The translations under genes were made by a program, and so were the position numbers. From Eledone cirrhosa (taxonomy: Eukaryota): a DNA stretch of 64,000 nt. Each line of letters opens with the position of its first letter. The first letter of the stretch is position 1. The stretch is from the NCBI GenBank assembly GCA_964016885.1, contig OZ024740.1, forward strand, positions 142,352,001 to 142,416,000, given 5' to 3'. The notes beneath the pieces are model-generated. The model searched no databases, was not told the origin of the DNA, and was given only the letters and a program-made list of their open reading frames with translations. Shown here piece by piece: positions 1 through 64,000 of the stretch.

Positions 1-184
1 ATTCCCCAACCCTACCTTTTTTGTATCTCAGAGACTACATTGTCTACATGTCTTTTTATCTCTTTTAAGAACAGTAGGTGATGATTTGAGTCAAATTTCG
101 CTGTTATTTCTAGCAGGCAGAGCAACTGCATAAAGGCACAATGACAATAATAGTAGTTACAGTGGGAGTGGTGACGATACGGCG

Positions 185-340
185 TCTATGAAGACTTTGA
201 TGATAATGACGATGATGATGATGACAATGACGATGATGATGATGACAATGACTATGATAATGACGATGACTATGATGATGACGATGACGATGACTATGAA
301 GACGATGGTGGTAATGACGACGACGATGACGATGACGACA
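185..340. repeat. (GAT/GAC)n trinucleotide microsatellite
   Basis: Degenerate gatgatgacgat run; explains the Ile/Val-rich ORF 157..378. Confidence 0.9.
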
Positions 341-469
341 AGTAATGAAATGAAAGAAAAATGAAATTTACAGCTCATGCCTATGTAGGTTTAGCTGGCT
401 TTCTGTGGAACTGCATCTCATAGGAGGTTTCTTAGATATTTTAACGGTAGGAGTGTCAATTCTATCATG

Positions 470-575
470 AAAAGTAACTTGAAATAAAGTGTCTTGCTCA
501 AGAACACAACATCCTCCAAGGTCCAGAAAGCAAACCACGGTCATATAACCATAAGTCCAGCGAACTAACCACTAA
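470..575 (-). mobile_element. tRNA-derived SINE fragment (family B)
   Basis: Reverse complement of the tagtggttag...ttgtgttcttgagcaagacactttatttca head seen at 22175, 38160 and 49915. Confidence 0.6.
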
Positions 576-831
576 TGTAACATGATAAGGACATTCATCA
601 TCATCAACAACAACATTCATTCAACCCATAAATCATTAATTTGTTATGATCGAATAAAATAAAATAAAATAATATTAGAGATAAAAAAGAAAGAAGTATG
701 TAACAGGTTCAATCGTGATTAATTATATGTTTGTGATAGAAAGGTAATGGAAACAAGAATACACCTAGGTTATTGGTTTACAAACCAAGCCTTAATACAT
801 AAGAAGGATTACAAAAGCTATTGGATTACAT

Positions 832-882
<51 letters not shown>

Positions 883-884
<2 letters not shown>

Positions 885-1151
885 CGAAGGAAATGTGGTA
901 AGGAACCAGATGGACCATAACGCACCAAAGTACTCAATACTTGAGGTAGTAGAGTGGGTATAGGAACCAGTAAGACCCCGACGGCTGAGCTCAAGCCGTT
1001 TCGACGGCTAATTCTGGACTGAATTAGCCGTCGAAACGGCTTGAGCTCAGCCGTCGGGGTCCTACTCGTTCCTATTACCCACTCTACTACCTCAAGTATT
1101 GAGTACTTTGGTGCGTTATGGTCCATCTGGTTCCTTACCACATTTCCTTCG

Positions 1152-1153
<2 letters not shown>
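883..1153. mobile_element. Fold-back palindromic mini-element inserted in (TA)n, with hammerhead 3' half-site in both arms
   Basis: Arms 883-1014 and 1021-1153 are reverse complements (2 substitutions and 1 indel) around a 6-nt spacer tggact. (TA)n lies on both sides. GAAAC-ggct(tgagctc)agcc-GTC is at 1033-1055. Second copy at 58063-58265. Confidence 0.9.
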
Positions 1154-1203
<50 letters not shown>

Positions 1204-1247
1204 AGAAGAAGTTTATGAAATGGAAATGCGGGTATAAAGAATTTATT

Positions 1248-1364
1248 AGGTAACAATTGTTTCTATAGTGTATGGGTTACCTATACCTCGCTATTTGAAT
1301 AATACAAAAATATTATCATAAACCGAAGGTACACTGTAAGCAAACACACCATGTCGTCAGACCT
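1248..1364 (-). ncRNA. Type I hammerhead ribozyme with extended stem II
   Basis: Minus strand reads aggt-CTGACGA-catggtgtgt...atacactata-GAAAC-aatt-GTT-acct. Stem I is aggt/acct, stem II is about 9 bp, stem III is the palindrome ACAATTGT. Confidence 0.75.
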
Positions 1365-1566
1365 TTGTATTGGAATGATATGAAAATATTTTATACACTA
1401 GATAAAAGAGAAAGAAGGAGGTAGGAAGAGAAGGGGAAGAGGGAAGTGAGTAAAGTGGAGGGAGTCCTAGGATTTAAGACTGTCAGACTAGTAGAGATTG
1501 TAAGGAGAGAATGTTTTGGCAGCAGTTAACTTAATGAGGCGTGTTAGGGTTGCATATATATATATA

Positions 1567-1654
<88 letters not shown>

Positions 1655-1879
1655 TATATGTATATACAAATACAAACACACACATATGACATATACATAC
1701 ATACATGCATACATACATATATACATACATAATACATACAAAGATTGCATACATAATACGTATATATATATATGTGTGTTTGTATGCGCGCGCGTGTGTG
1801 TGTGTTATGTCGGATGCTCAGTTTGCGGTGTATGATTCTATCAACTTAGTCGAAGATCTGCACAACGTCGACATTTCAA

Positions 1880-2160
1880 TGGTGGAGCAGTCGTAATGTT
1901 GTTGAAGCTGTGTGAGTCAGCTTCTAGCTGGACAGAAACTGTGATCAATGTAAATTGCCTCCAGCTCTTGAAGTCTTCGCCTACCTTTTTCCCTGTTGTT
2001 AGGTTGGATGTTGAATATGGGCAGAAGCTTCTTGGTGGAGTCATAAGCATGTTTCTCAGTTGGGAATTGTTGTGTCAGACATCCTTTGGCAGGAGATAGG
2101 TCGTTCCATTGGTAGATTGGATTTTTTTTTGGATTTTGTTCTTCCCAGTTTATAATGGTT
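1880..2160 (-). pseudogene. Possible degraded Penelope-like GIY-YIG endonuclease remnant
   Basis: Minus frame reads YKLGRTKS...KHAYD...GRRRLQELEAIYID, resembling the PLE GIY-YIG C-terminal RL..LEAIYI motif. It lies upstream of the minus-strand hammerhead at 1248-1364. Confidence 0.35.
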
Positions 2161-3221
2161 TTTGGAATAGTTGTCTCATTTAATGCTAGGAAACATTCAC
2201 AAATACACTCTAAGACCGAAAATTGTAGAATCTCCGACCATGGGAGAGATTCGAGGTTTAACTCAGAGGATAGATTCTATTCTCTCTTCTTTTTTCGTCT
2301 AGATATGTAGATATGTAGGTATAAATACCTTCTATAAAATGTGTACGTAAAAATCAATCGATTATGATAATCAACTAGCTAAACACTATTTATATTCTGA
2401 GGTTCGCTTTAAGTCATAAGCATACAAATGTTTCAGTTTTTAATAGCGGACTGTATTAGTTGGTAATGAAGTAGTCTCTCTGTGTTAGGATTTTATTTGA
2501 TATTAGCAGAAATACCCACCACCAAAAAGTGCTCTGTTAATATAGTATGTGTATGTGAGTATGTGTGTTTCGTAAAGTAGCTATCAGTGTATAAAAATCA
2601 GTGCATGAAAAGGGAAAACTAAGTTTTTTTACATGCAAATTATACGAATACGCATTGATACATTTCGTCTTGTGGTTTATCAATATAATACAACGATGCC
2701 TATTCTCTACAAAATGGTGATCACCAACGTAATTAAGCAAAGATGGGATAAAACAAATGGAATAAAACAGCTTATTATCGACTCGCGGATATACTATGGC
2801 CTTTATTCGAGGAATGCACCACAAAGCAAATTGCTTATAATTAAAAGGCCAAATTTGTTTCATGAAAGAAGAACGATATGTATGTATCCTGCATGAGGGT
2901 GTGCATGCAGCAGTATGTATCTGTCTGTACGCGTGTGTCGATTTTGCTGTGTGCATATATGCATACGTCAGGTGTGTGGTGTTTGTGTAGTTATAATGCG
3001 TGTATTTTATGTGTGTTTGAGTCGTAGTTTGTGTGTATATTTGTGTATGCCTATGTGCAAGTGTGACTGTGTATGAGTTTGTGTACATTGACTGTAACAT
3101 TTGTATAAGCGAGTGGGAGGTGCGAATATACACGTGTATGACTGAATTTTTTCGAGAATAAGCATGACACAGATGCAAACACACACACATATACACACAT
3201 ATATATGTATATACACATGCA

Positions 3222-3353
<132 letters not shown>

Positions 3354-3734
3354 CGACCGACAGATAAGATAGCAATTGGAAAGACTAATAGAAACATTGT
3401 TTCCTCGGTCCGATTTGATGAGGTCTAGGATCCTGTCGATCGACTGTCGATATATATATATAATTACCATCCTAATCATATCCATCTTTTAAAGCTATAT
3501 GTAAATTATCTGTCTATTTGAAATTCATACGCGCGTTTTTTTATTAATGGGTTTTTATTCATTTATTTATTTAGTTTTACAATTTATAGTATTGTTGTTC
3601 CTAAACAACACATACTTAGATATATGAACTTGTAATACATATACGCTTACACACATTAAAGTTAATAAATACGTTATAGAGATAATTATTTTGGGATCTA
3701 GAACTATCGTAGAAGTGTCGAGAAAATTCATTTA

Positions 3735-3870
3735 TTCTTTAACTGGTTTCATTCATTAAACTGCGGCCATGCCGTGTACCACCTTCATTTAGTCGATACT
3801 AACGATCGCTGTACTTATTTTATCGATCTTTTTTTCATCGAAACTCTAGGCTACGGAGTATAAACACAGA
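3735..3870 (+). repeat. Dispersed repeat family C (actggtttca...ctgcggccatgc...agtcga...cttatt)
   Basis: Related copies at 25465-25610 and 59095-59420 (+), and at 14200-14330, 17400-17460 and 38660-38770 (-). Confidence 0.6.
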
Positions 3871-3946
3871 CACATACACAAACCTAAATACACACACAAA
3901 GACACACAGACACATACTCACATACACATACACACACATACATACT

Positions 3947-4044
<98 letters not shown>

Positions 4045-4049
4045 CACGT

Positions 4050-4740
4050 AAATAAGACCGTTATTGCTTCAATCAGACCACAAACCCACGGTAAACACCC
4101 TAAACTGAACGCCAATCTATCCTCATGACTCCCGCCAAAACAAATCGTATTCACCCTCCAAATTCGGCAAATCAATCGGAGCCTTAGCGATGTCATCATT
4201 CTGGGTTCTGGTTGAACTTGCTTGACCGCCTAGTGACACTGAATCTTCTGTTAGTGAGTATGGAAGCAAGGATGTTCACAGCTGCCTGGCACTTGATGAT
4301 ACGACAGGCCTTCAGAAGGCGGCTGCGTCTCCATACAGTATCATATGCAGAAGAGAGATCAACCAGAACACCCCTGTCTTGAAACCACGTTGGTAGCCAG
4401 ACTTGATGAAGGTAGTAAGGGCGAGGACTTGATCAGTGAATCTCACTTGTGATCCGAAGCCTGCTTGCTCCTTAGGCAGAATTGGTTCCACAAAAGGGCC
4501 AAGCTTAGCCAAGAGGAGCCGTCCAAATAACTTCTAAGAAGCACCGAGGAGAAAGATTAGCCGGTAGCTTGCAGGATCATCTGCAAGTTTCCCGGGTTTC
4601 GGTATGGCGATGACCTTGGCTTCTCTTCAGATCTCCGGGATAACTCCAGTTGGGTAAAGAGAGAAGCTAGCCTGTCTCGGGTATTTGGACCAAAGTTCTT
4701 AAGGAATTCAGGATAGATGACGTCAATTCCTGCACGGGTT
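4050..4740 (-). mobile_element. Degraded non-LTR retrotransposon RT fragment (Vingi/Ingi-like)
   Basis: ORF 4312..4512 reads PILPKEQAGF...TDQVLALTTFIKSGYQRGFKTGV, followed by a shifted DLSSAYDTVW; upstream ASYRLIFLL. Confidence 0.7.
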
Positions 4741-4800
4741 ATTGTTGAAAGAAAAATGTTCGAGATACATAAAACATCTTCAACAAACGATTATTATTTT

Positions 4801-4988
4801 GGATTGGCAGTATCGGTAGAGGGTCGGACGCCATGCTTTACAGCAAAGAATTACGGCCCTTTATGATGTGAGTTCAAATCCCGCCGAGGTTAACTTTGCC
4901 TTTCATCCTTACGGGGTCGATAAAATAAAGTACCAGTAATACACTAGGATAATTGCTGGCCTTGTGCCAAAAGTAGAAACAATTATTT
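4801..4988 (+). mobile_element. tRNA-derived SINE (family A)
   Basis: Box A tggcagtatcggtag, box B gagttcaaatcc, body actttgcctttcatccttacggggtcgataaaataaagtaccag, (att)n tail; many copies in the window. Confidence 0.85.
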
Positions 4989-5199
4989 TAGATTCGGTCA
5001 AATGTGCTTTAACCTCTTGAATATTTTCTCATCTATTTACTAATTCCTGGACCATCGAGGCTAATTTTCTCGGTTTCTTCGAGCCAAAGAAGAAGCCTCT
5101 GCATCAGTGATTCTGAATTGAGGTCATCTAACGTTTGGTACTTAAAACGAATGAAAGCTCACACCTATTTGCTCAACTGAACTCCTCAGAGGCTGCATC

Positions 5200-5365
5200 T
5201 CATAGGTGATTTATGAGTTGTTTTACCGATAGGTGTCCGTCCTGTCATGAGAGGCAACATGAAACAAAGGGTCTGCTCAAGAACACAACGTGCTGCCCGG
5301 TCCAGGAGTCGAGCGCACGACTTTATGATCGTGAGTCCAACATCCTAACCATTAATCCATGCGCA
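5200..5365 (-). mobile_element. tRNA-derived SINE fragment (family B)
   Basis: Reverse complement of tggttaggatgttggactcacgatcataaagtcgtgcgctcgactcc...gttgtgttcttgagcaga. Confidence 0.6.
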
Positions 5366-6178
5366 TCCATGATACTTGAAAGGGCCTTCTCTTGATACAA
5401 TTACATCTCTCTCTCTCCCTCTCTCTCTTTCTTTATCGCCACCCCACCGACCCTCTCTCTCTCTCTCTTTCTTTCTATCTCACTCACTCTGCGATTGTTT
5501 TATATTAGTCAATATCCAGAATAGCTATTGATTTTCTTCACACAAGGCAGAGATGGAAATATTAGCGATTAAATCGAACTTCTATATTACTGATATCTGT
5601 TTATCGATTATGAAGTGATATAAGGTAAATTCTTACTCAGTGGAATTTGAACTCGAATGTAGAAAGATAGCCAGTGACTGTATGCCATTTAATTTGATGC
5701 TGTAACGTTTGCAGAGAAAGAGATATTTTGGTATTAAATCCAACCTGTATATTACTAATATCTATTTATCGATTATGGGGCGACAGAAGTTATATTCTTA
5801 CTCAGTGGAATTTGAATTGAGGTGGAGTGCGAGGAGGAGAGAGGGTATCTGTGTGAGAAGGAGAGGGAGAGAGTGACTGTAGTATGCTATTATTTAATTT
5901 GGTACTGTAACGTTTCTGTCAACACGTCTCTCTAGCTCACTCACTCAGTCACCCGATAAATATGTTAAACAAGTCAAAACTCATCCGAGAAACGAAACGG
6001 ATTGCGTGCTAAGCCAGTATCTAAATAGTGTTTGGCACGAAATACGATGAAATGGATGTTGATGCATAACTTCGATGTTTCTTAATCATAAAGCAAACCA
6101 TTTCTTCTCATGAGGAATGATAGACAAATCTTAATGAAATAGAAATTGATGAAAAAAGAAGGCGAGTGTAAAAAATTA

Positions 6179-6229
<51 letters not shown>

Positions 6230-6244
6230 CATCTCTCTCGCTCA

Positions 6245-6335
<91 letters not shown>

Positions 6336-6679
6336 AGCGTATGCATGTGCGTGCGTTTCCGTGAGTGTGTAAGAAAGAGGGAGAGAAAACAAAGAAAATA
6401 ATTTAAATATATTGTAGATTTTTCTTTCCCCTTTCTGTGCCAAGCGTTAAAATTGATGGAAAACATAATTTATATTTTTGACATCTAAATATGAAGTATG
6501 TTGTTGTTTTCCTCCTTTTTCTCTTTTATTTTAATTAAGTGTTATTACATTTTTAAAAAGTTTCAATAGAGAGTGGCTGGATTGAAATATATTTCGTACA
6601 TTGCCACGATGTCACTGAATTGATATTTCATGAAGTAAAAAGACACGTGGTATGTGTTGTAAAATAGAAGTTAAGCTGT

Positions 6680-6950
6680 GAAGGCGTGTGACTTAGTGTG
6701 CAAGGTTTTCAGCTCAAGATCAGTCGGTGCAATTTGTCATTGAGCAAGAAACTTTATTATACATTGCTCCAATTCATCGAGGTGGCAAAAATGAACTATA
6801 CCTGTAATTCAAAGGACCTTGTCACAATTGGTGTCACAGTGAATCTATGTCATGTGTATGTGTCTTTGAAATGCTCCATCTGTTGCACCTTAATTTTACG
6901 AGCAGACTGTTCCGTTGTTCGATAAACAGGAACACCCATCGTCGGAACTG
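6680..6950 (+). mobile_element. tRNA-derived SINE (family B), degenerate
   Basis: gtgacttagtg...ttgagcaagaaactttattatacattgctcca...gtaattcaaagg; 3' body matches 50260-50400. Confidence 0.55.
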
Positions 6951-8129
6951 GGTCTAATAAAAAGAGGTTAAGTTACTTACAAACCAAATATGGTGACGAA
7001 TTAGAGTTTTCAGAGCATACGATAAAATGAAGCGGTGTTTCTTCCGACTTTCTGCGCTCTGAATCCAAACAGTATCTAGGTCAAGTTGGTCTTTCATCTT
7101 TCCGGGATCGATAAAACAGAGTACTAGTCTAGAGAGGTGGTTTGGCAGAATTGTTACAACTTCGGATGAGTTACTTTACCGTGTCTGTTGCGGATTTTTA
7201 CATTCTAAGTTCAAATTCCGATATACCTGAGAAATAGTTAATTTGTTGCCTAGTTTAACATCCCCACCTGGACTTTGGTGTTTTTAACCGGGGGTAATCT
7301 GTGGCAAGCATTAGGGATAAATCTCTGGTAAGATGATACCGTCGGCCCTTCTCCTCACCTGTCTGGCAGGCCCTAAAAAGGGCCATAGATGCTACACTTT
7401 CCTCTCTAATTAAACAGTGAAAATATCGATTCCTGATTAATTCCATATCATCTCACCGGGACTACTAAAGACTTTCAAAATGATAAGACTTTTGCAATAT
7501 CTCATCCTCTTTTCGTACAATGGAATGGAATGCGCAGATACGATTGTATAATTATTATTTTTGCTTCGCAACTACGAAGTTTCGGTTTCGATTCCATGAC
7601 ATGGTTTGTTAGGCTTAAAGTATACGTAATGAACGACAATACCAACATACAAGATATTAATATTCATTGCCCCCAACAACTCTCTCTTTCTCAGCCTTCT
7701 CTCTCACTCTCTTTCTCTCTCTCTCTTTCTCTGTCTCTCTCTCTCTCATACTCTCTTTCTCTCCATCTCTCACTACCTCTATCCTCTCTCTCTCTCACTC
7801 TCTCTTTCTCCCCCCTCTCACTACTTCTATACCCTCTCTCTCTTTATTTCACTCTCTTTCACTCTCTTTCTCTCCACCTCTCATTCTCATCTAATTTTCT
7901 GTAAGTTTCCATAACATATATTGTAAACTAAGATCTTGTGCGTTCGGTATATGTATGTGTCTGCGCGCGCATGTGCATGTGTTCGTTTATAAACAGGTTT
8001 TAAATTATCTATATGATGTCATTATATGATGGCGTGAAGCAAAGCACTTCTTTCTATTTTATATGTTGTGTCCTATAATTTATAGTATTCTCTCAATTGA
8101 TATTTACTTCAACGGCATCACGACCATAG

Positions 8130-8349
8130 CTACCATCATCATCATCATCCACCACCACCACCACCACCTCTACCATCATCATCATCATCCTGATCATCAT
8201 CATCATTGCCACCATCAACATCGTCACCATCATCATCATCATCAGCAGCAGCAGCACCACCACCACCACCACTACCACCACCATCGTCATCATTATCATC
8301 ATCATAATCATTATCAACATCATCGCCATCTTCAACATCGTCACCATAA

Positions 8350-8390
<41 letters not shown>
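8130..8390. repeat. (CAT/CAC)n microsatellite
   Basis: Trinucleotide run producing the poly-His ORF. Confidence 0.9.
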
Positions 8391-8392
<2 letters not shown>

Positions 8393-9314
8393 GTTTATAC
8401 TTTTGTTGTTTGTTTTGTATTTGCCTGTTTGTGTTTTCGTTCTATTCTTGCTTCCTTTGAAGTATTCTGTTTTGATTGTGATTAAGAGAAAGTACCTGGA
8501 GTGCAACATTAGAGATATACTTTCATATTTTCGTTTTAAAGTCAGAGTTACAATTCTGAGAGGCCAACATCACAGTCCTTCTCTTGCAATCACAGATTTC
8601 CTCAATTCCTCCTTCGTTTTAAATTGTCATCTAGTAATTTTTCAGATGAATCCCATATTAACACGAGCAAGCTGGACAAACCTCAATAATTACATAGTCT
8701 CGCACAGAATTAAATCAGAAGCAGTAATATTTTGCGAACTGTTAATTTGTGATTGCTCTTAAAATTGGATACATTGATATTTCATTTGATATATATACAC
8801 AATATACATTACTCATTCTCAATTTGGATTCTTACCTTGTGGAACATGCTTCCTCAATTCCTTCCCTTCCTAATATTTTTCCTTTGGGTAAAATTTCTAC
8901 ACATGGGATTTTAAATTTTTCTCTTGGGAAAATAAGGTTTCCTGCTTGAGAATCACTGTTATACAATATTCATTTACAATATGAACGTATTCCTCTCGTG
9001 TGTATTTATGTGTATTCTGTTTTATTCAAAATAATTTTGATGGCTATTATTTTCGCCAGACACTGGTTTATTTGGTTCTGGTGATGCCGAGATTTGCAAG
9101 AGCAAATAATAGTTTCTAATTCAGGCACAATGACAGCAATTTGGAAGGAAGTGACTGTGGATTAAATCGGCTCCAGTACTTGACTGATAATTTAGTTAAT
9201 CGATCCCAGAAGGATGAAAGACTTAGCATGTACAGAACGATGACAAAATGGCGAAGGCATTTTTGTCTGACGTTCTAATAATTCTACCCATTCAAATAAT
9301 AATAATAATAATAA

Positions 9315-9450
9315 TGTTTCTACTTTTGGCACAAGGCCAGAAATGACCCAGTACATTACTGGTACTCTATTTTATCGACCCCGTAAGGATGAAAGGCAAA
9401 GGTAACTTCGGCCGGATTTGAACGCAGAACGTAAAGGGCCATAACTCTAT
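9315..9450 (-). mobile_element. SINE family A
   Basis: Reverse complement of the 4801-4988 body. Confidence 0.8.
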
Positions 9451-9498
9451 GCTGAGTAATAATGATTATTATTATCATTATTATTATTATAAGGGCGA

Positions 9499-9680
9499 TG
9501 GATTGGCAGTATCGGTAGAGAGTAAGACGCCATGATTTCCACCATAGAGTTACGTCTCTTTACGGACTGAGTTCAAATCCCGCCGAGGTTTACTTTGCCT
9601 TTCATCCTTACAGGGTCGATAAAATAAAGTACCAGTAATGCACTGGTAATTACTGGCCTTGTGCCAAAGGTAGAAACATT
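9499..9680 (+). mobile_element. SINE family A
   Basis: Near-identical to 4801-4988; head-to-head with the 9315-9450 copy. Confidence 0.85.
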
Positions 9681-10421
9681 ATTTTTATTATTATTGGTTG
9701 TTTGACTGATTGATTTGAAGATCGAAATTACACAGCTGTGACAATGTCACTTAATAACATCAAGATAATCCCAGTTGTCATAGGTTCTTTGGATTTCATA
9801 CCGCTAAACCGGGGGTGGAGGATACCTTGAAGAAATAGACCTGGAAACATAAAGTCCTCTCCCACAAAAGGCTGCCTTGTTGGGTACTACACTTATAATG
9901 AGAAAAATATTGTTTATTTAAGGTCGTTGTTGAGACTCGACTTACAGTAGATCTAGTAATCATAATAGTTACTGTACAAACCATCAATAGTAATATCTTC
10001 CTTCTAATTAATTAGATGTAATAACATAAAAGTAAGTGTTTCTGCTGTCATTGCAAATAGAGAGAAAAATGTAGATTCTTTAAAATATTGATTCTTTCAA
10101 CACGGCAGTTTTATAAGATTGTTTAGTACTTCTTCCGGTTGTTAGATGGCAGTGGTGGCGGTAGCAAATGTGGTGGCGGTAGCAAATGTGGTGGTAGGGG
10201 GGGGGGGGGGGTGATTGTTGTTTGTAAAAAATCGTTGTAACAGACGAATATCTTCACAGATATTTAAGCATTTGATTCCCGGCTTACTTTCAGCCAGTGA
10301 CGACCAATTGGTGTGACAATGCTTTTTCTGTGTCATTGCGCTGTTGGAATATTGATGACACCCTCTCTCCTAACACTTACTATTGAGAATGTGTATATAT
10401 ATATATGTATGTATGTATATA

Positions 10422-10532
<111 letters not shown>

Positions 10533-10543
10533 ATATATATATA

Positions 10544-10576
<33 letters not shown>

Positions 10577-10604
10577 ATGTATAAAAAACAATACAATATA
10601 ATTA

Positions 10605-10674
10605 CCTCATTACCAGAGGTTTCCCGAATAAGGCGAATACGAAAGAAACGTCTTCATTCGTTCGTCGGACGAGG
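10605..10674 (-). ncRNA. Type I hammerhead ribozyme, CCGACGA core variant
   Basis: Minus strand reads cctcgt-CCGACGA-acgaatga...ttattcgg-GAAAC-ctctg-GTA-atgagg. Stem I is 6 bp and stem II is 7 bp; it lies about 30 nt from (TA)n. Confidence 0.65.
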
Positions 10675-11579
10675 CAATATAAAACGTAGCTAAATATTTG
10701 GAAAGTCTCCTCAAGAAATGGAAAAAAAAAAAAATTACATAAATATAGATAAAGGTAATACAATAGACATGTAAAATATATAAAAAAATGTTTAAGAAAT
10801 ATAGTTAGGTGTGTGTATATGTATGTATATACACCCACAGATGTACATATGTATGTATGTACAAATGTGTGTGTATAGTGAAAATGTGTGCGTAAATATA
10901 TGTGTGAGGGGAAGTATATCTGTGTATATGTAACTACAGACATAGACATGATATGAGTGTCCGGTTGACAGGTATACAGAAAAACAGGGTATTAGATACA
11001 TTATAAGAATATGAAGGCACGCGTATAAACACACACACACGCGCGTACACTTATATGTGGAAGAAAAAGAGGTAAGGGAGTGTAATAGTAAAAAGAAAGT
11101 ATCATTCTCGATATATTTATAAAAATGGAAAAATAATTTAGAAAGAAAAAATTGCAAAGTAAAGAAAAGAAAACAAAACAAGGTACACGCATACATACAC
11201 ACATATATCTATAAGAAACGTATATCTATAAAAATATATATATACACGCAAAACGTGCAGACAAAAGCGTATGCAAGTATACATACACACACAGGATTCA
11301 CATATATATACATACACCTCGCCCCATGTATATCTAATCACGCGTACGTACGCGACTGTATACACACACACACACATACACACACATAAATATATACATA
11401 CATATATACATACATACATATATACATACGCACACTTACACATCCATACATTCAGTACGTACACACGCACACACACACACATACATACACTCACGCACGT
11501 TGACCCGATGTCTTCCAAAAGTAACGGTTGCATTTTGTAAGAGTATGTCAATATTTATTTATAAAACTGGTATATATTG

Positions 11580-11644
11580 TATTTTGTCTGATGAAAGCAT
11601 ACCATAATTTAACATGGTATCCTTGAAATATGTATAATAAAATA
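11580..11644 (+). ncRNA. Type I hammerhead ribozyme
   Basis: tattttgt-CTGATGA-aagcataccat(aatttaac)atggtatcctt-GAAA-tatgta-TA-ataaaata. Stem I is 8 bp, extended by atttataaaac/gttttataaat. (TA)n starts at 11686. Confidence 0.75.
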
Positions 11645-11705
11645 GATATGGTTTTATAAATATAGTTTCCATTTGTTAATATCGTATATATATATATATA
11701 TATAT

Positions 11706-12194
11706 TTCAGTACAGCATTAACGAAGCTTGAGAACACGGCCAAGCTAGCGAATGCATGATCGGTCTGTAGCTTTAGCACTCGGATGAGTAACGACCCTAG
11801 AGTCATAACATTACGTTCAGACAGCCGGGGCAAATCAGATATAGCGGTCGGCAGTCCAGCTGCATCACTAGAGCAACGAAAATACAGGACCCAGGAAAAG
11901 ACTTTATACTGACCCGGACAGAGCGGTGAGGCTGAGTGCAAAATATATAACTTACATCGTATATCACACAATATACATCATATACAGCACCCAACATCAG
12001 CGCTAAGTGTCTGCAAATCCAAGATCGACAAATTCCGATTGCAGGAGTCTGCAATATAATGGTTTTTGACGATAGAACATAGGATTTCCTTCTGCAGCAA
12101 GTCTTTCGTTCTTAGCCTGAGCGGGTATGTTGTAACTTTAAATTTCGCCACAGACACGTGGTTTTCTCCAAGGGAGGTAACCCGCGCTTAGGCG

Positions 12195-12197
<3 letters not shown>
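11706..12197 (-). mobile_element. Putative Penelope pLTR-related insert between (TA)n tracts
   Basis: GC-richer 490 bp block bounded by (TA)n, with GAGTGCT at 11775-11781 (-). The sequence caagggaggtaaccc...ttaggcgg (about 12169-12195) matches about 19424-19452 in the PLE 3' region. Confidence 0.45.
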
Positions 12198-12287
<90 letters not shown>

Positions 12288-12633
12288 CATATATATATTA
12301 TATATATATATAATATATAAATAATATATATATATATATATACACATATATATATATATTTAATTAAACATACGGTATATTACCAAATATTCTATACATA
12401 CATTCATGTATACATCGCTATTTCAGAATCCAGCTTCTATAATTTTCGGAGGAAACAGGGATTGCGTGGCTCTAATGATCGCCAACAAGCGTGAAACAAA
12501 CTATCAGTTTCTCTCCCTTCTATCGACGAAAAGAAGTAAGTGACATAGTCACTACTTAAAAGCTGATAGCGTATAGTCTTCTCAATGTTTTTAATTACAA
12601 ATACGGTATATTGCCAAATATACAATACATATA

Positions 12634-12692
<59 letters not shown>

Positions 12693-12965
12693 AAATGTGT
12701 GAGATCCTTGGTACAGTTAGGTATATTTGAAAAAAAGGAAAAGAATGACTTCACTTGTAGTGTTAAACATTTACGTACATACATATATGTATACAGACGT
12801 ACAGTAGTATGTATATATATATACATACATGCACACATATATATATGTACGTATGGATTCACCAAACATTTATTATAATGCTCGGTGTGTTTGTAAACAA
12901 ACATCCCGTATAAAACCGCAGTGTCTAGCAACCACCGTTGCTCGTTTGATCAACACTGACAAAGA

Positions 12966-13008
12966 ACGCTGTACTAGTTTCAAGCTTGTTAGCTATCGTC
13001 AGCAACGT
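12966..13008 (-). ncRNA. Minimal type I hammerhead ribozyme
   Basis: Minus strand reads acgttg-CTGACGA-t-agct(aaca)agct-t-GAAAC-ta-GTA-cagcgt. Stem III is the palindrome ACTAGT, typical of PLE dimeric hammerheads. Confidence 0.85.
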
Positions 13009-13114
13009 ATACCTTCCTGCCAGATTGTTGAACGTATATCTTCTTCGGGTTCTTTAGAATATGATACCAGTTAAGCTCAAAACTTAGTATTTGGTAACGT
13101 GACCGTGTTCCATT

Positions 13115-13300
13115 GGATTGGCAGTATTGGTAGAGGGTCGGACGCCATGCTTTTCAACATAGAGTTACGGCCTTTGCCATTCTGAGTTCAAATCCCGCCG
13201 AGGTTAACTTTGCCTTTCATCCTTACGGAGTCAATAAAATAAAGTACCAGTAATACACTGGGTAATTGCTGGCCTTGTGCCAAAAGTAGAAACAATTATT
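13115..13300 (+). mobile_element. SINE family A
   Basis: Near-identical to 4801-4988. Confidence 0.85.
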
Positions 13301-13493
13301 ACATTCAATTTCAAAGAAATTTATTCCTTAAACAATTTTAACTGAATTACAGTTTAAATGATTGCTTGTTTTACAAGTTGCACACAATATTCTTTTTTAA
13401 TAATTTGTTTAGACGTGGTTCCAGATTCAATTTTACTACCCGGCATATTGAACAGGTGTCTTCTATGTTAGCCATGTGACTGATATATATATG

Positions 13494-13540
<47 letters not shown>

Positions 13541-13808
13541 CGTGGATGGGTGTGTGCATCTGTATATTTTTTGGCATTTATAGAAAATTTATTCTTTAAA
13601 AAAAGTGAAATTGCGTATGGTTTCAAGACCATTTTAAGGTATAAACATTTGTTTGAGTGCCAGTGTGAATTAACAGTCATGCTGCATATAGTAAGTAATA
13701 TCTCTTAGTATGAATATGGAGTTTTTTTAAATGTAAACTAAACATTCGACGGACTATTTGTGCGTTTGAAAAGAGGAACATGTTGAGCTATTATACTTAT
13801 ATAATGAT

Positions 13809-13850
13809 TAATTCCGATGAGTTCCACGAAGATGAAACAACTGTAAATTA
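13809..13850 (+). ncRNA. Minimal type I hammerhead ribozyme, CCGATGA core variant
   Basis: taatt-CCGATGA-gttc(cac)gaagat-GAAAC-aact-GTA-aatta; (TA)n begins at 13893. Confidence 0.7.
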
Positions 13851-13889
13851 AATTATTATATAGATGATAGTGTTTGGTAACATACTTTA

Positions 13890-13972
<83 letters not shown>

Positions 13973-13987
13973 CATATATATATATAC

Positions 13988-14072
<85 letters not shown>

Positions 14073-14391
14073 GTGTGTGTGAAAGAGAGAGAGAGCGTGT
14101 GTATGTGTGAGAAAGTGCGTATGTGCGTGTGTGCGAGCGTATGTATGTGTGTTGATGTGTTTACGTTTGTATTTTTGTCTGTGGTTATGCCCCGTGATTT
14201 AGGTGTTCGATAGAAATAGATCTATAAAAATAAGCACCAGACTTGAAAAATAAAGCTCTGGGGCTGATATGATCGACTAAAACCCCCCTGAGGCAGTGCT
14301 CTCTAATGATTGAAACCAGTAAAAAGACGAAAAACAGACGAAAATATGTTAGCAGCATGAGCCTGAGTACGTAAATAAATAGAAAGTTATA

Positions 14392-14451
<60 letters not shown>

Positions 14452-14732
14452 AAAAATGAATGAAAGAAAGAAAGTGGTAGTAGATGATGATCATGATGAT
14501 GATGATGATGGTAGAGAAAGAAACTGATGACGAAGCAAAAGACGAACGATTTGAAATTGGAGTCGAGAAATTCGAGCTAAAGTAGAGAAGGGATTATATA
14601 ATGAAAATGATGGTGGCGGGGTTGATGACAACGATAAAGATGATCCCGCAAAAACGTTTGTCCCGTTATAAACGATTTTAAAATACATACAATAATCTTT
14701 GCACTACAACAGATTAAATTCCTACAACAGCA

Positions 14733-14764
<32 letters not shown>

Positions 14765-14821
14765 CACTGCTATTACTACTACTATTACTACTACTACCAC
14801 CACTGCTATTACTACTACTAT

Positions 14822-14881
<60 letters not shown>

Positions 14882-14955
14882 TGCTATTACTACTACTATT
14901 ACTACTACTACCACCACTGCTATTACTACTACTATTACTACTACTACTACCACTG

Positions 14956-15035
<80 letters not shown>
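14733..15035. repeat. (CTA)n microsatellite with ~33-bp higher-order units
   Basis: Repeated unit ccactgctattactactactattactactacta; explains the poly-Tyr and poly-Val ORFs. Confidence 0.9.
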
Positions 15036-15259
15036 GACAATGTCAATGGGTTATTACAAACAACCAGCGAAAAACGAAAAGAAAAACGAGTAGGAACATT
15101 TATCAAGTTGAGTCGTTCTAAATAAAAAAGAGAACGAAGATTTAATTCATTTAATCAATATAACATTGCATTAGAAACGGCTTGATAACGGTGTACTCTT
15201 CACATCCCCACCTATCTATGAAGCAAACTTCGATATACAGATACAGATGTGTGTGTGTG

Positions 15260-15396
<137 letters not shown>

Positions 15397-16359
15397 GTGT
15401 GTGCGTGTGTGTGCGTGTGTGTGTAATTTGTTGAGCTGCTTATACTGTGACTAGTACTTTGCACCTCTTTCTAGTGGCTACGGTGTCCAGTCCTATTTAT
15501 ATTTGCCGCCACAGTTAAAGCGTTTTTCACACCATTGCGGTCTATAGTTTTGGCTGACTCTTGGATCCCGACAGATATAAAGGTATTTTGTATTTTATTG
15601 GAACTTATCCAAAGACGATCCTCTCGTGATTAGTTTCGTTCTAAGCCCAAATCTTACTCTCCTTCTGCCAGAAGTTACAACCAACAGGTAGGGTTTACAA
15701 AGTTTCCATTTGTCCGATTGGACGATCGGCTCGTTTCCTTTTCTTTGTCAGCAAACTGGTTCTCTCGTCAACACTTTAAAGAGCAGTGCAGAAAGGATTA
15801 TGTAGGGACCGACTGTTTCACTATTGGAAGATGAGAAAGGGAATACAAATTTTAGTTGGCGAAAAAAATGCCTTACTTAAGAAATGAAAGGAGAGAGGAG
15901 GGATAGAAAGAGAGAGAGGAGAAAGAAAGAAATCCAAATAAAGAGATCAATGGATTATTAAAGAGCTTCTGTATTTGTAATTCGTCATGACATATCGATC
16001 CATCGATCCAAAGACAGAAAAACTCCGTGGTAAACATTATCTAAGATATTGTCCAAAATTCATAAAAAAATGAAAAATTAAAGTAAAAACAGAAAAATAA
16101 GTAAGAAACAAAACTAATTTCCTTTTGCTTGTACAATTACTATTTGATAACGTTGTCGTTTAGCACCAGGTCCGTCATGGTTTAGTAGACATATGATCAA
16201 AGGTATTCGCGCTATGTCTGTAGTTTAAACCATAATAACTTTTTAGTATAGCATATCTATGGATATAAAAGTTATTCTGTAAAACCTGGACCAATAGGGC
16301 ATATATGAGTATTGTTTTAATGGTGTGATGCCACCATATATGTGCACTAATATTATGAG

Positions 16360-16872
16360 TCCCGGTTAGCTTTGCCTTTCAACCCTACGGTCGATAAAAT
16401 AAAGTACCCGTCACACCCTGAGGTGGATTTAACCTACTTTCGCCTCCCCCAAATTGCTGGCTTTGTGCCTATAGTAGCGGTGGATTGGCAGTATCGGTAG
16501 AGGGTCAGACGCCATGCTTTCCAGCATAGTTACGTCCCTTTACGATCTGAGTTCAAATCCCGCCGAGGTTGACTTTGCCTTTCATCCTTACGGGGTCGAT
16601 AAAATAAAGTAACCAGTAATGCACTGGGTATTTGCTGGCCTTGTGCCTAAAGTAGAAACAATTATTATTATCTAAAATGGCGGTGATTTGGCAGTATCGG
16701 TAGAAGGTCGGACGCCATGCTTTCCAGCATAGTTACGTCCCTTTACGGTCTGAGTTCAAATCCCGTCGAGGTTAACTTTGCCTTTCATCCTTACGGGGTC
16801 GATAAAATAAAGTACTAGTAATGCACTGGGTAATTGCTGGTCTTGTGCCAAAAGTAGAAACAATTATTATTA
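16360..16872 (+). mobile_element. Tandem cluster of three SINE family A copies (one partial, two full)
   Basis: Copies at about 16360-16470, 16481-16670 and 16678-16872, head-to-tail. Confidence 0.85.
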
Positions 16873-17744
16873 TCAAAAATCCAATGCGTTCTTCAAGAAA
16901 GATTAGGGCATTAGGACTAAAAGTTTATGTATAAGAAGGCTGAATTCGAGGGAAGGGAATAGTCAATTATAACGAACCAGTATTTGACTGTCACTATATT
17001 TTATCAGCCTGGAAGAATTAAAAGCAGATTTGAATACAGAACATAAAAGCCCGTAACAAGAACACATTTTTTTTCCGAACTCTAACGACTCTGCCGATTC
17101 ACCACACTATTAACTATACTCTTATTTGGTCTTTCGAAATTCCACCGCAGGAATAACTTTAACGGTAAGAAGCTTGCTTTTAAGCGTGGTCCTGAGTTTG
17201 ATTCTATAGCGTATCACCATGGGCAAGTCTACGTGTGTTTGTATGTTTATGTCTGGATATACCGATTTAAAACGGTGCAAACCGTTGTGCGCCTTTACAT
17301 TAAAAAAAATTAAGTTTATTAATCAAAAATTCTGCATCAATAAAACAAGAACCAAACTAAAATTAGTACTGAGATCGATATATAATAAACTAAAAATTCG
17401 TAAAAATGTTGCCTCATCATGGCCACAGTTCAGTGACTGAAACCAGTATAAGAGTAAAAGAGTATAGCAGTGTGTGTGTACAATTGTTCAGTATTTGATT
17501 TCAAGTATATTTATTTTTCTATTTATTTATTATTCGTTTGTCTTTCTTAATTCTACATAATAACACGATATATACACTTTAGAATCAAAACCCATTATTT
17601 TAAAGCTGTAATTTTGTAATGTAATAGTTTTAAACAACGAAATAAAAAAACTCCCCCACCTCTCCCTATATGTGTGTGTGTGTAGGTATGTGTGTGTATG
17701 CGTGTGTGTATATGCGTGTATATGCCTCTGTGTATGCGCATTTA

Positions 17745-17789
<45 letters not shown>

Positions 17790-18008
17790 CTGTGTGTGTG
17801 TGCGTGTATGTCTGTTTGTGTGTCTGAGAGAGTGCTTGTTTGTTTGCATGTGTGTTTGTGTTATGTATATACTGCAAAACCGCCTTCTGTTCTTTACAGA
17901 TGTTCTTAGTTCTCAAATCCATTTGATGATTGCTGTACATAGTTCTTGCTATAGTCATAAAACTATATCATGGAACAGTAGGTTAACTATTACCACTCCA
18001 TGTACACA

Positions 18009-18046
<38 letters not shown>

Positions 18047-18922
18047 TACACATGCGCGCGCACACACACACACACATACACACACACACACACACTAACA
18101 AACAAAGAATCATCTCACACAAACATATACGCACACACACACAAACAAACAAACATCACACACAAAGATATACGCCAACACACACACTCGCAGACATACA
18201 CTCACAAACACACATTTGACTGGGTTGACTACTGACCCCAGTTTCGTCTAGTGACTGATCACAATAACAAATGAAATGAATTAAATAGCAATCATGTGTG
18301 GGTTTGTGTGCGTACGGGTTTGTGTATTTATTTCTGTAGTGACATTTGCTTCCATCCGTCTGTTGTAAATCCAGTGATGGTAATACGTGGCATCCCTTCG
18401 ACGTCGGTAAATTAAATAGCAGCTATCTACTGGTATCCATCACAATGACTGTAAACATGTCCCTCCTCCTTTGTGGCATATTGTGTCCAAGTCAGAAATC
18501 AATATACAATTATTATTGCAAAGGCAGGCTCACGAAAAGAAAACAATATCGTTTAGTTTTCAATAATTAACTGAGATTTATTTTCTTATAATGTGTTCCA
18601 AGATGAGTGTACTTTTTATATATTCAAAGTATTCAGTTCACAATCGTAAGGTTATGAATTGTATTCTCGGTAGCGTATAATGTCCTTGAGCAGGACTTTT
18701 TATTTCCTGTTGCTTTAGTCTACACATCTGGCAAAAATGAGTTATACCTCTAAATCAATGGGCAAGTCCTGTCACTATGTCATGCTGATTCTCCTTGACA
18801 ACTACGTTAAATGCGCATGCGTCCGTGGAAGGTTTAGTTACATGTACATCAACTCCACAGGCAGACTGTCACATTGTTCAAACAACTAAAACACTCATCG
18901 TCAGAATCGACTGAAGTCCAAC

Positions 18923-19011
<89 letters not shown>

Positions 19012-19645
19012 CAAATATAAATTAGCGAGAATTGTATTTCAGCTTTGTAATTAGCGCAAAACAACTTCCGAGATGTGTGGCAAGCGCTCAATAATTCTGA
19101 CGAACCAGAGCTACAACATAAGTTAAAGACCAAACACACTGAGACGATGGTTAAACTGTCATCCGCACAGCCATAGAAACGACCAAGTAATTTGGGTCAA
19201 ACAAATAAAAAAATATGTGATTGAAAAATTTACCCGGACCCCTGGAAGGTTGGTAAAATCCAGCATTTGGGTTTCTGCGACTCCTAAATCAAATACTGTC
19301 CGCTTAGACAAATAATGTTAGGCTTCTGGTAAGATGATTGAACAAGGAAGTCACTTTCTCAACAGGTTTTAGTTCAAGTGCCAGGCGAAGGAATAACCGT
19401 TACCGACACCCACGTGGGGCTCGACAAGGGAGGCAACCCTTATTTTAGGCGGATGAAATTCAGTATGTGTATATTATTGCAAAAATGCAAAATATCACAA
19501 AACAAATTAAGCTCTCAACAGAATGGTGCTAAGTATAAATACATATAGTGGTAGAACACTGGAAGGTAATATCCGTAGTGGTAGAGCACTCAGTCCAAGT
19601 GGCGAGTTAGGTAGAAGTGGTTACACAACAGTTAGTTCACCATAC

Positions 19646-19682
19646 CGAGAACAATTGTTTCACCTTACGGATCCTCAGCTCG
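19646..19682 (-). ncRNA. Minimal type I hammerhead ribozyme in PLE 3' pLTR
   Basis: Minus strand reads cgag-CTGAGGA-t-cc(gtaa)gg-t-GAAAC-aatt-GTT-ctcg, about 170 nt downstream of the GIY-YIG stop. Confidence 0.85.
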
Positions 19683-19851
19683 TAATGGACATTGTTATAC
19701 GGAACAGGAAGGGCGACCGTACGAACGCGCATGCGCAGAAACGATCACTTCACACAGGCAATACTAAAATGCGTGCAAGAGGTCTAAGGGAGATAACTGC
19801 GAAAGTCCGAAAAGTTTCTAGTTGATAAGAAAATTAGGATGTTGTTGTAAT

Positions 19852-20280
19852 TCAATCCGGAGCTTTGTAGTTACGTAAGAGGTGTTTCCAGACGTGTGGA
19901 CAACGTGTGAAGAATTCATTTCTCGTGTTTAGGCAATCGCTATTGCATAATCTCTTTAGAATATTTATTCGTTCATCAATACATAGTCCACACGACGGAT
20001 TTCCCCTTGCGTATGGTTTGGACTTAGTGATGGCTTTCCATTGAATGGAGTAGTCTATACTTGAGTCCTTGAGGAACCATACGTGGCTCGCGAGTTTCAT
20101 GGGTGAACGTCTGTCCGAGTACCTAAAGGTTGACTGGTGGTTCAGGAAGCGTTCCTTAAATCGGCCCTCCGCCATACCCACATAGGATTTGACCTCCAGT
20201 GGTTAATTTGGTCGGTTGGAAGTGACCACAGCTTCATAAACTACAGCGGGTGTGTTGCATTGCTGTTGAAGGGGACAAGC
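19852..20280 (-). pseudogene. Penelope-like GIY-YIG endonuclease domain (one in-frame stop upstream)
   Basis: [20 protein letters not shown]...YVGMAEGRFKERFLNHQSTF...LASHVWFLK...CGLCIDERINI...LNTRNEFFTRCPH. Confidence 0.85.
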
Positions 20281-20314
20281 AGGTGCTCTTGCCGTAAGCC
20301 CGAAGCTTGTCCCC

Positions 20315-20417
<103 letters not shown>

Positions 20418-20436
20418 AGGTATGTATGTAGGTATA

Positions 20437-20545
<109 letters not shown>

Positions 20546-21299
20546 CCACCAATATACTTTCGTAGATTCAATTGACTACCCACTTTCTTTCTGAAATTGG
20601 CATTTTTCCTAAATAAGAAACCATTATTTAACTCTGGTTGACATTCAACCAGAAATTCAAGAGCCTATGTGCCTAATGTTTACGGAAAGTAAAGGTTAAC
20701 TAGCGATTATTAATGTCATTTTAAATCTAAATAGCACGGCCTAACTTCAGATATTGATTTTCCTTTAATATTCTCGTGGCGAATCTCTTTAAAACCAAAT
20801 GTTTTATTTTGTTATGTCCATTATGGAAATATCAACAAATTCAGATAGAAATGTTTCTGCATTTTTTAGCAAGCTTTCAACTACCTGATTTACACGATTT
20901 TTGTTTTTTTGTTTTTATTCGATGTCGTTGACTTTAATTTAACACAACCTGTTGGTTTTTGCCGTTAATTATTCCTTTATTCATCATATCGAGTTCATTT
21001 TACTTTAAATAACGGGAGATTAGAATTGATTAAACACGAATTTGGTGTTAAGTGAACGTTTCTGTCATGGTCCTTTACTAAAAGGAAGACTACTTTAATT
21101 CATCACTTCAGCGTAATGAGACGGTTAAAAGTTATGCAGTTTTCAATGATCCATCTATCCATCCATAGCTCATGATGGACTTGTAGGAGTGATAACGTCT
21201 CGGGCATATAAAGTTGGTGGAACCCATCCCTTTTCATGGTGAAGCAGCAGATTTCTTGGAGAAAGAGAAAGAGAGGGAGAGAGAGAAAGAATTACCCCC

Positions 21300-21435
21300 A
21301 GTACTGAGCAGGCAATTTATTTATCGGCCATTGATGTTAAAGTTTCCAGTGACACTGAGCAGCTTGCGAATTCTTATATCAATCTCGCTCAGTTCTTGCA
21401 TTGACCAGTTCAGCAGGCCAAGTATGACCAAATGG
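21300..21435 (-). mobile_element. R4/Dong-like non-LTR fragment
   Basis: ILGLLNWSMQELSEIDIRIRKLLS resembles the post-RT G..NW...EL..LDRK.RKLL motif of R4/NeSL-type elements. Confidence 0.45.
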
Positions 21436-21439
21436 TAAA

Positions 21440-21990
21440 GCTGGCGCATTATGGCACCAGCTCCTACAATTTTTGCACTTAATTCAGCCTTCTGCTTTCC
21501 CTCATTCGTGAACACGACCACGGAATTATATATATGCTTCATATAATTCTTTGTTAAGATTGTAGATCCACTGTATACAATGATTGTAGTCACAATTTGG
21601 TCGAAGGTGACGCATTACTACACCATTTCCTGCAATTCTTGCATTTAATTGAACCTGCTGCCTTCCATCATTCGTAAATACGACCCCGAGATTCTTCTCC
21701 ACCTGCTTAAGTGAAACTCCATTCACATGTACAGTGCACAACGCAGGCTTCTTTGTGAGGACGAGTGTCTCAGATTTCGCGGTACTGATTTTCATTCCAG
21801 TCATGCAGTATTCGATATCAAACCTATCAAATGCAAGTCGAAGATCACCTTGTCGTGTTAAGTAACACCATGTTTTCTGAAAATTCCAGCCGACAAATTT
21901 TACACATACCAATCGTGATATCACTTCCAACTCGGCTACGCATGTCAATCCTATTCAGGATTTCTCTTATGTATGTATTTATCTATCCGT
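21440..21990 (-). mobile_element. RTE-like LINE RT C-terminal fragments (segment partly duplicated)
   Basis: GMKISTAKSETLV...VNGVSLKQVEK..LGVVFTNDGRQ...NARIA...VMRHL; second copy VVFTNEGKQKAELSAKIVGAGAIMRQL. Confidence 0.7.
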
Positions 21991-22174
21991 CGAAAGAAAA
22001 CTTGAATGTGTGTCTATTTGATTATGTATAAGCAGTCTGTTTGTGAATGCATATATATTTGTATGAGTACTGGCGAGCCTTTTATATCTTTCTGTATATA
22101 TGTGTATACATTTGTGTGTATAAATGCATTTGTATAGTAGGTTATCATGAATATTTATGGACAAATAGTAAAGA

Positions 22175-22400
22175 TGCGTAGCTTTATGGTTAGAGCGTCG
22201 AATTCACAATCGAAAGATTGTGAGTTCGATTCCCGGACAGGGTAATGCGTTGTGTTCTTGAACAACGCACTTTATTTTACGTTGCTCTAGTTCACTCAGC
22301 TGTAGAAATGAGTTGCGACGTCACTGGAGCCTAGCTGTGCCTTTGCCTTTGACAAAATCGGTGGCGTGGAGAGGGGAGACTGGTATGCGTAGGCAACTAC
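22175..22400 (+). mobile_element. tRNA-derived SINE (family B)
   Basis: tagctttatggttagagcg (box A), gagttcgattcc (box B), gcgttgtgttcttgaacaacgcactttattttacgttgctctag. Confidence 0.8.
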
Positions 22401-23835
22401 TACTAAAGGGGTTTTTTTACCCTCTATATCGACAAATACAGAGTTGGAATAAGAAACTAGAGAAAGTATACACCCAGTGATAACCATCTTTCCTTTATTT
22501 TATGCAGGCACCAATTTCCTGTTATTCCATTGATTGCAATAACCATAAATATACAAACCGTATATATTTTTATTACGTATAATACTGCTACGGTGTCTAT
22601 ATTTAATGTTTTTAACAAGCACTATCTTGACTATGGAAAGAAATTGAAGACATAATCTATCTATAATAATTGCTACAAGAGGTGCTACAATACTCAGTCT
22701 CCGAATGTAGGAATCAATGTTTTATCAAGCGGTGAAGTAACTCTGCAGGTGTTTTGGCCCTTTTCACCGCAACACCAGAGCCGCCCGGAGAACCCACCGA
22801 TATAGGCAATGATACTCTTACACAACAGCATGAAATTAGGTGAGTCGGATATTGTTATTCCAAGTCAGACATATCCATTAAGCTCAACGTTCGATCCCAT
22901 TTGATGAGCGGTCTTCACTGCATTAGACGTACCATTCATCTCTCTGGTGTCAAATTTCTGTCTACTCTTTGACAAATCTTAATAAGTTGTTCTACGAGTA
23001 CATTCTTATTTCCATGTCAGAGAAAAGTGTATATAGTTGGTGTTGAACTCACAATCCAAAGGAATGAAGTACAATAGCCGACCCAATAAACCGTAGATTC
23101 TAAAACAAAATTCCAACAATCTTATAGTTTCCACGGCTGCTGCTGGCACATTTAATTAAGATAAGGTAAATATAATTGACGTCGTTATTGGCGGCTAAAC
23201 ATGACTTTCGTATTGAAATAATACTGTTTGTATTAAAGCCTTAGCCTTTAATCTATAGTAGCTGTGTGTGCGTGCGTATGTGTTTGTTCTACCGGAAATT
23301 ATGAAGAAGACCCAACGTGTAAGAGGTGTCTAAACCGTTTCAAATAACTGATTCTCTCTATCTACCAAACAGCAAGCCAACGACAGAATATTAATCCAGT
23401 CAGTTAACTTAACACTTAAATGTATTCCAAGTTTTAGATTACGACAACATTTGAGGCTTCAGCAATTTCAAAATATCAAATAGCAGAATGCTGTTGTTTT
23501 TTTTAAGATTTCGACAAGACAAACACTTATTTGATTAACGTACTTTCGCACATCATTCTTTTGTTGATATTGTTGTTGATCATGTTATCACTGCTGTCGC
23601 TATTGTTATTGTCATTGTCTATTGTTTGCTGTTGCATTCTTTTATACACATATATATATGTGTATGTGTGTGTATATACACACATACACACATATATGTA
23701 TATATATATGTTTATATATATATATACATACATAGATACATATATGTATGTGTATATACATATATATATATATATGTACATATATATATACATATATATA
23801 TATACATATATATGTATATTCATATATATATATAC

Positions 23836-23882
<47 letters not shown>

Positions 23883-23916
23883 ATATGCATACACACACAC
23901 ACACACACATATATAC

Positions 23917-23981
<65 letters not shown>

Positions 23982-24973
23982 CCCTCATCCTCCGCTTTTT
24001 TTGCCCCCACCACACCACACTGCAATCAGTTTCCGTATCACATGTTTGACTTGGATGGTGCGATGGAAATTTGTCGCGGATGGTTTAATTAAAAAGATGT
24101 CAATAAACATGATTACAATTCCTTGACGACATTGCAAAACAAAGATTAAGCTCACCAAGAATTATTTATTTATTTATATTTTTATTTATATTTTCATTTA
24201 TTTGTATATTTTTCTGAGAAAATTATCCTTGGATTATAAATATGCAGGATTCAGCAATTTTTTCACTAGTATCTGATTCTTATTTCCCTTCTTCCTCTTT
24301 TCTTTTTCTTCGTTTCTTATTCTCTTCACTTCTCAATCCTGTTTGCCCTTACCTTTCTGTTTTTTTTTCTATTTCCTGTTGCTGTTGTAGTAGTTCTTCT
24401 TCTTCTTCTTCTTCTTCTTCTTCTTCTTCTTCTTCTTCTTCTTCTTCTTCTTTTTCTTTTTTTTCTTCTTCTTCTCCTTCTTCTTCTTCTTCTTCTTCTT
24501 GCTATTTAGCGAAATCATTAGATTGTCCGTCAAAATGCTTCGTGGCATTCAGTTCCGGCGCTTTTTGTCCTGAATTCAAGTCCAACCAAAGTCAACTTTG
24601 CCTTTTATCATTTCGGGGTCCATAGAATAAGATACCTGTCGTTACCATCATTCACTTCTTTTCTCATCACCCTTCTCCTCCTTCTTTTCTGGCTTCGTGC
24701 CTTTATAAAAATATTACTATTATTCGTACTAAAATATTAGGGTGCTGGATAAAATGTGAAATATTTCGTTACCTAAATATCGTAATTTCAAATCCCATTG
24801 ATAAATAAATAAGTCCCAGTCATCTACTGACAAATATTCGACTGTGCTCACCTTTACTACACATTTTAAGACCTTGTGATTATGTGAGAGAATATTAACC
24901 TTAGTTTTCCATCGCAACAATCACTGCTTCTACCACAATCATCGTTATTATCATTATCATCACCATATTATAA

Positions 24974-25043
<70 letters not shown>

Positions 25044-25699
25044 TAAATGTCTGTGTGTGCGCGCGAGTGTATATATATACGGTTCTCCTACCTTGAAATG
25101 TATTCTATCCTTTTCGAGAACTAAACTAAAAAACAATGCTAAGATACTCTATTGTCCATTGATATTCACGGCAGTCTGGAATTAATTTTCCGGCTTTGTG
25201 ATTTTGCCTTTGAAGTTCCCTAGTGGCCAGACATTGAATTTGTACAGTACACATCAAGCTTTCTATTTCTTTTTTTAAAGCAAAGCTCTTTAGACAGTTG
25301 TTTTTCGTTTTTTAACTTCCATTTACATTTTTTTTTTCGCATTGTCATACATAATATTTGTCCATTCTTCATAGGTATGGAAGATGCTTTCATTCTAATT
25401 TTTGTTTCCTATTTTCCGCAGTGTTTTTGTTGTTTCTTTTTTATTTTCTCTTCTTTTATCCTTTTATTCTTTTACTGGTTTCAATCATTAGGCTGTGGCC
25501 ATGCTGGTACACCTTAAGGGGGTTTTAGTAGATGATATTGGGTCCAGTATTTATTTTTTCAAGTCTGGTACTTATTTTATCGAACTCTTTTCTGTCGAAC
25601 CTCTAATTAACGAGACACAAACACAGGCACAAACGTAAGCATAGACACACATACATACATACATACATACATACATACATACATACATACACGCACATG

Positions 25700-25738
<39 letters not shown>

Positions 25739-26429
25739 ATGTATGAAAATTAACAAAGAGAAAATAAGACAACGAACGAAAACAAGGCAATAAAACAAGA
25801 ATTTTTTTAAGGGGAAACATTAAAAGCCATTTTTTTTTTTTAAATAAAAATGCAAACGAAAGACACAGAAGGGTGGGTCTTCAGCAGTTTCGCCCCCTAC
25901 TAACAGTACTGCTGGTCCACAAGGAGTCACAATGTCTAATAAACAAGTCAAAGCGCTGCCCATGGAGTAAAATACAACACAACATGTACACATAGAATAT
26001 TATGTGACCACTAAGATAAGGTATTGTGCTTTTTATAGCAACGGTTAGTCTTGCGAGACTGAAACAAAGAAAGTAAAGAAATGAAAAAGAAAATGGGCTT
26101 TTGCAGTTTCCGTCTACTGAATTCCACTCACAAGGCACTGATCACCTTGATGCTATAATGGAATATAGTAGAAGACAATTGTCCTACGAAACTGAACCGA
26201 GGATCAAGTGTTTTGTGAGGTTAACTCCTAATCCGTACAGCCAATGCTTTTGTTTTTCAAATCTCTTTTGTCGTTGTTGTTATTGGATTTTCTCGGTTCA
26301 TTTCGTTTCTATTTATAAATTGTTTCTCATTGTATAGATAGAGATCGTTTGCTTTCTTAATTCTTTATCTCCCTGTTATGCTAATAACATAACCTTTGTT
26401 CTTTTCACTTAATTTACATAACTACAATG

Positions 26430-26625
26430 ATTTTTAATTTAGGCACAAGGCCAACAATTTGTGGGGAGAGCAAATCAATGACATAGACCTCAGTACGAGA
26501 GTGGTACTTTATTTTATTGGCCCCGAAAAGATGACAGGCAAAGTTTACCTTGGTGGAATTTGAACTCAGAACTAAATGCCACGAGACATTTCGTCCAGCG
26601 CTCTACTGATCCTGTCAATCCACCG
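26430..26625 (-). mobile_element. SINE family A-related (older variant)
   Basis: Reverse complement of ggcggtggattgacagga...gagttcaaattccacc...tttgcctgtcatcttttcgggg. Confidence 0.7.
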
Positions 26626-26939
26626 TCATTAGTTACACTATTATAATAATTAAAATACATATTACTCTGGTCAAAGTTATATAAAGGAAATAGTAGAGGC
26701 AAGTACATTTAAAACTCAATAATCAATACACTATATAATGTTATAAAACAAGAAAAACATTTAGGGTTACAGACCCCGCCCATGTGAGAATCTACTAGAT
26801 ACGTCGAGTCAAAGAAGCCCTCATTGCTGCTCACTTACAACATATTACATACTTTTGAGGATTACTGAGTTCCCCATAAGCATTTCTTTGACTCATCGAT
26901 AGAAGAACCCACTTGTTCTGAAAAAACTTATTCTTATAT

Positions 26940-26973
<34 letters not shown>

Positions 26974-27021
26974 GAGTGGAAGTGAGTAAAATCGAAGTTA
27001 CGGCGCTCAGCATCCATATAT

Positions 27022-27407
27022 ATATAAGAAGAATAAAGCGGAGGTGTTACAATGGAGGTTTATTGCTCAATCCTAGTTACAAAATGTTTCTCAAGCAGCT
27101 GGCTCGTGATCTGGGATGGCATCCCAGACCAGACTCCAAGCGTGCCTGATCCTCAGGCCAGTGTTAACAACAAAAATCACATTAAATTTGTTGTGTTAAC
27201 ACTGGATCAGGGAGATTTGGAGTCTGGTCTGGGATGCCAACCCAGAACACGAACCAACTGCTTGAGAAACATTTGTAACCAGGATTGAGCTTTAAATCTC
27301 TTATGTAATCAGCTCCACTTAGTTCTTATTATATACACTCTGTTCTGCACCGAGTGCTGACCATGCTACCCTCACCAGTTTTCTTCGGACTTACTGAACT
27401 TTCTGCA
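27022..27407. mobile_element. Imperfect palindromic element between (TA)n tracts, with hammerhead half-sites
   Basis: Arms at about 27065-27140 and 27217-27290, degenerate out to 27022 and 27332; inner ccagtgttaaca/tgttaacactgg; GAAAC-attt-GTA at 27266-27277; GAGTGCT at 27352. Confidence 0.8.
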
Positions 27408-27408
27408 C

Positions 27409-27475
<67 letters not shown>

Positions 27476-28241
27476 TATGTATATATGTATGTATATATGT
27501 ATGTATCTATGTGTATAGTGAAATATAGATGTCTATCTTTAGGAGCTGTTGGCAGAAATCCCTCATTTTCCAGTACATTCACTTATTGGGTGGGTTTGTT
27601 TCCTCCAAATATTATAATAAACAAATCATTATTGTCGGTTATATAATTCACAACGATTCGTCGCTTGACGTTCAGAAGTTTTCTGACAGAGTTAGTTTGT
27701 TTGATCTATTTTTTCTTTTCCTGATGTAACCGCCCTCCAACCTCCCTCAGTGTCCATTTAGTCCTCATCCTTGCAAGTGGATGAGAGTATTGTTAGGAGA
27801 GAATGGGTGGTGGTTTTAGCACTGTTTGCCTATGACAGTGTGCATGATATAACCTTCTCTACAATGTCTGGATTGGGACTTGGTATCCTCCGCTTTAGAG
27901 GAACAAATGAATTTTCTGGTCATCCTTGGAACAGAAAACCTTCAAATGTCTTTTGCTGCCATTAGTGTAGCAACAAGGCTTTCTGTCCTGTCATATTGCC
28001 TTTGGCATGTATAATTTTGTTATCCCTTGTTGGTATGGTATTTTCTTTTCGCGTACTTTCTATAAACCCCTACAGTGTTCTGTGTACCGTTTACATTCAC
28101 TTTAAGCCCTTGTGACTAATAAAGCACTGAGTTTAGCTTTGCCTTTCATCCTTACGGGGTCGATAAAATAAAGCACCAGCAACGTACCGGAGTCGATTTA
28201 ACCGATTTTCCCCCAAAGAATGTTGGCCTTGTGCCTAAATC

Positions 28242-28309
<68 letters not shown>

Positions 28310-28477
28310 GCATACGGATTATAGATGCTTCTACACTACACCTTAATATGTACTGGGTCAACTTTGATTAGCGACCTACTCAGTTTTCCAGCAGCAAATA
28401 TTCTCCCCCCCCCCCCTCTCCCTCTCTCTCTCTCTACACACATACAAACACTCTCTCTCTACACTCTCTCTTTCTGC

Positions 28478-28522
<45 letters not shown>

Positions 28523-28527
<5 letters not shown>

Positions 28528-28836
28528 CAAGGATGATTTGTTAAGCCTTCATTACGGTTATTGATTGGTGACGCACGTTTCGCTATTGTAATTACAACAC
28601 CAGAGGTCCGATGAGCTTTTGATTCCAGAGTCGGACGAGATCGATCCAGATCGAACCTTAAGCTCATCAATAGCGAAACGCGCGTCACCAATCAATAAAC
28701 GTAATGAAGGTTTAACAAATCGTCCTTGTATTATTACATTTACACTCTGTTTAGCTCTACACCTCGCCACTGACGTGAACCTAAACATCGAGTGCTCACC
28801 TGGGTGAACCTACAGTAACTTCACGTTACACTCCCT

Positions 28837-28838
<2 letters not shown>
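28523..28838 (+). mobile_element. pLTR-like mini-element with inverted 5' copy of its own 3' part, inserted in (TA)n
   Basis: 28523-28588 is the reverse complement of 28668-28733; internal hammerhead; GAGTGCT at 28790; (TA)n on both sides. Confidence 0.85.
28605..28689 (+). ncRNA. Type I hammerhead ribozyme, CCGATGA core variant, long stem II
   Basis: ggt-CCGATGA-gcttttgat...atcaatagc-GAAAC-gcgc-GTC-acc; stem III is the palindrome ACGCGCGT. Confidence 0.75.
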
Positions 28839-28919
<81 letters not shown>

Positions 28920-29050
28920 GTTTTGCGAGGTTTTTGATATGAAATCGTGTGTCGAAACAAATATTGTTATACTTGGGGAGGGTCATATTTGTGTAATATT
29001 GCCAGAATTAATAACAGAACACACTCACTGTTTGGTTGGTTTTCGCTTTT
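28920..29050 (+). repeat. Dispersed repeat fragment (gaaatcgtgtgt.gaaac..atattgttatact..gggagggtcat)
   Basis: Homologous to 39085-39190; both start immediately after (TA)n. Confidence 0.6.
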
Positions 29051-29491
29051 CGGTTCTGTGTCTTTTATATCGGTAATCTAATTTATTCGGTCCTCAATGT
29101 TGCCATTGACTGACCAACGGTCAAAAATACAGATACAATATAGACACAAACACATATATATAGTTTATCAAAGTTCTTTCGTTGCACATCTGCAATATAT
29201 ATATTTATATATATATATAAGAAAATGAGAGTTTATTTATTTTTTAAAAAAAGATGAAAACGAGATGCCCTACACGTTGAAAGTATGACGAAAAGAAATT
29301 GAAAATGCAAATGGAGTCTTTTAAGAATATCTATTTATTTACTTTACCAGTTTCACAGTTGTTATCCTTTTCAAAAATAAAATTGAGATGGTGGGTTTGT
29401 GTTTCTGTTGTGGTTTGTTTCGCATATATATATATAATAAAAAAAGAGGAAGTTTCGTTTACATATGAAAAATAATTATTGCGTATCGACC

Positions 29492-29577
29492 TGTTACGCG
29501 CGTTTCGGGGAGGATTGGCTCAAGGTGAACCATAGGAGTTATAGATCCGACTTCAGTATCGATCTGCTCCTTAGACA
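29492..29577 (-). ncRNA. Degenerate hammerhead ribozyme (CTAAGGA core)
   Basis: Minus strand reads tgt-CTAAGGA-g...c-GAAAC-gcgc-GTA-aca; the G5A change is probably inactivating. Confidence 0.5.
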
Positions 29578-29747
29578 TATATATAATTTACCATATCTCG
29601 AACGCAAACGTCCCCGTTACAAATAACCTATTGTGTACATTCTGGGGTACTGTTTTGTGCGTTACCACGTTCAAATCTTGTCTCATCGAATGCATAATTG
29701 GAGCAGCCGAGCCTATACTAATTATGATTGCAATAGTCTCTTTAACC

Positions 29748-29821
<74 letters not shown>

Positions 29822-29942
29822 CGCATGTGTGTATGTATGTATATATACATGTATATATATGCATACAAGTAAACGAACACATTATAGCCGTGATGTATGT
29901 ATCATTATACTCAAGTACTCAGTTTTGTTGTGTGTATGTATG

Positions 29943-30022
<80 letters not shown>

Positions 30023-30560
30023 TTCTGTCGAATGTTTAAATACACCTTGTATACACGCACACACGCACACACGCACACACACGCAAACCTAAACATACAT
30101 ACACACATACACACGTATAGAGCAACAGTGGGGAGGAGGGTTGGAGGTATATATATATAATATATAATTGAAGGAATTCCATCTCACTCGGCCTCGGTTC
30201 TATAACGCTTCCATATAACACAACATCCATCCAGTCCAAATCAGTGAATCTCCTTCCTCAGCACGTGAATTCCTGAATATATAATTGCCTCTTCAGTGGC
30301 GGCGATATACGGACGATACAAATGTCAAATACATATTTCCTCTGTAAATGACCAGCAGCAACGAGAGCCAATAAGAAAGAAGCTTCTAGTTATATGAAAG
30401 AATTCCGTGACGGACTAATAATTCCGCTATATGTAATAGTGTGTGTAGCTGGTGTGTAGTTCGTGTGTGTGTATGAGACAGTGTGTGTGTCTTGTGTCTC
30501 TGTGTGTATATGTGTGTGTATGTGTTTGTGTGTGTGTGTATGTGTGTGTTTGTGTGTGTG

Positions 30561-30667
30561 TTTATGTGTGTGTGTGGGAGTGTGTGCGTATGTGTGCATC
30601 TGTGAAAGGCAGAGTATGTCAGATATAATAGTTCCATTGTGTGTAATATTGCATGTTTTTATTGTGT

Positions 30668-30722
<55 letters not shown>

Positions 30723-30826
30723 ATGTGTGTGTGTGGGAGTGTGTGCGTATGTGTGCATCTGTGAAAGGGAGAGTATGTCAGATATAATAGTTCCATTGTG
30801 TGTAATATTGCATGTTTTTATTGTGT

Positions 30827-30857
<31 letters not shown>

Positions 30858-30990
30858 TTGTGTGTGCATGTTTGTGTGCGTGTGTATGTGTGTATGTGTG
30901 TATGTGTGTATGTGTGCATATGAAAGAGAGAGAGCATGTTACATATAATAGTTCCGCTGTGCTCAATATTATATGTAGTGCGTTTGTAAT
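30561..30990. repeat. ~160-bp tandem minisatellite made of a unique unit plus (GT)n
   Basis: Near-identical units at 30561 and 30720; degenerate third unit at about 30910. Confidence 0.85.
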
Positions 30991-31005
30991 TTGTGTGTGT
31001 GTATA

Positions 31006-31129
<124 letters not shown>

Positions 31130-31490
31130 TATATTTATATATATGTATGTGTGTATGTACGTATGCATGTGTGTGTGTTTTTTATTTTGTGTGTGCGTGC
31201 GTCTGTAAAAGGAGAGGTTACACCCGTTAACTACTATAAAGCAATCGATTGTATGTTAGAAAATGTTGCATTCTTCAAGTTGTTGCTAGTACTCAGTCAG
31301 CAGAACAACAATAGGAAGGAAGACAAATGTTGAAATATAACAAAAATATAAATAACCACGAACGATAGAAAAGACAAATATCAGAAAAATAACAATAATA
31401 AATAAGAAGCAATTATTTATATAATGCATTGCATAGATTTATAGGAAGAAATGTAGAAATATAATTAATTGAGGTACCAGAAGCTATTAT

Positions 31491-31550
<60 letters not shown>

Positions 31551-32214
31551 GGAGCTATTTTAAGTTTGTCCTTTTTTTACATTTCTTATTTTTATCTGAA
31601 TATATTCCATCTATTGTATAATTCACTCAACGCTGAATAACTCAAATATAGTATCAATCTTTCCTTTTTTAGCTTTCTCTGTCTCACACACACACTCTCT
31701 CTCTCTCTCAACATGTACACGCACACACACACCACACTCTCTCTCTCTCTCAACATGTACACGCACACACACACCACACTCTCTCTCACACACACACATA
31801 TTTATATATATATATGTGTGTGTGAGTGTGTATCTGTGTACACCGTATATCGCTAGATATACAAAATACTCATACTTATATGTATACAGCTATGTTAGAG
31901 CGAAATCCCTAATTCTATTTTCCGGCCGAGCCAGCCGATAGCGCTATACGCAATTGAGGCTAATCAGACCATGGGTGTCAAAACTATATGTTCGCCTATA
32001 TTGAGTTCCAGCAGAGAGCAGGGTCAGGGAGCACTAACTTGATAATGACCAGAGTCAGAAATGACGTCGTCATCAGTTATCCACCCTTCTGCTAGAATCC
32101 GCTAGATGGCGTTACGTTATCAGTTTCCAAATCATCGTTGAAAGCTTTTAAAACGTTTATTCGTAAACATACCGTATATCACTAGATATACAAAATATTC
32201 ATACTTATACATAC

Positions 32215-32345
32215 AGAGGAAACGGCCGAACAAGTCCCAGTATTTGCTTGTCTTCCTCTCCTTTGCATTGCGGACCGCGGTACCGTTTGAGGTAGAGAAC
32301 GTGTCACAACAAGTTTCGTCCCGGATGAACCATATTTTCGCAGCA
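32215..32345 (-). mobile_element. CRE-like non-LTR retrotransposon restriction-like endonuclease fragment
   Basis: DETCCDTFSTSN..AVRNAKERKTSKYWDLFGRFL resembles the CRE-clade WDATC.DTF...AE..K..KY..L..RF motif. Confidence 0.55.
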
Positions 32346-32597
32346 TCCAAGTCATCTTTTGCAGAATGTGTCTGGTGATATAACTAAGTCTTCAGAAATC
32401 AATGACATAGCATCAGTGTAATGAAAATAACAGTGGGTTACATCCTGTTCTTTTGCATAAGGAATCAGGTCGAGAAAAAGAAAAGACAACGAATGAGAGT
32501 AAACAAAGAAATGTTGGTGGAAAAAGTGGATTTGTAGCAAAGGGTTCTTCTTCCCAAGTTATCTTGCAATGACGAAGTCATGTCCTAATTATAACCC

Positions 32598-32961
32598 TTT
32601 AGGCGGGGTGGTCAGACATCCCGTCTAATTGGATATAATATACTGGCACATGGTCAAACAAGGAAGAAGGAACATACCTCAATATTATGTTATGTGAACA
32701 TTTTAATTAGAGCAATTAAATAATATAGTTAAATACATCAGTGCTCCTAAGGTGGGTAATTGTCAATAATTGTATTATGCCGCGACCGCATGGTGTGATA
32801 TCGCTGTTTGGGTCACTGCGTGGAAACACGTCTATTCACTCCGAGGTATCACCGTTCAAGAGGCTATTGTTTCAGCTACTGACGTCAGAACGTGACGTCA
32901 GAACTAAGGGCAGTTAATCGACTGCCTTCAAAGTCGACGCTAGATGGCGTGATCTTCTACA
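32598..32961 (-). repeat. 3' LTR of the Gypsy element
   Basis: Identical to 37411-37774 except one substitution seen by eye (aagggcag vs aaggacag). Confidence 0.95.
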
Positions 32962-33445
32962 TGGCCTCCCACCAGATTTTTAGAAAATTAAATAAAAATC
33001 GGTTCATCGAATCATGTATGTAGAAAAACCAATTAGCAACCTGCAAAAATCCCAAACCAAGGAGCAATCAGCCCAACCGAGCATGAAGGACACAACAAAT
33101 TTCAAAAATACATATTAAACAAGCATGCAAGAACGTAAAAGGAAAAAACAAATGTAAAAAAATGTAAATATAATTTCCTAAAAGTTCCAAAAGTCACTAC
33201 AGGATTAAAGCACCGCACAATAGCAGTTTAAAAATATACCGTGCTACACAGTTTTTGGGGCCAATGAACCCTCCGACCGGAACGGGTCGTAGTCTTATAT
33301 CTTGGTGATGGGGGGGGGGGGGGAAGAAGTGTGTGTGCGAAAGAAAAAGACGGCGGCGTTCGTGGCTCAGGTGCGATAGCATCTGTGTCCAAATGTGCTC
33401 GTTTGAGTCTATCAATCGAAACCGTCTCTCTGGAACCCGTAATGT

Positions 33446-34570
33446 CTACAGTAAAATGTTTCTCGTTCGAGCTAATACACGGTAGGGTCCAGAGTACGGT
33501 TGTGTGAGAGGTGGTTTCACAGCATCGTTTCTCACAAACACATGGGTCCACGAGGCAATATCCCCCGGGACTGCAGATTTTACAGTTTGCTTCCTCGTAT
33601 CCATCGGCTGCAGGTCCTGAAAATAAGAACGCAGACGGGATACGTAGGAAAGCGGATCTTGTTCAGCAAGATTGACAGGGGCAAGCATTTGCCCAGGTAA
33701 CGCTAGAGGAGCACCATATAACAATTCGGCCGGGGAGAACCCAAGGTCCTCCTTTATTGTTGACCGAATCCCCAACAACACAATAGGGAGGTATTCGCTC
33801 CAACACGTAGAGTCAGGAGAAGTCTGTAGAGCGGCTTTCAGTTGCCGGTGGAAGCGCTCCACCATTCCATTAGATGCAGGATGATATGCAGTCGTTCGGA
33901 TGCGTTTAGCGCCGATGATCTTCGTCAATTCATGGAAGAGGTTCGATTCAAACTGCCTTCCGCGGTCCGTGGTAATTGACGTTGGCACTCCATATCGAGC
34001 GATCCATCCAGACACAAGGGCACGCTCTGTGGTCTCAGCAGTGATATCCCTCAAGGGGATGGCTTCAGGCCATCGCATAAAACGATCGATTACCGTCAAT
34101 AAGTAATTGTAACCACCGCTGATAGGCCAAGGTTCCACGATGTCCACGTGAATGTGGCGAAACCGGGCGTCCGGGTTACTAAAAGTACCAAGGGGAGTCT
34201 TAATATGTCTATGAACTTTCGATTTCTGGCAAGCAACACAGGAACGGCACCAGACAGTAATTTCACGTCTCATATTTGGCCATAAGAATCTAGCCGTTAT
34301 GAGTTTTACTGTGGCAGAGGATCCAGGATGTGAAATGCCGTGCAAAACAAGAAATACAGTTCGACGATGGTTCAACGGAACAAAAGGACGTGGCGCATCC
34401 AAAGAGACGTCGCAGAGGATCCGTCCGTCTGCGGTCGGTAAAGTTAGGTATTTCATCCTGCAAATCACAAATTCAGGTGATGTAACATCCAACGATTTAA
34501 GGGTAGACTGATCGGCTGCCAAGCGATTCAAATCTATGTCATCGGACGACGAGATCGAAGTAATCGGCAA
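33446..34570 (-). pseudogene. Gypsy integrase
   Basis: H-H-C-C zinc finger (LHGISHPG...CVACQ), DDE core ([21 protein letters not shown]), GPY motif frameshifted at the end. Confidence 0.95.
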
Positions 34571-34589
34571 ACGAGACAGGGCTCGGCCG

Positions 34590-34995
34590 CTGTATCACTT
34601 GTAAACTGAGAGATGAGGTCAAGATGTTTAGTTTCTCTAGGCGAGTATTTGTCTGTCTTTGCTTGCAAGGCGAATGTCAACGGCTTATGGTCCGTGAAGA
34701 TGGTAAACGTTCTTCCCTCAAGCATGTGCGAAAAATGGTTCACTGATAAATATATTGCTAGCAACTCCCGTCCAAAGGTGCTGTAGCGGGTTTCGGCAGG
34801 TTTCAGCTTCCTGGAGAAAATTTCCAACGGTTGCTGTTGATCGTTCCTACTTTGCTGCAAAATTGCGTGCACAGCATTATCCGACGCATCAACACAAAGA
34901 GAAAGCTTAGCGTTGGACACTGGGTGAGCCAGCAAAGATGCATTAGCTAGAGCAATTTTCGCACTCTCAAAATCCTGGAGCTGAGTTTCATTCAA
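34590..34995 (-). pseudogene. Gypsy RNase H
   Basis: VDASD, FSRKL..AETRYSTFGRELLAIY, FTDHKPL. Confidence 0.93.
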
Positions 34996-35028
34996 AGAAA
35001 TGTCTCTATTTTTCTTTCGGCAATTTTT

Positions 35029-35673
35029 TTAAATTTCCGTCAAAGAAAAGAGTAGCTTAGCACAATTAGGCACAAACCACCTATAAAAATTAATCAGCCC
35101 CAAGAATTGGCGCAACTGACGAAGTGAGGTTGGTGGAGGCAAATCCTCTATAGCTTTAACTCTCTCAGGAATAGGTCGAATGCCGTCAGCGTCAATGACA
35201 TGACCCCAAAAATTCAAAGATTCGGAACCAAAAACACATTTTGACCGATTAATCCGAACATTGTAATTCTTTAAACGACAAAATAGAAGTTCCAGATGGC
35301 GCAAATGTTGCTCTGGAGAAGAGCTCGCAACAAGAAGGTCATCAATGTATGTGTATACAAAGTCGAGGCTGTGAGTGACCTCATCCATAAATCGCTGGAA
35401 GGTGCTAGCAGCATTCCTTAACCCGAAAGGCATGATGAGAAATTCGAAAGATCCAAATGGCGTAGTTATAGCCGTTTTCGGGATGTCGTCTCTGTTGACA
35501 GGAATTTGGTTATAGGCTCGTATCAAATCGAGTTTCGAAAAAATGTTGCAACCTTGCAACGAGGATGCAAAATCCTGCAAATGAGGGATAGGATACCGAT
35601 CCGGTACGGTCATCGAGTTCAATCTTCTATAATCTCCAGTGGGTCTCCAATCGCCAGAAGATTTTGGCACCAT
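35029..35673 (-). pseudogene. Gypsy reverse transcriptase
   Basis: [24 protein letters not shown]; frameshift and stop at both ends. Confidence 0.95.
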
Positions 35674-35744
35674 ATGTAACGGGCTCGTGGAAGGACGAAT
35701 AATTCCGAGCTATAGCATATGATCGAACTCGGACCGTGTTGCTT

Positions 35745-36285
35745 TCAGTTTGTCCGCTGGCAATCGACGGGACGCGAAAAAACCGGAGCGCCAGTTGTAG
35801 TAATAAAATGCTCCGTGGCGTGGCCTGAATCAGTGACTCTAAAATGTTTATGAGTCAGTTGCGGGAACGATTTCAACAGTCCATGATATGAGTTTCCGGA
35901 GTTAGCAATGAAGTAAGTCGGGCTAACTGTGGAAAATTCCGCCGTCCTGCCACAAAGAGAAAAACCCGTAATATCGTCGACTAGGCGTTGGTGACGGACG
36001 TCCACCGTCAAAGAAAAATGGTGCAGGAAGTCCACGCCCAAAATCGGGTATGGCAGATCAGCAACAGTGAAAACCCATTTGAAATCCCGACGAAGATTTC
36101 GGAACTGAAGAGGAAGCGAGATCTGTCCAAAAGTTCTGTTTGTTGACTGGTTGACAGCTTGCAATTCGATCGACGACTCAGGAGGAGTTACTCTCATAGT
36201 ATTAACAGGCCAAATACTGCACAAAGCCCCTGTGTCCACTAGGAAGGCTCTTCCAGACAGGAGGCCCTCAATGAAGAAATGGCGG
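35745..36285 (-). pseudogene. Gypsy aspartic protease
   Basis: FLVDTGA and ILGVDFL motifs. Confidence 0.9.
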
Positions 36286-36319
36286 TTCCGTTTTGTCTCG
36301 CTAAGTTCACTTGCCGCCT

Positions 36320-37062
36320 TTAGTGACTCTGATCCACATTTCTCGAGGCCGAATAATTACACGGAGACCGGCAATGATTTGCCTTATCCGCGAAGGTGGC
36401 ATGATACCAGCACAATAATAGGTTGCTGGCGGGCGAAGTAGTACGCCGACGTGGAGTCGCCAAAGAACGCGAACGACTCCTAGGCCGCCGGGAATGCGGC
36501 CTATTCTCCCTGCATTGTCGAGCGACTTGCTGTGTCAAAGCGTCAATAGCCTTCAATATAGCATCCTCGCGTGTCGAAACGGGCTGGTTCAAATGAGAGG
36601 AAGCAATACGCGAGTCCGAGGCAATAGCCTTTTTAGAAAATTCCACGATTCGATCCGCGGAGGCAGCAATTTGCTCCAAAGAGCTGGTGTCCACTATATT
36701 TGCCAAAATAATTTGGACGTTGTTTGGCAGGCGAGAGAAAAATAATTTTTTATAAAGGAATTATCCTGGTCGGGCGATTCACTGAGGTCCCTAATGTGGC
36801 GCAAAAATTCGGACGGCGACCTGTCGCCTAGACACTCGTCCTCCAACAATGAACGAAATCTGCTTTCAGCAGAACGACTGTTCCTTCGAAGAATTTCTTC
36901 CCGCAACGAATCATAGGAAATACCGGCCGACGGGTTCGTAATCAAATCTTTCGCCGTTATAGCGAGTGAAGAAGGAATACCACTTATTAAAAAGTTGAGC
37001 TGTGCAAACCAGAGCTTAGTATCACCTGAGACCGCAGGCAAACCAGGACCACTCATCGTCAA
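36320..37062 (-). pseudogene. Gypsy gag (frameshifted)
   Basis: LWFAQL, LGDRSPSEFL, C-terminal CWYH..F...A..C..PC motif. Confidence 0.85.
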
Positions 37063-37410
37063 TCTATTTCCACAAGGACGAATAAAAGTAAGTAATTTTC
37101 AGAACTACGGGAAAATTTTCCCTCAACATCCATAAAGTTGCCGCAAGCAAAAGAAATTCAGTCACAGTACAAGAAATAGCAGCGAAAGTCCGAAGGGTAG
37201 TATCTGTAATTCGAGATAGTCATTATGAAACAAGATGGCGTCGCATTTCTTTTCCAAAAACCAGGATATGGTCGCGTGACGAGGCTAAGCCAATCAGATG
37301 GCTGCATATTTTTTTTTTTTTTTTTTGTATTTGACGACAATTTTCAATTTAAAACGAATGGCGAAATTAAGTAGGCTTCATTTTCATACTTAATCATCGA
37401 AGGTCACCAC

Positions 37411-37774
37411 TTTAGGCGGGGTGGTCAGACATCCCGTCTAATTGGATATAATATACTGGCACATGGTCAAACAAGGAAGAAGGAACATACCTCAATATTA
37501 TGTTATGTGAACATTTTAATTAGAGCAATTAAATAATATAGTTAAATACATCAGTGCTCCTAAGGTGGGTAATTGTCAATAATTGTATTATGCCGCGACC
37601 GCATGGTGTGATATCGCTGTTTGGGTCACTGCGTGGAAACACGTCTATTCACTCCGAGGTATCACCGTTCAAGAGGCTATTGTTTCAGCTACTGACGTCA
37701 GAACGTGACGTCAGAACTAAGGACAGTTAATCGACTGCCTTCAAAGTCGACGCTAGATGGCGTGATCTTCTACA
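37411..37774 (-). repeat. 5' LTR of the Gypsy element
   Basis: Direct repeat of 32598-32961; TGTAG...CTAAA on the element strand. Confidence 0.95.
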
Positions 37775-38159
37775 ACCCTTTTGATATCAAAGCGTCTAAA
37801 ACTACCTTTTTTGTGCTACGATAACAAGCTGTTTATTTTAAAGTGTTTATATTTATCTAAATGTTTCCTATCAAAATTGTAAGAACATTTATTATGTTAT
37901 ATTCCAAACACCAGCTTAATAATGAGAATTTTAATTGTTTTGATCTGACTTGACAAAAAAATATGTTTTTGTTGCTGAATTGACGGTCACATCAAAAAGC
38001 AGTATAGAGTGTGCACATGAAAGAAAGCGCCTAAAATATGAAAACTTTAGAGAATCGTGGTGGCAGCATACAGGTAGAGATGGAGGGCTATCATTTTGTA
38101 GCTAGATCCGTAACGTCCAACTTGGCCAACATTGGATAAATGGAGAATAGTAACACAAG

Positions 38160-38410
38160 GCAAATGGCTTAGTGGTTAGGGAGTTGGATTCGCAATCGTA
38201 AGGTTGCGAGTTCAATTCTCGGACCGAGTGATGCGTTGTGTCCTTGACCAAGACACTTTATTTCACGTTTCTCTTTCTGCCAGGAGTTGCGACCGGTAGA
38301 TAATATCAGCAATGGAAAGACCAATGGAAACATTGTTTCCTTGATCCTATTTGACGAGATCCACCCCAATTGGCAAACGAATGAGGTTTGGGATCTTGTC
38401 GGTCAATCAG
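38160..38410 (+). mobile_element. tRNA-derived SINE (family B with gataatatcagcaatggaaagaccaatggaaac tail)
   Basis: Box A tggcttagtggttag, box B gagttcaattc; the same 3' part occurs at 3350-3450 and 63290-63360. Confidence 0.8.
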
Positions 38411-38999
38411 AGCGAGTAACACAATGATTTGTGAGTTGGGAAGAGAAGACGAGAGATCTCACGTCTTTACACATTTCTCTAGCTACAAAATTCTTGTTTC
38501 AGTGCTATCCCATATTTTCAGGTTAGCCGATTCGATGAATCTCCCGAGAGACTGATGAATTTCGAAATCGCTCACGATGAGTCGAAATCAAATTCGGCTG
38601 GAGTGGACAAGAATATGTTTATATATATGTGTGCATATATCCAGCGATTTGACAACAATGCATCGCCAAAATAAGTACCAGGTTTGGGAAAATATAAGTA
38701 TTGGGCTCGATATAATTGAATAAATCATAACCACAGTCATGATTTGATAGACTGAAACTAGCAAAATAAAAAATGAATTAGTATGTGTATGCATGTGTGT
38801 GCATGTGTGTGCACACATTAGAAATCGTACGTATATACGTCTATATACATGTATATATATAAGGTATAGTACCCTGTTGAGACTATACCTTATAGCTATA
38901 ACTATTCGGCAACTCAATATACTTGTGTAATGCATATATACATTTTTTATTTTGAGTTTCAGCCGAGGGGCTGAGGCCATATATATATACACACATATA

Positions 39000-39072
<73 letters not shown>

Positions 39073-39294
39073 CGTTTCTGAATTTGTTTAGCAAGATTCT
39101 TTATCTGAAATCGTGTGTTGAAACCGATATTGTTATACTTTGGGAGGGTCATGTTGCCAATAAGAAACACACGCACCAGTTGCTTTCACTTCAATTTATT
39201 ATATATTTATAAATTTATAAATTTACAAATCTACAAACTTATAAATTTCTGGTTGGTTGGTTGGTTCCACAACCAGATAGTTGTTTATATATAT

Positions 39295-39339
39295 AGTCAT
39301 AGTCCTTTCGTCACACACTCTGTGACCTCTTCAGTGACT
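39295..39339 (-). ncRNA. Type I hammerhead ribozyme (left arm, minus strand)
   Basis: Mirror copy of 39490-39534. Confidence 0.75.
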
Positions 39340-39489
39340 GGGGATTCCTTTCTTCGTTTCTGTGCCTTTTCTTTCTTCTATCCTACGCCATTTTGTTTCT
39401 GTGTGTGTGTGTGTGTGTATATCCACACAGAAACAAAATGGCGTAGGATAGAAGAAAGAAAAGGCACAGAAACGAAGAAAGGAATCCCC

Positions 39490-39534
39490 AGTCACTGAAG
39501 AGGTCACAGAGTGTGTGACGAAAGGACTATGACT
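39490..39534 (+). ncRNA. Type I hammerhead ribozyme (right arm, plus strand)
   Basis: agtca-CTGAAGA-g-gtcaca(gagtg)tgtgac-GAAA-ggac-TA-tgact. Confidence 0.75.
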
Positions 39535-39723
39535 ATATATATAAACAACTATCTGGTTGTGGAACCAACCAACCAACCAGAAATTTATAAGTTTGTAGAT
39601 TTGTAAATTTATAAATTTATAAATATATAATAAATTGAAGTGAAAGCAACTGGTGCGTGTGTTTCTTATTGGCAACATGACCCTCCCAAAGTATAACAAT
39701 ATATATATATATATATATATATA

Positions 39724-39860
39724 GTAGAGAGTCAGGGCCCGACGGCTGAGCTCTTGCCATTTCGACAGCAAATTCCAGACTCGGGCCAAATTCCAGACTC
39801 TACTATATTTCCACTCTACTTCAGAAGTATCGAGTACTCTGCTGAATAATAGTCTCACTA
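39724..39860 (+). mobile_element. Degenerate relative of the 883/58063 palindromic family
   Basis: cccgacggctgagctcttgccatttcgacagcaaattc...ccactctacttcagaagtatcgagtactc follows (TA)n. Confidence 0.65.
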
Positions 39861-39872
39861 GTTTAAAACTGG

Positions 39873-39921
<49 letters not shown>

Positions 39922-39923
<2 letters not shown>

Positions 39924-39998
39924 TGTTTCTACTTTTGGCACAAAGCCAGCAATTACCCAGTGCATTACTGGTACTTTATTTTATCGACCCCGTAAGGA
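39922..39998 (-). mobile_element. SINE family A 3' fragment
   Basis: Reverse complement of the family A 3' end, with (TAA)n tail at 39875-39921. Confidence 0.8.
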
Positions 39999-40040
39999 TA
40001 TACACACACACACACACACACACACAGACACACACACACA

Positions 40041-40114
<74 letters not shown>

Positions 40115-41081
40115 CCCTGCTATTGCTGGTACTCATCTTTCTTCTGCTGAGTATACTGGACCAACATGAAATGAAGTGTTTTGCTCAAGAAAACAACACG
40201 CAACCCATTCGAAGAATCGAACCCACGACATTATGATAGCAAGTCCAATACCCTTACCACACCTTAGACTAACTAGAAGTGTTTTATTCCTTGTACATTT
40301 GCAATATTTAGTCAAGGAATCGTTATTATCCTCACACCATCATCATTATTAAAAGCAACGATATCCGACTGAGCCTCAAAGTGGTCGCTCGACCCGCTAG
40401 AAAAAACAGCCAAGCATATCTCAAAGCATTACCGTCTTGATAAAAGGAATGACATGTTCGATAATGTAGATCTGAGTATACTATGCCTAAGAGGAAAAAA
40501 AAGGAATGGTCCCGGCTGGAATACCTTTGATCATAGACCAGGGGTTAAACAACAATTACATCAACGACAAGGCATAGCATCACTGTCATACTCATTATCA
40601 TATTTATTATATTCTACATAAATAACAACACCAATCACAAGAACTGCAATATCAACAACAGGAATATCCTAACATTATACCATAATAGGGAATTTTCCAG
40701 TGCACAAACATCAGAAAAATGTAACTATGGAAACACCATGCGCTTTCATCTAAAAACTCTTCCCCTCCTACTGTCATAGTGAAACTCTGTGATAGAAATA
40801 GCGGTGCATTTACCCTAACACCACACACTACCGTTATACAATAAGTAAAGGATACATTAGATGGTCTATCCCAAAATAACCACCTCATCAAACTCTCCTC
40901 CAAAATGATGGATGGTCACGGTTGCATTGTCTTTGATAAGTCTGCTAGATCAGAGTTGACTTGCAGGCTAAACGACAACTAATAAATACGTCATGTAGTA
41001 GGGGACTAATATTTAGTTATAGGACGGGTTTGAAAGGGTTATAAGAGAAGAGCCATATCACACACCCGCACAGAAACACGT

Positions 41082-41114
<33 letters not shown>

Positions 41115-41839
41115 GAGAGTGTCTTCAAGTTCGAGGGCAGGGAAAACCTCAAATTGGGATGGTACTCGATGCATGATCAGATGCACATTCTACACCACTC
41201 TGCACAATAAGGGGAGATGGCCATAATTGGACCTTGAAACCTCAGATAATGGTTTCTTGTTCTGCGTATCGACATAAATAATATATATATATAGTATAAA
41301 TATATTTTATGTTGAAACTATTGTGTTTCCTAGTGGTATATATATATGTATATATATGTGTGTGTGTTGGTATGAGCATGCATGCGTCGCCTGTATGTGG
41401 GATATGTGTCTTCATGCCATTCCACCCTGGATAAATTCAGGCAATAAATGCCCATAAAAAGCCACAACTCGTCAAGACTGCTGTCCTAAATACATTCATT
41501 ATATATATATATATATGTATATATATGTGTGTGTGTGTGTGTGTATAAAACAAGGAGTGCACTGGAGAGAGTCAACGGACGGACAATACATCTTTCAATT
41601 TGCACACATTTGCGCATACACAAGAATGTATAGTCGCACATATAATACAAACACAACATACACATACATACATACATACATATACACATATATGCATGCA
41701 CGCGTTTGTGTAGCAAAGACCCAGAACTGCCTGTAGTCACTTTTATTTATGTCTGCTTATCTCTCACGTCATTTATTTTTACCGAGATAGAGAGAAGGGG
41801 TGAGAGAAAATATTTAATCTATTACTTCAGCAAAATTTT

Positions 41840-41990
41840 GATCGAGATTCCTTTCGCCTACACCATATAAGGAAGTATTTCCCGGTGAATTTTCCAATAC
41901 GAAAACAACCAATCAGAGCGCGGGAGCTACCTCGCTAACTGGGGAAATCCAACGCTTTCAGAAAAACACGTCAGCCGATCGATAAGAAAG
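41840..41990. promoter_or_regulatory. Putative promoter or enhancer (CCAAT, kappaB-like, CRE-like, DRE-like motifs)
   Basis: ccaat at 41894, aaccaatcag at 41907-41916, GGGGAAATCC at 41941-41950, ggtgaattttcc at 41884, cacgtca at 41967, atcgata at 41978, all in a CpG-containing non-repetitive patch. Confidence 0.35.
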
Positions 41991-42121
41991 CACATGTATT
42001 ATCGTGTGTTATTTTGTGAATTCAATTTTCTCCGTTCCTCCCCATCTCATACAGACACACACACAACGTGTCTCCTCAAAATTATATATTGTTTTTATTA
42101 CTATTGTTGTTATTTTTGTTG

Positions 42122-42203
<82 letters not shown>

Positions 42204-42433
42204 TGATAATTATTCCAATTCTATGCTAGGACTATATGACGAGATGATAATATTTGTTATGCTGCTTGTATTGGTTGGTCCTAGTGCATAAATAAAAGTT
42301 CAAGAATTTCCAGGATTTTACTTTATATAAATATGTCTCTGAAGAGTGCGTGCGTTTATGTAATTAAATGAATTAGTTGCGTGTGTGTGTATATATTTGT
42401 GTGTGTCCATGTGTATGTGTGCGTACGTGTTTT

Positions 42434-43390
42434 CTGAGTTCAAATCCCATCCAAGCCTACTTCGCCTTCCATCCTTCCAGGACTGCTAATGCATCATACC
42501 AATCAAGTTCTGGGGTGACTCCTGCCACTAAAATTGCTTGTATTGTGCCTAAATTAAAAACCATTATTGTTATTATTATGTCTTTGAGGGCGGTGGATTG
42601 ACAGAATCGGTAGAGCGTCGGACACCCTGCATAAAGTTACAGCCATTTATGTTCTGAGTTCAAATCCCGCCGAGGTTTGCTTTCATCATTACGGGGTTGA
42701 TAAAATAAACCCCAATAATGCACTGGGGTCGATTTAATCGACTTTTCCCGCCCCTAAAATTGTTAGCCTTTTGCCTAAATTAGAAACCCATGTTATTATG
42801 TCTTTGACATAATAATATGCGGTGGATAATGGCAGTGGATTGGCAGTATCGGTAGAGGGTCGGACACCATGCTTTCCAGCATAGTTACGTCCCTTTACGA
42901 TCTGAGTTCAAATCCTGCCGAGGTTGACTTTGCCTTTCATCCTTACGGGGTCGATAAAATAAAGTACCAGTAATGCACTGGGTAATTGCTGGCCTTGTGC
43001 CTAAAGTAGAAACAATTATTATGTCTTTGACAGTTTCATGCAAGTTTCTATTGCAGCATCTGGTGCACCTCTGTGTTCCTGAGGTGTGTGCAGCAATGTG
43101 TGCTTTTATTTTTGTGGATGTTGGAGAGTATAGACCACCACCCTTCCGTGTTAGTGTACAACATCAGTTTTGTTTTGTTATCCGGTTTAGCTTATTGTGT
43201 TATTCTAATGATTGTTCTGTCGTGTATGGAATGAGTATTTTTATTTTATTGGTACTAATTATTTTTGCCTTTCATCCTTACGTGGGTCGATAAAATAAAG
43301 TGCCAGTAATGCACTGGAGACGATTTCATCGAATTCCCCCTCCGAAAATTGTTGGCCTTGTGCCTAAATCAGAAACCATTATTATTATTA
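42434..43390 (+). mobile_element. Cluster of SINE family A copies
   Basis: Copies at about 42434-42575 (partial), 42589-42800, 42831-43022 and 43262-43390 (partial). Confidence 0.8.
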
Positions 43391-44269
43391 GTGTTATTTA
43401 TTTGTCACATCACAAACAGTTTCCTCCCATTCCATCCCTCAAACTGTTTGCAGTGCATAGGAACAAAAACAAGTGTGCTATGTGATACTCTAGCTCCTTG
43501 TACTATTGTGTGTGTTTTATTAGAGCAGACTGCAGTTCTATGCACTTGAATGAATGGCACATTTACCGAAGAGAGAGATAACCTCAACGTAGCAATATTT
43601 CAGTTATCACTGCTCTACAGATCTGAATTATACCACACTGTGATACCAGATATTTTGCAAGTGACAAAGTAGAGCAGTTCAGAGTATTGTGATGTCCGGT
43701 ACTGGTAGATTCTACGCTATTAAAAGTGTTACTTTTGCGTTTATTGATAACACGAGAAAATAAAGGAGCACAGATGTGGCCCTTTCTTCTCTGATTAAAA
43801 AATAAAATAAAAGTAGGAACCAGGAAATAAAACTAACTGAATTACATATACATAGTTGACCTATAAAATGTTTCAACATTGCTGGAAAGTTATAAAGGTG
43901 TCATGAAAAAATATTTTTACAAACTGTCATTCAAAGTAACAGAAAACACAAGATTTTAAAAATGTATGATGGGGTCTCTACATAGTCGCTCGAACTAGTA
44001 GCCAAATCCTTCCCAAATATCATCTTGCGGCCTTAATAAAAACAACAATAACTAGATTGTAAAGTATGCCAGCAGAATGCCATTTATTTATAGCTAATTT
44101 TTAAATTTGATATAAAATTATAATTTCTTATAAGCTGATACGAAAATAAATGCTTATACATCGGCATATATATGTGCATTATGTATATTCACTTCACTAA
44201 ATTCTCGGCCAAATCTGTCGACATTTAAAACATATCAGACACTGAACAATGTTGATAAAAAATGACTAT

Positions 44270-44740
44270 ACTGGCTTCGAACGAGCCATATATCGTTGAA
44301 CTACATTTTATCACAAACAGGCCGTAGAGAATGACCAAATCATGTTCTTGTGGAGAATTCCCAGAAACTCTATGGCACTATTTGTTCCAATGTAGAAAGT
44401 ATCTGGCTGAGAGGAAGGATATCTTGAAGGTGATCATTAAAAAGTATCAAGATTGGAGGTACAATATATTGTCAAAGATCTACCAATTACAAACAAGTTC
44501 TTTGGGTACATGAAGGCCACGGAAAGATTCAACAACAGATATTTGTAGCTGCTTTACGGCTGCCCTTGTTTTCCATTTTATTTATCTTCTTTTCTATGCA
44601 TCTTTTGCTTCCCGTTGGCCTTCACATTTTTTTCTTTTTATCTCTCTATGTTACTTTTAAGTCTTTAACTGTAAGGGATACTAGATAGCCCCCTTAGACT
44701 CTCACAACTTACTAGCTCTAATCGGACGTTTAAATTTAAT
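44270..44740 (+). mobile_element. 3' end of an I/Nimb/Loa-like LINE
   Basis: LRTSHISLN..L and the C-terminal zinc knuckle CSCGEFPETLWHYLFQC. Confidence 0.55.
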
Positions 44741-44976
44741 TACACACACACATACATATATATATATAATACCTGGTCTGTTATTTGGTGAAAGTTTTGA
44801 TGGGAATGTTTCAAAGATGTTGTTTGGGTTGACATACATATATATACGTACATATTAAGCAACAGAGGTATTTTCTATATTTATCAGAGGGCAGTCTGTC
44901 TTATGGATGTAACTGCATATTGTTTTAGTAGCAACACCATGCCACGCTGGGAGGTAGAACTTTGAATATATATATA

Positions 44977-45030
44977 TAGGATGTCCCCAAAAAATGTATA
45001 CATACTTTGATTACCTGTACAGGCAATATT
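44977..45030 (+). mobile_element. Possible Tc1/mariner-type terminal inverted repeat fragment
   Basis: TA followed by taggatgtccccaaaaaatgtatacatacttt resembles CAGGGTGTCCC-type TIRs; no partner end found. Confidence 0.3.
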
Positions 45031-45132
45031 TATTAGAATGCACAACCTTTGTTTATAAAATTTATATATATGTCTGTGTGTGTGTGTGTGTGTGTCTGTG
45101 TGTGTCTGTGTGTGAGTGTATATGTATGTGTG

Positions 45133-48100
45133 TAGATAGATAGATATCTTTCTTTATTTGCCACAGGGGCGTACGAAAATGGGACATTACAAGACGTGAC
45201 GGCGGGGGTTTTACATAAAAATAACTTTAACATTAATAAATAACAATAAACAATATATAATAAAATAACAATTGAAATCCCCAATAGGGGGGAACGTTAC
45301 TGCAGGATTGTTTTACACCCCGTGGATAGAACAACCCTCACACCAGGAACACGTTTTGTAGGTGTTCCTGTCTTCCCTCTGTTTATCTTCCTCAACCTAC
45401 ATGTTTATATACAGAGAAGGCCCATTCACTCGGGCCATTTTTGCCACATTCACCCACCTTTCAGCGAATTTACTGGGGTGTAGCACCTCTCTCTCCACTC
45501 TCACCTTCCTTCTGAAGTGGTACTTAAAGAAGGGAATGAGTTGTTGTCAGGAGAGAAGGGTGTTTGCCCTCACTCCTTTTAACCTCGTCCACCATATTAC
45601 CTCTTTCGCCATAGCCACCAGACAGAGGAAAACCGCCTCTCTTTCGTTCTTAAATGAAGGTGGTGGGGTGATCCTCACGATGGACTCGGCTGACAACTGG
45701 ATGCGTCCCACACGTGACAGCAGCTGTTCGACATAATTCCACAGGTCTATCACCCCTGGGCACTGAACAATTGCGAGCAGAACGGTTTCGATGTCCTGCT
45801 CGCATCTTGGACAGGTCCTTTTGGCAGGATCTCTTCCAGTGCGTCCGTGTCTGTAGATTTTGTCTCGAACTGGTAGAGCTCCTCGGTAGCACTGCCAGGC
45901 CAGAGACTTCTGGAAGTTATCCATAGGCCCTGGACAGAAAGTCCTCCCGAACAGACTGGTCAGTTCGTCCTCCTCGATGCCTAGAGTTTCCTCGAGAACG
46001 TCATCGCACATATCCTCCACTAATCCCCTATAGAATGTCGAAGTGAAGTCTCCGCTGAATGCCGTTTCCGCTTGGTAGAGGGCTGTGAGCGCCTGTAAGC
46101 ACTCGAGGTGCTAGGCACCCATTTTCGGTTTTCGCTTGACCCAGGACTGCAGCTCTGTTAGTGAGACAAGTTGTGGAAGAGCTTGTCTCACAAACGACAG
46201 CCACACCGGTTCACCGGTCAGGAATACCTGGAGATGTCGTAGCCTCAGCACGTGTTTTCGCATCATCAGCCACGACATGCCCAGCCCTCCATTAGACGGG
46301 TGTTGACAGCAGATGGATCTCCTCACCTATGGAGCCTGTTTCTTCCAGAGGAACTTGAAGAGTAGGCGTTCCATTTTGGTAAGGTATTCGCGGGAGCAAG
46401 GCACGACTGTCAAGTGGTAGTAGATGACGGACGCTATGTAAGTATTCGCCACCTCCGCTCGACCTTTCAGGGAGAGTTTACACTCAGCCCACTTCTGGGT
46501 GAGTGCAAACACCTTCGCCGTGACCTCGTTCCAGTTCTTGTCCACCTGGAGGTGTGGACCAAACCAGACTCCGAGAAATTTCACCGGTCCTTCCGTCCAG
46601 CGTCCAACGACACTGTCGGAAGGCATGGGTTTGCCTCTCCAAGTGCCGAGTTGCAAACCGACAGACTTGTTTGGGTTTAGTCTTGCTCCTGTCAACGTTT
46701 CGTATTCCTGTAATAGGTTTGCCGATTACCCTGATTTCCGAGGTTTTCGACACCATTACGGTTATGTCGTCGGCATAGGCCAACGCTGCTTTCCGCAGTC
46801 CTGGTTCGATCGGGATGCCCTGCAACAGCTCCAAATTCCGCAGTAACGGCTCGAGTGTCAGTACATATAGAATGGAGGAAAGAAGGCATCCCTGACGGAT
46901 GGAACGCATGATTTGGAATGGTTCTGATAGGTAGCCATTCACCTTGACTGCCGAGCAGATGCTGGTGTGCATGGCAGCGATCCAGCCTCTGAAGACGGGA
47001 CCGAAGCCTAAATTTATCAGAGCCCTACCGAAGCCAGATTTACACTCTACCCTCTCTATGATGTATCGCATGAGGTGGAGGTTGTCGTGTATGGACCTGG
47101 TCTGGATTGCACACGTTTGGGCTTCCCCTACCAGGTTCTCGACGACAAGCGCTAGCCTTGCTGCTAACACCTTGGCCAAAATCTTTAACTCTGTGTTGAG
47201 CAGAGTTATGGGCCTGAAATTGCTTATCTCATCTCCCTTGTTCTCATCTTTCCTGATCAGCGTTACTACGCCTCTGCCTACAGAACTGGGAATCCTCCCG
47301 TTCTGCTGCAAGTTGCAGTAGATCGCTTCGAGGACGCCAGAGAACAAGTCTGTCATGCCTATGTAAAACTCATAGGGTAAACCTATGAGCATCTTCTATT
47401 TCGCCCGCTGTGATCGGCCTTTCGCAGTTCTCCTCATCTGTGCTCGAGAGTCGCGGTACGCCGTCGAGGTAGGAGCTGAAGTCCTCGCTCGATCTACCGC
47501 TTTGCCCGAACAGTTGTGCAAAATGCTGCTGGAAGGCCGTGCACATCTGCTTGGATTCAAGTATAATGCGTCCATCTTTGTCTTGCAAAGACCAAATTGT
47601 GGATTTGTTGCCACTTTTCGTCTCTGCGATTCGGGCCCAGCTAACAGCTTTGGCTCCCTCGTTTCTTAGAGCACGTGTTCTACTTCTGACAATACAACCT
47701 TCGTGTTTCACGTTGAAGAACTGGTCTAGTGCCGTTCTCGCCGCTAGCACGTCAGCTGTACTGCCATTCCTAAGTGCCGCTTCTATTTTAGTTATCAGTT
47801 CCTTTTTCAGTTTTGTTTTTTTCTAAAGCTACTTCCTTGCTAAATGCTATCGATTCTATTCTAATTGCTCAGGGTTGACTACGCAGATGACTAATTTGTG
47901 GTCTGAATATTCAACCATGTGCATTTGTGGACAGCTTAATGTTTCCTTATCATTCTGTCCAATTAAAAATCTATCTAAATACGATCTAGAAGACCCAGTG
48001 CGGTTGCTCCACGTCCACAGTGGTGCACTTGCGAAATCTAGTCGATATCTATCAGCCAGTTGGAATTGGCTGATGAGATTTTTGAGGCTATTACACCCCC

Positions 48101-49070
48101 CCCCTCTATTATCACAAACTCCTACATAGTCCCAACGTGCGTCTAAGGTGCTATTCCAGTCCCCCGCTAACACTAAGGAGCGAGACGCTCCCAGGAATGG
48201 CTCCAGACGATTGAAGAACTCTGGTTGCGATGTCCCAGTCGGGGCATATACGGCCACCAGTCTGAAAGCCCCACCTTCACTACCATTCACGTCCAGGACC
48301 ACCAGGCTGCCCTCCGGGTCCAAGTGAATCGTCTGTATTTTGAGATCCAAGTTTTTTCGAAACAGAACAGCAACTCCCCCTCCACCTCCTGGCTGACAGA
48401 GAGATACGTAGATCTCAAAATCATCGAACATGGGGCTTAGCTGTTGCTTGTCGTGAATCCTGGACACGGTGATGGCTATCACATCTATACAATGTGACCT
48501 GAGATCATTTAAAAACTGGTCCTGTTTCCAGGACATGCCCAGGCCACGTAATTCAAACATCCAGCTTGTATAGTCGCCATGTTGGTAAAGAAGAGTTAGA
48601 GAGAAAAGGCAGGAACACTTACCTTTTCGTTTCCTGGAGGTCGGGTTGTTCGATCTTCATGTCCAGATTGGTGATGTTTGGGGAGGGAGGGAATCCTTTT
48701 AGCAGGACACGGTTAAGGGGCTTTTGGCAAGGGGGGGGGGCACATCATGTGGGAAGTTCTCTTTTAAAGTTTCATACTGTAGGGTTGTTACCCTGATAAG
48801 TTTGAGGTTTGGGCGTGGGTCGTTGGTGGGGAAGGTTTTCCCTTCATTTTGTATTGTGGGGTCCTTTCGGACAGTTTCCACCAGTTCTGTGTTTCTTGTT
48901 TTTATGTATGTGTAATGTGTTTTGTTTTTTATGTGTACTGTTTCTGTTTGTAGTTTTCTTTTTGTGGTTGGGTTTGTGATTGTGGTGGTGTGGGTGTTTG
49001 TTTTGTTGGTGAAGTGTTTGGTTGTATTGGTGGTGATTGTGTTGTTGGTGTGTTTGCAGATCCAGGATCA
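45133..49070 (-). mobile_element. Tx1-clade LINE (5'-truncated, degraded)
   Basis: ORF2 ATG at 48580, APE domain (LAGDWN, SYLDRF, YSDHKL), RT (NFRPITLLN, IRQGC, YADD), C-terminal CPRC zinc motif, (TATC) tail at 45133-45146, Thr/His-rich ORF1 remnant at 48600-49070. Confidence 0.92.
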
Positions 49071-49914
49071 AAGATACACACTTAGCTTCAAACTCGTTAT
49101 TATTAGAGCTACAGGTTATATACTATCACCCCTAAACTAAAATATAACTGAGCTTGGATTTGTGGAGAAAGAACGTCGCTCCTTAATTCATAAACTACAA
49201 GTGCCTGCGATATCTGGAACCTTCAAAATTTCTAAGCCATTCTTATAATTCAAAGGATGAACGCTTATACAAGAGACGCTGATAATAATCTTTATAAGCT
49301 TGCCACCGAAAAGGTTGGCAGCCAAAGGTAGACTCAAAATTAATAGAGAGAACATACATACATACATACATAAGTACGTACGTGCGTGCGTACATACATA
49401 CATACATACATACATACATACATACATACATACATACATACATACATACATACATACATACATACATACAATTCAGTGTAACATTTGATATCTCTCACTA
49501 GCAATTCTATACTTGCTTGAAAGCCTAGCACAAATTTAAGGGAAAATGTTTAAAAGACGTTTGTATCTAGAATGTAGAACAATTAAATCTAAAAACCCCG
49601 TCTCCGGTCGTAATAAAGATTTCTGACATTAGCACAACGCTACATACCTGTAGGGGAGTGGTACTGTTGAATTAATCGACCGCAGTGAGTACATTCCTAC
49701 TTAGTTTATTGACCCAAGATTGATGGAAAGCAAAGACGGTCACAGTGGGATTTGAACACAGAACGGAAAATTATAAAACTAATACTTTTAGGCGTTTGGA
49801 TAGGTTTCTATTACTCCACTGATTCTACTAAAAATAATTTGTAACATTGGCACAAAGCCATACATTTTGACCAGAGGTTTATGATGTTGTATTTGGTTTA
49901 TTCTACTCCAAGAA

Positions 49915-50410
49915 AGTGCGTGGCTTAGTGATTAGGGTGTTCCGTTCACGATCGTAACATCTGAAGTCTGATTATTGGCGGCGCATTGTGTTCTTGAGCC
50001 AAATGGATTGACAGTATCGGTAGAGCGTCAGACACCATGTTTTGCAGGATAGAGTTATGACCCTTTACGTTCTGAGTTTAAATCCCACCGAGGTTAGCTT
50101 TACCTTTCATCCTTACGGGGTTGATAAAAATAAAATACCAGTCATGCACTGGGGTCGATTTAATCGACTATCCCCCTTCCCCCCAAATTGCTGGCCTTGT
50201 GGCTAAAGTAGAACCAATTATTTTACGTTGCTCCATCTGGAAAAAAATTGTGTTGTATCTGTAATTCAAATGTGAATCTCCCTGAGAAATACGTTAAGAG
50301 TACACGTGGAATTCTCAGTCACTTGCATGTTAATTTCACGAGTAGGTTTTTTCCACTGATCAAACAACTGGAACACTCATCGTTGGTAGCGACGGACATC
50401 CAACGTGTTC
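49915..50410 (+). mobile_element. SINE family B interrupted by a nested SINE family A (50004-50222)
   Basis: The family B head ends at ttgtgttcttgagcc and resumes at ttttacgttgctcca after the family A copy. Confidence 0.75.
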
Positions 50411-50995
50411 TACTCTAGTTTAGTACTTGCCATATCGACCCTTGAACGATGAAAAGCCAACTCGACCCAAACCAGATTTGAACACAGAAAGTAAAAAGGA
50501 CGTAACTAAATACAGCAATACATTTTCTCTGTCACTCTACTATTTCTGCAACAACCACCGCTTTGCGCCAACATTCTTACATTCTTCCCTCTTGTATTCT
50601 TTCTTTTTCTCACGTTTTTATTCCTCTTTACTGTCTTTCTCTCCTTCCGTTTTCAGTCATTCGTTCTCTTTTTCACGTTCTTCCTTCCTCCTTTCTCTCT
50701 CTGCCCCCCCCCCTCTCTCTCTTTCTCTCTTCTTATCGTTTTTCTTCTATACCTTTCTCTTCTTCCACGTTCTTCTCTCCTCATTCCTCTCTATTTTTCT
50801 TCCTTCCTCCCATCCTTATCTATCCACCTTTCTCTCTATCCAATGATATATCAATATATCTTATCTATAAATCTTACAATTCCACCGTTTATCTTTCTCT
50901 ATACCCATCTATGTAGTTATCCATCTATCTGATTTTCTATCTATCTATCTATCCACAAACACACACACACACACACAGACACACAGACACACACA

Positions 50996-51058
<63 letters not shown>

Positions 51059-51169
51059 TCATTTATCTGTCCATTGATCTGCTATCTATTCATACTCTTT
51101 ATCTATCCATCTATTACTCTCTTATCTATTCATCTTACTCTCACTATTTCTCTCCATACATACATTCAC

Positions 51170-51200
<31 letters not shown>

Positions 51201-51370
51201 TGTATGTATGTATGTATGTATGTATGTATGCAAGCAAAAAGTAAACGGAAAACAACATACACACACACATATATATATATATATATAAGTTACTCCGGGT
51301 TGAATCGGTAACCACAGTAAGTAAGGTACTCAATACATAGCAGAATATAAATGTTTTAATATAGAAGAGC

Positions 51371-51415
51371 TTCTACAGGACTAGAACTGTTTCATTCGTG
51401 AGAAATCATCAGGAA
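51371..51415 (-). ncRNA. Type I hammerhead ribozyme
   Basis: Minus strand reads ttc-CTGATGA-t-ttc(tcac)gaa-t-GAAAC-ag(ttctagtc)ct-GTA-gaa. The tail carries GAGTACC (51325-51331) and ends at (TA)n near 51287. Confidence 0.65.
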
Positions 51416-51682
51416 TATATATGTATATATAAAATGTTCTTTCTTCCCAGTGTTTACTCTTCACTTGTATCGAAGAGACCCAGGAGAGAATTATCTTGGC
51501 CATCCTAACATATTCTATTCCGAACGAATCAAAAGCTATACATTGATATACTCCGGTCGTCTGTCGTTCCCTGTACGATATATAGTGAAGAATCAAAATG
51601 AATCCCTTTCAACATTCATACCCTTAATTCATCTTAGCATCTCTCTGTCTATCTGCATATCTATCTGCATCTATCTATCTAC

Positions 51683-51718
<36 letters not shown>

Positions 51719-52108
51719 TTATCTATATATCGATCGATTACCTATATAGTCATCGATTTAGCTATCTTATTTATTTATCTATCTATCTATCTATCTATCA
51801 GTACATACGACTATCTATCTATATGTATCTATTTATCTATCTATCGGTATATGTGTATATGTTGTTTTTTCTGTACGTCTATCTGTCTTTATCATTTTCT
51901 CTGTATGACCATTTATACGTTTATCTATCTATCGTTGATAGTGGACATCTTTCACATTGGCTCTTCGATTTTGGATTACTTCTTTGTTATTTGTGAGTGT
52001 GTTATTTGGATTTTGTTATTATTGTTGACTCTAACCCCTCGCCTGGGACTGTAGACGTTGGGTAAATATATTTTCGCCCCTTTTGGGCTGAAAAATCCTT
52101 AATCTAAA

Positions 52109-53790
52109 ATGTTTGTTGATATCGTTAAAAACGATGAAGCCATATTGCAAGCTAACGCCACGCCCACCAAAAATAGCGAGAAAGAAGGAACAACAATTCA
52201 AACTGTTGAACTACCCCCTCCTCTCGAATGAAAAAAAAACACTGTGCAAAAGTCTGTTAATTTGAGTGAAAACCCAAATTTTGAAAAAGATAACATGGAA
52301 AAAAATACCACAACAAATGGAATTAATAAAACCAACAACATTGCAACAACAAACAACAATGAACGAAACGAAAACAACAAAAACAGCAAAATTTATTTTA
52401 CCCAAACAATCAAAAAAACGATCGAATACAAACCCATAGACATTACTAACGCTAAGAAAAACTTATTAAATGCCAGAAAATACGTATCTTTTGGTGAGGA
52501 TGGTTCTTTTATGATAAACTCCCCAGAAGAAGTACGTCAACAGGCATATAGGAATACTATAACTTTCAGGACTATATCCAACGCAACAAGAAAACCAACT
52601 CAATTGACAGAAAGTCAAATTGAGCTGGTTCTGAAAGACATTATAAAGGACATACTCTTTATTGAGGGAGGAAAGTTTTATGCCAGCATTATGGTCCGAA
52701 TGAAGGACCAAATGCTGGCTCGAAAATGCTCGGTGGCACCTATAGTGTCACCACAATACACCTTCTTCCCCACATATATGGGAAGAAGAACTCAAAGATT
52801 AAGAATGTGGAGCTCAACACTAGAAGTAAACATCTGGTCCGTCCTGACAGGATTCACGGACCTAGAAAAGGATATTCTAGTATCAGCAGGTGAGTCCACC
52901 AGTGGACTGTTCGAGGGAAAAAGTCTGGAGGTTCTCATACAGATGACACCAGAGAGAATCGCCGGAATACCCGACCGAGTACTACTGGATGGTTGAACTT
53001 TCATTAATATTACGGTGGAAGGCAGGAGGTCCTCATGTTACCACTGCGCTGGCAGAGGTCACCTGAGGACTGCCTGCCCTCTACTAACAACAACAAAAAA
53101 CACTGCTACAAACACCACAACAACAACAAAAACAACCAACACCACCACCACCACAAAAACAACAAAATACACCACCACCACCACCACAGCGACAACAAGA
53201 ACCAACAACACCACCTCCACCACCACCACCACCACAACAACAAAAACAAAAACAAAAGACCACGAAACAAATCAGAGTCACCCCCCCCCCCCCCACACAC
53301 ACACACAGAAAACAAGTACAAATACACACACCAACACAACACTACCACAAAATATCCCCCTACCCCTGAACACGGACGAAAACCTCCTTACATCGGAGCA
53401 TAGCGAAGATGAAGGAAAGTCGTTCCGACCAGTAAAAAGGAAGAAAAGGAAACATACCACTAACAGAAACCAAACACACACAGAAGAAACCACACGACAC
53501 AAAGCACCCCTCCCCATTACACAACACTAACAGCGTCACAGAAAAAAACATTACAGTGCACTTACATCAACAAACAAAACAAAAAACTCTCACTATAATA
53601 AACAGTAACCCTTCGGTTTGCACCGAAGGGCCAAATTTTAAGACAGTGGATGACTCTCCACACCTCAAAATGATAAAGGTCCCCATGAACCTTTATCAAA
53701 CTTTAAAAAACGTTTATAAAGAGGACGTGGGGCCCCCCTGTAACAAACCCTTTAACCGCGTCCTTTTAAAAGGTTACCCAACCCCTCCTT
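52109..53790 (+). pseudogene. Tx1 ORF1 (nucleic-acid binding, CCHC knuckle), disrupted
   Basis: CYHCAGRGHLRTAC, Thr-rich low-complexity region, KRKKRK basic patch; in-frame stops. Confidence 0.8.
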
Positions 53791-53967
53791 AGACACCCAC
53801 ACAACTCCAAATACCCCAACCCCTCCACACACTAATGCCCCCACACCACCACAAACCACCACCCCACCCAACGACCCCTCCTCCACCCCATGGAAGTTGC
53901 GCGGCCCGGACCCCGGGACGTAGAGAGGTAGGTGTGTTTTCTTTTTTTCTTCCCCTTCGCCGCCAAC

Positions 53968-56900
53968 ATGGCTGTGTTGAGAGTGGGTTGCTTGAATACG
54001 CGTCGCCTGGGCGCAGTTTGGAAGCAAGCTAAGCTTCTAAATGACGTCAGGTCACGCGGTATAAATGTGATGGTTATTTGCGAGACCCGGATCAGCAGCG
54101 TGCGCCAACTAGCCCCCACCTTTGATAACTTTGAGATGCACACATCTCTCTGTCAGCCCAGAGGTGGCGGTGGGGTTGTCGTTCTGCTGCAAAAACATCT
54201 GCGTCTCGCCACACAGATGGTACACCTGGACCCAGAGGGTCGACTGGTGGTCTTAGACGTTGGCAGTGGTGAAGGTGGAGCCTTTAGGATGGTCGCCGCC
54301 TACGCCCCTTTTGGGTCAGCGCGGGCGGACTTCTTCCAACGTCTGGAGACTTTTCTGGGGACATCCCGCTCCTTAATTTTAGTGGGGGGCTAGAATGATA
54401 TCCTGGATGCACGTTGGGACTATGTAGGGGCATGTCCCGATAGAGGGGGGTGTAACAGCCTCAAGGGGTTAATCGACCGATTTGACCTGGCCGATAGATA
54501 TCGACTAGATTATCCGACTGCGCCAACCTGGACTTGGGAAAATCCCAACGGATCATCTAGGTCGTACCTAGATAGGGTCCTAGTTAGAAATAAGGCTAGG
54601 AACCTTTTAAGCTGTCCAGAGATGCTCATGATTGACTATTCGGATCACAAATTAGTGACCTGCTTAGTCAACCTTGATAGAACTCATAGACAGAGACCCG
54701 GTTACTGGAAACTGAACTTGTCCTTACTGGCAAGTAAAGTGTACAGGGACCAGATTAGTACTTTAGTTAAGGAGCGGTTGACACTTTGCCCGGTTGTTCG
54801 GGAGGGGCGGGGGGCCGGATGGGGATGTGGACTTCGGTCCATACCTCGACGGCCTGCCGCGTCTTTCGGACGAGGAGGCGAAGTCCTGCGAGGGGCCGAT
54901 TTCAGCTGCTGAAATAGGGGACGTGCTGAGCCAATGCGGCAAACGCAAATCCCCGGGTCTCGATGGTCTTCCATACGAACTATATCTAGCTATGCCGGAC
55001 TTGTTCTCCAATCTCCTCGAGGCGGTCTACTGCAACTGGCAACAGAACGGGAGAATTCCCTGTTCTGTGACCAAGAGCGTAATCTCGCTAGTGAGGAAGG
55101 ACGAGAACAAGGGGGGAGAAATAAGTAATTTCAGGCCCATAACTCTGCTAAATGCAGAGTTAAAGATGTTGGCCAAGGTGTTAGCAAAGAGGTTGGCGCT
55201 TGTCGTGGGCAACCTGGTGGGAGATGCGCAGACATGTGCTATCCCATCCAGGTCCATCCACGACAACCTCCACCTTATGCGATACATCATAGAGAGGGTT
55301 GGGAACGAACCCGGCTTTGGTGGGGCCCTGATCAACTTGGATCAATCTAAGTTACCTGGATGCGGTGCTAGCGGCGGAAGGTTTCGGACCCGTTTTCAGG
55401 GGCTGGATCATTGCCATGCACAGCAGCCGCATCTGCTCTAGAGTCAAAGTGAACGGCTACCTCTCGGAGCCGTTCGAAATCACGCGGTCCATCCGACAGG
55501 GGTGCCCTCTATCCTCCCTTCTGTATGTATTGGCCCTCGAACCACTGCTGCGGAAGTTGGAGTTGTTGCAGGGCATCCCTTTGGAACCAGGATTGCGGAA
55601 AGCAGTGTCGGCCTACGCCGATGACGTAACAGTAATGGTGTCGACCAACTCGGAAATCGGGGCGATCGGCACCTTACTGGAGGAGTACGAAAGGTTTACA
55701 GGGGCTAAGCTGAGCCAGGACAAGTCGATCGGTTTGCAACTCGGAACGTGGAGGGGCAAACCGATGCCCTCCGATGGCGTCGTCGGACGCTGGACGAAGG
55801 GCCCGGTGAAGTTGCTCGGGGTCTGGTTTGGACCAGACCTCCAGGTGGAGAAGAACTGGGGTGAGGTAACGAACAGGGTCTTTGAAGTGGGCCGAGTGCA
55901 AACTATCCCTGAAAGGTCGAGCGGAGGTGTCGAACACTTATATAGCGTCCGTCATCTACTACCGCCTGACCGTCGTGCCTTGTCCAAGGGAAACGCTCAC
56001 CAAAATGGAGCGCGCATTCTTCCAATTCCTTTGAAAGAAGCGGACTCCTTTGGTGAGGAGATCCATCTGCTGTCAACACCCTTCGAAAGGAGGGCTGCCG
56101 TGGCTGCTGATGCGTAAACACGCATTAAGGTTACGGCACCTCCAAGTATTCCTCACCGGTCAACCGGTGTGGGCCCCGTTTGTGAAACGAACCTTTCCGA
56201 GACTCGTCTCACTCAACAAGCTGCAATACTGAGTCAAGTAAAGACCGAGAAAACTGGGCGCCTGGCACACCGAGTGTGCCCAGGCGCTCAAGGCTCTCTG
56301 GCAGGCAGACCTGGCTATCAGTGGAGACTCCACCTCGACATTCTATAGAGGGCTGGTGCGCAGTAGGTGCGACGACGCCCTCGGAGAAGCCCTGGGCATG
56401 GAGGAAGATGAACTGGCCAACCTGTTCGGTAGGATATTTACCCCGGGACCTATGGACAACTTCCAGAGGTCCCTGGCCTGGCAGTGTTACCGAGGGACTC
56501 TGCCCGTTCGGGAAAAGCTCTACAGACACGGGCGCCCGGGTAGGGACCCCTCGAAAAAGATCTGTCTCAGATGCGTGCGCGACAAAGAAACCGTCTTGCA
56601 TGCATTGGTACACTTCCCGGGTGCCGCCGATCTGTGGGGCTATGACGAACGACTCCTGTCACGGGTGGGACCAATCCGAGTCCATTATAACGATCAAGCT
56701 GCCTCCCCCCTTCAAACATGAAGGAGAGGCGGTGTTTCTGTGCGTAATAGCCATGGTGAAAGAGGTTTATGGTGGACGCGTTTGAAAGGGCTGAGGTCGG
56801 AGACCTTTCTCTCCGACCAACAACTGGTCCTTTTCTTCCGATATCATTTCGGAAGAAGGATCAGGATGGAGAGAGAAGTGCTCCACCCCAGCCAGTTTTA

Positions 56901-56970
56901 TGAAGGTGTGTGAAAGTGGCGAGAATAGCCCGTGTGAATGGGCCTTCTCTTTATATCAGCCTGTAGATGA
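53968..56970 (+). pseudogene. Tx1 ORF2 (APE endonuclease and RT), disrupted
   Basis: GCLNTRRL, ICETR, YSDHKL, SPGLDG, NFRPITLLN, IRQGCPLS, YADD, CLRC..ETVLH; several frameshifts and deletions. Confidence 0.92.
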
Positions 56971-57184
56971 AAAAGATGGAAGAACAAGGGAGCACCCTCT
57001 CTCTGTGCTCCTGAGGAGAAGGGTTGCACACTTTTTCCAGGGTGTGTTCGACCCCCCAAAACTGTTGAGGATTTTATTGTTAATTTTATATTTGTTATTT
57101 GTTTTTTACTCGTTCTTTTGTGTAAACTCCCACTCCCTTGTATTTATCCCCTTCTTTTGTGCCCTCGTGGCAATAAATAGAAAC

Positions 57185-57263
<79 letters not shown>

Positions 57264-57264
<1 letters not shown>

Positions 57265-57540
57265 AAGAATCAGGATGGAGAGAGAGGTGCTGTACCCCAG
57301 CAAGTTTTATTGAAGATGGGTGAAAGTGGCGAGAATGGCCCGTGTGAATGGGCCTTCTCTCTATATCAGCCTGTAGGTTGAGGAAAAATAGGAAGAGAGG
57401 AAAGGGGTACTCACACTTCGTACTCCTGGAGATGAGGGTTGCACATTTTTTCGGGAGTATGTGTTGCCCATATGTAATGTCTCCCCCTATTGGGGAAAAT
57501 CGATTGTTTTTTAAATTTCCTTTGGCATCTATCTTTATTA
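57264..57540 (+). mobile_element. Second, short 3' fragment of a Tx1 element inserted in the (TATC)n tail
   Basis: atcaggatggagagagaggtg...gtgaatgggccttctct repeats 56860-56965 with divergence and has a different 3' UTR. Confidence 0.8.
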
Positions 57541-57764
57541 TTTCTTAATTTTTTTACTATATTTCTATTATATCACTATTCCTTCTTATCTTCCTCTGTC
57601 TAGCTCTTTGCCATTCTCTCTCTCTCACTCTCTCTCTCTCTATCTATCTTTCTATCTCTCTCTCTCTCGCGCGCGCGCTCTCTCTCTCTCACGCACACAC
57701 AATCCTTCTCTCACCCCTTCAGCTCCCTCCCTCACACTCGACACACGTTGCCGTATATATTCAC

Positions 57765-57812
<48 letters not shown>

Positions 57813-57818
57813 ATATGT

Positions 57819-57894
<76 letters not shown>

Positions 57895-57924
57895 TACATA
57901 TATATATATGTGTGTGTGTGTATG

Positions 57925-57967
<43 letters not shown>

Positions 57968-58027
57968 CACACATATATATATATATTACATATTTATATA
58001 TATATATACATACATATATACATACAT

Positions 58028-58062
<35 letters not shown>

Positions 58063-58064
<2 letters not shown>

Positions 58065-58265
58065 ATAGGAACAAGTGTGACCCCGACGGCAGAGCTCAAG
58101 CCGTTTCGACGGCTATTTCTGGACTAGAAATAGAAATAGCCGTCGAAACGGCTTGAGCTCTGCCGTCGGGGTCGTACTTGTTCCTATTACCCACTCTTCT
58201 ACCCTAAATATTGAGTACTTTGGTGCGTTATAGTCCATCTGGTTCCTTACCACAATTACTTCGTT
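58063..58265 (+). mobile_element. Second copy of the 883-1153 palindromic element (core hairpin plus one tail) in (TA)n
   Basis: Hairpin at 58063-58189; GAAAC-ggcttgagctctgcc-GTC; tail with GAGTACT at 58213. Confidence 0.9.
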
Positions 58266-58523
58266 ATATATATATATATATATATTATTATTACATATAT
58301 ATATATATATATATATATGTATATCACATATCTATATATATATATGTGTGTGTGTGTGTCTGTCTGTCTGTCCAGCCGCCTCAGTGTATATATACGAGTG
58401 GTGTATATAAACTAATATACCTTCATTGTATTACATTGTTCTCCTGTCTTATTTTTCCGTATCGACTTTTCTTATAGACATACATACATGCATGCACTCA
58501 CAAACACACACACACACACATTC

Positions 58524-58595
<72 letters not shown>

Positions 58596-59823
58596 TCATA
58601 CGCACACACATTCATACACATACACACACGTGTTTGTGTGTGTATGTATGTATGCATGCTCGTATGTTTGTTTACATTTATATTTATATTTATATATGCA
58701 TACATGTGTGTGTGTGTGTGTGTGTGTCTAATTCCCAATGACAAATAACCCCTATATATATACATGCACACGTTAGTAGGTTCCTTCTTTCCTTGTAATG
58801 GTGTTGATATGACACCTTCTGCAACTGCCTCGAAAGTGAAAAAAGGACTAATGCAGCACTAAAGCAGATTCTCATCACTGTAGCACTGGGGAGACTAGAG
58901 ACTGTCTATATTAGCAACTAAACAGGACGTACACAATCTACTATTACAACTGCTAATAACACTGCCTCTCCCTCCAATCATCTCTTTTACTCCGGTTTTA
59001 GTTGAAAACATACTATTGCCACTTTATTATAGACTTCCATCTGTGCAATTTCTATATCAATATCTTAGACAAATATTTTTACTTTTTATTCTTTTGCTGA
59101 TTTCAACCCTTAGACTGCAGTCATGCTGGGGCACAGCCTCAAAGGGATTTTTAGTCGATCATGTCGACCCCAGTACTTTTTTCTGGTACTTATTGTATCG
59201 TTCTTATTTTTATCAAACCGCTGCGTTCTGGGTCATAAACACCGACACAAACGTAAACTCAGTCGCGGACACACACATACATATATACAGCGGGATCCTG
59301 CACTTTTTGTCTACCAAAAATCACTCAAAGACGTTGGTCAACCCAAGGTTATAGTAGTAAACACTTACCCAAAGTGTCTCGTAATGGGACTGAACCCGGA
59401 ACCACATGGCTGCAAAGCGAACTCCTTAATGATACAATCGTGTCTGTGCCAAGCTCTTCATTTTCCATCCATATAGTTCATATTTCTTTCTTTCTTCTCT
59501 CCCCTTCGTTCTTTCTCTTTCAATTCGTAGAAAGAGAGAGCGTAACAAACAAAAAGACAGACGAACAGAAAGAGAGGGCTGGCCTTACATATATAGTAAA
59601 ATAAAAATGAGGCGATTGCCTAAGAGACTAAAACTTGGGTCTCATCATTGGCACCTGTTTGTAAACCGTATGAGAAAGGAACATACATTACAATGTTTCC
59701 TAGGGCACGGGGTAACTTGGCGCTGGCTACGTGTATTTTAAACTGTGTCAGTTCTAACGCTAGTGAATTACCAGCCCGTCAACCTCGCACTGTATGAAAA
59801 TGAGCGTCACCTTAAATGAATAA

Positions 59824-61556
59824 AACCGTGTAACATATTTTTTGTTCCCCGGTTCTAAGTCTCTTTTCCTGGTTTGTTATATCCCATTATTATTTTTAAA
59901 AAACACTATTATTTAATCAGAAGTTTGGGTTTGTGGTCAGGAGTTTGATATTTCGAAATTTTCATATTTTTCAAGAAAAAACACATTTTTTTTTAATTTA
60001 TCAGTTCATATAATTAAATCAACAGAGTATATATTTATTTTATTACACAAGCTTATCAAAAGCAAACACGTAAAAACAAATAACACTTATAAAGCAACTT
60101 ATACACGTCAGAAATGACTGGATTACCTGGATTTGCGATTGTAGTCCAGGTCGCATTCCCGCACTAGCCCCCAGATGTAGTCCCCCATCATGTTTTCATT
60201 GTAGTGGCCCTGGTACCTCCGCTCTATCTCTTTCACATCTTGGTGGAATCGTTCGTCTTGTTCTTCTGAGTAGGCGCCCATATTGTCCTTGAATTTTTCC
60301 AGGTGAGCGTCCAGCATATGGAGTTTAAGCGACATCCTGCATCCCATGGCGCCAAAAGCCTTTATCAGATCCTGCACCAGTTGCTGGTAGTTTTCAGCTC
60401 TGTAGTTGCCCAGGAAGCCCTTAACAACTGTCTTGAAACAGTTCCATGTTGTTCTCTCAATCCTATTGAGCTTATTGGAGAACTCGGTAGACTCAAACAC
60501 CTTCTTTATCTGAGGTCCAACAAAAATTTCACCTTTTATTTTGGCCTCAGATAACTTGGGGAAGAACTCAAGAAGGTACTTAAAAGCGGCTTATTCTTGG
60601 TTGAGAACCTTCACAAACTGCTTCATCAACCCAAACTTAATGTGCAGTGGCGGCATGAGCACAATCCTGGGATCAACCAGTGGCTCCCACATGACGTTCC
60701 GGGTCCCAACTACAAATTATGTTCGCTGCTCCCAGTTCTTTCTTTTGTAGTGGTCAGAGGTGGCTCTGCTGTCCCAAAGGCAGAGGAAGCATTGGAATTT
60801 GATAAAGCCTCCTTGGAGTCCAAGCAGGAAAGTCACCATCTTGAAGTCTCCAATGATTTCCCAATTGTACTGGTTGTATTGCAGAGCTTCCAAGAGGACT
60901 TTCACACTGTAGTAATCTTCATTCGGGCAGACTGAATGAGCTAGGGGCAGTGTCGGGAACTTGTTTCCATTGTGGAGGAGGACAGCCTTCAAACTTGTGG
61001 TGGAGCTGTCTATAAATAGCCGCCACTCCTTGGGCACAAACGGCACCCCAATAACGTCAAACAGTCCAGGCACGTCATGGCAGAAGCAGAAGCCATCCCT
61101 AAGAGTGTAAAAGCCTGAGAAAAGTTCGTGTCGACTTCTTTGACTTGTCACCTGCACTTCCTCCTTGACTTCCACTGCTTTATCCTGGAGACGAATGCTT
61201 AAAACACAACTTACCCTTTATTCAGGGTGCGAAAATCCAGTATCTCTTTAATCCACGTTTTAACAATTTTATACTTTATTGCACTTTTATAATTTTCTTT
61301 AGGTATTACTCTTTATTTTATAATTTTAATTTAACCTGAAAGATATATAAAAATATCATTTAACATAAGCAAATTAAACTTACATACAACGTAAAATCCA
61401 GCATACAAATAATTCTAGTGAATAGCTTAGAATTTTTACAAACCGAAACTTTTAACTGTTTAATAGCACTTTTTTTTATTTATTTGGGACCTAAGCAACA
61501 CAAAAAAAGTGATTACAAGCCAGGAACAGAGAAAAAAAAAATGTTGTTACACAGTG
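59824..61556 (-). mobile_element. Chapaev3/CMC-like DNA transposon (internally deleted)
   Basis: Imperfect TIRs aaccgtgtaac / gttacacagtg, flanked by taa / tta; transposase motifs inside. Confidence 0.8.
60123..61175 (-). pseudogene. Chapaev3-like transposase (frameshifted)
   Basis: WRLFIDSS..SLKAVLLH, GDFKM, CFLCLWDSR, MPPLHIKFGLMKQFVK, MSLKLHMLDAHL, SEEQDERFHQD. Confidence 0.88.
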
Positions 61557-63169
61557 TTATTAAACAGCTATCAAACTAGCGAGAATCTTCTTAGTCAGTT
61601 AACCCGCTCGAAGCAGCAATCGTATCTGCGACAATAATCTTCCTTGCAATCTTCAAATTAGGTCCTACCAGAGTTCAGACCTGATTCTTGAAGACAGCAT
61701 AGATGACAATATGAAGCCACATATTATAAGAAGTCAGTCTTATCCTATATCCACTCAGTCATTTTATTTCTCTCTCCCTATCTATCTATCTATCTATATC
61801 TCTAAATCTATCTATCTCCACACTCACACATAGATCAACACCACCGCGAACAACAACACTAACACCACCATCACTACCACATATAAAATCACAAACTACT
61901 CAGTGAGAGGGGTTATATTTTGTGACGTGACCCTCTAAGTGTAACAGGCTGGTCTTCCTAATCAAATTAATTTTCATCATTCAAATTGAGGAAAGATAGG
62001 TTGAATTCTAAATTTCATAAGGGTATACTCAACAACGCAGAAACGCGCGGGCAGGTGGTTAGGGTGTTGGGCCCACGATTGTGAAGTCGTGAAATCTATT
62101 CTCAAAGCGGATAGCAGGGTATACCCTTGAGCAATGCTCTTCATTTCACGTTGTTCTAGTTCACAGCTGAAAAGACGAGTACTAGCAACAACAGCTAATG
62201 GTTAACTTTACGAATGGATTAAAGTCCAGACTTGTACATTCAGTAACATGCAGTGTCGCATGAAATCGGACTAAACTCTAACCTGACGAGCCTTGGGGTT
62301 CGAGGAAGACTTTGTCTCCCTGGTTTCAGATTTACAGTTTAAACTTTTGGGGTCTTAATTTTGACTTTCATAATTCCTAGGCAGTCATAGAAAAGTAATA
62401 GTAACTGCCAACACTCCTTCAAAAAACAAATATCAACAGTGTCTCAATCAATATTGGTTTCTGTAGACGAAACACTAGTCACCCAGCTTTTCAGTGCACT
62501 TGGCTAAACCTATAATATGTATCCCCTTCTCCCAAATAAAATTTGGCAAGCTGGTGAACTAAATTATTGGAATTTCTTACTCTAACTACACTAAGAAACT
62601 TACTGAGACTACATTTCCCACTACACAACCTACACTCACTTTTTAAATTCAGTAATCCATACCTGAGTTCTTTGCCCTAGGCGGCAGTCTAATGATAGCG
62701 TTGAACTTGTTAGACACTAGAGGACAAGAGAAAATGAGTCTTAATGACATATGTAACATAAAATGGTTTTACTCAAGAACTGAAGCCACTTTTGTAAACC
62801 ATAGCTTACTTCTGAATTTATGTAGCTCCCCACGAAGAAATCTGTGAACTCCAGCCGAGACATACGTATGTCTCGGGCAGTTAAACGAGGTGGAGCGCGT
62901 CATTCCCCAGGCTGAAACGTAGCTGAATTTTTCCAGAGAGAGAGTGTATGAGAGAGAGAGAGAAGAAGAAGAATCTACTCCCGTACCGGACTAGTGCATT
63001 ATTTATTGACAACGAAAGGATGAAAGCCGGAATGAATACTGCAAAGCATTCTGTCCGACGTTCTAACGACTGCCAATTTGGCATCCTAGAAGCAAATAAT
63101 GTGAATAAAACCAAATTAAAACAAATTTTATCTGTTCAAAACGTTGTTACTGTTTACAAGTTTCATAGG

Positions 63170-63360
63170 CAAGTGGTCAGATGATTAGAGTATTCGACTT
63201 ACGATCATATAAAATCGTATGTTCAATTCCTTAAATAGACGGCTTGTCTGTTCTTGAGCAATACATTTCACATCACTTCTGCTAGGAGTTGTGACAGACA
63301 GATAATATCAACAATGGAAAAACCAATGGAAACGTTGTTTCCTTGATTCGATCTAATGAT
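63170..63360 (+). mobile_element. SINE family B, degenerate
   Basis: Head similar to 38160 and tail gataatatcaacaatggaaaaaccaatggaaac. Confidence 0.6.
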
Positions 63361-64000
63361 CCTTTCCTTTCCTTTAAATAGTAATGGAGATAAACTATAG
63401 AAATATTTAAGCAAATAAACAAAGTTAAAATCTACCTGAGTTAGTATAAGTTGGTCCAAGTTGAGAGAGTAGAGTGAAGCGGTGCAGACTGTGCCAACAT
63501 GTTGCAATAGCAGCAGGCACAAGAAAAATACAGGGTTGTAGGTTCAAAACGTATGTTTATTTTTACCAGACTGTGGGGAAAATATCGCCACTAATATCAA
63601 CCATAATAGTACATCACATGCGTTTGTATATATATAAATATATAGTAATAAAGATTTCTGCTTTAGGCACAAGGCCAACAATTTTGTGGGGAGGAGAAAG
63701 TCGATTAAATCGATCCGAGTTTCAAGTAAACAACATATTAAAACGAAAGAACACTGCAAGATTCCTTAGAATTTAATATTGACGACAAATTTCTATTAAA
63801 ATATTTTTTGGAAATTTATAACACAATAATAAGCAATTTTATATTTGTCCCATTAGGAATTCAATTTAAACATTCACTCTCATAGACACAGAAATAACAC
63901 AGTATAAGCATATAGATGTGAAAACAAACTCACACACAAACACACAGACAAACACGTTACATATACAAACATTCACATACACAAGCAACAAGTGCGCACG

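Follow-up and report, generated by a model that had tools for sequence, protein, structure and literature searches.

Head-to-head pieces of a Hydra-clade Penelope-like element in (TA)n of Eledone cirrhosa, probably made anew at each insertion

Many peculiarities of Penelope-like elements (PLEs) are already in print: inverted ends, tails, the targeting of (TA)n and hammerheads with U3-A8 cores. How their inverted ends, tails and pLTRs are formed is stated as an open question in PMC8557442 and PMC2377424. In both characterised PLEs the TSS lies inside the pLTR (PMC8557442, section 10; PMC2377424). A lizard PLE protein nicks and extends both target strands in vitro, and two internal RT starts bound its tail (PMC11167929). 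The U3-A8 hammerhead variant is known from Schistosoma PLEs (PMC4209133), and an extra G has been described at complete, full-length 5′ junctions of L1 (PMC11702581). Junction palindromes have been explained by self-priming on an antisense template (PMC3846280). Heavy editing is documented for a lizard Penelope and a palindromic frog repeat, as are many perfect dsRNA loci in octopus, for which that text names no repeat (PMC5625713).

We here deal with a hairpin at positions 883 to 1,153 of the window, i.e., of the whole stretch of 64,000 nucleotides that was analysed. Taken as a whole, the most probable reading is that two short pieces of an autonomous Hydra-clade PLE meet here head to head within (TA)n; such pairs likely form afresh at each insertion, and their boundary is likely the capped 5′ end of the element's mRNA. 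No report of palindromic PLE stubs with a fixed stop was found in the literature searched; subscription papers, Repbase and bioRxiv supplements lay outside that search and may hold the family.

The hairpin, its parts and its neighbours

The initial annotation described a near-perfect hairpin in (TA)n, and this it is: arms of 132 and 133 nt, differing by two substitutions and one indel, enclose a 6-nt loop, TGGACT. As RNA, the 271-bp hairpin has a predicted fold of -258 kcal/mol (z -37.9 versus shuffles). It was also correctly seen that both strands carry the substrate half of a hammerhead only. GAAAC-GGCT...AGCC-GTC is present on both, with no CUGANGA near the hairpin, and each strand comprises the 3′ strand of stem II, GAAA, stem III, GUC and the 3′ strand of stem I. 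An Rfam scan of the window yielded no hammerhead among the best 150 of 169 matches. The features are:

835..882, no strand: (TA)n target, left flank, as read from the sequence
883..960, minus strand: left tail, between two fixed element ends; equals the right tail except for a 1-nt indel at the inner border
961..1020, minus strand: left arm, substrate half of the hammerhead, with stem II 3′ strand, GAAA, stem III, GUC (982-980) and stem I 3′ strand
1015..1020, no strand: centre TGGACT, the head-to-head junction; the commonest junction (19/99)
1021..1075, plus strand: right arm, substrate half, with GAAAC at 1033, GUC at 1053-1055 and the usual short end TTCCTAT
1076..1153, plus strand: right tail, with the CTCAAG marker
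1154..1201, no strand: (TA)n target, right flank, as read from the sequence
39724..39872, plus strand: degenerate relative, from a further family; a single inverted arm that stops at the A of AGTCT is followed by a duplicated piece and a tail homolog, then (ATA)n
58066..58265, plus strand: the 58063 copy, in the usual lopsided form; short inverted arm, then centre TGGACTAGAAATA, then long arm with tail

The two arms at 883 differ in origin. The left arm carries the subfamily tag CTTACTGG and extends to the A of AGTCC (1020), where the shared stop lies; the right arm carries CCTACTCG, the tag of another subfamily. The CTCAAG marker of the right tail accompanies the left arm's subfamily in 27 cases and the right arm's tag just once, so that the right tail was likely copied from the left tail or from the left tail's RNA. 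Judged by these tags, the 883 copy is a rare two-tailed chimera of two subfamilies. Arms with tags of two subfamilies occur in 4/82 copies, three of which are two-tailed. The TGGACT centre would fit a 4-nt ATTC microhomology if the parent was the TTCAGTCC variant, and a blunt join otherwise.

The second copy, at 58063, shows the co-varying changes reported for it, as the ctgag/cagag and aattc/atttc differences are present in both of its arms; such co-variation follows from both arms being copied from the same source. It was said to have the same layout as 883, which is incorrect: the centre region is common to both, yet the left arm at 58063 is short and the tail, the outer ~78 nt, is found on the right arm only. 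Its centre, TGGACTAGAAATA, has an insert that repeats the arm, and it belongs to the GAAAT subfamily. The third relative, at 39724, is degenerate indeed (81% over 52 nt), but it is not a palindrome; it has a single arm and a tail.

Further repeats are found in the window. At 39070-39710 a second PLE-type insertion of the same layout has perfect 279-nt head-to-head arms in (TA)n, an extension of ~57 nt on the left arm alone and a canonical CTGAAGA...GAAA hammerhead on both strands. Two long diverged repeats at 45699-48548 and 54001-56677, in opposite orientation and 71-84% alike, are probably retroelement copies.

The parent element and its hammerhead motif

Copies that reach further upstream belong to an element that encodes, on the strand of the arm, a frame with RT and endonuclease. 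The proposed derivation from a PLE pLTR holds. The locus L177 matches 883 at 96% and has an intact 786-codon frame that begins in the pLTR. It is laid out as a partial tandem, an inverted truncated copy with a tail and a tailless far end, much as drawn for PLEs in PMC8557442. The frame is a single ORF, RT followed by a C-terminal GIY-YIG-type EN, with YRDD and YIGLT motifs. The RWK and DKT motifs read RLRWR (R for K) and SDKTG, the CxCX5C linker is CNCPDRSIC, and the CxxC and CxH beside E and N are CNLCSEE and LLNKKDELVTACKH; by eye, CCHH is absent from the ORF. Compared by eye with supplement rows of the Hydra-clade alignment, the ORF agrees with them. Pfam and PDB searches with it gave no match, and its 2219 homologs come without names.

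Tandem units of the parent are spaced 3,528-3,546 bp apart (~3.5 kb; 3,118 in L177), which exceeds the <3 kb of the Hydra clade, a tendency rather than a strict rule. The tail is the beginning of the next tandem unit, and in the parent the sequence of the left tail continues into the 5′ UTR and the ORF. Matching full-length parents were found for the main subfamilies. On sequence grounds, the parent would be an autonomous Hydra-clade PLE of ~3.5 kb; we take it for a new Hydra family in which the dominant type of insertion is a well-defined by-product.

Some arrays deserve mention. Four near-identical read-through junctions (L344-L347, G000:C1 91476610-91487263) lie 3,542-3,543 bp apart in apparently full-length tandem units, and a similar array is found at C1 437200347-437210966. 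Head-to-tail 257-bp units at L336/L337 (G000:C1 27009638-27009921) run from the stop to just inside the ORF and are retrozyme-like tandems without the catalytic core. At L085 a copy of the element adjoins frames which we take to resemble a Helitron Rep/helicase.

The pLTR of the parent contains a complete type I hammerhead motif. A hammerhead-containing parent had been anticipated and exists; its core, however, is the U3-A8 form UUGANAA and not CUGANGA. The precise form proposed, gacccc-CTGANGA-gacggc, was not among 60 matches, and the 20 loci inspected were chance hits or chimeras with other elements. Instead, ACCCC-UUGANAA-G..CGGCUAUU lies ~40 nt upstream of the stub boundary. The central hairpin had been placed where stem II would be. 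Its left strand is a reverse copy of the 3′ strand; in the parent, the true 5′ strand of stem II, CGGCTATT, is located ~40 nt further upstream.

The motif is predicted to fold into a type I three-way junction. In the alignment (A1; 55 of 56 copies, L081 left out) 96.3% of the stem cells are paired, G10.1-C11.1 is present in 55/55, and the GAAA and NUH rules are obeyed. The 3-8 pair is U3-A8 in 45, U-G in 2 and unpaired in 8; the core reads UUGANAA in 47, with a C3-A8 mismatch in 5 and singles in 3, and N7 takes all four bases. Stem covariation does not exceed that of shuffles in these copies, which are 90% identical. The full core is kept in 6,348 arms, as compared with 63,866 arms overall; the search patterns differ, and a core retention of ~10% is only a rough figure. 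A sub-lineage with C3-A8 (L130, L218, L234, L316) has been amplified, 21 of 100 listed cores reading CCCCTGA, so that hammerhead cleavage is probably not required; the prediction for this sub-lineage is a weak or dead ribozyme. Nor is the hairpin a likely substrate for cleavage in trans, as had been suggested: the parental enzyme half is predicted to gain 0.0 kcal/mol on the hairpin, as opposed to -11.7 on one arm alone.

The shared stop and the joining of the arms

In the genome (G000, 3.0 Gb), counted by exact patterns with reversed-pattern controls of zero, there are 13,731 short palindromes of the family, 63,866 arm 16-mers and 220 loci with tail sequence on both arms. The best matches to the 883 hairpin cover ~195 nt and not 271, and no second full-length match was seen among the 40 scored of 548 candidates. 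The common form is lopsided. Of 59 palindromes taken in chromosome order 58 are one-tailed, 1 is tailless and 0 are two-tailed; their centres are of 39 kinds, and which of the two arms is the longer varies. The tail of ~78 nt is the spacing of the two fixed outer ends, and (TA)n abuts both ends, at two fixed places, in 117/125 one-tailed copies. Insertions grade without a gap from stubs into full-length copies. Long arms have long partners: of 20 long loci chosen as singles, 9 had a partner within 5 kb, always a long one (9/9).

The account that we favour starts from what can be read directly, that is, the parent, its hammerhead motif, the two fixed outer ends, the shared stop, the varied junctions and the extra G. 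The mRNA would start within the stem II loop, either at T[T/C]AGTCC, which resembles an Initiator, or 4-6 nt before it; with such a start, its 5′ end would carry the substrate half only. The endonuclease would nick both (TA)n strands, and the RT would prime on both, one per internal start site, at +61 and +139 from the A of AGTCC. After ~60 and ~140 nt the two cDNAs would run off the RNA, in many cases with a C added opposite the cap, and their ends would then be joined, be it at microhomologies, bluntly or with short inserts. Long insertions would stem from the copy of these sites further downstream, or from a jump beyond the RNA end. The 883 copy would represent the rare case of two source RNAs and two tails.

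The stop is remarkably uniform in position, though not to the base. All 118 arms of the 59 palindromes end in the stem II loop, at most 12 nt into it, and most often at 0, 5 and 6. Of 101 position-ordered arms, 83 extend past the stem II 3′ strand by up to 20 nt, 2 by 21-44 and 16 by at least 45, some values (13) being inflated because mismatches were tolerated. An independent sequencing run shows a 15-20-fold step there: summed contig depth, which is not a copy number, amounts to 2.5-3.5 million inside, falls to 0.15-0.22 million upstream and is ~0.01 million downstream. This means that the stop is not an assembly artefact; the contigs of the run also have (TA)n ends. A 60-nt palindromic contig on both arm strands was seen in run X5 (record 19, organism B), at a very thin depth of 1.9. 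A sister family (566 palindromes) stops at the homologous A of TTAGTTC, which 9 of 100 listed arms pass (by eye; context from L062).

The base before AGTCC in the parent is T in 57 and C in 12 cases. Both arms have a non-templated G before the stop at 263 loci, both an A at 8. The extra G is found in 14/25 arms that end at the A of AGTCC and in 9/53 that end elsewhere (Fisher p 0.001); G versus A alone in that arm sample is 14:8 (p 0.14). Templates are also changed here: of 30 read-through matches, four loci (L336/L337, L338, L339 and L341) have the 5′ UTR joined straight to the stop, as by a jump to a new template; 15 of the 30 show continuous pLTR. From the fixed stop, the extra G, the template jumps and the precedents in PLEs and L1 we infer, with reasonable confidence, that the stop corresponds to the capped 5′ end of the element's mRNA.

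Some observations sit less well with a cap. Arm ends are spread over 0-12 nt instead of falling on a single base. Of the first 50 double-G junctions, examined by eye, 37 read CAG, CTG, CCAG or CTGG and 13 otherwise; the 37 could be due to re-priming on the arm's own CCAG, for which no cap is needed. The Initiator consensus, with which the T[T/C]AGTCC at the stop is compared, is loose, the site TTTTCATTTAG can also be read as a splice acceptor, and in the sister family the signal of the G is ambiguous. In D. virilis, moreover, the Penelope TSS lies upstream of the hammerhead, unlike here (PMC2377424 with PMC4209133). It has to be considered that the same two-cDNA by-product is made from a longer RNA on which the RT is blocked by the stem II fold or by a bound protein, or which is given its end by processing at the splice-acceptor-like AG. 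Stem II is indeed predicted to be long and to contain an inner hairpin, and the stop falls in the loop of this stem; the spread of ends over 12 nt, the re-priming and TTTTCATTTAG suit a block as well. The stops, however, are located in the loop rather than at the base of a stem, and the sister family stops at the homologous A though its loop differs. Also, ~13/50 double-G junctions have no re-priming reading, which corresponds to roughly 68 of 263, compared with 8 for A, and the template jumps occur at the same place. We consider a block unlikely, if still the most serious competitor of the capped end.

How the arms are joined was analysed in 140 palindromes, the 59 chromosome-ordered ones, 33 selected for both arms at the stop and 48 others. 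They have 77 distinct centres, 55 of them seen once; 60 junctions show microhomology, 55 inserts, and 25 are blunt. Every recurring centre of at least 14 nt is a simple join at the shared stop with at most a 1-3-nt insert. Recurring centres occur across several subfamilies and in both polarities, and no complex junction was common to several loci of the sample. The palindromes, in short, very likely arise de novo at insertion. Arms are more alike within than between copies, with 2.3 versus 5.7 differences over 52 nt (132/140 palindromes). Their subfamily tags are concordant in 78/82, with 26% expected, so both arms usually derive from one source. Four insertions (L029, L038, L042 and L044) are chimeric: the head-to-head partner of an arm of this family comes from another family with a hammerhead, which suggests two different RNPs at one target. 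A weak point of the two-cDNA account is that for 11/20 long singles no partner was found within 5 kb.

The initial annotation had the palindrome propagate as such, i.e., as a non-autonomous PLE parasite copied from palindromic RNA. The 13,731 loci, the likeness of the arms within a copy and the recurrence of the AGTCCA/TGGACT centre (19/99) would fit, and some re-copying may occur, since both RT start sites survive in a one-tailed stub. The 77 centres with their 55 singletons, and recurring ones that amount to joins at the stop in several subfamilies and both polarities, speak against it. So do the continuum from stubs to full length, the existence of full-length parents, the chimeric nature of 883 and the lack of a second full-length match to it among the candidates scored. 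A mobile palindrome therefore has little probability.

Slightly less probable still is an origin from one cDNA, which either snaps back at stem II, as initially proposed, or self-primes on an antisense template to make the inverted arm, as described for rotifer Penelopes (PMC3846280). ATTC-TGGACT-GAAT does allow a 4-bp hairpin where the parent reads TTCAGTCC, and the arms are usually of one haplotype. Yet more parent sequence is found in the tail arm in 40 copies, in the short arm in 42 and within 1 nt in 43 (n=125). A single snap-back does not predict such a polarity and is largely refuted by it. The extra G often occurs on both arms, and in 4/82 copies the two arms stem from different subfamilies; self-priming, too, is at odds with the polarity and with the G on both arms. 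Finally, a MITE of an ordinary DNA transposon, with long TIRs and duplications of TA, for which the 883 copy alone looks symmetric and TA-flanked enough, was already doubted initially and can be dismissed: ends are unequal in 58/59 palindromes, equal TIRs are not seen across copies, and the sequence is the pLTR of an RT-encoding parent.

If two cDNAs run off one RNA end, the stubs might even be fossil strong-stop cDNAs. This idea is tentative. The pLTR would then be organised like an LTR: its promoter would precede the stem II loop, a repeat of ~40 nt would lead from the start site to the hammerhead cut, and the two RT start sites would come next. A run-off cDNA would either meet its twin, which gives the palindrome, or jump to the 3′ repeat of the RNA, thereby rebuilding the pLTR. 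Such a strand transfer, if true, would supply the rebuilding step for which PMC2377424 offers no obvious mechanism. The by-product would be tens of thousands of near-perfect hairpins in a 3-Gb genome, a possible feed for A-to-I editing.

The two-cDNA run-off, if right, would show how PLEs build inverted ends. A stop at one place and a likely cap signature on both arms lead to base-level predictions for the start site and for an in vitro system. A retrotransposon can, furthermore, mass-produce MITE-like palindromes that annotation could misfile. The suggestion of a dsRNA source stands as far as modelling goes: if transcribed, the hairpin RNA would be fully paired and the palindromes would offer a large pool of perfect dsRNA substrates. 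A role of the hairpin as dsRNA is possible.

Comparison with known systems

The non-LTR retrozymes (bioRxiv 10.64898/2026.07.22.740005) are likewise non-coding, hammerhead-bearing derivatives of PLE pLTRs. They are head-to-tail tandems with whole ribozymes, whereas we deal with head-to-head halves that lack the catalytic core, and the stubs are not retrozymes. The Cercyon PLE hammerheads of Schistosoma (Cervera and De la Pena 2014, PMC4209133) share the U3-A8 core, the truncation of most copies and the pairing of motifs on opposite strands at distances of 100-700 bp. The Schistosoma motifs are minimal and lack helix III, in contrast to a 5-bp helix III and a long stem II here, with stubs devoid of the core.

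A further comparison is with the Hydra-clade PLEs, including Hydra-1_Obim (Craig et al. 2021, PMC8557442). Common to both are the C-terminal EN, DKT, the CxCx5C linker, CxxC and CxH around E and N, and also (TA)n targets, a pLTR hammerhead, an inverted 5′-truncated copy and a tail at one end. The unit here is ~3.5 kb and not <3 kb, the tail ~78 nt and not 30-40; the core is U3-A8, and most insertions are cut at one fixed place. By eye, in the supplement rows, Hydra-1_Obim is a different family, and its hammerhead is another.

The Poseidon element PAc of Anolis (Frangieh et al. 2024, PMC11167929) resembles the present one in several respects. Two fixed ends at the pLTR-ORF junction define its tail, targets are AT-rich, both strands are extended, and hammerhead activity is dispensable in vitro. 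In the present family, the first ATG follows both sites. The main text of that report describes neither a run-off from the 5′ end of the RNA nor a head-to-head join or an extra G. In L1 twin priming (PMC11702581), likewise, both target strands are primed, inverted pieces are joined at microhomology and complete 5′ ends have an extra G. The L1 cDNAs copy adjacent parts of the RNA; here both copy the same part, which gives a palindrome.
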